From positions 32,001-96,000 of the forward strand of contig BTVY01000022.1 of the NCBI GenBank assembly GCA_045863335.1: DNA of 64,000 bases, given 5' to 3'. The stretch is from Candidatus Hydrogenedentota bacterium (GTDB lineage: Bacteria; Hydrogenedentota; Hydrogenedentia; Hydrogenedentales; SLHB01). The notes below the pieces were generated by a model. That model did no database searches and was not told the DNA's origin. It saw nothing but the letters and a program-made list of their open reading frames with translations. A program made the position numbers and the translations under genes. Positions 1 to 64,000 of the stretch are shown one piece after another; position 1 is the first letter of the stretch; every line of letters starts with the position of its first letter.

Positions 1-383
1 CGCAGGTCTACACGTGGCTCTACAGCATCGCGGCGAATCTCGCCCGCAACCGGCTCCGTGACATGGGACGCAAGGGGCGCAATCGGGGCACTTCGCTGGA
101 GGCGCTTCAAGCGGCCGCGCCCGGAATCGCCGACGCGGCGGCATCGGGATCGCTGACGCCGAGCGATGAGGCCATCGGATCGGAGACCGCGGAACTCTTG
201 CAGCGGTGCCTGACCGAGTTGCCGGAGAACTATAGGATGGCCTTCATCCTTAGGACGACCGAAGATTTGAGTTACGAAGAGATCGCGGATGTGATGGGGT
301 GCCCGGTCGGCACGGTGAAATCCCGGCTGAATCAGGCGCGCCAGATGCTGCGGGATCGATTACGGGAACTGGAGATATTGTAG
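1..383 (+). CDS. ECF-family RNA polymerase sigma factor (5'-truncated by window edge)
   Basis: Frame is open from the window start: QVYTWLYSIAANLARNRLRD (region 2) ... LSYEEIADVMGCPVGTVKSRLNQAR (region 4 HTH). Confidence 0.9.
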   Translation, partial: QVYTWLYSIAANLARNRLRDMGRKGRNRGTSLEALQAAAPGIADAAASGSLTPSDEAIGSETAELLQRCLTELPENYRMAFILRTTEDLSYEEIADVMGCPVGTVKSRLNQARQMLRDRLRELEIL

Positions 384-450
384 AACCGGGCTGAAGTCCC
401 CGGCTCGCTGTACTTGAGGTAATCAAGAAAGATGTCGCGAAAACAAATAC

Positions 451-610
451 ACATTCCCCTTGATCCCCCTTCAAAGGGGGAATTTCGCACAACGCTCCGC
501 GTTGAGCTTTGGAACGGCCTAAACCTGTCCTCGCGACGCGCACTGATGCGTTTTGCAATTCACGTTGCTGAGCATAATTCCCCCTTTGAAGGGGGATCAA
601 GGGGGATGTT
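451..610. repeat. Inverted pair of repeat family A (TCCCCCTTTGAAGGGGGATCAAGGGGGATGT)
   Basis: 451-484 is a near reverse complement of 576-610; related copies at 11953-11986 and 17486-17520. Confidence 0.85.
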
Positions 611-692
611 CTTACAGAGAGCGGATTATGTTCAACGGTAACTGAATTGTTGGAAGTTGTGCCGAGGATTACCCGGAAGTTCGGATTACGAC

Positions 693-1868
693 ATGAATCG
701 CGACGAAATCAGAGAGCGTTTCTCGCCCCTGCTGGACGGCGAACTCGGCCCCGAAGAACGGGCCGAGATCGAGGCCGCCCTGTCGGAGGACGCGGAACTG
801 CTGCGCGAACTCGATGCCCTGAAACGGGTCGACCAGTTATACGCGAATCTTCCGCCCGTTTCCGCGCCGGAAGGTTTCGAGGATGGGGTCAAGACCGCGC
901 TTCATCCCGCGACCCTGCAGTTCACGCGAGCCCGCGCCATGCGCCGCCGCTTGTGGCCCATGCTGGCCGCCGCGGCGGTATTTATCGTGTTCGGCGCCAT
1001 AGTGGTCGTCCAGATGAACCCGGACCGGGCGGCGACCATGCTCAGCAAGGGAATGCCAGATTACGCCGCGGAATCCGTTCCGCAGGCGGCGATGGAAAAG
1101 TCCGACGCAGCGGCGAGCCAGCAATTGCGCTCGCATGCGCCCTCGCCGGCAGTCGCCGATGAGGCGGTCCCTCAGTCCGCGCCGGTTGTGGAGTCGGAGA
1201 TGGATACCGAATCCGTGCAGGGACCCGGCGCAGTTTCGAGCGGCCCCGCGAACGGATACTTCCAGGGCCGGAGCTTGAGCGCGGAGAAAGGGGAACGTCC
1301 CGCGGCTTCACCGACGCAACCCGAACCAATGATAGCCGGAATGGAGGCCGGCCGTGTCGAAGCCGCCCCGCCTCCGCAACGGCAAGACGAGCAGGCGCGG
1401 CGCATAGCGCAACAGCAGGGTCGCATGGAGGCAGGCGAATCGGCTGCGACGGACGCCGGTGAATCGGAACCGCAACACTTCGGCGACAACGCAGCCGGCG
1501 CGATTGCCCCGCCCGCGGAGGCGCCGGCTCCGACGGCAATGCGGGGCCGCGACGCTGACGATTCAGGTGTCAAATCGCTCGCGGAGGAAGGCCTCGCCCG
1601 AGAAAAGCCGATGGTTGCCGAGGAATCGCTCATCGTCAACTCGCGCAAGGTCGCGGATCGTATGTTCCAACGGCGGGGCGAGGACTGGATTCAGGAAGAC
1701 TACAACGACGAATCGCTTACGACCGTCCGCCGCGAGTCGGAAGCCTGGAACGTTCTCGTTCGCAAAGAGTTCAATCTTGCCGCCGTCCTCGAACTCGAAG
1801 GCCGGGTAGTCTTCAAGCAGGGCGATATCTGGTACGAACTGCTTCCCGCTGAACCGGCATCCCGCTGA
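693..1868 (+). CDS. Anti-sigma factor (zf-HC2-like N-terminus, one TM helix, low-complexity extracytoplasmic region)
   Basis: MNRDEIRERFSPLLDGEL...EIEAAL start; hydrophobic WPMLAAAAVFIVFGAIVVV; downstream of an ECF sigma. Confidence 0.8.
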   Translation: MNRDEIRERFSPLLDGELGPEERAEIEAALSEDAELLRELDALKRVDQLYANLPPVSAPEGFEDGVKTALHPATLQFTRARAMRRRLWPMLAAAAVFIVFGAIVVVQMNPDRAATMLSKGMPDYAAESVPQAAMEKSDAAASQQLRSHAPSPAVADEAVPQSAPVVESEMDTESVQGPGAVSSGPANGYFQGRSLSAEKGERPAASPTQPEPMIAGMEAGRVEAAPPPQRQDEQARRIAQQQGRMEAGESAATDAGESEPQHFGDNAAGAIAPPAEAPAPTAMRGRDADDSGVKSLAEEGLAREKPMVAEESLIVNSRKVADRMFQRRGEDWIQEDYNDESLTTVRRESEAWNVLVRKEFNLAAVLELEGRVVFKQGDIWYELLPAEPASR

Positions 1869-1873
1869 TAAAG

Positions 1874-1952
1874 TTGTGGTGCAGGCTTCCAGCCTGCATC
1901 CTGAACGGGACGTGCTGCAAGAAAAAACGCAGGCTGGAAGCCTGCACCACAA
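1874..1952. repeat. REP-like inverted repeat (family C) between convergent genes
   Basis: TTGTGGTGCAGGCTTCCAGCCTGC ... GCAGGCTGGAAGCCTGCACCACAA, perfect 24-bp arms. Confidence 0.85.
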
Positions 1953-1986
1953 AAGGCCAGGCCGCTCGCACTTTCCGTACATGCTC

Positions 1987-3309
1987 TCAGACGGTCGCCT
2001 TCGAGCCCCGCTCCGCCAGCTCCCGCAGGTAATCCCACGAATAGATGCCGGTCGTGTGCGCGTCGCTCCAGGCAAAAGACACCGCGTAATTGCCCAACTG
2101 TTGCATGCTTTCGACGGAAATATCCCGCGGCACTTGTTCGGGGTCGAGCAGCTTTTCGCCCGTGTTCTCGTCCACGCACACCGCACACGGACACGCGCAG
2201 CGCACGGCGTACATGGAGAGCCCGGCGGTGTGGCCGTCGCTCCATTTTACCTGGATCGTGTCGCCAACCATCGCGACTTCCGGACGGTCCGGCGCTTCGA
2301 CGCGGCTCTTGCCGACCGCGCGATGGACCTGGTCCGCCATCTCCGCGATGGCCGGGATGTTCTTGCCGGAGTCCTTGTGGGCCAGGTCAGAGAGTCCGTC
2401 CATGATCGGCAGTTCCGCAAGCGTGGACAAACCGAACCGCTTCTGCAAGGAGCTTCGGCTGCTTCCGAAGGGGTAGTGCACCTTGCCACAATCGCCGCAC
2501 GTAAACGAGCACATGTTCTCAACCACGCCCAGCACGGGCACGTTGACTTTCTCAAACATGAGGATTCCACGCGCCACGTCAACCAACGACAACGCCTGCG
2601 GCGTGGTCACGATGATCGCGCCATCCAGCGCCGCCTGTTGCACCACCGTTAACTGAATGTCGCCCGTACCCGGAGGCAGGTCGATGATCAGGTAGTCCAA
2701 CTTTCCCCAGTCAGTCTGGTGAAGGATCTGTGTGATGTAGTTCGACACGATGGGTCCGCGCAACACCGCCGGCTGTTCACCGAGAAGGAATCCAAGCGAC
2801 ATGACCTTGAGCCCGTCGATGCGGACGGGCTGAATCTTGTTGTCCACCATCCCGACGGCGGGATGATACGCATTGAACAAGGTGGGGACCGAGGGTCCGT
2901 ACACATCGGCGTCCAGCAACCCCACAGCCAGCCCGCCCCGCTGCATGGCCCGGGCGAGATGGGCCGCCACGGTCGACTTGCCGACGCCGCCCTTGCACGA
3001 GGACACCGCGATGACCGCGTCGACCGTTTCCAGGGTATTGATGTTGCTCCCGGGCCGCGGCTTCCGTTCCATAGCGCTCATCTTCACATCGACGGAAGTA
3101 ACGCCTGGCAGCGCGGACACGGCCTCCACGCACTTCTGGCGAAACGTCTCCTTCACAGGGCATGCGGGCGTCGTCAGTTCCACCGTAAACGAAACTTTGC
3201 CGCCGTCAATAGCCAGATTCTTGATAAAGCCGAGCGACACGATATCTTTGCCCAGGTCCGGGTCGATGATGTGCCGCATGGAGTCCAGTACTTCTTTTTC
3301 CGTCGCCAT
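1987..3309 (-). CDS. Mrp/NBP35 Fe-S cluster carrier ATPase with N-terminal DUF59 and C-terminal DUF971-like domain (HCF101-like)
   Basis: IIDPDLGKDIVSLG and LTTPACP (DUF59); SCKGGVGKST P-loop; DLPPGTGD; CGDC; C-terminal RCACPCAVC...GNYAVSFAWSDAHTTGIYSW. Confidence 0.9.
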   Translation of the reverse strand: MATEKEVLDSMRHIIDPDLGKDIVSLGFIKNLAIDGGKVSFTVELTTPACPVKETFRQKCVEAVSALPGVTSVDVKMSAMERKPRPGSNINTLETVDAVIAVSSCKGGVGKSTVAAHLARAMQRGGLAVGLLDADVYGPSVPTLFNAYHPAVGMVDNKIQPVRIDGLKVMSLGFLLGEQPAVLRGPIVSNYITQILHQTDWGKLDYLIIDLPPGTGDIQLTVVQQAALDGAIIVTTPQALSLVDVARGILMFEKVNVPVLGVVENMCSFTCGDCGKVHYPFGSSRSSLQKRFGLSTLAELPIMDGLSDLAHKDSGKNIPAIAEMADQVHRAVGKSRVEAPDRPEVAMVGDTIQVKWSDGHTAGLSMYAVRCACPCAVCVDENTGEKLLDPEQVPRDISVESMQQLGNYAVSFAWSDAHTTGIYSWDYLRELAERGSKATV

Positions 3310-3375
3310 TTGATTCCTCGATTCTCGTGAACGTCTCTTGAACATCGTTATCCGCCGCTGCTATCTTCCGCGGTC

Positions 3376-3732
3376 ATGAAACTAAAAGTCTACGTATACA
3401 AAAACTGTGACACCTGCCGGAAGGCGCTGAAGTTTCTCGATAAACATGGTATCGCCTACGAGGCAATTCCAATCCGGGAAACGCCGCCGGCTCCGGGGGA
3501 ACTGAGCCGCATGCTGCGAGCCCAATCGGGCAACCTGCGCAGTCTCTTCAACACGTCCGGCGGCGATTACAAAGCCTTGGGAATGAAAGACCGCCTCCCG
3601 TCGATGTCCGACAAAGAGGCCATCGCGCTCTTGGCGTCCAACGGCAACCTGGTCAAACGGCCCTTCGTCATCTCCCAGGAAGTCGCGCTCATCGGGTTCA
3701 ACGAAGAAACCTGGGAAACGGCCTTGCTCTAA
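3376..3732 (+). CDS. ArsC/Spx/MgsR-family protein
   Basis: YKNCDTCRKALKFL, LFNTSG, LVKRP motifs. Confidence 0.9.
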   Translation: MKLKVYVYKNCDTCRKALKFLDKHGIAYEAIPIRETPPAPGELSRMLRAQSGNLRSLFNTSGGDYKALGMKDRLPSMSDKEAIALLASNGNLVKRPFVISQEVALIGFNEETWETALL

Positions 3733-3762
3733 TCGCCGCGGCAAAATTCGCATACGGCATTC

Positions 3763-3850
3763 TGTAGCGTCCCGCCTTCCATGGCGGGCGTGGTTTTCCT
3801 CACAAAACTACGGCTTCAGGTCTCGCCCGGCATGGAAACCGGGCGCTACA
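3763..3850. repeat. REP-like repeat family B (TGTAGCGTCCCGCCTTCCATGGCGGG ... CCCGGCATGGAAACCGGGCGCTACA)
   Basis: Imperfect inverted arms; near-identical copies at 11814-11899 and 59604-59674. Confidence 0.85.
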
Positions 3851-3880
3851 GGACCTCGCTGAGGGCTGCTGCCCGAACCG

Positions 3881-4216
3881 CTATCCCATGACCGGCTTCT
3901 GAAACTCCAATCCACAGTACAAACACTTCCAGTGCTTCGACGACGACACCCTCCCGCAAGACGGGCACTTCAGTGCTGTGTTCGTAATCTTCCCGTCCGC
4001 AACGCCGTCGCGCAGGTCGATTTCCTGGGCCTTCTGTTCCAAGTCCGCGTCGGTTAACTTCGCGCGCTCCCGGATCAACTCCCAGAGCGCCTGGTTCATT
4101 AACTGCAACCGCGCGACCTGATGTTCTAATTCCCGAACCCGTTGGCGGCTGTCGTCGCTGGCCGGACTGCCCGTGAAGTTCGGGCCGGGCGTCATATCCC
4201 CGTAAAACATTCCCAT
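3881..4216 (-). CDS. Hypothetical coiled-coil protein with C-terminal zinc ribbon
   Basis: GGAGGG RBS before MGMFYG; CPSCG...CLYCG motifs. Confidence 0.75.
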   Translation of the reverse strand: MGMFYGDMTPGPNFTGSPASDDSRQRVRELEHQVARLQLMNQALWELIRERAKLTDADLEQKAQEIDLRDGVADGKITNTALKCPSCGRVSSSKHWKCLYCGLEFQKPVMG

Positions 4217-4296
4217 GCCCGCGTCCCTCCCTTGGTTGGCGAGTGGCGTCATGTTTCGGATCCATTGTAGGATAGGCTGGAAGTTGCAGGCAACCC

Positions 4297-5433
4297 ATGG
4301 CAAACGACGATTCAATCGACATATCCGGTCCACCCTGGACGCGGGCGCGCGCTCATCTTGGCGTACGCGCAGGAGATCCGCGCCCGCTGGGTACCGGTAT
4401 CGCGAACGGTGTAAGAGGGCCGGCCTTCAGTCACAAGGGCCTTCTGCTCGAACAGTTGGCGAAGCATGCCTTTCGTCTGCCGTGGTGGTTGCGCACCGGC
4501 CACGGCCAAACGGTCTACGGACCAATCATCCGGAGGCGGCGCGCGCTTCCCGCGCGGCGGGTGAAGTGGGATACGCCCGATGGCGATTTTCTTCGTCTCC
4601 ATTTCAACGACGGGGAACCGGGGCGGCCAACAGTTCTGATGCTTCACGGGCTCGAAGGTTCTGCCCAGTCCAAGTATTTGCTGGGCCTCAACGCGCTCTT
4701 CAAAGCCATCGGTTGGACCTCCGTCACAATGGAATTCCGCGGATGCGGCGGCGAGATGAACCGCGCGCCGCGCCTGTACCACTCCGGTGAGACTACGGAC
4801 TTGGCCTGCGTGTTGGAGCGGCTGGTCAACGATGTGGGTCCGGTGTACGCCGTGGGTTTTTCGCTCGGAGGCAACGTGCTCGCGAAATGGCTTGGGGAGA
4901 GCGGGGAGCGCGCGGCCGGTTTCGTTCGCGCCGCGGCCATCGTATCCGCGCCCTACGACCTGACCATCTCCGGTCCCCATATCGACCGGGTAATGGGCGG
5001 CGTCTATGCGCGGCACTTTCTGCGGCCACTCATCGCCAAGGCCGTCGCCAAGGAGCGGCAGTATCCTGGAATCATCGACATCAATCGGGTCCGGCGCAGC
5101 CGCACGCTATGGGAGTTCGACGAGCACGCCACGGCCAGATTGCACGGGTTTTCCGGCGCCGACGAATACTGGGCCACGCAGGGCTGCGGCCAGTTTCTCG
5201 ACGGCGTTCGCGTCCCGACCATGCTGCTGTCGTCGGCGGACGACCCCTTCAACCCGGGTTCGACCCTTCCCCGCGCGGCGGTGGAACGTTCGCCCTGCCT
5301 GATTCCGCAATTCACCGCGTGCGGCGGCCACGTGGGTTTCGTGTATGGCGCAACACCTGCCCAAGCCCGTTACTGGGCGGAAGAACATGTCGTCCGCTTC
5401 TTTCAACATTACGAGGAACTGGAACGTGGGTGA
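4297..5433 (+). CDS. YheT-type alpha/beta hydrolase
   Basis: HGLEGS, GFSLGGN nucleophile elbow, DDPF, GGHVGF; start codon uncertain. Confidence 0.9.
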   Translation: MANDDSIDISGPPWTRARAHLGVRAGDPRPLGTGIANGVRGPAFSHKGLLLEQLAKHAFRLPWWLRTGHGQTVYGPIIRRRRALPARRVKWDTPDGDFLRLHFNDGEPGRPTVLMLHGLEGSAQSKYLLGLNALFKAIGWTSVTMEFRGCGGEMNRAPRLYHSGETTDLACVLERLVNDVGPVYAVGFSLGGNVLAKWLGESGERAAGFVRAAAIVSAPYDLTISGPHIDRVMGGVYARHFLRPLIAKAVAKERQYPGIIDINRVRRSRTLWEFDEHATARLHGFSGADEYWATQGCGQFLDGVRVPTMLLSSADDPFNPGSTLPRAAVERSPCLIPQFTACGGHVGFVYGATPAQARYWAEEHVVRFFQHYEELERG

Positions 5434-5443
5434 CACACAACGC

Positions 5444-6268
5444 ATGCCAACCCTGAATCCGCCGAAGAGCAAGTTCGTGCAATACATTCTCAAATGCCTG
5501 CGGCGGACCATGGTCAAGTATCAATACAACTACGTGAATCATCTCGATCGCGAGGACCAGCAGATCGCGCTGATGAACTACGGCTATGTGCCGCTGGACG
5601 AAGACGACCGTGTGCCCGTGCTGGAAGATGTCGACGAGCGGGATCGCTGCGCGTTGCAGCTCTATCACGCGGTGGCCGGTGCCGTCGACTTGACCGGCAA
5701 AGACGTGCTCGAGATCGGCTGCGGACGCGGCGGCGGGGCTGCCTATATCGCCACACATTTGGGGCCGCGCTCCGTTCTCGCCGTGGACCTGTGCAAGAGC
5801 AGCGTCGCCTATTGTGACTCACGATACTCCATAGAAAACCTGCGCTTCGCACAAGGCGATGCGGAAGCGTTGACGTTGCCGGACGAGAGTTTTGACGCCA
5901 TCGTCAACGTCGAGTCTTCGCACTGCTACAACAAGATCGACGTGTTTCTCGCCGGGGTGTTTCGCGTGCTGCGTCCCGGAGGCCACTTCCTGTTCGCCGA
6001 CTTCCGCATTCAGGACGCGCTGACGCGGTTCGCCGAACGGTTAAACGAAACCGGATTCGAGATCGTCGAGAACGTCTCCATCAACGCCAACGTCTTCGCC
6101 GCCCTCGAACGCGAGAGCGACCGCAAGCGGGAGTACATCCTCTCCAAGGTCCCGCGCAGCCGTCATATCCAGTTCTTCATGTTCGCGGGCGTTGAAGGCA
6201 CGGAGATGTACAACGGTGTACGCGACGGCACGGTGCAGTACCGCCGCTTCGTCGCGCGCAAACCGTAG
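5444..6268 (+). CDS. Class I SAM-dependent methyltransferase
   Basis: VLEIGCGRGGG motif I, GDAEAL, NVESSHCY, RVLRPGG. Confidence 0.9.
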   Translation: MPTLNPPKSKFVQYILKCLRRTMVKYQYNYVNHLDREDQQIALMNYGYVPLDEDDRVPVLEDVDERDRCALQLYHAVAGAVDLTGKDVLEIGCGRGGGAAYIATHLGPRSVLAVDLCKSSVAYCDSRYSIENLRFAQGDAEALTLPDESFDAIVNVESSHCYNKIDVFLAGVFRVLRPGGHFLFADFRIQDALTRFAERLNETGFEIVENVSINANVFAALERESDRKREYILSKVPRSRHIQFFMFAGVEGTEMYNGVRDGTVQYRRFVARKP

Positions 6269-6271
6269 TTC

Positions 6272-8353
6272 CTACATGTCGTCGAAGTCGCCGTCCTGCA
6301 TCGGAATGATCTCTTCTGGCCGGTGAACGCGGTCCCCGGCGTGCGCGAGTTGCGCGCGCGCGACCGTGCGGCGGCTGTTCGCCTCCGCATGGCGCCTCTT
6401 GTCTGAGCTGCGGGTCCGAGATGCAATGCGCACCGAACTGGCCGCTCCGTTTGTGGCGCCGTTGACGTAACGGGTCAGGCCATTGACGATGTCGCGCATC
6501 TGTGCCGCCTGGGCAGACAACTCCTCGCTTGCGGCTGCCGACTCTTCCGACGACGCGGCGTTGGACTGGGTGATCCTGTCCAACTGCGACACGGCGATGT
6601 TGATCTGTTCGATTCCCTGAGATTGTTCCTTGCTTCCCGCCGCAACCTCGCCGATCAGCTGCGAGACCTTCTGAACGTTCTCCACGATCCCCGAGAGGAT
6701 CTCGCCGACTTCCTTTGACACGGACACGCCGTGGTCGCTATTGCGCTGGGCTTCTTCAATCAGCGCGGATGTGTTCCGGGCCGCTTCGGCGCTTCGTTGT
6801 GCGAGATTTCGGACCTCCTCCGCAACCACGGCAAACCCTTTGCCCGCTTCGCCCGCGCGGGCCGCTTCGACCGCCGCATTCAACGCAAGCAGGTTGGTTT
6901 GGAAGGCGATCTCGTCGATGGTTTTGATGATCTTGGCGGTTTCGCCCGAAGAGTTCTGGATCTGATTGATGGCTTCCGACATGCGCGTCATGGCCTCGCC
7001 GCCCTTCACCGCCGCGGCCTCCGCTTCCGCCGCCATGTGGGCCGCCTGTTCCGCATTGTCCGAGTTGTGGTGCGTCATAGAGGCCATTTCCTCGAGCGAG
7101 GCGGAAGTCTCCTCCAAACTGGAAGCCTGCTGGCTGGCGCCGTCCGAAATCTGCTGGCCGGACTCGGCCACCTGACCCGCGGCGCTCGTGAGTTCGCCAG
7201 AAACCGCATCGAGTTGGTGGGCGGTAGCGATGAGCGGGCGGGAGAAGACGCGGCCGGCAAGGGTACCGACAATGACGATTGCCGCCAGACATACAATCAC
7301 GGCAATCATCACGTTTCGTTTGATCGCGGTCACTCCGGCGATGGCCAGCACCTCGTCGCGCGCCGCGCGCACGAGTACAGACCAGTTCATGCCCGGGTAG
7401 CCCATGGCGCCTTCCAGATGCGCGTACCCGCTCGCCTGCACAATCTTCTTGCGCGCATGAGTAGCCCAGCCGTGACCTCGTTTCCCGGCGACGGCCTCCT
7501 TGGCGGCTTCGACGCCGTTCGACGCAAGATTCAGATTTCCAATGACCGAGAAATCATGGGTGACGGTATCCGCTCCCCGCGAGGATGGATCGTAATCGAC
7601 GATGACGTTCCCCGTTCCGTCGAGCAGGGTCAGCTCGGTATTCTCGAAACCGGCACGCCGCAGATTACGGTAGGTGTCCGTAATGATTTGCTCCACAAGT
7701 GCAAACTTCGTCCGATTCGACCAGTAGGCGATCACTTCTCCGTTGGCATCGTACACGGGAGCCGAAAAGCCCAGGGTAAGCGCATCGTCGCCGGGGTACG
7801 CCGACTTCACGTCCTCGTCCACATGCAGATCTTCGATGAACGTACCGTCCGAGATATCGTTGCCCTCGGCCGTGAACGGCATCTCCGTCGTGAAGTCTCC
7901 GGCCGCGCATGCACGGAACCACGCGGTGTTGCTGTAGTTTTTGTCGAAGAGCGAACTCGTCTGGATGGGTTGCCCCGATGAATCCCGCGTATTGACGGCG
8001 ATCACGCGGCCCGTTGGGTCGACCAAGATCGTCAGGTAGTAGATTCCATAGGTCTCGACGTATTTGTTCATGGTCTGAACGATGGGATTTGATCGTTCGT
8101 CCGCCTGATACCAGGCGTTGCGATCGTGGGTGACTTGATTCAATGCGAAGGCTTGCACGTCCCCGTAACGCTCGAAAAGATTCCTGTCGATCTGCTCCGA
8201 GATCGTTTCCGCCGTTGTCTGGAATCGCTGTGCCATGCCTTCCCCCAAACTATTTGCTGCGGCGAAGGCTATCGCGGTCAAGATCAGTGCGGGAACAAGT
8301 CCGAAGGCAATGAAAAGCAGGACTAACTTCTTCGTCAGCGACAGGTTTTTCAT
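6272..8353 (-). CDS. Methyl-accepting chemotaxis protein with Cache-like periplasmic sensor
   Basis: Two TM segments; signalling hairpin [40 protein letters not shown]. Confidence 0.95.
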
Positions 8354-8661
8354 GACGACTCCCCCATTGGTCCACGGTCACAGCGCTTCTCGAATCTAAG
8401 TATTTTCATTTCAACAATTTGCGATAAAAGGTGGATTGCATGCGGTAGTTCCGCGGCCTGTGCCGGAAGAAAAGCGAGACGGTAGTACCCGAGTATTACG
8501 CGGCACGATTCGGTCCCTCACCAGGATTTAACATGCATTCTACATACAGCGTATAGAATGTACTCAGAGTTTGCGGGTTTGTCAAGGCGAAAAGGCGCGT
8601 ATTCAATTAAAACTAGAGCTTCTTGCCAGTATTTCGGGTTGTTTGAGGTGGGGCGGCACGC

Positions 8662-9987
8662 TCACTCGCCGTCCGAGGGCGCATCAAGCTGATCGAGGCG
8701 GGACCGAAATTCGGCTTCCTTCCCCCGATTCACCGGGTGGTAATACGTGCCGCGGGGGACGCCATAGTTCTGCGGAACATAACCGTCTTCGTAGTCGTGA
8801 GCGTACTTGTAGCCCTCACCGCGACCCAGCCGTTTCGAGCCGGGGTAGTGGGCGTCCTGGAGATGGGAGGGGACTGGGACCGTCTTGCCTTCGCGCACGT
8901 CGCGGCGGGCTTCATTGATACCCGCGACCGCCGCGTTACTCTTGGGCGCGCAGGCGACGTAGGTGGCCGCCTGGGCCAGGATGATCTGGGCCTCCGGCAG
9001 GCCGATGAACTCGCAAGCCTGCCACGCCGACGTGGCCACGACGATGGCCATCGGGTCCGCGTTGCCCACGTCCTCCGATGCGGCGATGCAGATGCGGCGC
9101 GCGATAAAGCGGGGGTCTTCGCCCGCCTCGAGCATGAGCGCCATCCAATACAGCGCCGAATCGGGGTCGGTGCCGCGCATGCTCTTGATGAACGCGGACG
9201 CGGCATCGTAATGCTCGTCGCCCGTGCCCTGGTAATGGATGAGCTTTTTCTGGATGGATTCCTCGGCCACCGTCGGCGTGATGTGTACGGCGCCGTCTTC
9301 CGGCGGGGTCGTCAGCACGGCGATTTCCAGCGCATTCAACGCGCGGCGCACGTCGCCATCCGCATAGGTGGCGATGTGGAGGAGCGCGTCGTCGTCCGCA
9401 TTCACTTCCAGGTTCTCCCAGCCCCGTTCAGGATGGGCCAGGGCGCGTTTGAGCAACTGGACGATCTGCTCTTCGGACAACTTCCGCAGTTCGAAGACCT
9501 GCGACCGCGACAACAGGGGCGACACGATGGAGAAGAAGGGGTTCTCCGTGGTCGCACCGATGAGAATGATGTTGCCGTTTTCCACGTCCGGCAACAGCGC
9601 GTCCTGCTGAGCCCGGTTGAACCGGTGGATCTCGTCGACGAACACGATGGTCTTCCGGCCGTCCTGGATGCGCCGTGCCTTGGCCGACTCGATGAGCGCG
9701 CGCAAGTCTTTCACACCCGACGTGACGGCGTTGAGATTGTCGAATGCCGACTGAGTGCGCATGGCGATGAGCCGTGCCAGAGCCGTCTTCCCACAGCCAG
9801 GCGGGCCATAGAGGATGAGCGATGTGATCCGGTCGGCTTCGATGGCGCGGCGCAGTATCTTGCCCGGTCCCAGGATGTGCTCCTGCCCGATCAGGTCGTC
9901 CAGCTTCCGCGGCGCAACCCGGCGCGCAAGAGGCGCCTCTTTGCGCAGGCGTTCCGCCGCTGCGTGTTTGAAGAGATCTTCTGCCAT
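8662..9987 (-). CDS. rarA: Replication-associated recombination protein A (AAA+)
   Basis: GPPGCGKT, DEIHRFNRAQQD, GATTENP, SAFIKSMRGTDPD, ASEDVGNADP. Confidence 0.95.
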   Translation of the reverse strand: MAEDLFKHAAAERLRKEAPLARRVAPRKLDDLIGQEHILGPGKILRRAIEADRITSLILYGPPGCGKTALARLIAMRTQSAFDNLNAVTSGVKDLRALIESAKARRIQDGRKTIVFVDEIHRFNRAQQDALLPDVENGNIILIGATTENPFFSIVSPLLSRSQVFELRKLSEEQIVQLLKRALAHPERGWENLEVNADDDALLHIATYADGDVRRALNALEIAVLTTPPEDGAVHITPTVAEESIQKKLIHYQGTGDEHYDAASAFIKSMRGTDPDSALYWMALMLEAGEDPRFIARRICIAASEDVGNADPMAIVVATSAWQACEFIGLPEAQIILAQAATYVACAPKSNAAVAGINEARRDVREGKTVPVPSHLQDAHYPGSKRLGRGEGYKYAHDYEDGYVPQNYGVPRGTYYHPVNRGKEAEFRSRLDQLDAPSDGE

Positions 9988-10165
9988 GACGCAATCGTAC
10001 TGTAACCGCGAGGGCCACACAATCGGGGAACTGGCATCGTGTTAACGGATCCGTCAGTCCCGCCATTTGCACCCGAGAGCGCACGTGGACCACAATGGCC
10101 GGGGATTCTGACTTTCTTGACGAACATGGCGGGCAGGTACGATCCTTCCGCAAGCTGGAATTCGA

Positions 10166-10543
10166 ATGCATAACGTACTTCTCGTGGGATTGGGTGGATT
10201 TATCGGCTCTGCCGGACGCTACCTGGTGAGCGGTTGGGTCCAGCAGATGGTGGACAAACCGCTGTTGCCCTTCGGCACCCTGGCGGTCAACGTTATTGGC
10301 TGCCTCCTGATCGGATTGCTGGGCGGTCTCGCGGAGGCGCGAGAGATTATGCATTCCAACGCCCGCATGTTTGTGATGGTTGGCATGCTCGGCGGGTTCA
10401 CGACCTTTTCAACGTTCGGATATGAGACCTTCGCGCTGGGCCGGGATGGCGAATCGCTGCTCGCCCTGGCAAACATTGCCGCCCAGGTCGTTATGGGTTT
10501 TTTTGCCGTGTGGGCGGGATTCACCTTGGCCAAAGCCGTGTAG
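10166..10543 (+). CDS. crcB: Fluoride channel CrcB/FluC
   Basis: GGFIGSAGRY, PFGTLAVNVIG, GMLGGFTTFSTF. Confidence 0.95.
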   Translation: MHNVLLVGLGGFIGSAGRYLVSGWVQQMVDKPLLPFGTLAVNVIGCLLIGLLGGLAEAREIMHSNARMFVMVGMLGGFTTFSTFGYETFALGRDGESLLALANIAAQVVMGFFAVWAGFTLAKAV

Positions 10544-10566
10544 TCGCGGAATCGAGAGGACTCGAC

Positions 10567-10929
10567 GTGGGGAAGTATCTCGAAGAAGGCTGTCTGCTGC
10601 GGGTGTTCGTGGGTGAAACCGATCGGCATGATGGGATTTCGTTGTACGAATGGATCGTGCAGCAAGCCCGCGACCACGGCATCGCCGCCGCGACGGCCTT
10701 GCGCGGTATGACGGGGTACGGGGTGCACCATCGTATCCACAGTGCGAAGATCTTGCAGCTCACGACCGATCTCCCGGTCATTGTGGAGATCGTGGACACC
10801 GTCGAGAACGTCAAGCGGTTTTTGCCTGTGCTGGAAGCCGTCATTCACGAAGGCATCGCCACACTGGAACGGGTGGAGATTCGGTGTTTCGGGGAAGACC
10901 CGCCCCATACGCCCGAGAGCGAGTCCTGA
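10567..10929 (+). CDS. DUF190 (PII-like) protein
   Basis: LLRVFVGETDRH, ATALRGMTGYG, LTTDLPVIVEIVD; GTG start after GAGAGGA; usual crcB neighbour. Confidence 0.9.
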   Translation: MGKYLEEGCLLRVFVGETDRHDGISLYEWIVQQARDHGIAAATALRGMTGYGVHHRIHSAKILQLTTDLPVIVEIVDTVENVKRFLPVLEAVIHEGIATLERVEIRCFGEDPPHTPESES

Positions 10930-10968
10930 CTTCGCGATCGATCGTTTACATTAAGGAACTAACAAGAC

Positions 10969-11778
10969 ATGAGTAAACCAGTTGCGCTCGCCGTAGCAGC
11001 GCACCCCGATGATATCGAATTGATGATGGGCGGCACGCTCCTCATGCTGGGCAAGGCAGGTTTTGACCTCCACTACATGAACCTGTGCAACGGCTCCATG
11101 GGCACCGATTGGACGACCCGCGAAAAGATCATCGCGCAACGCACAGAGGAAGCGCGGGAAGCCGCGAAGACCCTGGGCGCGACATTCCACGATCCCATCG
11201 CCGACGATCTGGATCTGTTCTACGACCGCACCGCGCCGCGAAAGGTTTGCGCGGTCATTCGGGAAATCAAGCCGCGAATCCTTCTGGCGCAGTCTCCGCA
11301 GGACTACATGGAAGATCACATGAACGCCTGCCGGATTGCCGTGTCCTCCGCTTTCTTCCGCGGCATGTGCAATTACATGACCGATCCGCCGCAGCCGCCT
11401 TACGGCGACCCCATCACCGTCTATCACGCCCTGCCGTGGGGGCTGCGCGACCCCCTGCGCCGGGTCATCCGCGCGGGACAGTACGTGGACATCACCTCCG
11501 TTCTCGCCACCAAGCGCGCATCTCTCGCCTGCCACAAGAGTCAGAAGGAATGGCTTGATCGCAGTCAGGGACTCGACAGTTACCTGACTACCCTGGAGGA
11601 GATGTCGGCGCTGGTAGGCCGCATGTCCGGCCGCTACCAATACGCCGAAGGATGGCGCAGGCACCTGCATCTTGGATTCTGCGGCGAGCACGACGATCCG
11701 CTAACCGATGCATTGCCGGACGCGGCGCTTGTGTGTGAAGAATACACGAAAGAAATCGACGCTGGGCTGCCCCGCTAG
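10969..11778 (+). CDS. PIG-L/LmbE-family deacetylase
   Basis: AAHPDDIE, DYMEDH, CHKSQ, YAEG motifs. Confidence 0.9.
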   Translation: MSKPVALAVAAHPDDIELMMGGTLLMLGKAGFDLHYMNLCNGSMGTDWTTREKIIAQRTEEAREAAKTLGATFHDPIADDLDLFYDRTAPRKVCAVIREIKPRILLAQSPQDYMEDHMNACRIAVSSAFFRGMCNYMTDPPQPPYGDPITVYHALPWGLRDPLRRVIRAGQYVDITSVLATKRASLACHKSQKEWLDRSQGLDSYLTTLEEMSALVGRMSGRYQYAEGWRRHLHLGFCGEHDDPLTDALPDAALVCEEYTKEIDAGLPR

Positions 11779-11813
11779 CAGCCTCGAGACAGAAAGTCCC
11801 ATCTGCAACGGAT

Positions 11814-11899
11814 TGTAGCGTCCCGCCTTCCATGGCGGGCGTACTTTCCGAGAGATTCCGAGGCACGAAGTCTCGCCCGGCGTGGAAGCCGGGCGCTAC
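11814..11899. repeat. Repeat family B copy
   Basis: Arms match 3763-3850. Confidence 0.85.
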
Positions 11900-11952
11900 G
11901 GGCGAACACCCAAGTTTTATCTCAAGAACTCCGCGCGATGCGTAGCTGAAAG

Positions 11953-11986
11953 TCCCCCTTTGAAGGGGGATTTAGGGGGATGTTCC
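11953..11986. repeat. Repeat family A copy
   Basis: TCCCCCTTTGAAGGGGGATTTAGGGGGATGTTCC. Confidence 0.8.
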
Positions 11987-12022
11987 CTCTGGTACTGATC
12001 GTGAGTGCGATGCGAAATTGCG

Positions 12023-12526
12023 TCAGTGCAGCAACCCCCCTTCGATCCGCAACAGTTCCCGCTTCCATTCCAGGCCCGCGGCGTATCCGTGGAGCGAACC
12101 ATCCTTCCCCAGAAACCGATGGCAGGGGACGAGTACGGCAACCGGATTCGCGCCCAAGGCCGTGCCGACGGCGCGCGCGGTTCCCGCATTCTTGCCCAAG
12201 CGGCGCGTTAAATCACCGTACGTTTCCGTATGACCCCAAGGCGTTTCGCGCGCGGCCAGCCAGACCTCGCGTTGAAAGGCCGTCGCACCGTTGAGGTCCA
12301 GTGGAATTCGGCTAAAGTCTTCCTGCACGCCCGCGAAGTACCGTTCCAACGCCGCGTTCAATTCCCACACGCGTCCGTCGTTCGCGGCCGAGTGCAACAC
12401 CGAGCGGCGCATACCCCCCTTCTCCGCGTGGGGCAGTTCCAGCCATTGCAGTCCCGCTCGGGAAAACCATCCATAGATCGTTCCCCAAGGATGATCGAAT
12501 TGAAAGTTTGCCTGTCCCGTCATCAC
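12023..12526 (-). CDS. ogt: Methylated-DNA-[protein]-cysteine S-methyltransferase
   Basis: TAFQREVW, ARAVGTALGANP, active-site PCHR. Confidence 0.9.
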   Translation of the reverse strand: MMTGQANFQFDHPWGTIYGWFSRAGLQWLELPHAEKGGMRRSVLHSAANDGRVWELNAALERYFAGVQEDFSRIPLDLNGATAFQREVWLAARETPWGHTETYGDLTRRLGKNAGTARAVGTALGANPVAVLVPCHRFLGKDGSLHGYAAGLEWKRELLRIEGGLLH

Positions 12527-12615
12527 CGTGCCCCGCGCCTGATTTGCTCAGGAAAGAGCCTACCACAGGCGCCGAAACTCGAGCCACACGAAGGACTCAG
12601 GTTGAAAGAGGTGCT

Positions 12616-12758
12616 GTCCACCGATTGCGCCGATTTCACCGATTGAATGCCGGTCTTAATGGTCTCGTCAGCAGATTTTCTCGATGAGAAACTATGTGCG
12701 GATATGGTGCGGGAGTTCAGTCTCTTGAATCGGTGAAATCTGTGCAATCGGTGGACAA
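12616..12758. repeat. Inverted repeat family F (TGTCCACCGATTGC(G/A)CCGATTTCACCGATT)
   Basis: Left arm 12616-12645, right arm about 12729-12758; related pair at 62697-62725 and 63043-63073. Confidence 0.75.
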
Positions 12759-12783
12759 GAATAGTTAACGCGCCTGCCCGCGT

Positions 12784-14052
12784 CTACGCGCGATACGCGA
12801 CCGCGCCATCGCAGATGGTCGCCTTCACGAGGCCCCGCACGGTCATGCCGGTGAACGGCGTGTTGCGGCTGAGAGAATGAAACTCGTTGGGATTGACCAC
12901 CCATTCCGCGGAGGGATCGAAGACTGTCACGTCCGCCGCGCCGCCTTCCACGAGCGTTCCTACGGGTAGATCGAGGATGCGCGCGCCCGCAATAGACATG
13001 AGTTCGACCGCGCGTTCAATCGTGATAACGCCGGTCTCCACGAGACCGGTAATCGTGAGGGCCAGGGACGTCTCCAATCCAAGAATGCCAAACGGCGCGA
13101 ACTGGAATTCCACTTCCTTTTCCGTGGGCGTGTGCGGCGCGTGATCGGTGGCGATACAATCGATGGTGCCGTCCGCTATCGCGGCCTTGATGGCTTCCAC
13201 GTCTTCCGGTTCGCGCAAGGGCGGATTCATTTTCGCGTTCGTGCCGAAACCTACGACCGCCTCATCCGTCAGCGTCCAGTAATGAGGCGCCGTTTCGCAG
13301 GTCACCCGAATGCCCTTCGCCTTCGCGCGCCGGATAATCTCCACGCCGCCTGCCGAAGTCACATGCTGGATATGAATGCGCGCGCCGGTCAACTCCGCGA
13401 GGCGGATGTTGCGGTCGATCATGATCTCTTCCATCGCCTTTGGGCAAGCGGGAATGCCGAGCCGCGTGGAATTGTACCCTTCGTTCATGGCGCCGCCGTC
13501 CATCAGCGTCGAATCTTCGCAGTGGGCCATGTACACGAGGTCGCACATGTTCGCGTACTCCAACACCCGCCGCATAACCCAACTGTTCTGAATGTCTTTC
13601 CCGTCGTCCGTGACCGCGACTGCGCCAACCGCCTTTAGCTCGGCCATCTCGGTCATCTCGACGCCTTCCATGCCCTTCGTGGCGCAGGCGGCGGGCCAGA
13701 CCTTGATGCAGGCGGTTTCGCGCGCGCGGCGGCTGACGAACTCGATCATTCCCGCATTGTCGATGGTGGGGCGGGTGTTCGCCATCGTGACCACGGACGT
13801 GAAGCCGCCGTGTGCCGCGGCGCGGCTACCCGTGGCGATGGTTTCCTTCGATTCAAAACCAGGCTCCCGGAAATGCACGTGAATGTCGACGAGCCCCGGG
13901 CACACCACGCATCCCGCCGCGTCGATAGTCTCATCGCCCTTGAGTCCGTTGCCGATCTTCGAAACGGTGCTTCCTTCGATCAGGATGTCCATCGGTTCGG
14001 AGATGCCCTGGGAAGGTTCGATGAAATGCCCGTTGACGATGGCGAGACTCAT
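12784..14052 (-). CDS. pyrC: Dihydroorotase (long type)
   Basis: PGLVDIHVHFREPG, AKMNPPLR, IATDHAPH, SRNTPF. Confidence 0.95.
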   Translation of the reverse strand: MSLAIVNGHFIEPSQGISEPMDILIEGSTVSKIGNGLKGDETIDAAGCVVCPGLVDIHVHFREPGFESKETIATGSRAAAHGGFTSVVTMANTRPTIDNAGMIEFVSRRARETACIKVWPAACATKGMEGVEMTEMAELKAVGAVAVTDDGKDIQNSWVMRRVLEYANMCDLVYMAHCEDSTLMDGGAMNEGYNSTRLGIPACPKAMEEIMIDRNIRLAELTGARIHIQHVTSAGGVEIIRRAKAKGIRVTCETAPHYWTLTDEAVVGFGTNAKMNPPLREPEDVEAIKAAIADGTIDCIATDHAPHTPTEKEVEFQFAPFGILGLETSLALTITGLVETGVITIERAVELMSIAGARILDLPVGTLVEGGAADVTVFDPSAEWVVNPNEFHSLSRNTPFTGMTVRGLVKATICDGAVAYRA

Positions 14053-14077
14053 GAATGTTCTGTGCTCCTCGTGCGTG

Positions 14078-15061
14078 CTAGGCGGCGCGGCCGTTGACGA
14101 GCAGATGCATAATCGCCATCCGCACAGCGACGCCATTGGACACTTGCTCCAGCACGACGCTGCGCGGGCCGTCCGCGACTTCCGCCGCCAGTTCGATGTC
14201 GCGGTTGATGGGCCCGGGATGCATGACCAGCGCGTGCGCCGGAGCGGCCTTAAGCGATTCGTTGTCGATGCGGAACAAGCGAATGTATTCGCGGATACTC
14301 GGGAACAGGCATTTCTGCTGGCGTTCGAGCTGGATGCGCAGCGCGTACACCACGTCCGCACCCGCAATCGCGTCGCGCAGATTTGACGTGGTCTCCGCGC
14401 CCATGCGGCCGACCTCCGGAGGCATGAGCGTGTTCGGGCCGCACAATATCACGCTGGCGCCCAATTTCGTCAGACCCCACACGTTGCTCCGCGCCACCCG
14501 GCTATGCGAAATGTCGCCGATAATCGCGACGCGAATGCCGTCCAGCGTCGCGTTGGAGTCTTCCCGCTGCCGCCGCACGTGGTCGCGAATCGTAAAGGCA
14601 TCCAGCAAGGCCTGCGTCGGGTGTTCGTGGGCGCCGTCGCCCGCGTTGATGATGTGGGAATCATGGTGTTGTGCCAGGATGTGCGCCGCGCCCGCGCAAT
14701 TGTGGCGGATGACCACCACGTCGCTATGCATGGCCTCGATATTGTCGAGCGTATCGTGCAGGGTCTCGCCCTTCTTGGAGCTGGATGCCTGCACATTGAT
14801 GGTGAGCGAATCGGCGCTCAGCCGTTTCGCCGCAATCTCGAAGGAGGTCCGCGTCCGTGTGCTGGGTTCAAAAAACCAGTTCACGATCAAGCGGCCTTGC
14901 AGCAGGGGGACGCGCTTGATGCCGCTCTCGCGTTTCGATACCGCCACGAATTGCGGCGCCGTGTCCAGGATGGTCTCAATTTCCTGGCGCGACAAATCCT
15001 CGAGCCCGGTGAGATCTTTCCGCGTCCACACGGGGGCCGGCTTGTTTTCCGCGGGCGTCAT
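14078..15061 (-). CDS. pyrB: Aspartate carbamoyltransferase catalytic subunit
   Basis: FFEPSTRTRTSFE, HEHPTQALLD, GDISHSRVARS, MHPGPINR. Confidence 0.97.
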   Translation of the reverse strand: MTPAENKPAPVWTRKDLTGLEDLSRQEIETILDTAPQFVAVSKRESGIKRVPLLQGRLIVNWFFEPSTRTRTSFEIAAKRLSADSLTINVQASSSKKGETLHDTLDNIEAMHSDVVVIRHNCAGAAHILAQHHDSHIINAGDGAHEHPTQALLDAFTIRDHVRRQREDSNATLDGIRVAIIGDISHSRVARSNVWGLTKLGASVILCGPNTLMPPEVGRMGAETTSNLRDAIAGADVVYALRIQLERQQKCLFPSIREYIRLFRIDNESLKAAPAHALVMHPGPINRDIELAAEVADGPRSVVLEQVSNGVAVRMAIMHLLVNGRAA

Positions 15062-15660
15062 TCCTGGGACTCCGCGGTCTCGCCCGGCCGGCTCTCCAGC
15101 AGGACGATGTCTTCGCCGTCCGATTCCTTGAGCCGAACGAACACGTGGTCGTCCGGTTGGGTCACGAGCGACCATCCGAGGTAGTCGGCCTGTATGGGAA
15201 GCTCGCGGAGGCCGCGATCGATGAGGCAGGCCAGCCGGATATACCGGGGACGTCCGTAATCGATAATCTCGTCCATGGCGGCACGAACCGTGCGCCCGGT
15301 GGAAAGCACATCATCGACGAGGACGACCGTGGTTCCCTCCACGTCGAAGTCGAAGTGCGTCATGTGTCCGAGCGAAGCGGAACGTTTCCCGCTGCGGACA
15401 TCGTCGCGATAGAGTTCGGTGGAGAGGGAGCCGACTTTTGGCGCGACTCCGGTCATGTTCCGGATTTCGCTCACCAGCCGTTCTGCGAGGGGGCGGCCCC
15501 GGCTCAGAATCCCAAGGAGCACGACGGAGGCGAGGTCGTCATTGGCGGCGACGATTTCCTGGGCCATGCGGTGGATAGCCGCGTTCATGGCTTCCCCGTC
15601 CAGGACCACGGTGGATTCGCCGAAGTCGCTGTTCTCCTGCCCCGTGGTGGTCATCGCCAT
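15058..15660 (-). CDS. pyrR: Bifunctional pyr operon regulator / uracil phosphoribosyltransferase
   Basis: LYRDD, VVLVDDVLSTGRTVRAAMD, DRGLRELPIQADYLG. Confidence 0.95.
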   Translation of the reverse strand: MAMTTTGQENSDFGESTVVLDGEAMNAAIHRMAQEIVAANDDLASVVLLGILSRGRPLAERLVSEIRNMTGVAPKVGSLSTELYRDDVRSGKRSASLGHMTHFDFDVEGTTVVLVDDVLSTGRTVRAAMDEIIDYGRPRYIRLACLIDRGLRELPIQADYLGWSLVTQPDDHVFVRLKESDGEDIVLLESRPGETAESQE

Positions 15661-15679
15661 TCCCCGAAAGGACCGCCGG

Positions 15680-15770
15680 ATAAAAGAAAGGCCTTCTCGC
15701 AGATTGGAGAAGGTCCGGCCAGATTCATACCCACACTCGCTCTCGATTCATCTGTCCTAGGCACACCAAG
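15680..15770 (-). promoter_or_regulatory. Probable pyr-operon attenuator leader
   Basis: Minus-strand hairpin GGACCTTCTC-loop-GAGAAGGCC followed by TTTCTTTT just upstream of pyrR; a canonical PyrR-binding loop is not clearly visible. Confidence 0.55.
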
Positions 15771-15774
15771 CCCG

Positions 15775-15803
15775 ATTCTAACAGCCGGGAATGAATCAGT
15801 CAA
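15775..15803 (-). promoter_or_regulatory. Sigma70-type promoter of the pyr operon
   Basis: TTGACT-N17-TAGAAT on the minus strand. Confidence 0.7.
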
Positions 15804-15939
15804 ACGCTCCATTGCCGTCGGCCGCCTCCCGCGCTCTCGGAGTTCGCAGCCGTGCGTTTCTTGACTTCGCGGTGATCGCTCGCGCATGCTCGCTGAAGGC
15901 GCAATACTACTAACGTCAGCGAACAAGGGGGCTTCACGT

Positions 15940-17430
15940 ATGCGAACCGGATCGATCTCAATACTGGTCACACTGTTAATTGCGGCGGTCGCAACGCCGG
16001 TCTGGGCGGGTTCATTGTTTGCCGGACCGCTCGACGACCTTGCCACGCTCAAGCCGGGGCGAACGATGCGTGCATCGTCGAGCGACCCCAACTGGGCCGT
16101 GGGCAACGGCGATGCGCGTCCCATTGAACCGGGCGACACACTGGTCGTAGCGGAACTGGAAGGACCCGGCGTCATCAACCACATCTGGAATACCATCGCG
16201 TCCCAGGAACGGGGCTACTCCCGGCTCCTCGTCTTGCGCATGTATTGGGATGGCGAAGAGAGCCCTTCGATTGAAGTGCCCATCGGCGATTTCTTCGGCG
16301 TAGGCCACGGCATGGACGTGCCTTTTGATTCCCTGCCGGTTCGCGTGACCTCGGATGGCCGCGGCCGAAACTGTTACTGGCCCATGCCCTTCCGCAAGTC
16401 CGCCAAAATCACCGTGACAAACGAAGGGCGGCTTCGCACCGATGCCTTCTACTACTACGTGGACTGGCAAAAACTTCCCAGTCTGCCGGACGATACCGCG
16501 TACCTCCACGCCATGTACCGCCAGGAGTATCCGGCTACCATGGGCCAACGTTATCTCATTGCTGACATCGAAGGGCGCGGTCACTACGCCGGAACCGTGT
16601 TGAATTGCCGGCAGAACATGCCGAACTGGTTTGGTGAAGGCGACGATTTCTTCTACATCGACGGCGAGGAAGAACCCAGTCTCCGAGGCACCGGCACGGA
16701 AGACTACTTTTGCGACGGCTGGGGCTTCCGCGTGCAATCGGGGGCCTTCTACGGTGCGCCCGTATTCGAGGGATTCAAGCGAGGCGACCGCACCTCCGTG
16801 TATCGCTGGCACGTCACCGATCCCGTCACGTTCACCGAATCGCTTCGTCTCGAGATCGAACATGTGGGACCGGTCATCGACGAGACGGACAAGATCACTG
16901 CAAACTATGGCGAGCGCCCGGACGATTTCTCGTCTGTCGCGTTTTGGTACCAGCTCGAACCGCACAAGCCCTATCCGGATCTGCCCAAGGGCTACGATCG
17001 CTTGTACTTCGACTATAGCGAAATGATTGAAGCGGAAAGCCTGCTCGACGGCATCGAAGCGCCAGTAGGTCCTGTGCAGAATCAGGAAGGCGGCGCCTGG
17101 AGCAAGGGCGGCCAGTTGTTCTGGACCCCACAGGAGCCGAACCAGAGCATCACGATACCGTTCGTGATTGATGAAGATGGGACCTACTATCCGCTTTTAA
17201 TGATGACCTACTCCTTCGACTACGGCATATTCCAGTACGAACTGGACGGCGATCCCCTGGCAGAACCCATCGACCAATACCATAGCGCCGTCGTCACGCG
17301 CGAACGGCAGATGCCGCCGAGGAAGTTGGACAAAGGCACGCATACTTTGACGGTCCGAAATGTGGGCAAGAACACCGAATCGGCGGGATACTACTTCGGC
17401 CTCGACGGATTTCTACTTTTGATGCGCTAG
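15940..17430 (+). CDS. Secreted DUF2961 / GH172-like glycoside hydrolase with C-terminal extension
   Basis: Signal peptide; GPGVINHIW, LRMYWDGE, PIGDFFG, PMPFRKSA, WFGEGD, GTGTEDYF. Confidence 0.85.
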   Translation: MRTGSISILVTLLIAAVATPVWAGSLFAGPLDDLATLKPGRTMRASSSDPNWAVGNGDARPIEPGDTLVVAELEGPGVINHIWNTIASQERGYSRLLVLRMYWDGEESPSIEVPIGDFFGVGHGMDVPFDSLPVRVTSDGRGRNCYWPMPFRKSAKITVTNEGRLRTDAFYYYVDWQKLPSLPDDTAYLHAMYRQEYPATMGQRYLIADIEGRGHYAGTVLNCRQNMPNWFGEGDDFFYIDGEEEPSLRGTGTEDYFCDGWGFRVQSGAFYGAPVFEGFKRGDRTSVYRWHVTDPVTFTESLRLEIEHVGPVIDETDKITANYGERPDDFSSVAFWYQLEPHKPYPDLPKGYDRLYFDYSEMIEAESLLDGIEAPVGPVQNQEGGAWSKGGQLFWTPQEPNQSITIPFVIDEDGTYYPLLMMTYSFDYGIFQYELDGDPLAEPIDQYHSAVVTRERQMPPRKLDKGTHTLTVRNVGKNTESAGYYFGLDGFLLLMR

Positions 17431-17485
17431 TACCCAGCTTTGGATTTGCCTGTTCAATGAGCTTGCGCAACATATTCTCTTAAAG

Positions 17486-17520
17486 TCCCCCTTCGAAGGG
17501 GGATTCAGGGGGATGTTCCC
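17486..17520. repeat. Repeat family A copy
   Basis: TCCCCCTTCGAAGGGGGATTCAGGGGGGATGTTCC. Confidence 0.8.
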
Positions 17521-17579
17521 TCAGGCACCGGTGTGAAGTGCCGGGCGGTTCGTCGAGCTCGCACCGCTACGGATGCCGC

Positions 17580-17882
17580 TCAGGCGTAGTATGCCCAGAC
17601 TTCCGCGCCGTTCGTGAGCGTTACGCGGTGCCGGGCGTACAGGTCGCCCTCGTAGCGATCGATGAGAGCGAGTTCGGCATCCGTGACGTCAAGAACCCGG
17701 CCAGATACGGTACCGTCCGATTCCGGCACCAGATTCGGAAATACTTCCGTGCCGTCCTGCAAAGTGGTCTTGCGGTACCCCGCCAGTTGCGCTGGAGTGC
17801 CCGCGATTTCGCGCCCAATTACAGCCCGTTGCACGTGAACGTGCAGAAGCGTGCCGTATGCAAACAAAGTCTGGGTACTCAT
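17580..17882 (-). CDS. Gamma-glutamylcyclotransferase (AIG2-like) protein
   Basis: LFAYGTL, LALIDRYEG-x-x-Y-x-R, VWAY. Confidence 0.85.
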   Translation of the reverse strand: MSTQTLFAYGTLLHVHVQRAVIGREIAGTPAQLAGYRKTTLQDGTEVFPNLVPESDGTVSGRVLDVTDAELALIDRYEGDLYARHRVTLTNGAEVWAYYA

Positions 17883-18085
17883 GCTGATGACTCGCTCCGC
17901 CCGTTTGTCCCGCCCATCCATCATATCAGAGAATGCCCGTCTTGGCACTTTCCCCGCGAAACATGCTATATTCCGCTGTTCCCTGTATCGAACACTGCGC
18001 AGTACTCTTTTGTCAGGCCGCCCGCCCAACGCGCCAATCCGATTTCCAACCGCGCCGGGGCTGACGCCATCCATCAGGACACGGC

Positions 18086-19462
18086 ATGAAACCATTTGAC
18101 GAGGAACTGGTCTCCGGCAGCATTGTCCGCTCCGTGTGGAAGCTGTCGTGGCCCATCGTGCTCATGAATCTCATCAACGGGATTCATGGCATGGTGGACC
18201 AGGTCCTCGTGGGCCATTACGTGCAGGCGCACGAAGCCAACGCGGCCATCGGCGTGGCGTGGAATCTGTTTTTGCTGATCGTGGTTTCGCTGGCGTCGTT
18301 GTTTCACGGCATGGGCGTGCTCATCGCGCAGTACGCCGGACGGCGCGACCGTGAAGCCATGGCGGTCGTGCTTTATCAGACCATCCTCTGCACGCTCTAC
18401 CTCGTCCTGTTTGTTGTAGCGCCGCTGGGGTATCTGTGTTCACCGTTACTTCTGCGGCTGGTCAACGCGCCGCCCGACGTGCAGCACTACGCCTTGCCCT
18501 ACCTGCGCATCATGTTCCTGTTCGGCGTGCCCTTATCGATGAATTTTCTGCTCGGCACCGCTATGCAAACCAGCGGCGATCCGAAGACGCCCCTCAAGCT
18601 CGTCGTGCTCAGCACCATTCTCAACGTTATCTTCAGCGCGGTGTTTATTGTCGGACTCGGACCCTTCCCCGCGATGGGCCCGGCCGGCGCGGCCCTGGGC
18701 ACCTGTCTGGCTCCCATTCCAGGGATTATTATCGCGTTCACCCTAATCCTGAAAGGTCGGCTGATTCTTCAATTTCCCAAGGAATGGTCGCTCAAACCGG
18801 ATTTCGAAGTGGTGCGCAGCATCACGCGCATCGGCATTCCCACCGGGATCAACGGGGTCGTGCTGAACATCGGAGGCATCTGGCTCTACCGCTACATCGG
18901 CGGCCTGGATCACGGCGGCGCCGCCATGGCTTCCTACACCATCTGCTACGCGCAGCTCTTCTCATTCGTCACCTGGGCATCGCTGGGGCTGCGCGGCGCT
19001 TCCGCCGCTTTGATGGGACAGAATATCGGCGCAGGCAAGACCGATCGCGGCCGCCGCGGCGTTCACGTTGCCGCGCTCATGGGCACGAGCTGGGCGGTAA
19101 TCTGGGGCATCGCCGTGTGGAACCTCCCGGAGGTGTTCCTGGGCATCTTCAATTTGCAGGACCCCATGGTCGTGACCTTCGGCACGGCCCTGCTGCGTTA
19201 TCTCGCGATCTCGGGCATTTTTCTCTCCGCCGCACTCGCGCTGACCGGCGGCTTGATTGGCGCCGGCGACACGCAAAAACCCATGTGGATCGCCATCGTC
19301 ACGCAAATCATCATTCTGTTAGGCGTCTGCCAACTCTACGCAGCCTTCGGCCGGCTCTCCGCCAACGCCATCTGGCAGGCAATCCTTATCAGCCACTTCA
19401 GTCGCTACGTCCTAACCCATATCGTCTTTCGCCACGCAAAATGGAAACCCCTCGTCTTCTGA
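18086..19462 (+). CDS. MATE-family efflux transporter
   Basis: About 12 TM segments; WKLSWP, GDPKTPL, GQNIGAG, GAGDTQKPM. Confidence 0.9.
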   Translation: MKPFDEELVSGSIVRSVWKLSWPIVLMNLINGIHGMVDQVLVGHYVQAHEANAAIGVAWNLFLLIVVSLASLFHGMGVLIAQYAGRRDREAMAVVLYQTILCTLYLVLFVVAPLGYLCSPLLLRLVNAPPDVQHYALPYLRIMFLFGVPLSMNFLLGTAMQTSGDPKTPLKLVVLSTILNVIFSAVFIVGLGPFPAMGPAGAALGTCLAPIPGIIIAFTLILKGRLILQFPKEWSLKPDFEVVRSITRIGIPTGINGVVLNIGGIWLYRYIGGLDHGGAAMASYTICYAQLFSFVTWASLGLRGASAALMGQNIGAGKTDRGRRGVHVAALMGTSWAVIWGIAVWNLPEVFLGIFNLQDPMVVTFGTALLRYLAISGIFLSAALALTGGLIGAGDTQKPMWIAIVTQIIILLGVCQLYAAFGRLSANAIWQAILISHFSRYVLTHIVFRHAKWKPLVF

Positions 19463-19511
19463 TCCCCGCATCTTTTACCACGCCCGCCGACACCCCGAAT
19501 CCGTAAACCAG

Positions 19512-19585
19512 AATCGGTATCGGGATCGGTATCGTAATTGACGCGGGAATCGCGAAGTGTTTTTGATACCGATCCCGATACCGAT
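19512..19585. repeat. Inverted hexamer-repeat element family E (ATCGG[TG])n ... (ACCGAT/CCCGAT)n
   Basis: ATCGGTATCGGGATCGGTATCG facing GATACCGATCCCGATACCGAT; second copy at 43057-43148. Confidence 0.8.
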
Positions 19586-19729
19586 GAGGAGGATTCTGTG
19601 CGGCGATTACCGGCTCGAGCCCCGCGCTCAGGAGAAATCCTGAACCAAACCAAAAACGGCGCCCGGCTCTTTCTCGAACCAGGCGCCGCAAATATCTTCA
19701 ATTCGTAATTCTTAATTCATAATTCAATC

Positions 19730-22243
19730 CTACTCTTCTTCCGAGTCCGCGTCTGGGCCGGCCTCTGCGCCGCCCGCCAGTTCCGCGGCTTCATCCGCGA
19801 CCTGGTCCTGCTTCTCTTCGGCGATGGCGCGGGCTACCGCGCTGACTTTCGCGCCTTCCGACGGCGTCATGACCTTGACGCCCTGCGTGTTGCGGCCGAT
19901 GGTGCGCATGTCTTTCACCGCCGTGCGAATGATGATACCGTCCGTGCTGACCACGACGATCTCGTCCTGATCGTCCACCGTCATCATTCCGACCACGTTG
20001 CCGTTGCGCTCGGTGGTCTTGATGTTGATGATGCCCTGGCCGCCACGATGCTGGAGCCGGTATTCACCGACCTTTGTGCGCTTGCCGTACCCGTTCTCGG
20101 TGACGCTCAATACCGTCATGTCGTCGGCGGCGATGGAAACGCCAATCACACGATCGCCTTCCGCCATGCGGATGCCGATGACGCCGCGGGCGGTGCGTCC
20201 CATGGGCCGCACGTCCTTCTCGGGGAAGCGGATCGACATGCCAAGGTACGTGGCGATGAGAATGTTGTCTTCGCCAGACGTGATGGACACTTCCATGAGC
20301 ATGTCGTCTTTGTCGAGGTCCATGGCGATGATGCCTGTGGCCCGGGGATTGCTGAACGCCTTTAACGCCGTCTTTTTCACGACGCCTTTCTCGGTCACCA
20401 TGAAGACGAACTTGCCCTCTTCGTCAAGATCCCGAACAGGCAAACTGGCCGTGACCACCTCCTCGCCGCTCAGATTGAGCACGTTGACGATGGCGCGGCC
20501 CTTGGCCGTACGGCTCGCTTTGGGCAACTCATGCACCTTGCGCCAGTAGACGCGGCCCGTGTTCGTGAAGAACAGCAGGTATTCGTGGGCCGACGCGATG
20601 AAGAGGTCTTTGACGAAATCTTCTTCCTTCGTCTCCATACCGGTCACGCCGCGGCCGCCGCGCCGCTGTTTGCGGTAGGCGCTGACGGGCACGCGCTTGA
20701 TGTACCCTTGATTCGACACCGTGACGACCATATCCTCGTCGGCGATGAAATCTTCGACGCTGAACTCGGACCGCTCGCCCAGAATTTGAGTGCGCCGGGC
20801 GTCGCCATATTTCTCTTTAACTGCCAGAATTTCCTTGCGCACTTCCGCGAGGATGGTTTTCTCGCTGGAAAGGATCTGCCGGAACATCTCGATCTGCTTG
20901 AGCAGGTCCGCGTACTCCTTCTCCAACTCCTCGCGTTCGAGACCGGTCAAGCGTCGCAGGCGCATGGCCAGGATGGCGTTCGCCTGAATGTCGGTAAACG
21001 CAAACCGCTCCTTCAACCGCTCCCGCGCGATGTCCGCGTCGTCCGACCCGCGAATGATGGCGATGACTTCGTCGATATGATCGATAGCCTTCAGCAATCC
21101 CTCGACAATGTGCGCCCGCGCTTCGGCCTGGGCCAGGTCGTATTCGGTCCGGCGCCGGACAATTTCCGCGCGGTGCTTGACGTAGTACTGGACCACCTCG
21201 ACCAGCGACAATACGCGCGGCTGGTTGTCCACGAGCGCCAGCATGAGAATGCTGAAGGTGTCCTGCAATTGCGTGTGCTTGTACAGCTGATTCAGGATTA
21301 CCTGCGGCTCGTCGCCCTTGCGCACCTCGATAACGATCCGCATGCCGTCGCGGTCGGACTCGTCGCGCAAGTCGGTGATGCCCTCGATAGCCTTGGAACG
21401 GACCAACTCCGCGATATTCTCGATGACGCGCGATTTGTTGACCTGGTACGGAATCTCCTGGACGATGATCCTGTCCTTGCCACTCGTCTCGTCGTGTTCG
21501 ATGGCGACTTTCGCGCGCACCACGATGCGTCCGCGCCCTGTGCGGTAAGCCTGAGCAAGCCCTTCGGAGCCGTAGATGATGCCGCCCGTCGGGAAATCGG
21601 GCGCGTGAATGAAGCGCATGAGATCCTTGGTCTTGGCATCCGGGTTGTCGATGTAATGCACGACCGCGTCGCACACCTCGTTGAGGTTGTGCGGCGGGCA
21701 ACTCGTCGCCATACCGACCGCGATCCCGTAGGAACCGTTGACCAGCAGATTCGGAATGGCGGATGGCAACACGACGGGTTCCTGAAGCCGCCCATCGTAG
21801 TTGTCCTGCGTATCGACCGTTTCCTTCTGGATGTCGGCCAGCATCTCGGACGTAATGGCCGTCATCCGGGATTCCGTGTATCGCATGGCCGCCGGACTGT
21901 CGCCGTCGATGGAACCGAAGTTGCCTTGTCCGTCGATCAGGGGATACCGCATCGACCAGGGTTGGGCCATGCGAACCAACGTGTCGTAGAGCGCCTGATC
22001 GCCGTGGGGATGATACTTGGCCATCGTGTCACCGACCGTCGCGGCCGACTTGCGGTATCCGCGATTGTGAACGAGGCCCAATTCGTGCATGGCGTATAGA
22101 ATGCGGCGATGAACCGGTTTGAGCCCGTCGCGCACATCCGGCAGCGCACGGCTCACGATTACGCTCATGGAGTAATCCATGAACGAGGTCTTCATCTCCT
22201 GTTCGATCGCGATTGGTACGATTCGTTCGGTCGGTGTGTCCAT
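19730..22243 (-). CDS. gyrA: DNA gyrase subunit A
   Basis: [29 protein letters not shown], GyrA-box QRRGGRG. Confidence 0.98.
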
Positions 22244-22304
22244 TTCTTCCTCTTGGGTTCGTCAAACTCGTTCGCGCGCCACCATCCGGCGCGGAACAGC
22301 GCCG

Positions 22305-24773
<2,469 letters not shown>

Positions 24774-24775
24774 TC

Positions 24776-24804
24776 AGTATAGCAAAATGGAGGCGTGAAA
24801 ACAA
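24776..24804 (-). promoter_or_regulatory. Sigma70-type promoter of gyrB (extended -10)
   Basis: TTGTTT-N17-TATACT with TG one base upstream of the -10 hexamer. Confidence 0.6.
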
Positions 24805-24840
24805 CAGAAACCGCAATATTTAGAGGATTTTCAGCGGCCC

Positions 24841-25236
24841 TTATACGCCATCTTGTGACGGCGGGGCAGGGGAGTCGTCCCCGAGCAGAATGAAGATGTC
24901 GGACACCAATTCCTGGCCCGCCATCTGGTTGATCCGGCGGATGATGTCCCACTTGTAATAAGCGAATTTGTTCATCCAGACCGGGCTGTACGCCTCGATG
25001 TAGAGGGTCTGGTCCTTCACCGTCTGCGGGTGCCCATGCCCGCACAAATACTGCCCCGCCAGCTCCGGCCACCGCTCCCAAATCTGCGCCTGCTCCAGTT
25101 GCTTCCCAAGCCGGGACTTCTTCTTCAGCGAAGCAAGGATTTCCCCGATTCCTGTCGGGTCCTGCTTGTCTGATTCGTTCTTCTTGCGGTTTGCCATGGG
25201 ATAACTCGGAAATGCGGTGGCCACGTTGCTGCTCAA
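24841..25236 (-). CDS. dciA: DciA / DUF721-family protein
   Basis: IGEIL, IWERWPELAG, LYIEAYSPVW motifs; position between recF and gyrB; start may be at 25197. Confidence 0.75.
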   Translation of the reverse strand: MSSNVATAFPSYPMANRKKNESDKQDPTGIGEILASLKKKSRLGKQLEQAQIWERWPELAGQYLCGHGHPQTVKDQTLYIEAYSPVWMNKFAYYKWDIIRRINQMAGQELVSDIFILLGDDSPAPPSQDGV

Positions 25237-25336
25237 AAGCTCATTCTATCGCGATCCCTACCTCGCCCGCTACCCGCAGGCCCGGAAGGGCGGAGGGCGG
25301 TAGCCCAGCGCCACGCCGCTGGCGTGGCAACCACAT

Positions 25337-25399
25337 TCGAATCCCGAAGCACGAAATCCGAAACAAATTCCAATGACCGAAATCCAAATGACCAAAACA
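25337..25399. repeat. Repeat family D (CGAAATCCGAAACAA...AATGACC(G)AAA)
   Basis: Related copies at 56056-56119, 56170-56213 (reverse), 61028-61093 and 61452-61518 (reverse). Confidence 0.8.
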
Positions 25400-25452
25400 C
25401 TTTGGCCGAGTCAAGGGCAACAACCTCCTGCAAGAGGACGGGTGCCCACGGC

Positions 25453-25560
25453 AGCCCCGGATGGGGCGACTCGAATGTAGCCCGGGGTGGAGCGAGGCAC
25501 GAGCGGAACCCCGGGTCACGTGACCACAACCACCGCGCAGCCCCCGAATGGGGGCGAAAG
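25453..25560. repeat. Repeat family G (GCCCCGGA.GGGGCGA...GTAGCCC.GG..GGAGCGAGGCACGAGCGGAA.CC.GGGTC)
   Basis: Related copies at 61316-61417 and 62883-62980. Confidence 0.8.
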
Positions 25561-25628
25561 AATTGGAGAAGATCCTTATACTGGTTGTGAGATTGCTCGA
25601 GGGGGCCGGCGGCAGAAAGGCATAGCCA

Positions 25629-26438
25629 ATGAACCATTCAATGACGGTGCTGGCCCTGTTGATTCTCGTGCTCTTTACCGCTGCGTCGGGTGCCGATTTG
25701 GCCGATAGCAAGTTGGTAACGATCGACTTCACCAACCCCCGCGAGGTCTTCAAGCAGGCAACGTGGACCGATCCAAAGATCGTCCAAGCGAGCGAACAGG
25801 GTCTGTCGCTCAACTGGAACAAAAGGCCTTTGCGCACGAAAGGCATACCCGAGAGTGAACGAGGGACATTCACAAAGGACGTAATCGTTCACGTCGAACC
25901 GGTTCCGGTGGGATGGTCTTGGCGACCGGTAACGTACGTGTGGGTAGGCGCGGAGGTGACGCCTCCGGAGGAGTTTGTTTTTTTGCCCGACAGAACCGGG
26001 TGTCCGCCATGCGAAGTGTTTGCGCGGTACAGTCCCGACCTCAAGAATTGGTCGTCGTGGCAGGCCCTGGAGCGGATACCCCCCGACAACCAAACAGACC
26101 CGCGGCAGACCTATCAGATTTCGCTCCAAGTGCCGGTTGCGGATCGGTCGGCGTATGAGTCCATGTTCTGGGAGTACATGGAGAAGAATGTTCCATGGAA
26201 GAGCGATGAGGAAGCGGCAGTCGAGTGGATACTTGAGCAGCAACCGGACTTCTTCGAGGATCAGATTCCCTTCATCGGATACGTGCAGTTGAGATTTGAG
26301 ATTGCCTTGAAAGGGGATCAGCGCATTGAACGCCTTGAGTTCAGGCTAAGCTACCAAACTGGTGGCTCGCACAATATTCCCAAAGACGAGAGTGTCTACA
26401 AGGATCGAAACGGTCCCTGGAGGTTCAGGGCAAAATGA
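25629..26438 (+). CDS. Hypothetical secreted protein
   Basis: 269 aa; N-terminal signal peptide; GAAAGG RBS. Confidence 0.75.
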   Translation: MNHSMTVLALLILVLFTAASGADLADSKLVTIDFTNPREVFKQATWTDPKIVQASEQGLSLNWNKRPLRTKGIPESERGTFTKDVIVHVEPVPVGWSWRPVTYVWVGAEVTPPEEFVFLPDRTGCPPCEVFARYSPDLKNWSSWQALERIPPDNQTDPRQTYQISLQVPVADRSAYESMFWEYMEKNVPWKSDEEAAVEWILEQQPDFFEDQIPFIGYVQLRFEIALKGDQRIERLEFRLSYQTGGSHNIPKDESVYKDRNGPWRFRAK

Positions 26439-26884
26439 AATCCATTCCTTCTGCCACCACGCTTCTCTTCGCATCAGTCTGGCTGTGTGGCGCCGTCTGC
26501 AACCGCGTGGAATTCCCGCCCGTCAACAGTACGCTGTTGGACCCGAGTGGGAACTTTACGTTGTACGTCAGCAATCAAAGTTTCGCCATTAGCCCCGTTG
26601 ACATCAATGTGCAAATCGATGGCGAGGTAGTTGTCCATCAGAACTTTGACGTTGGCACCCAGCATAACTGGAAGAAGTTCCGAATTGCGCTGCCGCCGGG
26701 AACCCACTCCCTCACCGCTACGTCAGCTAAAGGGGATGCAACGCTTGAGCAGGAGTTTGCGGTAACGGGAGAGCATTGGGCGGTCGTCGACTTTTGGTAT
26801 TATCCGGAAGCCAAGGGTGGCGCGGGCCCGACGCCGAGACAATTCGGCTTCCGCGTTCAGGACAGCCCAATCGGGTTCATGTAA
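26435..26884 (+). CDS. Hypothetical exported beta-rich protein
   Basis: ATGA overlap with the upstream gene; hydrophobic N-terminus; LYVSNQSF, LPPGTHSL. Confidence 0.7.
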   Translation: MKSIPSATTLLFASVWLCGAVCNRVEFPPVNSTLLDPSGNFTLYVSNQSFAISPVDINVQIDGEVVVHQNFDVGTQHNWKKFRIALPPGTHSLTATSAKGDATLEQEFAVTGEHWAVVDFWYYPEAKGGAGPTPRQFGFRVQDSPIGFM

Positions 26885-27009
26885 GTGCGGCGATGAGACT
26901 GCAAATCGTTCAATGAATTCTTCGTGTTTCACTCTCCAGTCGCGGATTCGCGCGGATCGATCTCCGAGTATTCGCCTTGTCGTGTCTGACCGGTGCCTTC
27001 CCGCCGCCT

Positions 27010-27297
27010 CTACTCGCGCAACTGAAAGAGAACGTCAACAATCTCCACCTCCGGAGCCCCTGTCACCTTATAGGCCTCCGGGATACTGGCGGCTAATTCG
27101 GACTCACGATACGCGGCCAATGATTCCTTGGAATCCCAGACGTAAATGCCGCAGTATCGATTGGGTTCCTCAAGCTTCACGTAATACTTCTAAATGAGCC
27201 CGGGCAGCGCTCGAAACTGTTCGAGGCGATCTTCTGCCACCCGCAGCACCTCCGCTTCCGACAGGGTCGTCTCGAATCTTACTACCTGAACGATCAT
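27010..27297 (-). pseudogene. YdhR/ABM-like monooxygenase-fold gene with in-frame TAG
   Basis: Hand translation: MIVQVVRFETTLSEAEVLRVAEDRLEQFRALPGLI*KYYVKLEEPNRYCGIYVWDSKESLAAYRESEL...FQLRE; TAG at 27190-27192 (codon 36). Confidence 0.75.
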
Positions 27298-27486
27298 GAT
27301 TGTCACCATCCTTCATGTTCCGGAGCGCCAGCATCGCTGATGAGAAGCGCACGTGTCTTCCCGAGTCTTGGCCGTTGTCATTCGCGCCCCACTAACTTGA
27401 AGATTGCATGGTAGTGCCTCTATCGGATTTCCACAAGTGGTCAAGTCCAGGGGACCGGTCACCTGCATTTCGCCCGTGCGTCACCG

Positions 27487-27515
27487 TTGACGGGACCGGC
27501 GCGCGGGCATATACT
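27487..27515 (+). promoter_or_regulatory. Sigma70-type promoter upstream of peptide gene D
   Basis: TTGACG-N17-TATACT. Confidence 0.75.
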
Positions 27516-27770
27516 GAATTTGGAGCAAGACGACGGGGGACTGATCCACGTCAAAGGGGAACCCGATCCGGCTTTTTCTTGCCTAACGCCGAAGTTCTGT
27601 TGCAGAGATCCCGGCGGGGCCGACTGATGCCGGCGTAGTGAGCGCTTGCGCCACGTGTGGTCTTCTGACGCCGCCTAATGATGAGAACAGATTCGCATAT
27701 CTGCAGCGGGTGCCGCCACCCTGTTGGTAGGGGCACGCGGTGCTCGCGTCAAACATGGAGGGAGATGAAA

Positions 27771-27950
27771 ATGAGTCATGTAAAACGGGTGACCAAAGTG
27801 AAGCAGACTCCGGCACTGGCGGCAGGCGGAGATATTGCGGACTGCTTCAGGGGGTTCATCAATGGCGAGTACCCGCTTTTCGGTGTGCCGAGCTTCCTGG
27901 ACTGTGTGAAGTGCTCCAAAGGCGGCGGTAGCTGCGCCGAGCCTGAATAA
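27771..27950 (+). CDS. Small leader-family peptide D (59 aa, Cys-rich core)
   Basis: GGAGGGAG RBS; MSHVKRVTKVKQTPALA-AGGDIADCFRGFINGEYPLFGVPSFLDCVKCSKGGGSCAEPE; own promoter and terminator. Confidence 0.75.
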   Translation: MSHVKRVTKVKQTPALAAGGDIADCFRGFINGEYPLFGVPSFLDCVKCSKGGGSCAEPE

Positions 27951-27958
27951 TCCATCCT

Positions 27959-27998
27959 GAAGCCCCGGCTCCCTCGGCGGAGCCGGGGCTTCTTCTCT
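27959..27998 (+). terminator. Intrinsic terminator (possibly bidirectional, also serving recF)
   Basis: GAAGCCCCGGCTCC-N6-GGAGCCGGGGCTTC then TTCTCT. Confidence 0.8.
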
Positions 27999-28027
27999 GA
28001 TGTGATCTACAGATTCGCTTCGCAAAG

Positions 28028-29104
28028 TCAGGCGACTCTGCTTACCACCCCCGCTTTGACCGAAAACCGGGCGCAATCTTTGGGGAACAGGCCTTCCTTG
28101 TCCGTTAAGTCCGTCGTGGTCATGATGCATTGAACTTGCGCGGGCAGCGTTTCTACCAACCGGCGCGACCGGTTGGCGTCCAGCTCAGAGAAGACATCGT
28201 CGAGCAGGAGGATGGGGTATTCGCCGACGCGCGCGCGGATCAATTCCAGCTCGGCCAGTTTCAACGCAAGCGCGGCGGTCCGCTGTTGCCCTTGCGAGGC
28301 GAAGGGCCGGGCGGCCTTCTCGTCAACGGCGAACAGCATGTCATCGCGATGGGGCCCGTGCGTCGTGACGCCCTGGCGGAGGTCGTTCTCGCGGGACGCG
28401 GCCAGTACTTCGACAAAGGGTGTGCCGTCGCGCACGTCGGGACGGTAGGTGAGCACCATGGGCTCGTGTCCGGCAATGGCCGAATACGCAGCGGCGGCAT
28501 TCGGCGCAAGGGCCTCCACGAACAGCCGGCGTTCGTCAATGAGCACGGTGCCATGCGTGGCGAGTTGTTCATCCCACACGTCCAGCAACGCGGCATCCGG
28601 ACGTGGTTGGCGCAGGAGTTCGTTCCGTTGACGCACGACGTTTCGGTACTGCTGCAAAGCGTGCAGGTATCGCGGGCTGAGTTGCGACAGCTCCATATCG
28701 AGAAAGGTGCGCCGTTGCGACGCCGATCCGCGTACCAGGCCCACGTCTTCGGGCGAGAAGAAGACCACGTTGATCTTCCCCAACAGATCGCTGACGCGCG
28801 TTTGATTGACGCCGTTGACGCGAATGCGTTTGGCGCCCTGCCACCAGATCGCTTCCAGCGAAACCTCGCGATCGCGCCGTTGCACCTGCGCCGCCAGTTT
28901 AAAGCCCGGTTCGCCCCGCCGCACAAGTTCACTTTCCACGTTGGTGCGGTGACTCTTTGACGTGGCAAGGTACTGGATCGCTTCCAGGATGGAGGTTTTC
29001 CCCTGCGCGTTGTCGCCCTGGATGAGGTTCGCCCCCGGTTCCGGCATAAACGACAACTCGACCAGGCCTCGAAAGTTGTCGCAGGTGAGTTCGATCAAAT
29101 GCAT
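28028..29104 (-). CDS. recF: DNA replication/repair protein RecF
   Basis: GDNAQGKTSILEAI, GPHRDD, SQGQQR, PILLLDDVFSELD. Confidence 0.97.
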   Translation of the reverse strand: MHLIELTCDNFRGLVELSFMPEPGANLIQGDNAQGKTSILEAIQYLATSKSHRTNVESELVRRGEPGFKLAAQVQRRDREVSLEAIWWQGAKRIRVNGVNQTRVSDLLGKINVVFFSPEDVGLVRGSASQRRTFLDMELSQLSPRYLHALQQYRNVVRQRNELLRQPRPDAALLDVWDEQLATHGTVLIDERRLFVEALAPNAAAAYSAIAGHEPMVLTYRPDVRDGTPFVEVLAASRENDLRQGVTTHGPHRDDMLFAVDEKAARPFASQGQQRTAALALKLAELELIRARVGEYPILLLDDVFSELDANRSRRLVETLPAQVQCIMTTTDLTDKEGLFPKDCARFSVKAGVVSRVA

Positions 29105-29198
29105 GGGGTGCTTTCCAATATGCGCAGACGGCCGGGCGGCATTCTATCAACTCACACGGACAAGGAGCGAACGGCGGAACGAGGGGGCATTACAGGCG

Positions 29199-30050
29199 CT
29201 ACGAGGACATTTCGATGAGTTCGTCGACCGAATCCAGCGAGCCAAAGAACTCGTCGAGCAATTTCGGGTAGTCCGAAATCGCGAAGCCGGCCGCGTCCCA
29301 CATCTCGTCCCCGATGTAGCCCGTCGACTTCAGGGCGGACCCGATGCCGCTCATGTTGCAGATGTAATCCGCAACGGCCGTCGTCGCAGCGAGACCCCGC
29401 GCTGCTTCGCTTGGGCACGCGGCCAAACTGTGGTGACCGGCAATCGCGCCGACCAGTTCTTTGGAAAGTCCCCATTGTTGGGCCAAGCGGCTCCCCAGTT
29501 CCGCGTGGTCGACACCGATGATCGACCGCTCCGCCTCGTACAAGGGAATCTCCTTCGCCCGGCTGAGCAATTGGGCGCTCTCCACTTCCTTGGGCAAGAA
29601 CTGCTCCAAGATAATCTTTCCCACATCATGCAGCAGCCCGAACACGAAAGCCTCGTCCTGATCCATGGTGTGGAGCTCCGGGTGCCCCGCGATGAGGATG
29701 CGCATCGCCACCCCACAGCTCACGCTGTGCCGCAGCAAAGCGCCCGTACCCTTGTGGAAGGTATCGAACACGGTCGCGGTGAACGCAAGATTCTTGATGA
29801 CCTTCATCCCAAGCAGGGCCACCGCATGATCCACCGACGTCACCTTGTGGGACAGCCCGTAGTAGGCCGAGTTCACCAGCCGGAGGGTCTTGATCGCCAG
29901 GGCGGGGTCTGCCTGGATGGCCTTGGCCACGTCCGAAAGGCTCGAATCGGGGGCGTTGACGAGTTGGGTGATGCGTGTCACGCTGGAAGGCAAACTGGGA
30001 AGCGTGACGATTTCGTCAAGCAGGGAGTCGATATTGTAGTTTGCGGTCAC
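29199..30050 (-). CDS. HDOD-domain protein
   Basis: LPSLP, DPALAIKTLRLVNSAYYG, GLLHDVGK, DHAELG..LAQQWGL. Confidence 0.92.
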   Translation of the reverse strand: MTANYNIDSLLDEIVTLPSLPSSVTRITQLVNAPDSSLSDVAKAIQADPALAIKTLRLVNSAYYGLSHKVTSVDHAVALLGMKVIKNLAFTATVFDTFHKGTGALLRHSVSCGVAMRILIAGHPELHTMDQDEAFVFGLLHDVGKIILEQFLPKEVESAQLLSRAKEIPLYEAERSIIGVDHAELGSRLAQQWGLSKELVGAIAGHHSLAACPSEAARGLAATTAVADYICNMSGIGSALKSTGYIGDEMWDAAGFAISDYPKLLDEFFGSLDSVDELIEMSS

Positions 30051-30340
30051 GGCAACTCAATGGGCGTCAGCCCGCTCTCTCCAAAGGCCCGTTCCTGAGT
30101 GCAGAGAATGTCCAGCACCTGGCGGGGATGCATCAGCTTCAACGCATCCATGAGGGGAACTGCCTGGGCGCCTCCGGCGTCCCCGGCCGCAAGCACGACC
30201 ATCGCCCCCTTGGGATTGTCGCGCGGTCCCACCAGGACCACCTTCCCCTCCGAACCGTTGCGGAGCGAAATCGTACCCACAAGTCCGGCGCCCTGCCGCT
30301 TCCAGTCCGTAGCGGAATTCATGGATGGGTTCCCGAACAT
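30047..30340 (-). CDS. Hypothetical protein
   Basis: Stop overlaps the HDOD start (GTGA); start uncertain. Confidence 0.45.
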   Translation of the reverse strand: MFGNPSMNSATDWKRQGAGLVGTISLRNGSEGKVVLVGPRDNPKGAMVVLAAGDAGGAQAVPLMDALKLMHPRQVLDILCTQERAFGESGLTPIELP

Positions 30341-30510
30341 GCGTACGGCGCGACGTCCCGGACTGGCCCAAGACGCTTGTTCGACACGGATATGGAATGC
30401 TTCAGCAGGCAGGCTTGCGTAGAGGATGCACTCATTCGAGAGCCCATGTGAATATGCCCGGAAACACGTAACACCGCTTCCCCCTGCGGGAACGGGCCGC
30501 ATTCGCCGTA

Positions 30511-30894
30511 TTAGAAGATGTACTCGGGCTCGAGAATCGGCTCGAAATTGACTTCGAGGTCGGATACCGGGAAGGTGACCATCTCGAAGACGCCGGTACC
30601 CGTGCGTAGAAAGGCCCGCGTCGTCCCCAGCACCGGAACCACACCGACGAGATAGCCCAGCGGCTTCCCTTGCTTGAGTTTTTCGTCGAAGGTGACCGGA
30701 ATCTCCGCCCATCCCAACAGTACGTTGGACAGACCGCGGCCCAGCTTCGTTAATCGCTTTTCAAATCCGGTCGGCGCAGGGATCTCCTGGTCGGGATCGT
30801 ATCCTTCCGCGACCACCGCGAACGGCGCGAGAACGACCACCGCAACCAGCACCATCGCGAAGAACTTCGCCCACGTTTTCTTGAACGCTCCCAC
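30511..30894 (-). CDS. Exosortase-system-associated protein (TIGR04073-like)
   Basis: Signal peptide; KLGRGLSNVLLGWAEIP, GVFEMVTFP, ILEPEYIF; GAGAGGAGG RBS. Confidence 0.75.
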   Translation of the reverse strand: MGAFKKTWAKFFAMVLVAVVVLAPFAVVAEGYDPDQEIPAPTGFEKRLTKLGRGLSNVLLGWAEIPVTFDEKLKQGKPLGYLVGVVPVLGTTRAFLRTGTGVFEMVTFPVSDLEVNFEPILEPEYIF

Positions 30895-31154
30895 GTGACC
30901 CTCCTCTCCAGATAAAGAGATACTACGCTTCCGCTTGCGAGCAAAGGCAGTCTAGCACAGGGGAAAACCCTTGTCAATTGTCCCGCGCGGCCCCAATCCA
31001 TCCGCAGCAAAGGTATGCCGCCTGGCCAATTCCGAGTTGCCGACGGATTGTTTTTTGTACAGGATGTGGCATAGGATCGGAACGACAACACAAAATCTTC
31101 GGCTCTTGACAAGCAAGTTGAGATGCCGCACATGCGGGTAGATTGACAGCGATC

Positions 31155-31856
31155 ATGCAACTCGAATTCGCCTTTCGCGATCCGGGGTCGCTCCATAGAG
31201 AACTGGAAAGCCGATCCGGCTTGCGCCTGAATCTGGTTCTTACCGACAACTCCCATACGGTCATGTCGGTGAAGCATCATCCTGTATCCGGCGTCGTCGC
31301 GCTGCGCATGCACCACATGTTCCTGGGGGCGGACCCAGACGTGGTGCAGGCCCTCGCCATCTGGCTCAAGCGGCCATCGTGCCGGCGTTCGGGCGACGTC
31401 ATCGACCGGTTCATTCGCAGCAACCGTCATCTGGTGCGGCGGCGGGCAAACGCCCAGCGCCGCCTCTATCCCGTGGGCGCGGTGTACGACCTCCGCGCGA
31501 TGTACCGCGAAGTGAACGACGCATACTTCAATGGGACCTTGGACGCCGCCATCACCTGGGGCCGCAGGCCGACGGGAAAGAAGCGGCGTTCGATCCGGTT
31601 CGGCAGTTACTCGGTAGAGGAGCATCTAATCCGCATTCACCCTTATCTGGATCGCGTGGAGGTGCCCGAGTTTTTCGTCCGGTACATCGTGTTTCATGAA
31701 ATGCTCCACGCCCACCTCGGGATCGAGGAAAGCCCCACGGGCCGGCGGAAGATCCATACGCCGGAATTCAAACGCCTCGAGCGGACGTATCCCGATTTTG
31801 AACGTGCCGAGGCGTGGCAGGCGAAACCGTCAAACTTGCGAATGCTGTTGCGCTGA
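31155..31856 (+). CDS. SprT-like / YgjP-like zinc metalloprotease-domain protein
   Basis: ITWGR, IRFGSY, IRIHPYLD, IVFHEMLH (HExxH), HTPEF. Confidence 0.8.
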   Translation: MQLEFAFRDPGSLHRELESRSGLRLNLVLTDNSHTVMSVKHHPVSGVVALRMHHMFLGADPDVVQALAIWLKRPSCRRSGDVIDRFIRSNRHLVRRRANAQRRLYPVGAVYDLRAMYREVNDAYFNGTLDAAITWGRRPTGKKRRSIRFGSYSVEEHLIRIHPYLDRVEVPEFFVRYIVFHEMLHAHLGIEESPTGRRKIHTPEFKRLERTYPDFERAEAWQAKPSNLRMLLR

Positions 31857-31871
31857 GAGGGCGAAGTATCG

Positions 31872-32393
31872 TTGTCAGAACCCATCCCGCAAGAGTCCGC
31901 TATTCAACGCCTGGGCAGGCGAGTGCGCTACATCATCGTGCTCCTGAGTTCGGGGTTGCTCGTGATGACCCTTTCCTACCACGCCAGCCTGTGGCGCCTT
32001 CGCGGTGAGACGCCGCCGTCGCGCGCCGCGCAAGAAGGCGTTTCGAGCGATGAATCACTTGAAGCGTTGTCGCAACAGATGATCGCGTTGATGCGCGAGT
32101 ATCTGGAACGGGCCTCGAACGAAGGCTCGCCCCCGAGCCAAGGCTTCCATGATTGGTCCCTTGATGGTTTCGCGCCGCGCGTCAGCGACCTGAGACGCCG
32201 CATTCAGGCCGCGTCTTCGGAGGGGGAGGCGTGGAACGCCATGCTTGTGGCGTCCGACCGGATGGTGGCCATGGCGCGTCAACCCGGCCAGGCCAGCCTG
32301 CGGCAATTGGCGACCGACAATGTGTTTGACGCGGCGGCCGCGGTCGAGAACCGGCTTGGCGCGACCCGCAGCATCGGTCGAGATGGCTCATGA
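31872..32393 (+). CDS. Hypothetical membrane-anchored helical protein
   Basis: Single N-terminal TM (YIIVLLSSGLLVMTLSY); 173 aa. Confidence 0.65.
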   Translation: MSEPIPQESAIQRLGRRVRYIIVLLSSGLLVMTLSYHASLWRLRGETPPSRAAQEGVSSDESLEALSQQMIALMREYLERASNEGSPPSQGFHDWSLDGFAPRVSDLRRRIQAASSEGEAWNAMLVASDRMVAMARQPGQASLRQLATDNVFDAAAAVENRLGATRSIGRDGS

Positions 32394-32540
32394 CAAGCCC
32401 GTCATTGCGGCTCGCTTGGCGAATGGCCCGGCGTTACCGTACACTCATGGTATTGAGTGCGGCTGTCGGGTCGATTTTCAGGGATTCCAACTACTTGTGA
32501 TGTTTGGCAAAACGGGCTGTATTTATGGTGAGACCGGAAC

Positions 32541-33182
32541 GTGGCAACGAAACCTCAAGGTCAGCGTAACCCGTTACCGGGTATGGACTACCGTTTGAGT
32601 ACCGAATCTCAAACGGATGAGGAACTGATGTGCCTGCTCTGCGACGGCACGGCGGATGCCCTCGGCACGCTGGTCCATCGGTACCAGAATGACATTTTCA
32701 GATTCTGTCTCCACTACGTGCGGGATGTGGAACGGGCCCGGGAAATGGCCCAGGAAACCTTCATTCGCGTGTATGTGGCGCGGGCGCGGTTCGATGCGAG
32801 CCGCAAGTTTCGGCCCTGGGTGTTGTGCATCGCGCGCAACCTCTGTTTGAACGAATTGAAGCGCAAGAAGGCGGTTCCCATGGAATCGCTCGAAGAATAC
32901 GCGAGTTCGGCCCGCGAAGATACCGGTGAGGTATTGCAGTCGCCGTCCGATGGCCCCGACGGGCTGTTGATGACGGCGGAACGATACGAACTGCTGGCGG
33001 AAGCCTTGGCTTCGCTGGATGAAGAATCGAGGGAGATTGTCACGCTCCGTTTCTTCGAACGGATGCAGGCACGGGACATCGCCGAGATTGTCGGCAGCAC
33101 CGAGGGCGCGGTGCGGACTCGGTTGCACCGAATCCTGAAGTCGTTGCGGGACGTGTATCAATCGGCAAAGGACGACTTGTGA
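32541..33182 (+). CDS. ECF-family RNA polymerase sigma factor
   Basis: TDEELM, AQETFIRVY, FRPWVLCIARNLCLNELKR, EIVGSTEGAVRTRLHR; start may be the ATG at 32583. Confidence 0.92.
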   Translation: MATKPQGQRNPLPGMDYRLSTESQTDEELMCLLCDGTADALGTLVHRYQNDIFRFCLHYVRDVERAREMAQETFIRVYVARARFDASRKFRPWVLCIARNLCLNELKRKKAVPMESLEEYASSAREDTGEVLQSPSDGPDGLLMTAERYELLAEALASLDEESREIVTLRFFERMQARDIAEIVGSTEGAVRTRLHRILKSLRDVYQSAKDDL

Positions 33183-34762
33183 ACACTGGGGAATTGGAAA
33201 GAATCCAGGATGAGTTAATCGCTCTCCTGGAGGGCGAGTTGAGCCCTGAAGACACGATGCGCGTGGAAGCGCGGATCGCGTCGTCAGAGGCCTATCGCCG
33301 GGAGCTTTCCTGGCTCAGGGCCGCCCACGCGGACCTCGATGCCATGGGCCGCGCCTTCGCATCGCAGTCCCCCCAAGTGGACCTCGTTCAGACGGTGATG
33401 AGCACCATCTCGGAAGCCGGCCGGCCCAAGCTCGTTTCCATCGACGCGGAGCGCGCGCGACGCCGCGAACGCGGCCGCACCTGGCTTGGCGTGGCCGCCG
33501 CGGCCGCCGTTATTCTCGGCGCCGTCGGATACCTGATCTACGCCGCCATGCCCCCGGCCCCTGTCGACGGGCCTGGTTCCAAAGAACAACTTGCAGGCCC
33601 CGGAAGCGATACCCCCGTCGTACCCGGCGCACCGGATTACGAATCTCTTGAGGAATCCGACACCGAACTTGCGCGCCAACGCAAGGAGTTTCTGGAGAAA
33701 CGGCAGAAATTGAACGACGACGTAGAGTTGGCTTTGTCCGGCGGCACGATTGAAGAAACCGAACGGCCAGTACTCGATGCTCCAAGCATGGACGAGATTC
33801 TTACCGCGCGCCGGGATGCGTCGGATGACCGGCGGGGAATTTCCCGCCTGGTGCAATGGGCATCGCTCAAACGTGAGCAAGCCCTCGAACTCGCGCAAGA
33901 TCCCGATTCGTCTCCCCAAGTTATTGTGGGTGCAGCCGAGTCGTTGACGGCCCAGGAGGCCGCGCAGGTCTTGCTCACGGTCGTCGGGCAGAACCCGGAG
34001 GACCCCTACGCACGGTTGGAACTCGCCCAGGCGTACGATGAAGCTGAAGAGCCGGGTACCGAAGCGGAAGCGATGGGACAATTGCCGACGCTCTATACCC
34101 TGGACCCGGATAACGCATTGCCCTACTACCTCGAAGCCAAGCTTCGGCTCGAGCAGAATGACCTCGCGGGAGCGCTTGAAGCGCTACGCATCGCGCAGAG
34201 CCTCCCCAAGGCCAGCGCCTACTCCCTGGAGTCGGCCTTGGCGAGGGCGGAAGCGCTTATCGCAAGCGGGCTTCCGGCCGATGAAGCCAAGCTGGTTTCC
34301 GCCCTGACCGCGGGGATGGATCAGTACAATTTCCTTTGCGATCTCGGAAAGAATCTGCTAGAATACGGCCAAGACTATATGGCGGTAGGGGATTACGACA
34401 CCGCCGAAGACATCTTTGAGGCCGTGCAGCGGTTGGGCCAGCAGGCGGAGGAAGGGGCATCTTTCTCTCAAGAGCAGTTAGCCGGTCTAGACATGCAAGC
34501 AGCCGCAATCGATGTGTTGGAAGAGCTTTACACGGCAATTGAATCGACTGAGGGAATCGATCAGCTTGCAACGCAGACGCGCGACCTCGTCGCCAGTATC
34601 GACCAGCTGAGCGGGTTCTTCGACGCGCTGGATCAACTGTTCTTCAGCGAGGAAAGCTCCGATTTCTTCAACATGATTTCCGGGTGGATTCTGGAGTCCG
34701 GAGACCTCGCGCTCTTCGACTACCTCGAGGAGATGGGGATCTCCCTCACCGGCGCCCAGTAG
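33179..34762 (+). CDS. Anti-sigma factor with TM helix and large acidic TPR-like extracytoplasmic domain
   Basis: ELIALLEGEL N-terminus; TM WLGVAAAAAVILGAVGYLIY; TPR-like NPEDPYARLELAQAY and LDPDNALPYYLEAKL; GTGA overlap with the sigma gene. Confidence 0.8.
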   Translation: MNTGELERIQDELIALLEGELSPEDTMRVEARIASSEAYRRELSWLRAAHADLDAMGRAFASQSPQVDLVQTVMSTISEAGRPKLVSIDAERARRRERGRTWLGVAAAAAVILGAVGYLIYAAMPPAPVDGPGSKEQLAGPGSDTPVVPGAPDYESLEESDTELARQRKEFLEKRQKLNDDVELALSGGTIEETERPVLDAPSMDEILTARRDASDDRRGISRLVQWASLKREQALELAQDPDSSPQVIVGAAESLTAQEAAQVLLTVVGQNPEDPYARLELAQAYDEAEEPGTEAEAMGQLPTLYTLDPDNALPYYLEAKLRLEQNDLAGALEALRIAQSLPKASAYSLESALARAEALIASGLPADEAKLVSALTAGMDQYNFLCDLGKNLLEYGQDYMAVGDYDTAEDIFEAVQRLGQQAEEGASFSQEQLAGLDMQAAAIDVLEELYTAIESTEGIDQLATQTRDLVASIDQLSGFFDALDQLFFSEESSDFFNMISGWILESGDLALFDYLEEMGISLTGAQ

Positions 34763-34801
34763 GCAGATACTGCGTTCGCCGAACTCTCCACCCACAAGGG
34801 G

Positions 34802-34830
34802 TTGCTTATTGCGATCAATTCGTTCACAAT
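34802..34830 (+). promoter_or_regulatory. Possible sigma70-type promoter of the peptide array
   Basis: TTGCTT-N17-CACAAT in an AT-richer stretch. Confidence 0.4.
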
Positions 34831-34926
34831 AAGGGGTACAGACAAGCTTATTGTTTGGACCAAGCGGATTGGGAAATGGTTTCCAACCAATAACAAGACG
34901 GAAGGAGAAGGGAGGTGAATCGCCAT

Positions 34927-35079
34927 ATGAAGCATGTGAAGGTGCTGTCGACCGAAAAGCCCGTGTGCGCCGAACAAGTCGCGTGGGTGGAGTTCAAGAA
35001 CATTTTTGGGCCGCTCAAGTTGCGTCCTGAGCAACAGAATTGGCTCGTCGCATTGATTGACAACTGGCTGCAGAGCTAG
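34927..35079 (+). CDS. Small leader-family peptide A (50 aa; not in ORF track)
   Basis: GGAGGTGA RBS; MKHVKVLSTEKPVCA-EQVAWVEFKNIFGPLKLRPEQQNWLVALIDNWLQS. Confidence 0.8.
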   Translation: MKHVKVLSTEKPVCAEQVAWVEFKNIFGPLKLRPEQQNWLVALIDNWLQS

Positions 35080-35256
35080 TCATTCGACCAGTGAGACATC
35101 CCGTGAGGGTACATGCGGAAGGAGAGATGGAGAGGATAGCTCCTGTATCTATCCATTCCAACGCTTCCGCGAACGAAGCTCCTGTTCACAACGGATTGGA
35201 ACGTTACAACCCATAGCTCTGTGCAATGGGAGTGTTTCGCGAAAGGGTAAACGACA

Positions 35257-35415
35257 ATGAAACACGTTCGTAAGATATCGAAGAATGCGCCGGTGACCGC
35301 TTGGTGGTTCGGCTGGTTCGGTAAGGGCGGTGAGCTGAAGGGTGGTACCGCTAAGGTTGACTACATCAATCAGCTTTGGTTCACCAACGGCTCCTTGGAT
35401 CCCCGAGACGTATAA
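35257..35415 (+). CDS. Small leader-family peptide B (52 aa; not in ORF track)
   Basis: GAAAGGGT RBS; MKHVRKISKNAPVTA-WWFGWFGKGGELKGGTAKVDYINQLWFTNGSLDPRDV. Confidence 0.8.
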   Translation: MKHVRKISKNAPVTAWWFGWFGKGGELKGGTAKVDYINQLWFTNGSLDPRDV

Positions 35416-35546
35416 GCGCCCCTCCACACGTGTCCGCTCGCCGCGGACGCAACGGTCAGCGTGACACCGTTCCGCTGACGCGCGAACGAAGGGGTACGAA
35501 ACTGCGTTTTAACTGGGGACACAAACCTTAAGGAGGTTTAAGGATC

Positions 35547-35756
35547 ATGAAGCACATCGGTCGCGTTTCGAAGGCGCTTCCGGCCACCGCATATGAGGTG
35601 CCGAGAAACTATTTCGACATTATGAGCTGGACCGACATCGTCGTCGTCATCGGCCTTACCATGGAGAAGTGGTGGGGTTGGCTGTTCGGCGGTTACCTGC
35701 TGCCCGAAGGGCTGCTGGGCGACCGGAACGGCAACGGCGTCATCGACGGCCAGTAA
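35547..35756 (+). CDS. Small leader-family peptide C (69 aa)
   Basis: AAGGAGGT RBS; MKHIGRVSKALPATA-YEVPRNYFDIMSWTDIVVVIGLTMEKWWGWLFGGYLLPEGLLGDRNGNGVIDGQ. Confidence 0.85.
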   Translation: MKHIGRVSKALPATAYEVPRNYFDIMSWTDIVVVIGLTMEKWWGWLFGGYLLPEGLLGDRNGNGVIDGQ

Positions 35757-35815
35757 GATCTCGAATTCAACGTGGTGGTTGTGCGCAACCCGCGCACGCC
35801 CCCGTCAGAAGTGGT

Positions 35816-35854
35816 GGCGGACCACAGCGATATGCTGCGGTCCGTCGTTTTTTT
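35816..35854 (+). terminator. Intrinsic terminator closing the peptide array
   Basis: GGCGGACCACAGC-GATAT-GCTGCGGTCCGTC then G and a T7 run. Confidence 0.75.
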
Positions 35855-35998
35855 ACCGGGCTATTCTTTCGCCAAACACTACGCCCTCGCGCTAGAAGCC
35901 CCATCGTGCCACTCTACCGTCTTGTTGCCTGCGCTGTCTCTATTGTCCCCGTCGGCCCAACGCCGGCTTTGTCTCCTTCGGAGCCATCCCAACTCGGA

Positions 35999-38089
35999 TC
36001 AGCGGCGGCTCTTCCCACGCTTCGCGTTCCGTTTCCCCGCTTCTGCCTTCACGTTCCCGTTCGGAGCCACGCGCAATTCCACGATGTCCCGTGCGGCGCG
36101 CACGTGGCGATTCACGAGGTGTTCCGGGATCTCCAGCGCGAAGCGGCTGGTCGTTGTCATGCGCTCCCGCCCATGCCGCACGCGCGACATGGCTTCAAAC
36201 AGCGTCACGTGACGTTGCCCGCGCGTGAGCGCCACATAGAATAGTCTTCGTTCCTCTTCGATGGATATCTCGTCCATGCTCTTGTCATGGGGGAGCAAAC
36301 CTTCCTCCACGCCCATGATAAACACGAATGGAAACTCCAGCCCCTTCGAGCTGTGGATCGTCATGAGCGACACGGCATCCTTCCGCCGTTCCCGGCTTCC
36401 ACGCCCCTTGAAGTCGGACGTGTCCAGCGAACTCGTATCCAGAAACCCGCTCAAGGTAGGTTTCGGCGTCGAGCGCTCGTAGTCCGCCATGGCGCCTACC
36501 ACCGCCTCGATGTTGCCCCAACGCATGTTCGCCTGGTCCGCGGATTTGCTCGTGCGCACCAGCTCCGCCCGGTACCCGATGGCATCCAGCAATTGCAGCA
36601 ACGTCGCGGCCAACTGCCCCTCGCATTCGCGGAAGCGCCGCCGGAACTCCGTAAGGATCGCGAGGAAACTCCGAATGCCCTGCTCGGCCTGCGGCGCCAC
36701 CTTGCCCCGCGCGAGCGCCTGCGCTAAACCCTTGCCCAGGCTCAGCGATTCCGCGCGGCACAGGTCGTGCACTTCGTGCAGTGTCACATCGCCGATGCCC
36801 CGGCGCGGGACGTTTACGATCCGGAGAAACGCGGTCTCGTCCCAAGGGTTCGCGATGGTGCGCAGGTACGCCACCACATCCCGCACCTCGCTGCGCTCGA
36901 AGAAGTCCTGCCCGCCGTACACTTCATACGGAATACTCGCCTGGCGCAGGGCGATCTCCAGCGGACGCGATTGCAGGTTCGACCGGTAGAGCAGCGCAAA
37001 ATCCCCGAAATCCGCGTTCGACTTCTGCAGGATGTGTTGTAGCCAATGAACCATCTCCTTGGCTTCGTGTTCGTCGTCGCCCGTCACGATCCAGTCGATG
37101 CATCGGCCGGCGCCGAGGTCGCTCCAGAGCGTCTTCACCCGCCGGAACCGGTTGTTCAGAATCACGCTGTTGGCGGCCTGAAGAATGGTGGTAGTCGAGC
37201 GGTAGTTCTGCTCCAGCCGCACCACCGCCGCCTCGTGATATTCACGCTCAAAATCGAGAATGTTCTCGATACCCGCGCCCCGCCACGCGTAGATGGATTG
37301 ATCGTCGTCGCCCACGACGCAGAGGTTCCGGTGCGCGGCCACGAGCGCGGACAACAGCTCGTACTGCGTCCGGTTCGTGTCCTGATACTCGTCGACCATG
37401 ATATACCGGTACTGCTTCTGATAGCGCGCGAGTACCCGGGGATGTTCCCGCCACAAGCGTAAGGTAAGCAACAGCAGGTCGTCGAAGTCCATCGTATTCG
37501 CGGCCCGCAACGCGGATTGGTACCGGTCATAAAAGTCCGGGAGCCACTTGCCGTACTTGGCGTCCGTGCTCTGGCCGTTTGCGCCGTCCTTCTTGGCCGA
37601 ATCGTCTGCCTGGAGATTCGTCTTGCCGCTCTTAACGAGGCTGATCCGTTCCAACACAATGGCGGGACTGAAACTCTCCTTTACATCAGCGACATCATCC
37701 AACATGCGGCGCACGATCGCGCGGGTGTCCGCTTCGCCCGACACGGTGAAATTGCGCCGGTATCCCACGTGCTCGCATTCCGCTCGCAACACGCGCAGGC
37801 AAAACGAATGGAACGTCGACAGCAGGATGCGCTCCGCAACCTTCCGGCCCACCAGTTCCGCGATCCGCGACCGCATTTCTTCGGCGGCCTTGTTGGTAAA
37901 CGTGAGCGCCAGGATCTCTTCCGGCGCGGCGATACCTTCCGCCACCAGATACGCGATGCGCCGCGTGATGACCCGCGTTTTGCCGCTTCCCGCGCCCGCG
38001 AGCACCAATACGGGCCCCTCGGTCCGGCGTACGGCTTCCGCCTGCTGCGGGTTCAGACCATCAAACAATTTTCGACTGCTTACCAACAA
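35999..38089 (-). CDS. UvrD/Rep/PcrA-family SF1 DNA helicase
   Basis: LAGAGSGKT, TFTNKAA, VDEYQDTN, VGDDDQSIY, LEQNYRS, TIHSSKGLEF, EERRLFYVALTR. Confidence 0.95.
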   Translation of the reverse strand: MLVSSRKLFDGLNPQQAEAVRRTEGPVLVLAGAGSGKTRVITRRIAYLVAEGIAAPEEILALTFTNKAAEEMRSRIAELVGRKVAERILLSTFHSFCLRVLRAECEHVGYRRNFTVSGEADTRAIVRRMLDDVADVKESFSPAIVLERISLVKSGKTNLQADDSAKKDGANGQSTDAKYGKWLPDFYDRYQSALRAANTMDFDDLLLLTLRLWREHPRVLARYQKQYRYIMVDEYQDTNRTQYELLSALVAAHRNLCVVGDDDQSIYAWRGAGIENILDFEREYHEAAVVRLEQNYRSTTTILQAANSVILNNRFRRVKTLWSDLGAGRCIDWIVTGDDEHEAKEMVHWLQHILQKSNADFGDFALLYRSNLQSRPLEIALRQASIPYEVYGGQDFFERSEVRDVVAYLRTIANPWDETAFLRIVNVPRRGIGDVTLHEVHDLCRAESLSLGKGLAQALARGKVAPQAEQGIRSFLAILTEFRRRFRECEGQLAATLLQLLDAIGYRAELVRTSKSADQANMRWGNIEAVVGAMADYERSTPKPTLSGFLDTSSLDTSDFKGRGSRERRKDAVSLMTIHSSKGLEFPFVFIMGVEEGLLPHDKSMDEISIEEERRLFYVALTRGQRHVTLFEAMSRVRHGRERMTTTSRFALEIPEHLVNRHVRAARDIVELRVAPNGNVKAEAGKRNAKRGKSRR

Positions 38090-38170
38090 TGCACCTTCTC
38101 AGGGAGTTTGAATGAGTTCGCAAGGGCGGGGATTGTAACAACTGAATGGACCGAGGTCCACCACTCCGCG

Positions 38171-39616
38171 TCAGGATTGGGATTCGCTGGCCACCGGACC
38201 ACGATTGCGCCACAAGTAATAGAACGGAATGCCGGAAAACACCAGCACCAGCCCGATCCCGGCGTTGCGCGGGGCCTGGTAGATCGTCACGCACACGAGC
38301 ACGAGACAGAACAGCACAAACACCGCCGGAACGACCGGGTATCCAGTCACGCGGTACGGGCGTGGCTCGTCCTTCATCTTCCGGCGCAACACGAACACAC
38401 CAAATGCGCCGGCACCGTAAAAAATAAACGACGCGAAGATCACCATGTCCGTCAACTGATCGAAAGTGCCGCTCATCACCAGCAGCGACGCCCACACCGC
38501 CTGGATGATCAACGAGACGGAAGGGGTCTTGTGCACCGGATGACACGTCGCTGCCGCCTTGAAGAACAGGTGATCGCGCGCCATGGCGAAATAGACTCGG
38601 GAGTGGGGCATGAGCTGACAGTTGGTCGCCCCGAAGGTGGACAGCAGAATGAGGATCGCGATCAATTGCGCGCCGCGATCGCCCATGACGTTTCGCATGA
38701 CCTCCACGGCGACGATGCTGTTCTTCGTTTCCACCAGAGCCGCCATCTCGTCCACCGGCATGACGTAGAGATAGGCCGCATTGACGATCATATAGACGCC
38801 GATGACGCCGAGCGTGCCGATGCCGAGGGCGAGGGGAATGTTCCGTTTGGCGTTGCGGACCTCCGCGCCCAGGGACGTGATGTTGTTCCACCCGTCGTAG
38901 GCCCAGAAGGCGCCCAGGAACGCGGCAAACATGGCTCCGAAAAGCCCTAGCGAGGAGCCGTACTCGGCCTGCGGATTCTCGAGAACCGGTTGCAGATGGG
39001 CCGCCGATCCGTTGCTCAACACCAATCCGAGCAGGATGATCAGCGCGATCCCGGCCAGCTTCAGCACCGTGGTCATACTCGCGATGACGCCTCCAAACAC
39101 GACACCAAAATAGTTCGCCGTAGTCAGCGCCGTGATGGTAAAAATCGTGAAGACCTTTACGCCAAGGTTGTCGAGGGGGTAGAAAAGTCCAAAGATGGAC
39201 CATGCCTCCAATTCCGGCGACAGACGCGGAAAAGCAATCAACGCGTTGGCCGATTCACCAAAGACATACGCGATGGAACTGATCGACGCGGTCTGAATGA
39301 CCGTGAAGGACGACCACCCGAACAGAAAGGCAAACCCGCGGCCGTACATGCGCTTGAAGTACTGATACTGGCCGCCGGGCTCGGCGATCATCCCCGCGAT
39401 CTCGGCATTCGTCAATGCGCCGAATAACGTCATGATGCCCGCGATAAGCCAACATGCGAGCAGCAACCCCGGCGACTGCAACTCCGCCGCCATAGGCGCG
39501 GACTTCTTGAAGATGCCCGATCCGATCATGTTGCCCATAATGATCATGCAGGCGGTAAACAACCCCAGCTTGGCAATCAAGCCGCTGGGATGGACATCTG
39601 CGGGCCGATGCTGCAT
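38171..39616 (-). CDS. APC-family amino acid permease
   Basis: GNMIGSGIF, GGQYQY, FWAYDGWN, RVYFAMARD, RPYRVTGYP. Confidence 0.92.
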   Translation of the reverse strand: MQHRPADVHPSGLIAKLGLFTACMIIMGNMIGSGIFKKSAPMAAELQSPGLLLACWLIAGIMTLFGALTNAEIAGMIAEPGGQYQYFKRMYGRGFAFLFGWSSFTVIQTASISSIAYVFGESANALIAFPRLSPELEAWSIFGLFYPLDNLGVKVFTIFTITALTTANYFGVVFGGVIASMTTVLKLAGIALIILLGLVLSNGSAAHLQPVLENPQAEYGSSLGLFGAMFAAFLGAFWAYDGWNNITSLGAEVRNAKRNIPLALGIGTLGVIGVYMIVNAAYLYVMPVDEMAALVETKNSIVAVEVMRNVMGDRGAQLIAILILLSTFGATNCQLMPHSRVYFAMARDHLFFKAAATCHPVHKTPSVSLIIQAVWASLLVMSGTFDQLTDMVIFASFIFYGAGAFGVFVLRRKMKDEPRPYRVTGYPVVPAVFVLFCLVLVCVTIYQAPRNAGIGLVLVFSGIPFYYLWRNRGPVASESQS

Positions 39617-39620
39617 CGAG

Positions 39621-40547
39621 CTAAACGCGCCGGAGTTTCGTCACGCGGCCGTCGTTCACCCATTCCACGACGTAGATGTTGCCGGCCCGGTCCCAGATCG
39701 CGCCGTGGGGCGAGATGAATTTGCCCGGGATGCGTTGGTCATGCGGCAAATTGGGATAACCTTCCGTCTTCTCCACGCCGGGGTTGTCGCCGAGGTGGGT
39801 GATGAGCGTATTGTTCTTATCGAAAACCGTCACGCGACCGTACAGATCCGGGATCAGTAAATCGTCGCCCCGCAGATCGAAGTGGCAGGGAAACCGCAAT
39901 TCTTCCGTGACGAAACCGAGGTGATTCCCCTCCAAATCGAAATACTGGAGCCGGACGTTTGCGCGGTCCGCAACGACGAGGACGGGTGTATCGCCACGCG
40001 TGTCCACAAAAATCCCGTGGGGACACTTCATCTCTCCCGGCGCCTCGCCTTTCCCGCCCCAGGTGCGGATGTATTCCGCCTTGGCGTTGTATTGGTGAAT
40101 GTAACTGAGCCCGTACCCATCCGCCACATAGAAGTCGCCGTTCGGCGCGATGGCTATGTTGGTGGGCACGAACTGCTCCGGCTTTTCGTAGACCCCGGAG
40201 TCCATGGGGCAACCGAGTTCCCAAACCCGTTCGCCGTACAGCGTCGTCTTCACGCAACGGTTCTGGCTTGTCAGCGCGAGGTACAGGTACTCTTCGCCGT
40301 CTTCCTCGTTCAGTTGCAGCCCGTGCGCGCCGCTGGCGTATTCCTCGCCCCAGGACGTAACAAAGGTCCCGTCGGCGTCAAACACCACCATGGCATGTTC
40401 GCTCTGATTGTGAATGTAGATGCGGCCCTCGCGGTCCTCGCAGACCCCGTGGGTGTAGCCGTACTGAACGTGCGACGGCGGCGTTCCCCACCCCTCCACC
40501 AGTTCATAGGTGTGTTCACCGCTTCCTAGTTTCACCGAAGCCATCAT
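39621..40547 (-). CDS. NHL-repeat beta-propeller protein (PAL-like)
   Basis: PTNIAIAPNGDFYVADGYG, CPHGI, VADRAN, SPHG, IYVVEW. Confidence 0.85.
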   Translation of the reverse strand: MMASVKLGSGEHTYELVEGWGTPPSHVQYGYTHGVCEDREGRIYIHNQSEHAMVVFDADGTFVTSWGEEYASGAHGLQLNEEDGEEYLYLALTSQNRCVKTTLYGERVWELGCPMDSGVYEKPEQFVPTNIAIAPNGDFYVADGYGLSYIHQYNAKAEYIRTWGGKGEAPGEMKCPHGIFVDTRGDTPVLVVADRANVRLQYFDLEGNHLGFVTEELRFPCHFDLRGDDLLIPDLYGRVTVFDKNNTLITHLGDNPGVEKTEGYPNLPHDQRIPGKFISPHGAIWDRAGNIYVVEWVNDGRVTKLRRV

Positions 40548-40575
40548 GCAACCCTTTCCCGGTCAAAGCCATTCA

Positions 40576-40764
40576 TCAATACGGCGGCAGGATTGCCTCC
40601 AAGGCATCCAGCAGAATGCTCGCCGTCTGGGTGTACGTGGCCAGTAGCGTCACGCCGAAGTTTTGTGTCCACGCCACCGTATTCTGCGCGGCGATACCGA
40701 AGACCTGATTCAGGGTAGCGAGGAACTCACCAAGGTTTGTCAACAGGATTTCTTGCAGCGACAT
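40576..40764 (-). CDS. Small hydrophobic/amphipathic protein (62 aa, no basic residues)
   Basis: AGGAGGA RBS; MSLQEILLTNLGEFLATLNQVFGIAAQNTVAWTQNFGVTLLATYTQTASILLDALEAILPPY. Confidence 0.7.
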   Translation of the reverse strand: MSLQEILLTNLGEFLATLNQVFGIAAQNTVAWTQNFGVTLLATYTQTASILLDALEAILPPY

Positions 40765-40791
40765 ACGATTCCTCCTTCCAGCGTTGCGCAG

Positions 40792-40820
40792 ACTATAGTG
40801 GACCGCGCAGGTGGGTGCAA
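40792..40820 (-). promoter_or_regulatory. Sigma70-type promoter of the 62-aa gene
   Basis: TTGCAC-N17-TATAGT on the minus strand. Confidence 0.65.
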
Positions 40821-40898
40821 GCTTGGATTTCGGCCGTTTGCAGGACGCATTCATACCGTGCCAGTATTTCGCAATACGCGTCACTGGGAGATTGAAAC

Positions 40899-41585
40899 GT
40901 GCAACGAATTCTCGTCGTCGAAGACGAGCCGGCCATCGCCGACAACATCCGGTACGCCCTGGAAACCGAAGGTTTCGCGGTCGACTGGTGCGCAACCGGT
41001 GAGGAGGCGCTGCAACGCTATCACGAACGCGGAGCGCATCTGGTCGTGCTTGACGTGGGGCTGCCAGACTGCAACGGTTTCGATTTGTGCAAGGACATCC
41101 GCAAGACGTCCGCCGTTCCCATCATCTTCCTCACGGCCCGCACCGACGAAATCGACCGGGTGGTCGGCCTGGAAATCGGCGGCGATGACTACATGGCGAA
41201 ACCCTTCAGTCCGCGGGAACTCGCCGCACGTGTGCGGGCAGTGCTCCGACGGGTCCCCGGCGGTGATTCGCAAGCGGAGCCAGGCAAAGCGCAATCGCCC
41301 CTCGTCATCGACAAACACAAGGCCAAGGTCTGGTACTTCGGCAAGCCCCTCGATCTCTCACGATACGAGTTCCGCATTCTGGAAGCGCTGGCCCAACGGC
41401 CCGGCTGGGTGTACTCGCGCGAAAAACTGATGGAACTCGTCTGGGAGGAGCCGGAATCGGCCATGGACCGCACCGTCGATACCCACGTCAAAACCATCCG
41501 CGCCAAACTGCGCGCCGTGCAGCCGGACGTTGATCCCATCCAAACGCACCGCGGGTTGGGCTACTCGCTGAAGGAGTCCTGGTGA
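40899..41585 (+). CDS. creB: OmpR-family response regulator CreB
   Basis: ILVVEDEPAIADNI, LDVGLPD, KPFSPRE, LSRYEF, DRTVDTHVKTIRAKL, THRGLGYSL. Confidence 0.9.
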   Translation: MQRILVVEDEPAIADNIRYALETEGFAVDWCATGEEALQRYHERGAHLVVLDVGLPDCNGFDLCKDIRKTSAVPIIFLTARTDEIDRVVGLEIGGDDYMAKPFSPRELAARVRAVLRRVPGGDSQAEPGKAQSPLVIDKHKAKVWYFGKPLDLSRYEFRILEALAQRPGWVYSREKLMELVWEEPESAMDRTVDTHVKTIRAKLRAVQPDVDPIQTHRGLGYSLKESW

Positions 41586-43030
41586 AGATACGCTACCGCT
41601 TGTTCGCCGCGCTCTTGGTCATCGTCGGCGTGGGGTTTTACCAGTTGGTCGACTGGATTCTCGAGGACCTGCGCCCGCGCTACCTGGAAGCCATGGAAGA
41701 AACCATGGTCGACATCTCGACCTTGCTTGCGTCTCTCGCGGAGATCCAGATGCGCGACGACGCCGTCGATACCACGAACCTCCGCGCCGCCTTCGATGTA
41801 GCGCAGAAGCGAGTCTTTTCCGCAAAGATCTACGAAGTCACCAAAACCCACCTGAACATTCGCGTGTACATCACCGACCGGAACGGCATCGTCGTCTTCG
41901 ATTCTGACGAAGGCCGCGACGAAGGGAAGGATTACTCGCAATGGATCGACGTCGCGCGAACGATGCGCGGCGAATACGGCGCCCGGTCCACACGCCTCGA
42001 CCCGGACGATCCCACCACGTCGATCCTGCATGTGGCGTCTCCGATTCGAGCCGACGGAGAAATCGTCGGCGTACTCACCGTGGCCAAGCCCGCCGACAGC
42101 GTGACGCTGTTCATGGAAGCGGCCCATCGAAAGATCGCCAACGCAGGGTTCGTGGCCGCGCTGTCCGTATTCTTGCTCATCATGGTGTTCTCCGCGTGGA
42201 TCACGTCGCCTATCGACAAACTGACACGCTACGCGAAGGCCGTCCGCGACGGGAAACGTGTCGCGCCGCCGAAACTGGGCCGTAGCGAGATCGGCGATCT
42301 CGGCACGGCCTTCGAAGAGATGCGGGTCGCCCTCGAAGGGAAAAGATACGTAGAGGAGTACGTTCAGACCCTCACGCACGAAATGAAGAGTCCGCTGTCC
42401 GCCATCCGCGGTGCGGCGGAGTTGCTCGATGAGGACATGCCCCTCGAAAAGCGCCGCCCCTTCATCGAGAACATCCGCTCCGAATCGAATCGGATTCAGG
42501 GCCTCGTGGACCGTATGCTTCAACTCTCTGCACTGGAAGGGCGGAACGAACTGCGGGACGTGGACGAAATGGACCTTGTGGAGATCGTCCACGAAGTCGT
42601 CAAGAGCCTGCAGCCCGTCGCATCTCAGAAAGAACTGATCATCAATGTCGAAGCCGACGACGCCATCCGGATTCGCGGCGAGATTTTTCTCGTGCGGCAG
42701 GCTATCGTCAATCTGATTCAGAACGCCATCGACTTTTCGCAACAGGCCGGGGTAATCGACATCCGTCTTTCAGGCCACTGCGACAACGTAAACGTCGCGG
42801 TGCGCGACCGCGGACCGGGCATTCCCGCCTACGCCCTGGACAAAGTCTTCGACCGTTTCTACTCCCTTCGCCGGCCAGACACCGGCAAGAAGAGCTCCGG
42901 ACTGGGACTCGTCTTCGTGCGCGAAGTCGCCACGCTTCACGGAGGCGATGTCACCCTGCAAAACCATCCCGAAGGCGGCGCCGAAGCGTGTCTGCAATTG
43001 CCTCTGGAGCCAGCGCGAAGAACATATTGA
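41582..43030 (+). CDS. creC: Sensor histidine kinase CreC
   Basis: DYSQWIDV..TMRGEYGARSTR, LEGKRYVEEYVQTLTHEMKSPL, FDRFYSL, KSSGLGL. Confidence 0.9.
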   Translation: MKIRYRLFAALLVIVGVGFYQLVDWILEDLRPRYLEAMEETMVDISTLLASLAEIQMRDDAVDTTNLRAAFDVAQKRVFSAKIYEVTKTHLNIRVYITDRNGIVVFDSDEGRDEGKDYSQWIDVARTMRGEYGARSTRLDPDDPTTSILHVASPIRADGEIVGVLTVAKPADSVTLFMEAAHRKIANAGFVAALSVFLLIMVFSAWITSPIDKLTRYAKAVRDGKRVAPPKLGRSEIGDLGTAFEEMRVALEGKRYVEEYVQTLTHEMKSPLSAIRGAAELLDEDMPLEKRRPFIENIRSESNRIQGLVDRMLQLSALEGRNELRDVDEMDLVEIVHEVVKSLQPVASQKELIINVEADDAIRIRGEIFLVRQAIVNLIQNAIDFSQQAGVIDIRLSGHCDNVNVAVRDRGPGIPAYALDKVFDRFYSLRRPDTGKKSSGLGLVFVREVATLHGGDVTLQNHPEGGAEACLQLPLEPARRTY

Positions 43031-43056
43031 TCGGCTTCTCACCCGCTATCCCCATA

Positions 43057-43148
43057 ATCGGTATCGGGATCGGGATCGGTATCGATATGAGACAGCCAAG
43101 GTATTTCCCTTTTCGATTTTGATCCCGATCCCGATAGCGATCCCGATC
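43057..43148. repeat. Repeat family E copy
   Basis: ATCGGTATCGGGATCGGGATCGGTATCG facing GATCCCGATCCCGATAGCGATCCCGAT. Confidence 0.8.
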
Positions 43149-43205
43149 TTGGGACAGTTCTTCCTTCTCGCCCTCATGGATAGCGCGACAATTTTCCTCG
43201 CCGAT

Positions 43206-43232
43206 TTCACATTCCCTTCAACCGCTCTTCAC
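43206..43232 (+). promoter_or_regulatory. cre-tag-like CreB binding site (three units)
   Basis: TTCAC-N6-TTCAA-N6-TTCAC at 11-bp period, matching the E. coli cre-tag TTCACn6TTCAC. Confidence 0.7.
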
Positions 43233-43315
43233 ACACCGAGCCCATAGTACCCACAGATGCAACGAACGATCCGGAAGATTCACGCGAATGGTTCGCGGGA
43301 GAGGAGGGCGCCGGT

Positions 43316-44935
43316 ATGAAGCTCATGGTGTTCGTGGCCGCAACTCTGCTTGCGGCGGTTCCGGGACAGGCACAGGACAACGTGCTCGCCCCCTGGGAGG
43401 AACTTAAGACGCTGTATCGCGAAAAGATGGAGCGCGAGTTCGAGGAATCCCTCGAAAAGGAGCCACAGGTGTACAGCATCGACGAAGCGCGGTACCTCGT
43501 CCGCCTGCTGCCAGACAGCGCCGAGATCGACGTGCTCGTGTCCGGACGCTCCGTGTCCGGCGATCCCGCGCCGATACCGCTTTTCGGAGAAGGCGCGGTG
43601 GTTACCAATGTCAGTCAAGTCACCGGCGGCACCATCATGACACCAACCGATCTCGAAGCCACGGCGATTCTGCCCGAAGGTGAGGGGGTCGCGTTTCAAC
43701 TCCTGGCCCGGCTGTTAGCCCAGGCGACGGAAGACAAAGGCGAGAAGCGCATCAACGTGCCCATTCCACGTGCTCTTCAGAATGCCCTTGAAATTGACGC
43801 GCCCGCCGGGCTGCAACTGCTCGAAGCCCAAGGCATCGCCGACGCCGGCGGCGTATTCCGATTCTCTGCCAACTCCACGCTCCGCCTCCGCTACGTGGAC
43901 ACCGCGCGTCTCGAAGCGGCCACGGTCATTCAGATTGATACCCTCTCCCGCATTTCGGCCCAGCGCGGCCGGACCTTCCTGACCACCCATTTCTACCCCG
44001 ACCGCGCGGTGCCGAAGTCGCTGAACCTTCAGGCGCCGGAGGGTGCAAAGTTTCTTGCGTCGTCGCTTCGCACGTCTTCGATCCGCGAACTCGGCGGCGG
44101 CCGGTATGAATTGATGTTCCCCGAGGAACAGTCCGAGGTCTTCTCCATCGAATGGGCTATCGACGTACCCGACGACGGCAAACCGGTCACGCTGCGGCTG
44201 CCAACCATTGACGGAAACGGCGGGCAACAAGGCCGCTTCGTCCTGGATGAACCTGAGGACGGGCAGGTCACCGCCTCGGCGGAAGGGCTCGTCACGCGAA
44301 TCCCCATCGAACGCGTGCGGCAAGAGCTGCGTGCAGCCGCGATGGGCGCCCAGTTCTATGCAACCGTGCCCGCGGAAAACGCTATCACCCTCACGTCCTC
44401 CCGCTTCCAGCCCGTGAGCACGCCGACGACCGTACTCGATTCGCAGTATTTCTTCGTCTCGTTTGAGGAAAACGGCAACGTCCTGTCGGTCTTGGTCCTC
44501 GACGTGCCGCCGGACGTGGGACCGCGCCTGGAATTGAAAGCCGTGCCCGGTGCCGAAATCTGGTCCCTTACCGTAAACGGAGCGAAGAAGAAGGTCTACG
44601 GTGGCGACGAGGGCACTTGGATGATCCCCCTCGACGGCGGGCAACCCTCGCACGTGGAACTGGCTTTCCTGCAAGAGAAAGAGAAACTCAGCCTACACGG
44701 CCGCCTGGAAGCAACCGTACCCGAAACCGGCCTGCCCTCGCAGGAAATCGGCATCGGGATCGCCTTACCTGCGCGTGTGGAACTGCTTTCGATAGAAGGC
44801 CCGGTTAGCCCGGCACAGGGCGAGCAATGGCCGATCCCCGCCGAGTTCGTGGGGGCGCGCCACTTCTTCTCCCGCGCCTTCTACAAGGGCGAAGGCATGG
44901 CCCTAGCCGTGTCTTACAAAGAGCCGGTCGAGTAG
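43316..44935 (+). CDS. Hypothetical secreted protein (first gene behind the cre-tag)
   Basis: 539 aa; signal peptide; GAGGAGGG RBS. Confidence 0.8.
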   Translation: MKLMVFVAATLLAAVPGQAQDNVLAPWEELKTLYREKMEREFEESLEKEPQVYSIDEARYLVRLLPDSAEIDVLVSGRSVSGDPAPIPLFGEGAVVTNVSQVTGGTIMTPTDLEATAILPEGEGVAFQLLARLLAQATEDKGEKRINVPIPRALQNALEIDAPAGLQLLEAQGIADAGGVFRFSANSTLRLRYVDTARLEAATVIQIDTLSRISAQRGRTFLTTHFYPDRAVPKSLNLQAPEGAKFLASSLRTSSIRELGGGRYELMFPEEQSEVFSIEWAIDVPDDGKPVTLRLPTIDGNGGQQGRFVLDEPEDGQVTASAEGLVTRIPIERVRQELRAAAMGAQFYATVPAENAITLTSSRFQPVSTPTTVLDSQYFFVSFEENGNVLSVLVLDVPPDVGPRLELKAVPGAEIWSLTVNGAKKKVYGGDEGTWMIPLDGGQPSHVELAFLQEKEKLSLHGRLEATVPETGLPSQEIGIGIALPARVELLSIEGPVSPAQGEQWPIPAEFVGARHFFSRAFYKGEGMALAVSYKEPVE

Positions 44936-44992
44936 ATGCGCTGAAGACTGAGGCATTTCTGAAGTTGCGGTGCCCTGAAAAGGAGGTTTGGT

Positions 44993-46231
44993 ATGAGTGC
45001 ACGAAAGATACTTGCGATAGGCGCCATCTTTGCCTTGGCCTGCGTCGGATGGTGGACACTCGGTGTCACAACGACGATGCGGTCAGAAGAGTTCGGGGGA
45101 CGGTTGGCCGGTGAAGTGCAAGCGCTGTGGGGCGCTCCGCTCTTGCAGCAGGCGCCCTCGCTCGCCGTGGAGATTCCCGGGAGCGATCAAGTGCGGTGGT
45201 TAATTCCCAAGGAAAACGACATCAAGGTCGCGCTCACTACGGATTACCGCAAGAAGGGACTCATCTGGTATCCGACTTACGTGTGCAATTTTGATGGCAG
45301 CTACACCATCACCAACGACGAGACCGTCGCGCAGAAAGTGCGCATTCACTTTCAGTTTCCCGCGCAGAACGGCACCTACGATTCCTTCGCCATGACGCTG
45401 GATGACAAGCCAATCACATCGCCCATCAACACAACGGAAGGGGTGGGGGAGATGATCGAACTGGCACCGGGCCAAAGTGCGACGTTTCATGTCAAATATC
45501 TGACCCGCGGCATCCGCGAATGGCGATATGTTCCTGATGTGAACTCGGGGCGCGTACAGAACTTCGACCTGTCCGTCGCGACGAACTTCCGCGATGTAGA
45601 CTATCCTGACGGATGCCTCTCGCCCATGTCTGCAGTCCGAAGCGACACGGGCATGGATTTGACCTGGACCGCGACCGATCTGATCACGCGCGAAACCATC
45701 GGCGTGATCATCCCGGAAAAACTAAACCCCGGCCCGTTGACGTCGCGCATCACCTTCTTCGCGCCCGTCTGTCTGCTCTTCTTCTTCGTGCTCGTGGCGA
45801 CCATCAACATCCTCTACAAGGTCAACATCCACCCTATGCACTACCTCTTCGTGGCTGCGGGATTCTTCGCCTTCCATCTGCTGCTGGCGTACCTCGTGGG
45901 CGTGATCAGCATTCACATCGCCTTTGTCATCTGCGCCATCGTGTCGGTGGGACTGGTAACAACTTACTTGTCGGCCGCATTGAAAGGGCAGTTCCCCTGG
46001 AAGATCGCCATCGCGGGGCAGGTCTTCTTCCTGGTCCTCTTCTCGTACAGCTTCTTCCTCGAAGGGATCACCGGGCTGACCGTCGCCATCGGCTCCGTGG
46101 TCACGCTCGCCGTGCTGATGAAAGTCACCGCCGACGTGAACTGGGACGAAGTCTTCGCGAAGAAACCCAAGGTGCCCACGCCGCCGCCACTGACACGCGT
46201 GGACCCAAGACCCAGCGGCGAGCCCTCGTAA
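44993..46231 (+). CDS. CreD-like inner membrane protein
   Basis: N-terminal TM, VQALWG, RKKGLIWY, IHPMHY, multiple C-terminal TMs ending LMKVTADVNW; next to creBC. Confidence 0.7.
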   Translation: MSARKILAIGAIFALACVGWWTLGVTTTMRSEEFGGRLAGEVQALWGAPLLQQAPSLAVEIPGSDQVRWLIPKENDIKVALTTDYRKKGLIWYPTYVCNFDGSYTITNDETVAQKVRIHFQFPAQNGTYDSFAMTLDDKPITSPINTTEGVGEMIELAPGQSATFHVKYLTRGIREWRYVPDVNSGRVQNFDLSVATNFRDVDYPDGCLSPMSAVRSDTGMDLTWTATDLITRETIGVIIPEKLNPGPLTSRITFFAPVCLLFFFVLVATINILYKVNIHPMHYLFVAAGFFAFHLLLAYLVGVISIHIAFVICAIVSVGLVTTYLSAALKGQFPWKIAIAGQVFFLVLFSYSFFLEGITGLTVAIGSVVTLAVLMKVTADVNWDEVFAKKPKVPTPPPLTRVDPRPSGEPS

Positions 46232-46298
46232 CCTATCGGCACCTCTCCCATCCAACGGCCGGGCCGGTGTCGCTCCGAGCTACGACACCGGCCCGAAC

Positions 46299-46410
46299 CG
46301 TCATCCTCGCGAACGCGGGGACTCTTCGTAGACTTACCAGCAACTTCACAAGACAAACCCGAACCTACCACAACGTCCCAAACCGTCATCCCCGCGAACG
46401 CGGGGATCCA
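46299..46410. repeat. Repeat family H (CGTCATCCCCGCGAACGCGGGGATCCA), two copies
   Basis: Copies at 46299-46321 and 46384-46410, preceded by a 12-bp-stem hairpin at 46261-46294. Confidence 0.75.
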
Positions 46411-46493
46411 TCTTCTCATCCGTTTGCGATCGCAGTCCAAATGATGAAAAGATGAACCCATAAGCAGTCCACCACGGGGGAGTACATCGTCTC

Positions 46494-48422
46494 ATGACCC
46501 ATACGCACGCAACCCGGCACGGCCTCACCGGCATCCTTCTCGCACTCGTTCTCTCGTCATCGGCACTCGCCGCGACCGAAGACCTCGGCAATGGATTTCT
46601 CCATCACGGCGTCGCCACACCCGTGAGCAATCACCGTGGCACCGTCGCCACCGTCGATGGCGACGGAAGAAACGTCCTGCTCGTGTGGCTGTTCGACCAT
46701 CGCGGCGGCTACGCCTTGCTCGCCATCGACGCGGCAACCGGCGACAGCGTGGAATATCCGGTTCCTTTCCCGCCCGGCGGAGATTGCCCCTACGCGTCGA
46801 TCCTTTCAAGCAACAACAAGTACTACACGCACTTCAACAGCTACTTCTGCGAATTCGACCCCGTGACGCGCGCCTTCACCTTCTTCGAGAAGACGACGCC
46901 GCAGATGGCCATGGGAATGACCGAAGACGACAACGGTCATATCTGGTCGGTGACCTACCCGAACAGCGGTGTGGTCTCCTTCAACCCCGAGACGCGGGAG
47001 TTCACGGATTACGGTGCCGTGTACGATCAGAACTGGAAACAGTACCAGCGCTACGTGGCCGCTGACGATACCGGGTGGATCTACTTCGGCATCGGCAGCA
47101 CGGCCAGCCAGATCATTGCCTTCGATCCGGAAACGCGAAAAGTAATTCCGGTAATCGCCGAAGACAAGCGGGTCAAAGGCAGCGGTTCGGTATACCGCGA
47201 CATGAACGGCACGGTGTATGGCCATTCCGGGAGCGGAAGCGACGACGACTGGTACGCGTTGCACGGCGGTGAGATTGCGCCCATCACGAAACCAGAAACC
47301 ATTAACGAAAAGCCGATCATTACGGGCAGCCAGTCCCTCTTCCACGCCGAGTTCCCGGACGGCACGCGGGTCAAGGCCTGCGATCTAGTGGACCGTAAAC
47401 TCGTAGTGGAAGACCCGAAGTCGAAGGAAACGAAAACCCTCGATTTCGAATACAGCAGCGAGGGCGCCCATATCATGGGCATCGCCGTCGCGCCCGATGG
47501 GACCATTTGCGGCGGCACGGCCTTCCCCATGCGGTTCTTCAGTTTCGATCCCAAGGCCGACACGTGGGTAAATCGCGCGACCTACGGACAATGCAATACC
47601 GTCGTCCGGCAGGGCGACCGATTCTTCGTGGGAGGCTATGGCGGAGGCTTCCTGCTGGAGTGGGACCCTTCGCAGGAGTGGGTGGAAACGGTCAAGGGAA
47701 ACGCCTCGAGCAATCCGTTGTACTTGACCGAATGTTCGCCGACCATTCATCGCCCCCACGATCTGCTGGCCCATTCCGACGGCAAGACGCTCGTCCTGGC
47801 CGGCACGCCGGGATACGGTTACACCGGCGGCGGGCTGCTCTTTTGGGACCGCGAAACGAAAGAGCAAGTCCTCGTCGAACACACGGATCTGTTGCCGGAC
47901 CAATCCACGCTCAGTCTCGCGGCCATCGATGACAAGACGATCGTCGGTGGGGCAACCACGGCGCCCGGCACCGGCGGCGAACAGATCGCCAAGGAGGCGG
48001 AACTCTATATCCTGAACCTGGACACCAAGAAAATAGAGTGGCACGAACTAATCTTCCCCGGGGCGCAGGGCTACACGGATCTATGCCGTGCGCCGAATGG
48101 CCTGATCTACGGCGTCGTCGATCGCACGCGCTTCTTCGTGTTCGATCCCGCAACACGAACCGTCATCCACGATCAAGCGCTGGAAGAATCGTTCGGCCCA
48201 ACGAACTCGCACCAGGGACCCCGCGTATTCGTTCAAAGCCCCGACCCGAAGGTCTATATGCTCTTCGAGAGAGGTGTCGCCCAAGTCGACACGGAAACCC
48301 ACGCGATAACATTGCTCGCCGAATCCCCCGTGCCCATCGGCCCCGGCGGCGATTACCTCGACGGCCGCATCTATTTCGGCAGCGGTTCGCACTTGTATAG
48401 CTACCAAGTCCCGGGGAAGTAA
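46494..48422 (+). CDS. Secreted beta-propeller repeat protein, function unknown
   Basis: Signal peptide; repeated F-[DN]-P units (EFDPVT, SFNPET, AFDPET, SFDPKA, VFDPAT). Confidence 0.8.
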   Translation: MTHTHATRHGLTGILLALVLSSSALAATEDLGNGFLHHGVATPVSNHRGTVATVDGDGRNVLLVWLFDHRGGYALLAIDAATGDSVEYPVPFPPGGDCPYASILSSNNKYYTHFNSYFCEFDPVTRAFTFFEKTTPQMAMGMTEDDNGHIWSVTYPNSGVVSFNPETREFTDYGAVYDQNWKQYQRYVAADDTGWIYFGIGSTASQIIAFDPETRKVIPVIAEDKRVKGSGSVYRDMNGTVYGHSGSGSDDDWYALHGGEIAPITKPETINEKPIITGSQSLFHAEFPDGTRVKACDLVDRKLVVEDPKSKETKTLDFEYSSEGAHIMGIAVAPDGTICGGTAFPMRFFSFDPKADTWVNRATYGQCNTVVRQGDRFFVGGYGGGFLLEWDPSQEWVETVKGNASSNPLYLTECSPTIHRPHDLLAHSDGKTLVLAGTPGYGYTGGGLLFWDRETKEQVLVEHTDLLPDQSTLSLAAIDDKTIVGGATTAPGTGGEQIAKEAELYILNLDTKKIEWHELIFPGAQGYTDLCRAPNGLIYGVVDRTRFFVFDPATRTVIHDQALEESFGPTNSHQGPRVFVQSPDPKVYMLFERGVAQVDTETHAITLLAESPVPIGPGGDYLDGRIYFGSGSHLYSYQVPGK

Positions 48423-48433
48423 TCGGCAAATCG

Positions 48434-49423
48434 TCAGGGCAGTTCCAGTTCCGGCCAATGCTTGCGCACTTCGTCTACGGTCGGCAGGGAGGGAATCGCG
48501 CCGAGCCGCGTCGCGGTAAGGGCCGCGCAGCAATTCGCGAATTCGAGCGCGCGACGGAACGCCTCCATTTCAATGTCGGTCTCGCGGTTCAGATCCGGGT
48601 ACGCCCGGAGCAACCCGGCGATTGTGCCGGACATGAGCGCGTCGCCGCAGCCGGTCGTGTCTTTCACTTGGACGGCCCGCTCGGCGATGTCGAACGTTTC
48701 GCCGTTCAGCCAGCCCGTCACCCCATCCCCGCCGCGCGTGACCACGATGCAACGCGGTCCCTGCTTGGCCAGCCTCGCGCACCCGTCCGCGATGTCGCCG
48801 GTGCCGCTCAGTCGTTTCATCTCGTCGTGCGAGACTTTCAAGAGCGTGACCTGCGGCAGCGGTTCGCCCATGCGGTGATTCGCCAACTCTTCATCCGGCC
48901 ACAGGGCCGCGCGGTAATTCGGGTCGTAGGTAACGAAGAGGCCGCGCTCCCTGGCGAAGGCAAGCAACGCACGCGTCGTATCCGCTGCGGGTGGAGCGAC
49001 GAGTGACAGCGATCCGAAATGAAAGACGCGCGCGTCTTCCAACACAGACAAGTCAACATCGGAAAACCGCAACGACAAATCCGCGCCGGGATGCCGGTAA
49101 AACGAGAAATCCGGAACGCCCTTCTCGTCCAGCGCCACAAACGCCAACGTAGTCGGCTGCTCGCCGGACTCCGCGAGCGAGCGTACATCCACCTCCTGCT
49201 CTTCGAGCGTCCCACGGAGGAGCCGTCCGAAGGCGTCATTGCCGACCATGCCAATGAACCCGCTGGCCACGCCGAGCCGCCGCACACCCACGGCGACGTT
49301 GGCTGGCGCGCCGCCTGCTTTTGGCGTGAAGTGCTCCGCGTTCTCCAGATGTTTCACGCGCGGCGACGCCATAAAATCGATGAGCAGTTCTCCCATCGTG
49401 ACAACCTGCGGCCCGGCGTTCAT
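48434..49423 (-). CDS. PfkB-family sugar kinase (probable fructokinase)
   Basis: GELLIDF, GGAPANVA, YDPNYR, DTTGCGD; coupled to the SPS gene. Confidence 0.9.
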   Translation of the reverse strand: MNAGPQVVTMGELLIDFMASPRVKHLENAEHFTPKAGGAPANVAVGVRRLGVASGFIGMVGNDAFGRLLRGTLEEQEVDVRSLAESGEQPTTLAFVALDEKGVPDFSFYRHPGADLSLRFSDVDLSVLEDARVFHFGSLSLVAPPAADTTRALLAFARERGLFVTYDPNYRAALWPDEELANHRMGEPLPQVTLLKVSHDEMKRLSGTGDIADGCARLAKQGPRCIVVTRGGDGVTGWLNGETFDIAERAVQVKDTTGCGDALMSGTIAGLLRAYPDLNRETDIEMEAFRRALEFANCCAALTATRLGAIPSLPTVDEVRKHWPELELP

Positions 49424-51615
49424 GAGCTAACCGCCTCCTGTTGCGGAATGAGGCCGTAATGCAGCAACCCCTCGATGATGCCTTCCGCGTAGTGGCCTTT
49501 CGCGAAGTAGACGCGCGAGCCGCCATCCTTCAACGGCTCCATTTCCTGCGAATAGTTGCCGACCACAATCCCGGCCGTCCGTCCCCGCAGCATGTCAATG
49601 TCGTTTCCGGAATCTCCCGCCGTGGCAATGCGCTCCAACGGCACGTTCCACTTGTTTGACAGGTAGCGCACGGCCTTCCCTTTCGACGCGCGCTGCGGAA
49701 GGATATCCACGAACATGCCGTGGGAAAAGACCAGCGTGTGGGGAACCCCCGTCTTGTACAGCGCCTCATGGATCTGTGGCATCGCATCGTCGGGATGAAT
49801 CGCCTGTGTGTCGAGGTCGTAGCTGATCTTGAATTCACGCTGCGTCTCTTCGTCGGACTGCATGTACAGGAAATCGAACGATTCGAGGGCCGTCTCGATG
49901 CGCGCGCGGTTCCACCGGTAGCGCAGATGACTGGCCCAGCCTTTGTCAAAGGTCCGCTCCGGCCCGTAGTAGATTTCCGCACCGACCGACGAGACGATCA
50001 CGTCGACCGTGTCGATGTTGTGCGCCTCGATGACCTCCATGACCGCGCCGAGATGCCGGCCGGAGGCGACCCCGAACGCGAGGCTATTCCGTTCGTCCTT
50101 GACGATTTCAAGCAGTCTCGCCAAGGCCGTGTCGTCGCCCAGCAAGGTGTTGTCGATGTCGGTAATCAGCACGGAACTTACCTTGGAAAGGCGGCGGCCC
50201 GGGGCTTCCTCCGTCTTTTTCGAGGCAAAGTAGCTTCTCGGAGACGAGTCGACCACTTCCCTTACCGCTTCGAGGTAACGTTCGCAATGGCGGTCCCACG
50301 AGTAATACTTGCGAACGCGATTAATGCCATTGTTGCTGCACCGCTCCCAGAGGTCGCCGTCGGTCAGGAGCTTCTTGATGGCCGCGGCCACCGCATCGTG
50401 ATCTTCCACGTCGACCAGGATTCCACTGTCGCAGTTTTCAACGATGTCCTGCGGGCCGCCGTTCTGGGTGCCGACGAAGGGCAATCCGCAGGCAGACGCT
50501 TCGATATAGGTCAACCCGAAGGGCTCGACAAATGCCGTGTTGACGAAGACGCCGCGCTTCGACGCGGCGAGCCGGTACAACTCTGGCACTTCGCGTTCCG
50601 AGTCGTGGCGCTTGGGTACGGCCATCTTGCCGTAGAGATCGAAGCGGTCCATCAGCATCAGGATATCGGTCAGCACCTGGCTTTCGCTCTCGGGCATGTC
50701 GTTAATGTCTTTACGGATGCCTGCAAAGATCGCCAGGTTGGCCAGCCCCTGAAGTTCCTTGTCCCGCCCGTAGGCTTCGATAATCGCGCCGATGTTCTTC
50801 CGCTTGTCCGGACGGCACATGGCGAGGATCAGCGGACGATCGCGCCCGAAATGGAAGCGGTCCAATTCCGCCTGCATGCTCATCCGCGCTTGTTTGTACA
50901 CCTCGGGCACACGGTCCGGCGCGAGTTCGTAGTCGTAATACGGGAAGAACCGGTCCAGCCCCGTGCCCGGCGGAATGATCTCGAACCGCGGTTCCTTGCC
51001 GTTGTCGTAGCGCGCGTACTGCGTGTCACGTTCGTGCCGCGTACTGGTGATCACAAAACTTGCCGAAGCGAGCGCGCGTTCTTCCATCGAGATCCGGTGC
51101 TGGATCCGGAACTCCTTTTCCATGGCATCTTCCGACCAACCCTGCGACTCCAAATACGCTTTCTTGTCCCGGCCCAACGAGTGGCCCGTGAACACGAACG
51201 GCACAGCGAAGGCTGAGGCAACCTCGTTGGCGATGTACCCGGCATCGGCATAATGGCCGTGCACCACGGTCGGCATCTTCCCCTCGCGCCGCGTAAATGA
51301 AATCATCGCGTCCACGAAGTCGTCGAGATGGGGCCAGAGCTTCTCTTTACGCATGTACCGTCCGCCGCCGCATGGAAGCCGAACAATGCGCGCTTTTGGG
51401 CCTAACTCCTCGATGGTCTTCTCGTAATCCGAGGACACGCGTTTGTCGCGAATGCGCCGCGTGAACAAGTCCACTTGGTTGACGGCGTCGAGCTTGCCCA
51501 AGGTGCGAGCAAGATCGATCACGTAACGGACCTGGCCTCCCGTATCGGCATCCCGGCCCATTTCGATTTCTTCGCCACGGATAAGGCCGTGTACGCTGAT
51601 GAGTTGTATGTACAT
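49420..51615 (-). CDS. sps: Sucrose-phosphate synthase with C-terminal HAD (SPP-like) domain
   Basis: SVHGLIRG, GRDADTGGQ, HGHYADAG, TGHSLG, RPDKRKN, EPFGLT; ITDIDNTL, GDSGND. Confidence 0.93.
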   Translation of the reverse strand: MYIQLISVHGLIRGEEIEMGRDADTGGQVRYVIDLARTLGKLDAVNQVDLFTRRIRDKRVSSDYEKTIEELGPKARIVRLPCGGGRYMRKEKLWPHLDDFVDAMISFTRREGKMPTVVHGHYADAGYIANEVASAFAVPFVFTGHSLGRDKKAYLESQGWSEDAMEKEFRIQHRISMEERALASASFVITSTRHERDTQYARYDNGKEPRFEIIPPGTGLDRFFPYYDYELAPDRVPEVYKQARMSMQAELDRFHFGRDRPLILAMCRPDKRKNIGAIIEAYGRDKELQGLANLAIFAGIRKDINDMPESESQVLTDILMLMDRFDLYGKMAVPKRHDSEREVPELYRLAASKRGVFVNTAFVEPFGLTYIEASACGLPFVGTQNGGPQDIVENCDSGILVDVEDHDAVAAAIKKLLTDGDLWERCSNNGINRVRKYYSWDRHCERYLEAVREVVDSSPRSYFASKKTEEAPGRRLSKVSSVLITDIDNTLLGDDTALARLLEIVKDERNSLAFGVASGRHLGAVMEVIEAHNIDTVDVIVSSVGAEIYYGPERTFDKGWASHLRYRWNRARIETALESFDFLYMQSDEETQREFKISYDLDTQAIHPDDAMPQIHEALYKTGVPHTLVFSHGMFVDILPQRASKGKAVRYLSNKWNVPLERIATAGDSGNDIDMLRGRTAGIVVGNYSQEMEPLKDGGSRVYFAKGHYAEGIIEGLLHYGLIPQQEAVSS

Positions 51616-51630
51616 CGCTACTCCTAGTGC

Positions 51631-54090
51631 TTAACCCAAAGCGGCGACCGCCCGCGGGCGATACACCGTGTGGTAGAGGGTGTGGATATACTGGTCCAGG
51701 GCCTGACGATTCATCACGTCCAGGAAATCCCAAAACGTATACGTGTTCGACAACCGCAGCACGCGCTCGGCATGGGCTCTCCAATGGAACGCGCGGTGTA
51801 CACGCTCGATTCCTTCCGCGCTGAACCCGTCCCACATATCCTTCTGCGTCACGACGCGATACAGCGCTTCCGCCATCGCCTCCAGATCGTTTGGATTGAC
51901 GATCTGGCCCGACTTGTTCTGCTCGACGATTTCCGCAGGTCCGCCGAAACACGTGACCACGACCGGCAATCCGCAAGCCATCGCTTCGATGACGGTCAGC
52001 CCGAACGTCTCCATAAACGCCGGCTGCGCGAACACCCCCCGTCGATCCGCCACGACGCGATAGATCTCTCCGGTTTCGACCTTATCCAGACGCGCGGCGC
52101 ACCACCGCAAGGACCCGTCGAGTTGGTAGTAGTCGATCAGATCGTACATGCGGCCCAACTGCTCGATTTCTTCCTGGTCTTTCGATTCATCGACGCGTGT
52201 GATGGACGACATGATGACCAGGTTCGCCGCCTCCCGAAGGGCCTCGCTCTTGCCGTAGGCTTCAATCAGGCCTGGTAGGTTCTTGACCCGATCGACGCGC
52301 GACATGGCAAACACCGGCGGCAGGTCGGGATTGTTCAAACGTCCCACGCTACCTTCAGGCGGGTCGTGTTGAAACAGCAGCCCGTGAATCTTGTCGATCA
52401 CGGTATCGATGCGGCGGTCCGCTTCGCCGAAAGGAAAGAAATGTTCTTCGCTCGCGCCCGGCGGAACGATGTTGTACCGCGCGAGACTCGGGTCCATTCC
52501 GGAAGTCACGCGGTACAGCCCCGGCATGGAAAACGTCTCATACGATTCAAACATCCCCATCTCGGTGTCGGTCCCGCCGATTTCGCGATACGAACTGGAG
52601 ATGATGAAGTCCGCGGCGTTGTACGCGATGATGTCGGCCGTAAACTGGCACGAGAAGTGGTACTCGTGCTCCATGTCCGCCCAGTGCATGTCGCTCATGA
52701 GGTACTTCGTTTTCTCCAACGCGTGCACCGCCGCGCAATGGGTCGTATCCAGATCGTCTGCCAGGCGATGGGCCACGAGGTTCCCATCGCTGTAATGACC
52801 CACGATGAGATCGGGAATCGCCATGAACTCCACGAGGACCGCGTCTTTCGCCTCTAACGTAAACCCTTCCAGGTACGGCCAGATGTGGAAGCGCGACACC
52901 CATTGCTGGTGCACGCTGCCGTCCGGATGGCGAAACGGCACGCGAATGATCCAGCAGTTCTCCGTGCCGGCTACGTGTTCACGAGGCTGGTCGCAGGTCG
53001 TGCCTTCCGATTCGGGAATCAATCGGGTGAGTATGGCGATATGCGGTTTCACGTCCACGCCGCACGCGAGAAACCGGTCGTGCATCACCCGTTCCAGCGC
53101 GCGCGCCTGGTCCAGTACATACGTCACCTGGCCGCCCGTGTCCGGCTTGCCAAGAACGTTCTGCTGCGCAAACCACCCGTGCGGCGAAACCATTAGCACC
53201 GTCCGCGTCAAAGGAAGTCGCCCCAGCAGGCGCTCCAATCGCTCGGGGTCCGCCGAATCGAGCACCTCCGAAAGCGCGCCGAGACTTTCGCGGATGCCTC
53301 CGGCCGTAGCGCCCCAGCCCGGTTCGAAGCCGTCGGTGCGCATCCGGTGTGCGATCTCGGCGTAGGGGCGTTCCGGATCTTCGTCCGAAAGCCATTCGTC
53401 GACCGCCTCGATGCGTTGCTCCAACACGGCCCCCGTCGGAATCTCATCGTTCGTCAGCATCTGAATCTGGTTCAGCCGGAACTCGCGCAGGAAGTCCGCC
53501 AGAGCGTTGCGGAACCGGTCGGGATTCTGGTGCATTTTCCCCGCGAGATGCCGGTTCAGCACGGAGAGCCCGCTGCCCATGGCGGAAGCCTGACGCACCT
53601 TGGGATACTCGTGGAAGAAGGGCCGGAAGTCCAGCACCAGGCCCGACCGCGTCGCCTCTTCCCATCCCTGAATATAGGCATCCTTCACTTGAAGGAAGTA
53701 GTACCGGCTCACTTCTTCAAACACGGCCGTATCGAAGTGCAGGCGGACAATCTGTTTTGCTCCCACGCGCGGGCGCAACAGGGCGTACGCGTGCGTAGCG
53801 GTATAGAAAATCTCCTGGCAACCGCCGAACACCTTGCGCAACGCCGACTTCAACTCGGGCTCCCGTTGCTCTTCGAGGAACGCTTCGAGGGCGCGCTGAA
53901 TCCGGTCGCGCAACACGATCACGTCTTCGTGCTCGCGCAATTCCAGCAGAAACTGCTTGGCCGCCGGCACGAACGGGGGTTCCAGGAGAACGATCCTGCG
54001 CGCGCGCGCAACGAGCGACGAAGCCCAGTCGTTCAGGCTGTCCTCGCTCGCATGATTCGTCAACACTTCTATCGGTACAGGTTGTGCCAT
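51631..54090 (-). CDS. sus: Sucrose synthase
   Basis: SPHGWFAQQNVLGKPDTGGQVTYVLDQARALE, WVSRFHIWPYLE, YSDGNLVA, HALEKTKY, FGLTVIEAM. Confidence 0.93.
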   Translation of the reverse strand: MAQPVPIEVLTNHASEDSLNDWASSLVARARRIVLLEPPFVPAAKQFLLELREHEDVIVLRDRIQRALEAFLEEQREPELKSALRKVFGGCQEIFYTATHAYALLRPRVGAKQIVRLHFDTAVFEEVSRYYFLQVKDAYIQGWEEATRSGLVLDFRPFFHEYPKVRQASAMGSGLSVLNRHLAGKMHQNPDRFRNALADFLREFRLNQIQMLTNDEIPTGAVLEQRIEAVDEWLSDEDPERPYAEIAHRMRTDGFEPGWGATAGGIRESLGALSEVLDSADPERLERLLGRLPLTRTVLMVSPHGWFAQQNVLGKPDTGGQVTYVLDQARALERVMHDRFLACGVDVKPHIAILTRLIPESEGTTCDQPREHVAGTENCWIIRVPFRHPDGSVHQQWVSRFHIWPYLEGFTLEAKDAVLVEFMAIPDLIVGHYSDGNLVAHRLADDLDTTHCAAVHALEKTKYLMSDMHWADMEHEYHFSCQFTADIIAYNAADFIISSSYREIGGTDTEMGMFESYETFSMPGLYRVTSGMDPSLARYNIVPPGASEEHFFPFGEADRRIDTVIDKIHGLLFQHDPPEGSVGRLNNPDLPPVFAMSRVDRVKNLPGLIEAYGKSEALREAANLVIMSSITRVDESKDQEEIEQLGRMYDLIDYYQLDGSLRWCAARLDKVETGEIYRVVADRRGVFAQPAFMETFGLTVIEAMACGLPVVVTCFGGPAEIVEQNKSGQIVNPNDLEAMAEALYRVVTQKDMWDGFSAEGIERVHRAFHWRAHAERVLRLSNTYTFWDFLDVMNRQALDQYIHTLYHTVYRPRAVAALG

Positions 54091-54114
54091 GTAGTCAGTC
54101 CTTGGCCGCCGCTG

Positions 54115-55122
54115 TCAATTGCGCGAGCGTGCGGTCGCTTCGTCATTCGGGTAGCGCAACCCCCATTGTTCGCGAATTCGATCCAGCGTCCGCATGACGC
54201 GAAGCGTCGCATCCAGCGGCGCCCAGATACTCTCCGTCCGGCCGCGATTCAGACACTCCACGACGTCCCGCGCTTCGTAGTGATAGCCGTACCCTTCCCG
54301 ATCGAAGATGCGCTCCGACACTTCGCCCTTCGCCACGATTCGGCAGCTGTCGGGCTGTGAAAATCGGCCGGGGAAGGTGATGTAACCGTCGTCTCCCGCG
54401 ATGACCGCGTCCTGCGGCGCGTCGTACAACAAGGACGAACTCAACACCGCGCGGCCGCTCGCTGGATAGTCGAAGATGATGCCGCTTGCCACGTCCACGC
54501 CCGTTTCGCCGCGCGTCCACGTCGTGGCAATCCGCTCCGGCTCGATCTCGAACACCATATCCGCGAGCGCCACCGGGTACACGCCGATGTCCAGCAACGC
54601 GCCGCCGCCAAGTTCCTTATTGAACAACCGGCTTTCCGGTCCGAGCGTGGCCGCGTATGAGAAGTCGGCGGACACGAATCGCGGCGTGCCGATAACTCCG
54701 TCCCCCAGCGCGCCGAGACCCCACTGAATCGCGGGGAAAAACGCGGTCCACATGGCTTCCATGAGGAAGACCCCCGCTTCGCGCGCGGCGTCCACCATGC
54801 GTTGCGCTTCGCGGGCGTTCATGGCCAGGGGTTTTTCGCACACCACCGCCTTCCCGGCGGCGATGCAGAGCAGCGTATCCGCGCAGTGGCGAACGTGCGG
54901 CGTGGCGATGTACACCACGTCAATCGCCGGGTCGTCTACCAGGGCTTCATAGCTGCCGTAATGAAAGGGAATTTGATGGGTGCCCGCAAACTGCCGGGCG
55001 CGCGGTTCCGTGCGCGAAGCGACGGCGCGTAATTCGGCTCCCTCGACCAGGCGCAAGTCTTCCGCCATCTGGCGGGCGATGTCGCCCGTCCCCAGGATTC
55101 CCCAACGGATTTTTTTGCTCAT
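54115..55122 (-). CDS. Gfo/Idh/MocA-family oxidoreductase
   Basis: IRWGILGTG, VYIATPH, CEKP, MEAMWT, GGGALLDIGVY. Confidence 0.92.
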   Translation of the reverse strand: MSKKIRWGILGTGDIARQMAEDLRLVEGAELRAVASRTEPRARQFAGTHQIPFHYGSYEALVDDPAIDVVYIATPHVRHCADTLLCIAAGKAVVCEKPLAMNAREAQRMVDAAREAGVFLMEAMWTAFFPAIQWGLGALGDGVIGTPRFVSADFSYAATLGPESRLFNKELGGGALLDIGVYPVALADMVFEIEPERIATTWTRGETGVDVASGIIFDYPASGRAVLSSSLLYDAPQDAVIAGDDGYITFPGRFSQPDSCRIVAKGEVSERIFDREGYGYHYEARDVVECLNRGRTESIWAPLDATLRVMRTLDRIREQWGLRYPNDEATARSRN

Positions 55123-55364
55123 GACCTGATTCTCCACCGTTGTTTCGCTTACGGTTTCTCGCGGGGGCCATCGCCGCGCGAGAGCAGGTAATGGAGCCGG
55201 TAAAGGGGCGCACTGCTGGATGTTACGTGCGGTGGTTCGAAGCGCTCATCCCCAGCGGGGACCGCGCACGGTACCGGAATCATGAAATGGCAGTATAGGG
55301 GACGGCGCGGGTTGAGTCAAAGGTAGCGACAACTGCGCGGACTGCACCTTTGTCAAGAGAAAAC

Positions 55365-55456
<92 letters not shown>

Positions 55457-55581
55457 GCAAGGCGTAACGGGTTGACGATTTGTCGTCGCGCTGTAAGGCG
55501 GGGATGGTAGCAAAATCTGCCGGGACCTGTCCACATTCCAACGGTGGCCGCGCCGGCAGTTGCCGCGCCATACGCATCACG

Positions 55582-55610
55582 TTGACTCTTCGGCGTGTGT
55601 TTGCTATAGT
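55582..55610 (+). promoter_or_regulatory. Sigma70-type promoter of rpsU (extended -10)
   Basis: TTGACT-N17-TATAGT with TGn before the -10. Confidence 0.75.
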
Positions 55611-55749
55611 TTGGCCGTAAGTCTACGCACTCCGGGCTGCCTATGACCGACAGACGATACCCGTCTGGTGCAGTACAACTATCGGCGCAGGCCCGAGAAA
55701 CTCCGCCACGCCAGGAGCGTGGTGATGTATGAGGGGAGGTTGATTTTTC

Positions 55750-55932
55750 GTGACCAAAGTGCGCGTCAAGAGCGACGAGCCGTTTGAGAAGGCTCTCCGC
55801 CGCTTCAAGAAGAAGTGCAACAAAGAAGGCCTTATGCAGCGCCTGAAGGAAATGAAGCACTACGAGAAGCCGAGCGAACGTCGCCGCCGCAAATTGGCCA
55901 AGGCCATCGCCCGCAATACCCCTGTGGAGTGA
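55750..55932 (+). CDS. rpsU: 30S ribosomal protein S21
   Basis: EPFEKALRRFKK, HYEKPSERRRRK; GGAGGT RBS. Confidence 0.96.
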   Translation: MTKVRVKSDEPFEKALRRFKKKCNKEGLMQRLKEMKHYEKPSERRRRKLAKAIARNTPVE

Positions 55933-55961
55933 CCTGACCCGGCCATTCGTGATACCTTCTT

Positions 55962-55997
55962 GGGCAGGACTGTTTTCATGCAGTCCTGCCCTTTTTT
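55962..55997 (+). terminator. Intrinsic terminator after rpsU
   Basis: GGGCAGGACTG-loop-CAGTCCTGCCC-TTTTTT. Confidence 0.85.
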
Positions 55998-56055
55998 GTA
56001 TGGATCCGGAACACGACCGCCGAGCGTTGCGTCCAAGTACGCTCGCCAGTCGTCA

Positions 56056-56213
56056 AATTCAAAATCCGAAGGACGAGATCCGAAACAAGCACGAATGACC
56101 AAAGCACGAATGACCAAGACGGGCACACGCTCGTGGCAGTTGCAGACCACACCTTTCCGTTTTCCCCTGTTTGGAATTTGAAACCTTTGGATTTGTTTCG
56201 AATTTCGGGCTTT
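56056..56213. repeat. Repeat family D inverted pair
   Basis: Forward unit 56056-56119, reverse unit 56170-56213. Confidence 0.75.
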
Positions 56214-56238
56214 GTAGCGAGAGGGAGAGACAAAAAGA

Positions 56239-57765
56239 ATGAGTATCGTCATCGGCGTTGACGTCGGCACCAGCGGCACCAAAGCCGTTGCCATGGACGC
56301 GACGGGCAAACTCGTCGCCTCGGCCTTGGTGGAGTACCCCCTGTTGACGCCCAAACCCGGCTGGGCGGAGCAGGACCCCGCCGAGTGGAAGGACGCGGCC
56401 TACAAAGCCCTGACCGCGCTCGCCCACGCGCCTGGTCTCAATCCCAAAGACGTCAAAGGCATCGGGCTCACCGGCCAGATGCACGGCTCGGTCTTTCTCG
56501 ACGCCAACAACAAGGTCCTTCGCAACGCCCTACTCTGGTGCGACCAGCGCACCGCCCCGCAGTGCGACGCCATCACCGAGAAAGTAGGCGAGCAAAAGCT
56601 CATTGAAATGGTTTGCAACCCCGCCCTCACTGGATTCACCGCCCCGAAAATCCTCTGGCTGCGGGACAATGAGCCGGAGATCTACGACAAGGTCCGCAAG
56701 GTCCTGCTCCCCAAGGACTACATCCGCTATGTGCTGACCGGCGAATTCGCCACGGACGTAGCCGACGCCTCCGGCACGCTCCTCTTCGATGTGAAGAACC
56801 GGTCCTGGCACAAGGAACTCATGTCCATCCTGGACATCTCGCCTGACTTCATGCCGCCGTCCTTCGAAGGCACGGAAGTCACGGGCAAACTCTCCGCCGA
56901 GGCCGCCAAACTCACCGGACTGCCTGCGGGCATCCCCGTCATCGCGGGCGGCGGCGACCAGGCCGCAGGCGGCGTGGGCAACGGCATCGTCCGGCCCGGC
57001 GTGATTTCATCGACCGTCGGCACCAGCGGCGTCGTCTTCGCCTTCTCCGAGAAGATCAGCCTCGACCCGCAGGGCCGCGTGCATACCTTCTGCCATTCCG
57101 TGCCCGGCAAGTGGCACGTCATGGGCGTCGTGCTCAGCGCGGGCGGCTCCTTGCGCTGGTTTCGCGACGCGCTCTACCAGAACGAAAAAGCCGTGGCCGC
57201 CGAAACGGGCTGCGACCCTTACGAATACATCACCTCCGCCGCGGAAATCATCCCGCCCGGCGCGGAAGGCCTGACCTTCCTGCCCTACCTGACCGGCGAG
57301 CGCACGCCCCACAAAGACCCCTACGCGAAGGGCGCCTTCGTGGGCTTGTCGCTGCGGCACACCCGCGCGCACATGTCCCGCGCCGTGCTGGAAGGCGTGG
57401 CCTACTCCATGCGGGACAGCCTCGAAATCATGCACGAGATGGGCGTGCCCATCGCGCAAGTTCGCGCATCCGGCGGCGGCGCGCGCAGTCCCCTCTGGCG
57501 CCAGATCCAGGCCGACGTGAACAAGACCCCGCTGGTCACCACCAACATCGACGAAGGGCCTGCCTACGGCGCCGCCTTGCTCGCCACGGTCGAAACGGGT
57601 CTCTACAAATCGGTCGAAGAAGCCTGCGATGCCATCATCAAAGTCGTCGACACCTGCGAACCCGACGCGAGCCTCGCCAAGCGCTACGACGAAGGCTTCG
57701 CCCTCTATCAGGACACCTACAAGGCCCTCGCGCCGGGATTCCGCCGTGCAGCCGCAACGCTTTGA
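56239..57765 (+). CDS. xylB: Xylulokinase (FGGY family)
   Basis: GVDVGTSGTK, GLTGQMHG, GFTAPKILW, GGGDQAA, FLPYLTGERTPH, GGGARS. Confidence 0.92.
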   Translation: MSIVIGVDVGTSGTKAVAMDATGKLVASALVEYPLLTPKPGWAEQDPAEWKDAAYKALTALAHAPGLNPKDVKGIGLTGQMHGSVFLDANNKVLRNALLWCDQRTAPQCDAITEKVGEQKLIEMVCNPALTGFTAPKILWLRDNEPEIYDKVRKVLLPKDYIRYVLTGEFATDVADASGTLLFDVKNRSWHKELMSILDISPDFMPPSFEGTEVTGKLSAEAAKLTGLPAGIPVIAGGGDQAAGGVGNGIVRPGVISSTVGTSGVVFAFSEKISLDPQGRVHTFCHSVPGKWHVMGVVLSAGGSLRWFRDALYQNEKAVAAETGCDPYEYITSAAEIIPPGAEGLTFLPYLTGERTPHKDPYAKGAFVGLSLRHTRAHMSRAVLEGVAYSMRDSLEIMHEMGVPIAQVRASGGGARSPLWRQIQADVNKTPLVTTNIDEGPAYGAALLATVETGLYKSVEEACDAIIKVVDTCEPDASLAKRYDEGFALYQDTYKALAPGFRRAAATL

Positions 57766-58708
57766 AGAAACCGTCGACGAAGAACACGAAGGCCTCCGGC
57801 TCGACGTCTACCTCGCCGCGTGCATCGAAGACGCCTCGCGCTCGTATCTGAAGAAGCTGATCAAGGACAAGCGCGTCGTCGTCAACGGCGAAGTCTGCAC
57901 GCGCCCCAGCCAGACCATGCACGAGGGCTACACCGTCACCGCCGAGTTGCCCCCGCCCCCATCCATCGAACTCGTGCCCCAGGACATCCCCCTCGACATC
58001 CTCTTCGAAGACGAATACGTGCTCGTCATCAACAAACCCTCCGGGCTCGTCGTCCATCCCGCGCCCGGCCATCCCGACGGCACCCTCGTCAACGCCGTGT
58101 TGCACCATTGCCGCGATTTCGACCGCCCCGGCGAAGACCCCCAACGTCCCGGCATCGTCCACCGCCTCGACCAGTACACCTCCGGCGTCATGGTCGTCGC
58201 CAAATCCCCCCGCGCCTTCCTCAGCCTGTCCGAACAGGCCCGCGAACACACCTTCGACCGGCGCTACCTCGCCCTCGTCCAGGGCCAGTTCAAAGAAGAC
58301 CGCGGCCGCATCAACGCCACCGTCGGCCGCAGCACCCAGGACCGCAAACGCATGACCGTCACCGGCGTCCGCGGCAAAGACGCCGTGACCAATTTCACCG
58401 CCCTCGAACGCTTCGGCATCGCCTCCCTCGTCGCCCTCGAACTCGAGACCGGCCGCACCCACCAGATCCGCGTCCACCTCCGCTTCGCCGGCCACCCCGT
58501 CCTCGGCGATCCCATCTACGGCGTCACCGACTTCAAGAAATGGCCCATCCCCGTAGACCTCCGCCTCATCCTCGAAGCCCTGGACGGCCAAGCCCTCCAC
58601 GCCGAACATTTGGGGTTCGAGCACCCCGGCACGGGAGAACGCATGCAGTTCACGGCCCCCCCGCCCGACGATTTCACCGCCGCGCTGGAAGCGCTGCGGG
58701 GTATCTGA
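57746..58708 (+). CDS. RluA/RluD-family pseudouridine synthase
   Basis: S4-like RLDVYL; NKPSGLVVHP, GIVHRLD, LETGRTHQIRVH, QALHA; GTG start inferred. Confidence 0.92.
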   Translation: MQPQRFEETVDEEHEGLRLDVYLAACIEDASRSYLKKLIKDKRVVVNGEVCTRPSQTMHEGYTVTAELPPPPSIELVPQDIPLDILFEDEYVLVINKPSGLVVHPAPGHPDGTLVNAVLHHCRDFDRPGEDPQRPGIVHRLDQYTSGVMVVAKSPRAFLSLSEQAREHTFDRRYLALVQGQFKEDRGRINATVGRSTQDRKRMTVTGVRGKDAVTNFTALERFGIASLVALELETGRTHQIRVHLRFAGHPVLGDPIYGVTDFKKWPIPVDLRLILEALDGQALHAEHLGFEHPGTGERMQFTAPPPDDFTAALEALRGI

Positions 58709-58746
58709 TCGGTGCTACTATGGTGGCGGGTATTGGAGAGCGAACG

Positions 58747-58938
58747 ATGACAGAAGAGATCGACAAGCTTGACGAGTTGACGGAAACGGAAGCCCTCCTA
58801 AAGATTTTGGAACTCGGCAAGCGCCAGGTCGCAGAGGGCAAGGTGCATCCCGCCGAAGAGGTCTTTGAGCGGTTGCGCAAGAAATACGGATTCAGCGACG
58901 GCCGCCGCAACCGAAGTGATCAAGCCAAGTTGCGGTGA
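58747..58938 (+). CDS. Small antitoxin-like protein or fragment
   Basis: GGAGAG RBS; MTEEIDKLDELTETEALLKILELGKRQVAEGKVHPAEEVFERLRKK resembles type II antitoxin C-terminal halves. Confidence 0.5.
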   Translation: MTEEIDKLDELTETEALLKILELGKRQVAEGKVHPAEEVFERLRKKYGFSDGRRNRSDQAKLR

Positions 58939-58959
58939 TGCCGCGGAGGTCTTGGCGCC

Positions 58960-59451
58960 ATGGAATCCGGTTGGGAGCAGTCCCTGAACGTCGACACGCT
59001 TGTGCTGTGTATTGTGTTCGCCTTTGCTACTTGTACCACCCTCTTTTTCGCCAAGCGAAAGTAGAATATCCGAATCGGTCTCGTCGGTCTTGCCGTTTTA
59101 TTCGCGTTACTCTCCCTGTTTTGGGGCGCAAGCACGTACCAGGCCTGGAAACTGCGGACGGGCGCATGGACGTATTTGAAGAGCGAGCTTGCCCGAATCC
59201 ATGAAGGCGCAACACCGGAGGTTAGTCCATACGCGACGCAGGAACAACAGGAAGCTATTCTGGCGATCGCGCCTCGAATTGGGTATCCAGTGAAGTCCGT
59301 CACGTATATCGATTTCTTCCATGGTATCTGTGACTTTAAGGTTGAGACTCTTGAAGGCGAGACCCATTGGGTCAGGGTAAACACGTTCCCGCCCGGAGAA
59401 GGCGGGCTATTTGACCGCCCCGATTTCTCTCTACACGATATTCAGTGGTAG
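58960..59451 (+). pseudogene. Two-TM hypothetical membrane protein gene with in-frame TAG
   Basis: GGAGGT RBS; MESGWEQSLNVDTLVLCIVFAFATCTTLFFAKRK*NIRIGLVGLAVLFALLSLFWG... continues in frame into ORF 59176-59451; TAG at 59062-59064. Confidence 0.6.
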
Positions 59452-59603
59452 CCCCCATCTTTCAGATACTCCTCCACAAGCATGATTCCAGGGTAGCTAC
59501 GCTCCGCTACGCAACCCTGGGCTATGAGTATGTTGGCCCCCCAGGCCATGTTGCCGGCGATCCCCGGCGGTTTTGACGACATGGGCCGCCGCCGACGCCG
59601 TAG

Positions 59604-59674
59604 CTGTAGCGTCCGGCTTCCATGCCGGACGTCTTGGGATCAGGGATCGCCCGGCGTGGAAGCCGGGCGCTACA
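59604..59674. repeat. Repeat family B copy
   Basis: TGTAGCGTCCGGCTTCCATGCCGG...CCCGGCGTGGAAGCCGGGCGCTACA. Confidence 0.8.
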
Positions 59675-59933
59675 GAGCGACGCCGTGAGTGCTCGTTCTG
59701 GACGCGGCTCCAATCCGTGTCTACGGCGCTCTCACAGGATTCCCGGATGGCCGACGTGATTAGACTTCGCGCTCCCCGCGCCCGCCGTTCTTTTGAGTTA
59801 ACACGCCTTTGAATGGTAAGATTCACCGCTGTTTCGGTGGCGGCCCGTCACGGGTTTCGCGCCGGTCACAGCGGGAGTTTCTCGGTGCTTCGAGACTCTC
59901 TGGACGCGTCATCAAGGGGGGAAGAGGAAAACC

Positions 59934-61013
59934 ATGGCTACATACAAGATCGCGTTGTTTCCGGGCGATGGTACCGGACCGGAAGTGCTTCGGGAAGGCA
60001 TCAAGGTAGTAAGCGCCGCCGCGGAGCGGTTCGGCATCAAGCTCGAAACCCAGGAGTTCGATTTCGGCGGCGAACGCTACCTCAAGACGGGCGAGGTCCT
60101 GCCGGATTCGGCCATCGAAGAGTTCCGCCGCTTCGACGCGATCTATCTCGGCGCCATCGGCCACCCGGACGTGAAGCCGGGCATCCTCGAAAAGGGCATT
60201 CTGCTCAAGACGCGGTTCGAACTGGACCAGTACATCAACCTGCGCCCCGTAAAGCTGTACCCGAGGGTGGAGACCCCGATCAAGAACAAGGGGCCGGAGG
60301 ACATCGATTTCGTGGTGGTGCGCGAGAATTCCGCGGGCCTCTACACCGGTGTCGGCGGTGTCCAGCGCAAGGGCACGCCCTACGAAGTCGCGATCCAATC
60401 CATGGTCTACACGCGCAACGAGGTGGACCGCTGCCTCAAGTACGCGTTCGAATTGACCCAGAAACGCAACAAGGCCAAGACGCTCACCCTCTGCGGCAAA
60501 ACGAACGTATTGACCTACGTCTACGACCTCTGGGAGCGGGCCTTCCACGAAATGGGCGCGAAGGAGTTCCCGGACGTCAAGCGCGAATACGCCCACGTCG
60601 ATGCGACGACCATGTGGATGGTGAAGAACCCCGAGTGGTTCGATGTCATCGTGACCGGGAACATGTTTGGCGACATCATCACCGACCTTGGCGCCATGGT
60701 GCAGGGAGGTATGGGCATCGCCGCGGGCGGCAACATCAACCCCAAGGGCGTGTCCATGTTCGAGCCCATCGGCGGGAGCGCGCCGAAGTACACGGGCATG
60801 AACGTCATCAACCCGCTCGCCTGCATCTTCGCCGGTCAGATGCTGCTCGATCATCTGGGCGAAGCGGAAGCCGCGGCCTGCGTGGAGAAGGCCTGCGTGG
60901 CGTTCCTCGAATCCGGCCAACTGCCGGGCCTGTCCGCCAAGGAGATCAAGGAAGGCGGCATGTCGACCACGAAGATCGGCGACGCGATAGCCGAACTGAC
61001 GACAACTGTATAA
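59934..61013 (+). CDS. leuB: Isocitrate/isopropylmalate dehydrogenase family (LeuB, non-enteric type)
   Basis: PGDGTGPEV, NLRP, VVRENS, KTNVL, GNMFGDIITDL, FEPIGGSAP. Confidence 0.8.
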   Translation: MATYKIALFPGDGTGPEVLREGIKVVSAAAERFGIKLETQEFDFGGERYLKTGEVLPDSAIEEFRRFDAIYLGAIGHPDVKPGILEKGILLKTRFELDQYINLRPVKLYPRVETPIKNKGPEDIDFVVVRENSAGLYTGVGGVQRKGTPYEVAIQSMVYTRNEVDRCLKYAFELTQKRNKAKTLTLCGKTNVLTYVYDLWERAFHEMGAKEFPDVKREYAHVDATTMWMVKNPEWFDVIVTGNMFGDIITDLGAMVQGGMGIAAGGNINPKGVSMFEPIGGSAPKYTGMNVINPLACIFAGQMLLDHLGEAEAAACVEKACVAFLESGQLPGLSAKEIKEGGMSTTKIGDAIAELTTTV

Positions 61014-61027
61014 AGCGCCTTGCGCTG

Positions 61028-61518
61028 AAATTCGAAATCCGAAGCTCGAAATTCGAAACAAGCACGAATGACCGAAATTCTAATGACCGAAACATTGCTT
61101 AGCGCGACGATCTCGTTCACCAAATCGAACTAAAAAGCTTGCAAACAAGCCATAGACGCGAGACTCGTCGGAATGATGACGTGCCGTTCGCCGTATCATC
61201 CCCGAATGGGCGTGAGTCGTGTTGGCTTGGAATAGCCGCACGCTGGTGTCCGTACTAGCCCCGCAAGGGGCAACTCGTGTCAGCTCGGAATGGCTACACG
61301 CAGCGCTCCGCAATAGCCCCGGAGGGGCGAAGGGTTGTAGCCCAGGCTGGAGCGAGGCACGAGCGGAAGCCTGGGTCCCGAGGACTCCCTCGTCTTCAAG
61401 CCCTGTAAGGGCGGAAGAAGCTGATTCGTGCCCCGGCACCTGGTGAACGGCTTTTTGAATTTGGAACATTAGGATTTGATTCGAATTTCGAATTTCGAAT
61501 TTCGTGCTTCGTATTTTC
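61028..61518. repeat. Composite repeat region: family D pair enclosing a family G copy
   Basis: D forward 61028-61093, G 61316-61417, D reverse 61452-61518. Confidence 0.75.
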
Positions 61519-61579
61519 GCATTCTGCAACGGGTGGATGTTTTCGGACGTCCGCCCGTATGACTTGTAAAGGAGTTGGC

Positions 61580-62683
61580 ATGTCGAAAACATTCGTTATC
61601 GCAGTACTCGAAGGCGACGGTATCGGTCCCGAGATCACGGCCGAAGCCGTCAAAGTCCTCCGCGCCGTTGAAGCGTCGACCGATGCGACGTTCGATCTGG
61701 TCCATGCGCCCTTCGGCGCCCAGGCCTACTTCGACCACGGACATTCCTTTCCCGAGGCCGCGATGGAGGCCTGCGACCGTGCCGACGCCATCCTCAAAGG
61801 GCCCATCGGGTTGGGACACGAGGAATCGAAACGGATTCCGGTTGAGGAGCGCCCGGAACGCGGCGCCTTGTTGCCGCTCCGCAAACGGTACAACACTTTC
61901 GCCAACTTCCGCCCCGTCTATCTCCCGCCGGAGTTGGCCTTCTTTTCGCCGTTGCGTCCGGAAGTCGTGGGCGACGGAATCGACATCATGATGATCCGGG
62001 AACTCGTCGGCGGCCTCTACTTCGGAAAGAAGGAAGAAGGGACCGATGCGAAAGGCCTGCGTTACGTTAAAGAAACGCTCGAATACGATGAAAACGAGAT
62101 CCGTCAGATTCTGACCGTGGCCTTCGAAGAAGCCCGTAAGCGCAAGAAGGTGCTTCACAACGTGCACAAGAGCAATGTGCTTATGTCCAGCGTGCTGTGG
62201 AACGTCATCGGCGACGAGGTGGCCCGGCAGTATCCCGACGTGGAAGTGAAACACGTCATCGTGGACGCCGCCGCGACGGCGCTGGTCTTGAACCCGCGCC
62301 AGTTCGACGTGATGGTCATGGAAAACATGTTCGGCGACATCCTCAGTGATCTCGGCGGCGGCCTGTTGGGTTCGCTGGGCTTGATGCCGTCCGCGTGCAT
62401 CGGTTCCGACAAGGCCTACTACGAACCCTCCCATGGCTCCGCGCCGGACATCGCAGGCAAAGGCATTGCGAATCCCTATTCCATGATCGGGTCCGTCGCG
62501 CTCATGCTGGAGAAAAGCTTCGGCATGGAGAAGGAAGGCAAACGGGTCATGGACGCGATGCGCGACGTCTTCGCCGCGGGCTACACCACGGCCGACCTGA
62601 AAGACCCCAAAGGCACGCACCAACCCATCAGCACCAGCGACTTCGGCGACCGGGTCGTCAAGGCCTTGACGCAAGGGTCTTGA
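61580..62683 (+). CDS. leuB: 3-isopropylmalate dehydrogenase (canonical type)
   Basis: GDGIGPEI, RPERGALLPLRK, ANFRP, RELVGGLYFG, KSNVL, ENMFGDILSD, EPSHGSAPDIAGKGIANP. Confidence 0.9.
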   Translation: MSKTFVIAVLEGDGIGPEITAEAVKVLRAVEASTDATFDLVHAPFGAQAYFDHGHSFPEAAMEACDRADAILKGPIGLGHEESKRIPVEERPERGALLPLRKRYNTFANFRPVYLPPELAFFSPLRPEVVGDGIDIMMIRELVGGLYFGKKEEGTDAKGLRYVKETLEYDENEIRQILTVAFEEARKRKKVLHNVHKSNVLMSSVLWNVIGDEVARQYPDVEVKHVIVDAAATALVLNPRQFDVMVMENMFGDILSDLGGGLLGSLGLMPSACIGSDKAYYEPSHGSAPDIAGKGIANPYSMIGSVALMLEKSFGMEKEGKRVMDAMRDVFAAGYTTADLKDPKGTHQPISTSDFGDRVVKALTQGS

Positions 62684-62696
62684 TATGAGGATTGGT

Positions 62697-63073
62697 TGTC
62701 CACCGATTGCACCGATTCCGCCGATGGAATTACGTGCTGAGATGAACGCGACAGTCATCACGTGTATCTGCGGGCCGCACCTACGAATCGCGACTGGTGT
62801 TTTATGAGCCCCGGCCAAGGCGATCCGCTCGACTCAGTCGTCCACCACTTGCCGCAACTACGAATCGCGGTTGGTTCTAACGAGCCCCGTACGGGGCGAC
62901 CGACTGTTGCCCAGGGTGGAGCGAAGCGGAACCCTGGGTCAGCAGCTCCCGTTGTTCAACAAGCCCTGCAAGGGCGAAAGATACGGTTGTTGACGCACCA
63001 GGCTTCACACGCAGTGTTGATGAGCTTTGACAGATATTTTTGAATCGGCTCTAATCTGTGTAACCTGTGAACA
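62697..63073. repeat. Composite repeat region: family F pair enclosing a family G copy
   Basis: F left 62697-62725, G 62883-62980, degenerate F right 63043-63073. Confidence 0.6.
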
Positions 63074-63109
63074 TTCAGTCCGCGTTTGTTTTACACAGTG
63101 AGGTGCCTT

Positions 63110-64000
63110 ATGAAGCGTATGTTTCATGGTTGTCTACTCTCCATTCTCGCGCTAGCGGCGTGGGGACAGGACGCTTCGCCCAAGGCGGAGATCGATTGGC
63201 TGGACAAAGCCTACAGCGATGGGCGGCACAACGCGTTCACCGATCTCATTCGCTGGAAGGACCACTACTACCTTTGCTTTCGACATGGCGAAAGCCATGG
63301 TTCGCTGGACGGCGAAATCCGAGTCATGCGCAGCGCCGACATGCGGACCTGGGAACCCTGCGGCACGCTCGACACGGCCGGCGACGATCGCGACCCGCAT
63401 TTCACCGCCACGGACGACGCGCTCCACGTCTACTTCGGCACCTGGGACCTTCGCCACATGGACGGCAACGCATTGCCGGACCGGCGCAGCGTGCGGTCCT
63501 ACTTCGCCTCCAGCACCGATGGTACGAGCTGGTCGAAGGTCCAGGGCATTTACGAACCGGACTGGTGGGTGTGGCGCGTGCGCTATCTCGACGGCACGTT
63601 CTACGGGATTGCGTATACCGCGTATCGTCCCAAGCCCGACGAGCGCGAGATGCGGCTTGTTGTCTCCGGCGACGGCCTGAACTGGACCTTGAAAAGCGAG
63701 ATCGCCAACCGCCGCCAACCCAGCGAATCCGATGTGACGCTATTGGAAGACGGCTCGCTCTTCGTCGTCACGCGCATGCAGGACGAAATCAACGAAGGCT
63801 TCATCTGGCGCAGCAATCCCGATCACACGGAATGGACCGGCGAGACGGTTGGCGACATCGTCCATTCCCCGGCTTTGACACGATGGAACGATCGCTTTTT
63901 CATCGCAGGCCGCAGCCGCAACGCGGAGCGCGCATGGGTCACGCGCGTGTGGGAGTTGGTCGACGGCAAGGCGGTCGAACTGATCACCCTGCCCAGCGGC
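63110..64000 (+). CDS. Secreted sialidase-like / BNR-repeat protein (3'-truncated by window edge; not in ORF track)
   Basis: GAGGTG RBS; MKRMFHGCLLSILALAAWG signal; HNAFTDLIRW, CFRHGESH; Asp-box-like STDGTSW and SGDGLNW. Confidence 0.8.
   Translation, partial: MKRMFHGCLLSILALAAWGQDASPKAEIDWLDKAYSDGRHNAFTDLIRWKDHYYLCFRHGESHGSLDGEIRVMRSADMRTWEPCGTLDTAGDDRDPHFTATDDALHVYFGTWDLRHMDGNALPDRRSVRSYFASSTDGTSWSKVQGIYEPDWWVWRVRYLDGTFYGIAYTAYRPKPDEREMRLVVSGDGLNWTLKSEIANRRQPSESDVTLLEDGSLFVVTRMQDEINEGFIWRSNPDHTEWTGETVGDIVHSPALTRWNDRFFIAGRSRNAERAWVTRVWELVDGKAVELITLPSG

What the first reader, a model, noticed from the sequence alone, without database searches (positions are those of the whole stretch)
34927..35756. 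Tandem array of three small genes sharing a conserved 15-aa leader but unrelated cores: candidate new peptide system
Seen: three ORFs (50, 52, 69 aa), each with a good RBS, start MKHVKVLSTEKPVCA, MKHVRKISKNAPVTA and MKHIGRVSKALPATA. The consensus is M-K-H-[VI]-x-x-[VIL]-S-x3-P-[VA]-x-A, with Pro12 and Ala15 in register. Similarity stops after Ala15 and the cores are unrelated, Trp/aromatic-rich sequences. A terminator closes the array. Two of the three genes are absent from the ORF track. Knowledge: a conserved leader with a hypervariable core is the hallmark of RiPP and bacteriocin precursor families. From memory, the MKH[IV] start resembles the SCIFF/ranthipeptide precursor N-terminus, but these cores lack the six-Cys motif. 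The leader has no hydrophobic h-region, no double-Gly and no prepilin G|F-x3-E, so it is not a Sec, ABC-type or class III signal. Inference: a dedicated reader (protease, exporter or RRE-containing enzyme) encoded elsewhere cleaves after P-x-x-A to release diverse peptides.
Basis: partly seen in the sequence, partly recalled or inferred. Interest (0 to 1): 0.9.

Follow-up and report, generated by a model that had tools for sequence, protein, structure and literature searches.

The report
Shared-leader peptide family in Hydrogenedentota
Three small genes behind a stress-type sigma factor belong to a family of about 23 peptide genes in this uncultured bacterium that share one 15-residue start, which most likely serves as a handle for an uncharacterised peptide-processing and export gene cluster found across the phylum.

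Summary
Three ORFs (34927-35079, 35257-35415, 35547-35756, + strand) start with MKH[VI]..[VIL]S...P..A, and a hairpin plus U-run terminator closes the array. They are not an isolated trio.

- **Family size:** the genome is a 99%-complete Candidatus Hydrogenedentota MAG with about 23 such genes. A reversed-sequence control gave none.
- **Coding evidence:** 21 of 23 have a Shine-Dalgarno sequence, and pN/pS of the pep1 core is about 0.1.
- **Conserved operon:** ECF sigma, anti-sigma, then pep1, pep2 and pep3 recur in about 15 further loci. Each core is conserved between orthologues, so the cores are not hypervariable.
- **Candidate reader, on another contig:** 1-4 leader peptides, then GNAT acetyltransferases, a CPBP protease, an ABC ATPase with a permease-like protein, and a 641-aa protein.
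- **The 641-aa protein:** its only PDB sequence match, and its best fold match, is CteB, the SCIFF maturase. It keeps the RRE, lacks CX3CX2C, and carries a C-terminal GNAT domain.
- **Distribution:** this protein is in 123 of 135 Hydrogenedentota genomes and the leader in 108 of 135. They co-vary (107/16/1/11).
- **Co-folding:** pep2 with this protein gave weak support (0.51, best control 0.01).

Binding, cleavage and modification are all untested. No described family matches the peptides.

The parts
27771..27950 (+). Fourth leader-family gene in the window (59 aa, MSHVKRVTKVKQTPALA..., core with 4 Cys)
   Evidence: Found by the leader profile and by regex. Orthologues with a conserved core are P0001, P0005, P0008, P0009, P0011 and P0015.
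32541..33182 (+). ECF-type sigma factor gene, first gene of the conserved operon
   Evidence: Pfam Sigma70_r2 and r4. NCBIfam TIGR02937 sigma70-ECF scores 103 bits against a cut-off of 42.9. Orthologues at 59-99% identity sit in 19 loci, followed by the anti-sigma gene and the peptides.
33179..34762 (+). Anti-sigma factor (527 aa): N-terminal anti-sigma domain, one hydrophobic segment (residues 101-119), and a roughly 400-aa C-terminal part with weak TPR matches
   Evidence: NCBIfam anti-sigma NF052375, E 4e-10 over residues 19-124, below its cut-off. Pfam TPR_19, E 3.8e-5, just below its cut-off. One Kyte-Doolittle segment. Its start overlaps the sigma stop.
34802..34830 (+). Sigma-70-like promoter candidate (TTGCTT, 17 nt, CACAAT) upstream of pep1
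   Evidence: Consensus scan in my script. The block is conserved in the window, L003, L004 and L006 while flanking non-coding sequence diverges. Function is not shown.
34927..35079 (+). pep1, 50 aa: MKH leader plus the core AWVE(F/L)KNIFG...WLVALIDNWLQS
   Evidence: Orthologues in 14 other loci share the core motifs. Core pN/pS is 0.09-0.15 at pS 0.49-0.85. SD is GGGAGG.
35115..35170 (+). Conserved non-coding hairpin (GCGGAAGG...CTTCCGC) between pep1 and pep2, function unknown
   Evidence: More conserved than the neighbouring coding cores among four genomes. The 5' motif GCGGAAGGAG recurs in most of 15 loci. It forms a hairpin in the fold of 35080-35260, z -1.9. No Rfam match at E up to 1.
35257..35415 (+). 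pep2, 52 aa: MKH leader plus a core with WWFGWFG and Y(I/V)N.LW...GSLDP.D
   Evidence: Alignment A2 of 12 orthologues has M1, H3, K9, P12, A15, Y36 and L40 invariant. Close relatives are P0014 and P0018.
35547..35756 (+). pep3, 69 aa: MKH leader plus a hydrophobic, Trp-rich core ending DRNGNGVIDGQ
   Evidence: Orthologues in L003, L004, L006 and L105, with more distant ones in L104, L107, L108 and L113. Core pN/pS is 0.13 against L003. SD is AAGGAGG.
35815..35857 (+). Intrinsic terminator (33-nt hairpin plus U-run) closing the array
   Evidence: Fold z -2.9. The stem is kept with different letters in L003 and L004. Contigs from two RNA libraries both end at 35814 (a weak hint only).

Best explanation
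**What the genes are.** The three genes encode precursor peptides of a Hydrogenedentota-wide family. They share a 15-residue N-terminal leader, M-K-H-[VI]-x-x-[LIV]-[ST]-K-x2-3-P-x-x-A.

**Proposed mechanism (inferred).**
- The leader is a recognition handle. It lies as a beta-strand against the RRE (peptide-binding) domain of a single-copy 641-aa CteB-like protein. In this genome that protein is encoded on contig C15.
- This protein has lost the radical-SAM cluster motif and is fused to a GNAT domain.
- It acts with two or three neighbouring GNAT acetyltransferases, a CPBP-type intramembrane protease and an ABC-2-type transporter. Together they modify the peptides (most likely by acetylation), remove the leader near Ala15, and export them or confer immunity.
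- The cluster has its own adjacent MKH peptides. The roughly 20 other MKH genes, including this trio, are satellite substrates served in trans.

**The trio's operon.** The trio is the conserved tail of an ECF sigma/anti-sigma operon. Its products are therefore probably made or sensed as part of an envelope-signalling circuit.

**Shown:** the family, its coding nature, the synteny, the homology and architecture of the candidate reader, and its co-occurrence with the leader.

**Inferred:** binding, the modification, the cleavage site, export, and the link to sigma-factor signalling.
For: **A real coding family**
- About 23 paralogues in the genome.
- 0 hits in the reversed-genome control at 10 bits or more, against 20 real hits.
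- SD motif in 21 of 23, against 11% of random ATGs.
- Conserved leader residues are encoded by varied codons, for example His3 by CAC in 16 and CAT in 7, so selection acts on the amino acids.
- Core pN/pS is 0.09-0.15 for pep1.

**Candidate reader**
- The 641-aa protein L085:1424-3346(-) matches exactly one PDB sequence, 5WGG_A/5WHY, at E 8.6e-19 over residues 7-431, including the N-terminal domain.
- 5WGG is CteB with the CteA leader bound to its RRE (PMC6231123, passages).
- The AlphaFold model (pLDDT 79.9) begins with three strands and three helices. Its best Foldseek hit is 5WGG_A (E 1.5e-17, TM 0.69 by target), followed by GNAT enzymes for the C-terminal domain.

**Gene cluster**
- Peptide(s), three GNAT genes, a CPBP protease, an ABC ATPase (PF00005, 1.6e-28), a protein with seven hydrophobic segments, then the CteB-like protein.
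- The same order is seen in 20 of 21 loci examined across 11 GTDB families. Leader ORFs lie upstream in 18 by profile, plus L141 by eye.

**Co-occurrence in the phylum**
- CteB-like protein in 123 of 135 genomes; leader in 108 of 135.

**Co-folding**
- CteB-like residues 1-440 with pep2 scored ipSAE 0.51 (runs 0.57, 0.45, 0.51). The best of 3 controls was 0.01. The verdict was 'weak support'.
- The mark was reached by 58 of 80 solved and 2 of 110 mismatched pairs, but scores of 0.60 or under by only 7 of those 80. The runs agree in at least 40% of contacts. Partner pLDDT was 39-40.

**Signs that the peptides are exported**
- 22 of the 25 Cys-containing cores have 2 or 4 Cys.
Against: **Nothing biochemical is known.** No binding, mass shift, cleavage or export has been observed.

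**The co-fold pass is weak.** Because the CteB-CteA complex is solved, it may reflect likeness to that structure rather than binding by this copy. No interface was reported.

**The co-occurrence is less strong than the counts suggest.**
- Related genomes are not independent.

It lacks CX3CX2C in all 18 orthologues aligned. Pfam finds no domain in the full-length protein or in its N-terminal 109 residues.

**Most paralogues stand alone.** They, including the trio, have no processing gene nearby.

**The SCIFF leader link is unverified.** The leader profile A4 did not retrieve any PDB chain at E up to 10.

**No ECF-type promoter is shared upstream of the peptides.** Several have good sigma-70-like promoters instead.
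Confidence: 0.55

Rival explanations
1. The leader is an export or secretion signal only. It is read directly by a transporter, either the ABC-2 system of the C15 cluster or another exporter, and removed by a peptidase. The peptides are unmodified bacteriocin- or pheromone-like products, and the CteB-like protein is irrelevant to the satellites.
For: - An ABC ATPase, a multi-span membrane protein and a CPBP protease sit in the cognate cluster.
- Several cores look like unmodified amphipathic or hydrophobic bacteriocins, or carry paired Cys.
- The end of the leader (P-A/V-x-A) looks like the c-region of a signal peptide (A4; the comparison is from textbook knowledge).
- The CteB-like protein has lost its radical-SAM motif.
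Against: - There is no hydrophobic h-region, no twin-Arg and no double-Gly (sequence).
- C39 peptidase domains occur only inside three ORFs of 1600-2200 aa that are not next to peptides.
- ABC-2/DrrA-type systems are not known to read N-terminal leaders (recalled).
- The RRE-bearing protein is strictly syntenic with the peptides.
Confidence: 0.2
2. The N-terminus is not a cleaved leader. It is a functional part of the mature small proteins, for example an amino-terminal X-X-His (ATCUN-type) Cu/Ni-binding site or a shared docking segment for a common partner such as the anti-sigma factor.
For: - His3 is invariant in 103 of 103 leaders, and Lys2 in at least 90%.
- His makes up only 0.2% of core residues.
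- Met is normally retained before Lys, which would leave a free NH2-Met-Lys-His (textbook knowledge, not tested).
- Other ECF sigma paralogues sit next to other MKH genes: L090, L109 and L114.
Against: - Conservation extends over 15 residues, including S/T8, K9, P12 and A15, which an ATCUN site does not need.
- There is a sharp conservation boundary at A15.
- The peptides are syntenic with a protease and an RRE protein.
Confidence: 0.12
3. The shared start reflects a nucleotide- or translation-level element, such as a 5' coding-region signal or mRNA structure. Alternatively the ORFs are not functional genes.
For: Synonymous divergence in the first 15 codons is lower than in the core. For pep1, pS is 0.09-0.19 against 0.49-0.63 versus L003, L004 and L105. 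Contigs from other organisms share the SD plus the first codons at 90% identity or more.
Against: - Paralogues encode the same residues with different codons.
- pN/pS is well below 1 in both leader and core.
- Core motifs are conserved across genera.
- SD sequences are strong.
- The reversed-genome control gave 0 hits.
Confidence: 0.03

Closest known systems
SCIFF / ranthipeptide system (precursor CteA or ScfA with the radical-SAM/SPASM maturase CteB or ScfB)
   Same: - A short precursor whose leader is bound as a beta-strand by an N-terminal RRE of the maturase (PMC6231123 and PMC8326336, passages).
- The Hydrogenedentota 641-aa protein matches only CteB among PDB sequences, and CteB is its best fold match.
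- Its best NCBIfam models are ScfB-related.
- From memory only, the SCIFF leader also starts MKHIK.
   Different: - No CX3CX2C motif, and only 4 SPASM-region Cys kept.
- An extra C-terminal GNAT domain.
- Scores far below the family cut-offs: 73 against 425 bits, and 80 against 855 bits.
- The precursors give no TIGR03973 hit and have no six-Cys core.
- Many dispersed precursors instead of one adjacent gene.
- Found in a different phylum. SCIFF is described from Clostridia (PMC8326336, passage).
   Same: Dozens of dispersed precursor genes share a leader and carry diverse cores. They are served by a single processing locus elsewhere in the genome.
   Different: - The leader here is only 15 residues, whereas the Nif11-type leader is long.
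- The enzyme type is different.
- The cores here are conserved orthologue by orthologue.
Class II bacteriocin loci with CPBP (Abi/Rce1-like) immunity or processing proteins and ABC transporters; general knowledge
   Same: Small cationic or hydrophobic peptides, tandem peptide genes, and a CPBP protein and ABC transporter in the cognate cluster.
   Different: - No double-glycine leader.
- No C39-ABC (PCAT) exporter next to the peptides.
- An RRE protein and several GNATs are present.
   Same: An ECF sigma/anti-sigma pair is genetically coupled to ribosomal peptide genes.
   Different: - Here the peptides directly follow the anti-sigma gene, without biosynthetic genes.
- The anti-sigma has a large TPR-like extracytoplasmic part.
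- No regulatory link has been shown.

Membership tests
SCIFF precursor (NCBIfam TIGR03973) | Match to the family model | tested here: not met
   0 of 20 paralogues match any precursor family in NCBIfam at E up to 10. 0 of 3 window peptides match.
SCIFF precursor (NCBIfam TIGR03973) | Core with about six Cys in the C-terminal 45 residues (PMC8172795, passage) | tested here: not met
   The cores of pep1, pep2 and pep3 have 0 Cys. Of 103 family cores, 78 have none and the maximum is 4.
SCIFF precursor (NCBIfam TIGR03973) | Adjacent ScfB/CteB-type maturase above the family cut-off | tested here: not met
   In the whole-genome search with TIGR03974 the best hit scores 63 bits (C27) and the C15 protein 56 bits, against a cut-off of 425 bits. 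The full-length C15 protein scores 73 bits in hmmscan.
Radical SAM enzyme (for the candidate reader) | CX3CX2C motif binding the radical-SAM [4Fe-4S] cluster (PMC6231123, passage) | tested here: not met
   The motif of CteB aligns to residues without Cys. Among 18 orthologues, the only columns where Cys is invariant (18 of 18) are 24, 26, 29, 394, 397, 403 and 426; position 170 has Cys in 12 of 18. There is no CX3CX2C. Pfam Radical_SAM is not detected.
RRE-containing RiPP protein (for the candidate reader) | N-terminal three-strand plus three-helix peptide-binding domain homologous to a known RRE | tested here: met
   Residues 7-100 align with CteB residues 7-100. The model shows strands 8-12, 15-19 and 26-29 and helices 31-37, 45-52 and 58-74. 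The best fold hit is 5WGG_A. The whole-genome PqqD (PF05402) scan found only two sites, on C4 and C13, and none at this gene on C15.
RiPP precursor (generic) | Conserved leader plus variable core, with cognate copies next to a leader-binding protein, a protease and a transporter | tested here: met
   A4. Cluster synteny holds in 20 of 21 loci.
RiPP precursor (generic) | Post-translational modification and leader removal demonstrated | not testable with these tools
   This needs mass spectrometry. Only a weak co-fold result is available.
Double-glycine-leader bacteriocin with PCAT exporter | GG/GA/GS cleavage motif at the leader end, and a C39-ABC exporter nearby | tested here: not met
   The leaders end in P-x-x-A. 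C39 domains occur only in three ORFs of 1600-2200 aa on C4, C88 and C61, none next to an MKH gene.
Sec / Tat / lipoprotein signal peptide | Hydrophobic h-region of 7-15 residues, or twin-Arg, or a lipobox Cys | tested here: not met
   By inspection of the 103 leaders, residues 4-15 include K/R/S/T/P and contain no hydrophobic run. No predictor was run.
ECF sigma / anti-sigma pair (upstream genes) | Sigma-70 regions 2 and 4 only, followed by a co-oriented membrane anti-sigma | tested here: met
   TIGR02937 scores 103 bits against a cut-off of 42.9. The anti-sigma N-terminal domain matches at E 4e-10 (below its cut-off). There is one hydrophobic segment.

The most novel reading that the evidence does not exclude
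A catalytically 'dead' radical-SAM maturase has been repurposed across a whole phylum as a leader-binding scaffold.
- Its RRE strand beta3 carries an invariant CFCFEC motif. This motif and the invariant His3 of the peptide leader may form a shared Cys3-His metal site, so that leader recognition would depend on a metal.
- The scaffold hands dozens of dispersed peptides to GNAT acyltransferases, a CPBP protease and an ABC exporter.
- The sigma-linked trio (pep1-3) would be exported auto-signals that the TPR-like periplasmic domain of the adjacent anti-sigma factor senses. That would make a peptide-gated ECF sigma circuit in a diderm phylum with no cultured model.
Probability: 0.15. Interest if true: 0.85.

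Novelty: new variant of a known kind. Interest (0 to 1): 0.72.

Why it matters
**Why this matters**
- Hydrogenedentota have almost no experimentally characterised biology. This work gives a phylum-wide, apparently undescribed peptide system with a defined recognition tag, a candidate reader and a testable substrate list of about 23 peptides per genome in this genus.
- If the CteB-like protein binds the leader, it would be an example of a radical-SAM/SPASM maturase that lost its radical chemistry but kept its peptide-binding role and gained an acyltransferase domain. That bears on how RiPP pathways evolve and on genome mining, because tools keyed on rSAM motifs or Pfam PqqD miss it.
- The 15-residue leader is short enough to use as a portable tag.
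- The conserved coupling to an ECF sigma/anti-sigma pair offers a tractable hypothesis for peptide signalling in an uncultured diderm lineage common in bioreactors and sludge.

**Literature check**
- No paper in the held library joins Hydrogenedentes with 'leader peptide' (0 papers).
- Hydrogenedentota with 'RiPP' gave 6 papers, none in title or abstract about such a system, judged from the listing only.
- None of the 15 papers listed, of 150 that held at least two of the five terms, contains either phylum name together with SPASM, ranthipeptide or precursor peptide.

Tried and rejected
**Known-family searches**
- Pfam and NCBIfam scans of the peptides found nothing useful.
- The ESM Atlas gave no usable hit for pep2.
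- The search for homologous proteins with the paralogue alignment returned only 19 close orthologues, with no names.

**Looking for a shared maturase next to the paralogues**
- All-against-all BLAST of neighbours and Pfam scans gave only abundant generic families: sulfatases, GFO/IDH/MocA oxidoreductases, DUF1559, VWA, TPR.

**RiPP-enzyme scans of the genome**
- PqqD was found at 2 sites, SPASM at 6 and C39 at 4.
- The PqqD-rSAM-SPASM gene on C13 has its own apparent substrate next door, a membrane protein with a Gly/Cys-Ala-rich tail. I set it aside as the leader reader.
- The stand-alone PqqD on C4 sits in an unrelated-looking operon, which I did not annotate further.
- The SPASM genes on C55, C41, C53 and C27 have no MKH peptide nearby.

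**Regulation**
- I looked for a shared ECF-type promoter upstream of the peptides and found no consistent motif. Several have sigma-70-like hexamers.
- The GGTAC words upstream of pep1-3 are not conserved in L003 or L004.

**Verifying the SCIFF leader sequence (failed)**
- The profile against PDB chains found nothing.
- Sequence-word searches of papers found nothing useful.
- Grove et al. 2017 and Haft & Basu 2011 are not held.
- The review PMC8172795 contains no sequence.

**RNA libraries**
- Contigs of X13, X17 and X20 (three studies) carry a 90-99% identical relative of the locus, running from inside the anti-sigma gene to 35758-35814.
- X12 carries pieces of it.
- They are contigs and DNA carry-over cannot be excluded. 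No DNA run was laid beside them, so this is only a hint of transcription and of a 3' end at the terminator.

**Other**
Full report
**Observation.**
- pep1, 34927-35079, 50 aa.
- pep2, 35257-35415, 52 aa.
- pep3, 35547-35756, 69 aa.
- All start with M-K-H-[VI]-x-x-[VIL]-S-x3-P-x-x-A.
- After residue 15 the three share nothing, except a short WW(F)GW(L)FGG-like stretch between pep2 and pep3 (14 residues, E 0.015 in a four-sequence database).
- pep1 and pep3 have strong Shine-Dalgarno sequences. pep2 has a weak one.
- A hairpin at 35815-35847 followed by a U-run closes the array (z -2.9). L003 and L004 keep the hairpin with different stem letters.
- Pfam and NCBIfam do not recognise the peptides.

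**Genomic setting.** The window is contig C22:32001-96000 of a 6.75-Mb assembly (105 contigs, 60% GC, 99.4% complete).
- Immediately upstream, on the same strand, lies an ECF sigma factor gene (32541-33182). It has Pfam Sigma70_r2 and r4, and TIGR02937 scores 103 bits against a cut-off of 42.9.
- Its stop overlaps the start of a 527-aa anti-sigma factor gene (33179-34762). That protein has an anti-sigma N-terminal domain (E 4e-10), one hydrophobic segment at residues 101-119, and weak TPR matches in the large C-terminal part.
- A UvrD helicase gene converges from downstream.
- Relatives of the sigma factor in public genomes name the organism. Of the 19 loci with 59-99% identity, 15 carry Hydrogenedentota, Hydrogenedentes, Hydrogenedentales or Hydrogenedens titles.

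**The trio belongs to a large family.**
- A profile of only six leaders already found more small ORFs with the same start.
- Regex and profile searches give about 23 in this genome: C1 five, C3 two, C6, C8, C15 three, C16, C22 four, C30, C31, C37 two, C47 and C56. One of them lies in the window at 27771-27950.
- With a profile of 103 distinct leaders (A4: M1 and H3 invariant, K2 and A15 at least 90%), 20 ATG-started ORFs score 10 bits or more. None does in the reversed genome. The training set included these copies.
- 21 of 23 have GGAG, GAGG or AGGA 4-18 nt upstream, against 11% of random ATGs.
- The conserved residues are encoded by varied codons (His3 by CAC in 16 and CAT in 7; position 4 by ten different codons). 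The constraint is therefore on the peptide.
- The cores fall into very different types: Lys/Pro-rich, amphipathic or hydrophobic, and Cys-paired. Of the 25 cores that contain Cys, 22 have two or four. Orthologues are not independent in this count.

**The operon is conserved and the cores are not hypervariable.**
- Downstream of orthologous sigma/anti-sigma pairs I found tandem arrays of 2-6 leader peptides in 9 of the 19 loci and in 10 of 20 further loci. Four loci are duplicated between the two sets, leaving about 15 distinct loci besides the window.
- Each position has its own conserved core. pep1 has AW(V/I).LK...WL...(I/V)DNWLQ. pep2 has Y(I/V)..L....GSLDP.D. pep3 has PG(L/I)FG.NE(L/I).D in the more distant genomes.
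- For pep1, core pN/pS is 0.09-0.15 at pS 0.49-0.85.
- Synonymous divergence is lower in the first 15 codons than in the core (pS 0.09-0.19 against 0.49-0.63). This hints at an extra constraint on the 5' coding region, but it rests on only about 10 synonymous sites.
- Other ECF sigma paralogues lie next to other MKH genes: L090, L109 and L114.

- Most paralogues have unrelated neighbours.
- A whole-genome scan with the SCIFF-maturase model TIGR03974 gave only sub-threshold hits. One of them lay 4.6 kb downstream of the two MKH genes on C15.
- That 641-aa protein has no Pfam domain. It matches exactly one PDB sequence, 5WGG_A/5WHY, at E 8.6e-19 over residues 7-431.
- 5WGG is CteB, the SCIFF maturase, crystallised with the CteA leader lying as a beta-strand on its RRE domain (PMC6231123, Figure 9 legend and text, read as passages; PMC8326336, passages).
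- The AlphaFold model from 18 orthologues has a mean pLDDT of 79.9. It starts with three strands and three helices, which is the RRE arrangement. Its best Foldseek match is 5WGG_A (E 1.5e-17, TM 0.69 normalised by target). The next matches are GNAT acetyltransferases (SpeG, ArsN, RimL) for residues of about 475-641.
- NCBIfam ranks ScfB-related, SCIFF, Nif11-rSAM, PapB and QhpD models first, all far below their cut-offs.
- The CX3CX2C motif is missing in all 18 orthologues. Invariant Cys are C24, C26 and C29 (a CFCFEC motif at RRE strand 3) and C394, C397, C403 and C426. By its defining motif the protein is therefore not a radical SAM enzyme.

**The cognate cluster.** On C15 (minus strand; locus L085) the gene order is as follows:
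- two MKH peptides;
- three GNAT genes (Acetyltransf_3 and Acetyltransf_4);
- a CPBP/Rce1-like intramembrane protease;
- an ABC ATPase (PF00005, 1.6e-28; best NCBIfam DrrA subfamily);
- a protein with seven hydrophobic segments and no Pfam hit;
- the CteB-like protein.

I fetched the region around the orthologue in 20 other genomes from 11 GTDB families.
- The CteB-like gene and the permease-like gene are present in all 21 loci. GNAT and CPBP are present in 20, the exception being L136.
- Leader ORFs lie upstream in 18 loci by profile.
- L141 has two with GTG starts seen by eye. L135 has a related hydrophobic peptide without an evident MKH start.
- One cluster peptide, with the core RADAF(T/S)DF.NA.WRAW.DF.Y.KKNE, is conserved across the order.
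- Public databases name the 641-aa family only 'SPASM domain-containing protein', 'GNAT family N-acetyltransferase' or 'uncharacterized'. These names come almost only from Hydrogenedentes MAGs. 302 proteins match at E 1e-10 or better among the 8000 candidates scored.

**Distribution.**
- With the first paralogue alignment the leader seemed confined to one GTDB family: 21 of 24 genomes there, against 2 of 16 in the rest of the order. That was a sensitivity limit.
- With the 103-leader profile, 108 of the 135 Hydrogenedentota genomes held have a hit at E 0.01 or better (71 of 86 high-quality genomes).
- The CteB-like protein is in 123 of 135 (83 of 86 high-quality), nearly always as one copy.
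- I cross-tabulated the two tables. Seven no-hit genomes are not listed, and I inferred them from its family tallies. The result is both 107, reader only 16, leader only 1 (G102, 88% complete), neither 11.
The nine without it have none.
- Related genomes are not independent, so this is supportive rather than statistical proof.

**Test of binding.** I co-folded CteB-like residues 1-440 (alignment A3) with pep2 (alignment A2).
- The result was 'weak support': ipSAE 0.51 (runs 0.57, 0.45, 0.51), with the best of three controls at 0.01.
- The mark was reached by 58 of 80 solved complexes and 2 of 110 mismatched pairs. Scores of 0.60 or under were reached by only 7 of those 80, and by both mismatches that passed.
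- The runs agree in at least 40% of contacts. The partner's pLDDT is 39-40.
- A like complex (CteB-CteA) is solved, so the pass may show likeness only.

**Interpretation.** The best reading is a RiPP- or bacteriocin-like system in three parts.
- The MKH segment is a leader read by the RRE of the CteB-like scaffold.
- The GNATs, the CPBP protease and the ABC pair modify, trim and export the peptides, or protect the producer.
- Satellite precursor genes, such as the sigma-linked trio, are served in trans.

I could not verify the SCIFF leader sequence itself, and the peptides fail every SCIFF membership test I could run. Cleavage after Ala15, acetylation and export are inferences. SCIFF-derived peptides are listed as quorum-sensing factors in a review table (PMC8326336, passage). 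Together with the conserved anti-sigma linkage, that makes a signalling role for pep1-3 a reasonable but untested idea.

**Expression hints.** Contigs from RNA libraries of three studies carry a 90-99% identical relative. They span from within the anti-sigma gene to 35758-35814, and two of them end exactly at 35814, just before the terminator. These are contigs, DNA carry-over is possible, and no DNA run was laid for comparison.

**Verdict.**
- The finding is real and larger than reported.
- It is a new variant of a known kind, namely leader-guided peptide maturation. Its unusual features are a radical-SAM-less CteB homologue fused to a GNAT, phylum-wide single-copy conservation, a 15-residue leader with an invariant His3, and conserved coupling of one peptide trio to an ECF sigma/anti-sigma pair.
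- I found no description of the system in the literature I could search.

Noticed in passing
window 35115-35170: A non-coding hairpin (GCGGAAGG...CTTCCGC) lies between pep1 and pep2. It is more conserved than the flanking coding cores among four genomes. Its SD-like 5' motif GCGGAAGGAG recurs in most of 15 sigma-linked loci, and it has no Rfam match. It could be a processing site, a stabiliser or a ribosome stand-by element.
   Followed up: partly
window 27771-27950: A fourth leader-family gene (MSHVKRVTKVKQTPALA...) has a 4-Cys core that is conserved in six database orthologues. It lies next to a RecF/SMC-like ATPase gene on the other strand.
   Followed up: partly
L081 (G000:C1:103311-122926), genome positions 111311-115018: A cluster of five very short (31-39 aa) MKH peptides has Lys/Pro-rich cores such as KPVKPKPVKPK. 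They sit beside a sulfatase gene.
   Followed up: no
L094 6368-9635 (G000:C13): A PqqD-radical SAM-SPASM gene (470 aa, with CNDNCKHC) lies next to a 616-aa membrane protein. That protein's C-terminus is a Gly run followed by Cys-Ala repeats (GGGGGGGCACACAGCACACACAGGGR). This looks like a separate maturase-substrate pair.
   Followed up: no
L090 184-6150 (G000:C37): Another ECF sigma paralogue is followed by a 714-aa beta-lactamase-domain protein, a B12-binding radical SAM protein and a DUF1963 protein. These precede the MKH peptide at 6019.
   Followed up: no
G000 contigs C4 (71795), C88 (4827), C61 (16712): Three open frames of 1600-2200 aa each contain a Peptidase_C39 domain. They are not typical PCAT exporters.
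   Followed up: no
L092 (G000:C47), L102, L103, L116: The 2-Cys peptide (core QD(V/I).C...GG..P...Y.D.KC) is conserved even in another GTDB family (L102). In L092, L102 and L103 it is syntenic with large BACON/VWA proteins, preceded in L092 by an LRR protein.
   Followed up: partly
L085 residues 24-29 of the 641-aa protein (G000:C15): An invariant CFCFEC motif lies on the strand of the RRE that binds the leader in CteB. With the invariant His3 of the leaders, this suggests a shared metal site. This is speculation.
   Followed up: no
window 35722-35756: pep3 ends in DRNGNGVIDGQ, and the L006 orthologue in DRNGDGSLDS. From memory this resembles a dockerin or EF-hand-type calcium loop. It is absent in L004 and L105, where the peptide ends earlier.
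   Followed up: no
window 32405-32540: Upstream of the sigma gene are two conserved blocks: TTGGCG, 16 nt, CGTACACT, and TTGTGATGTTTG...GTAGTAAT. They are possible promoters. The first is not found in front of the peptides.
   Followed up: partly
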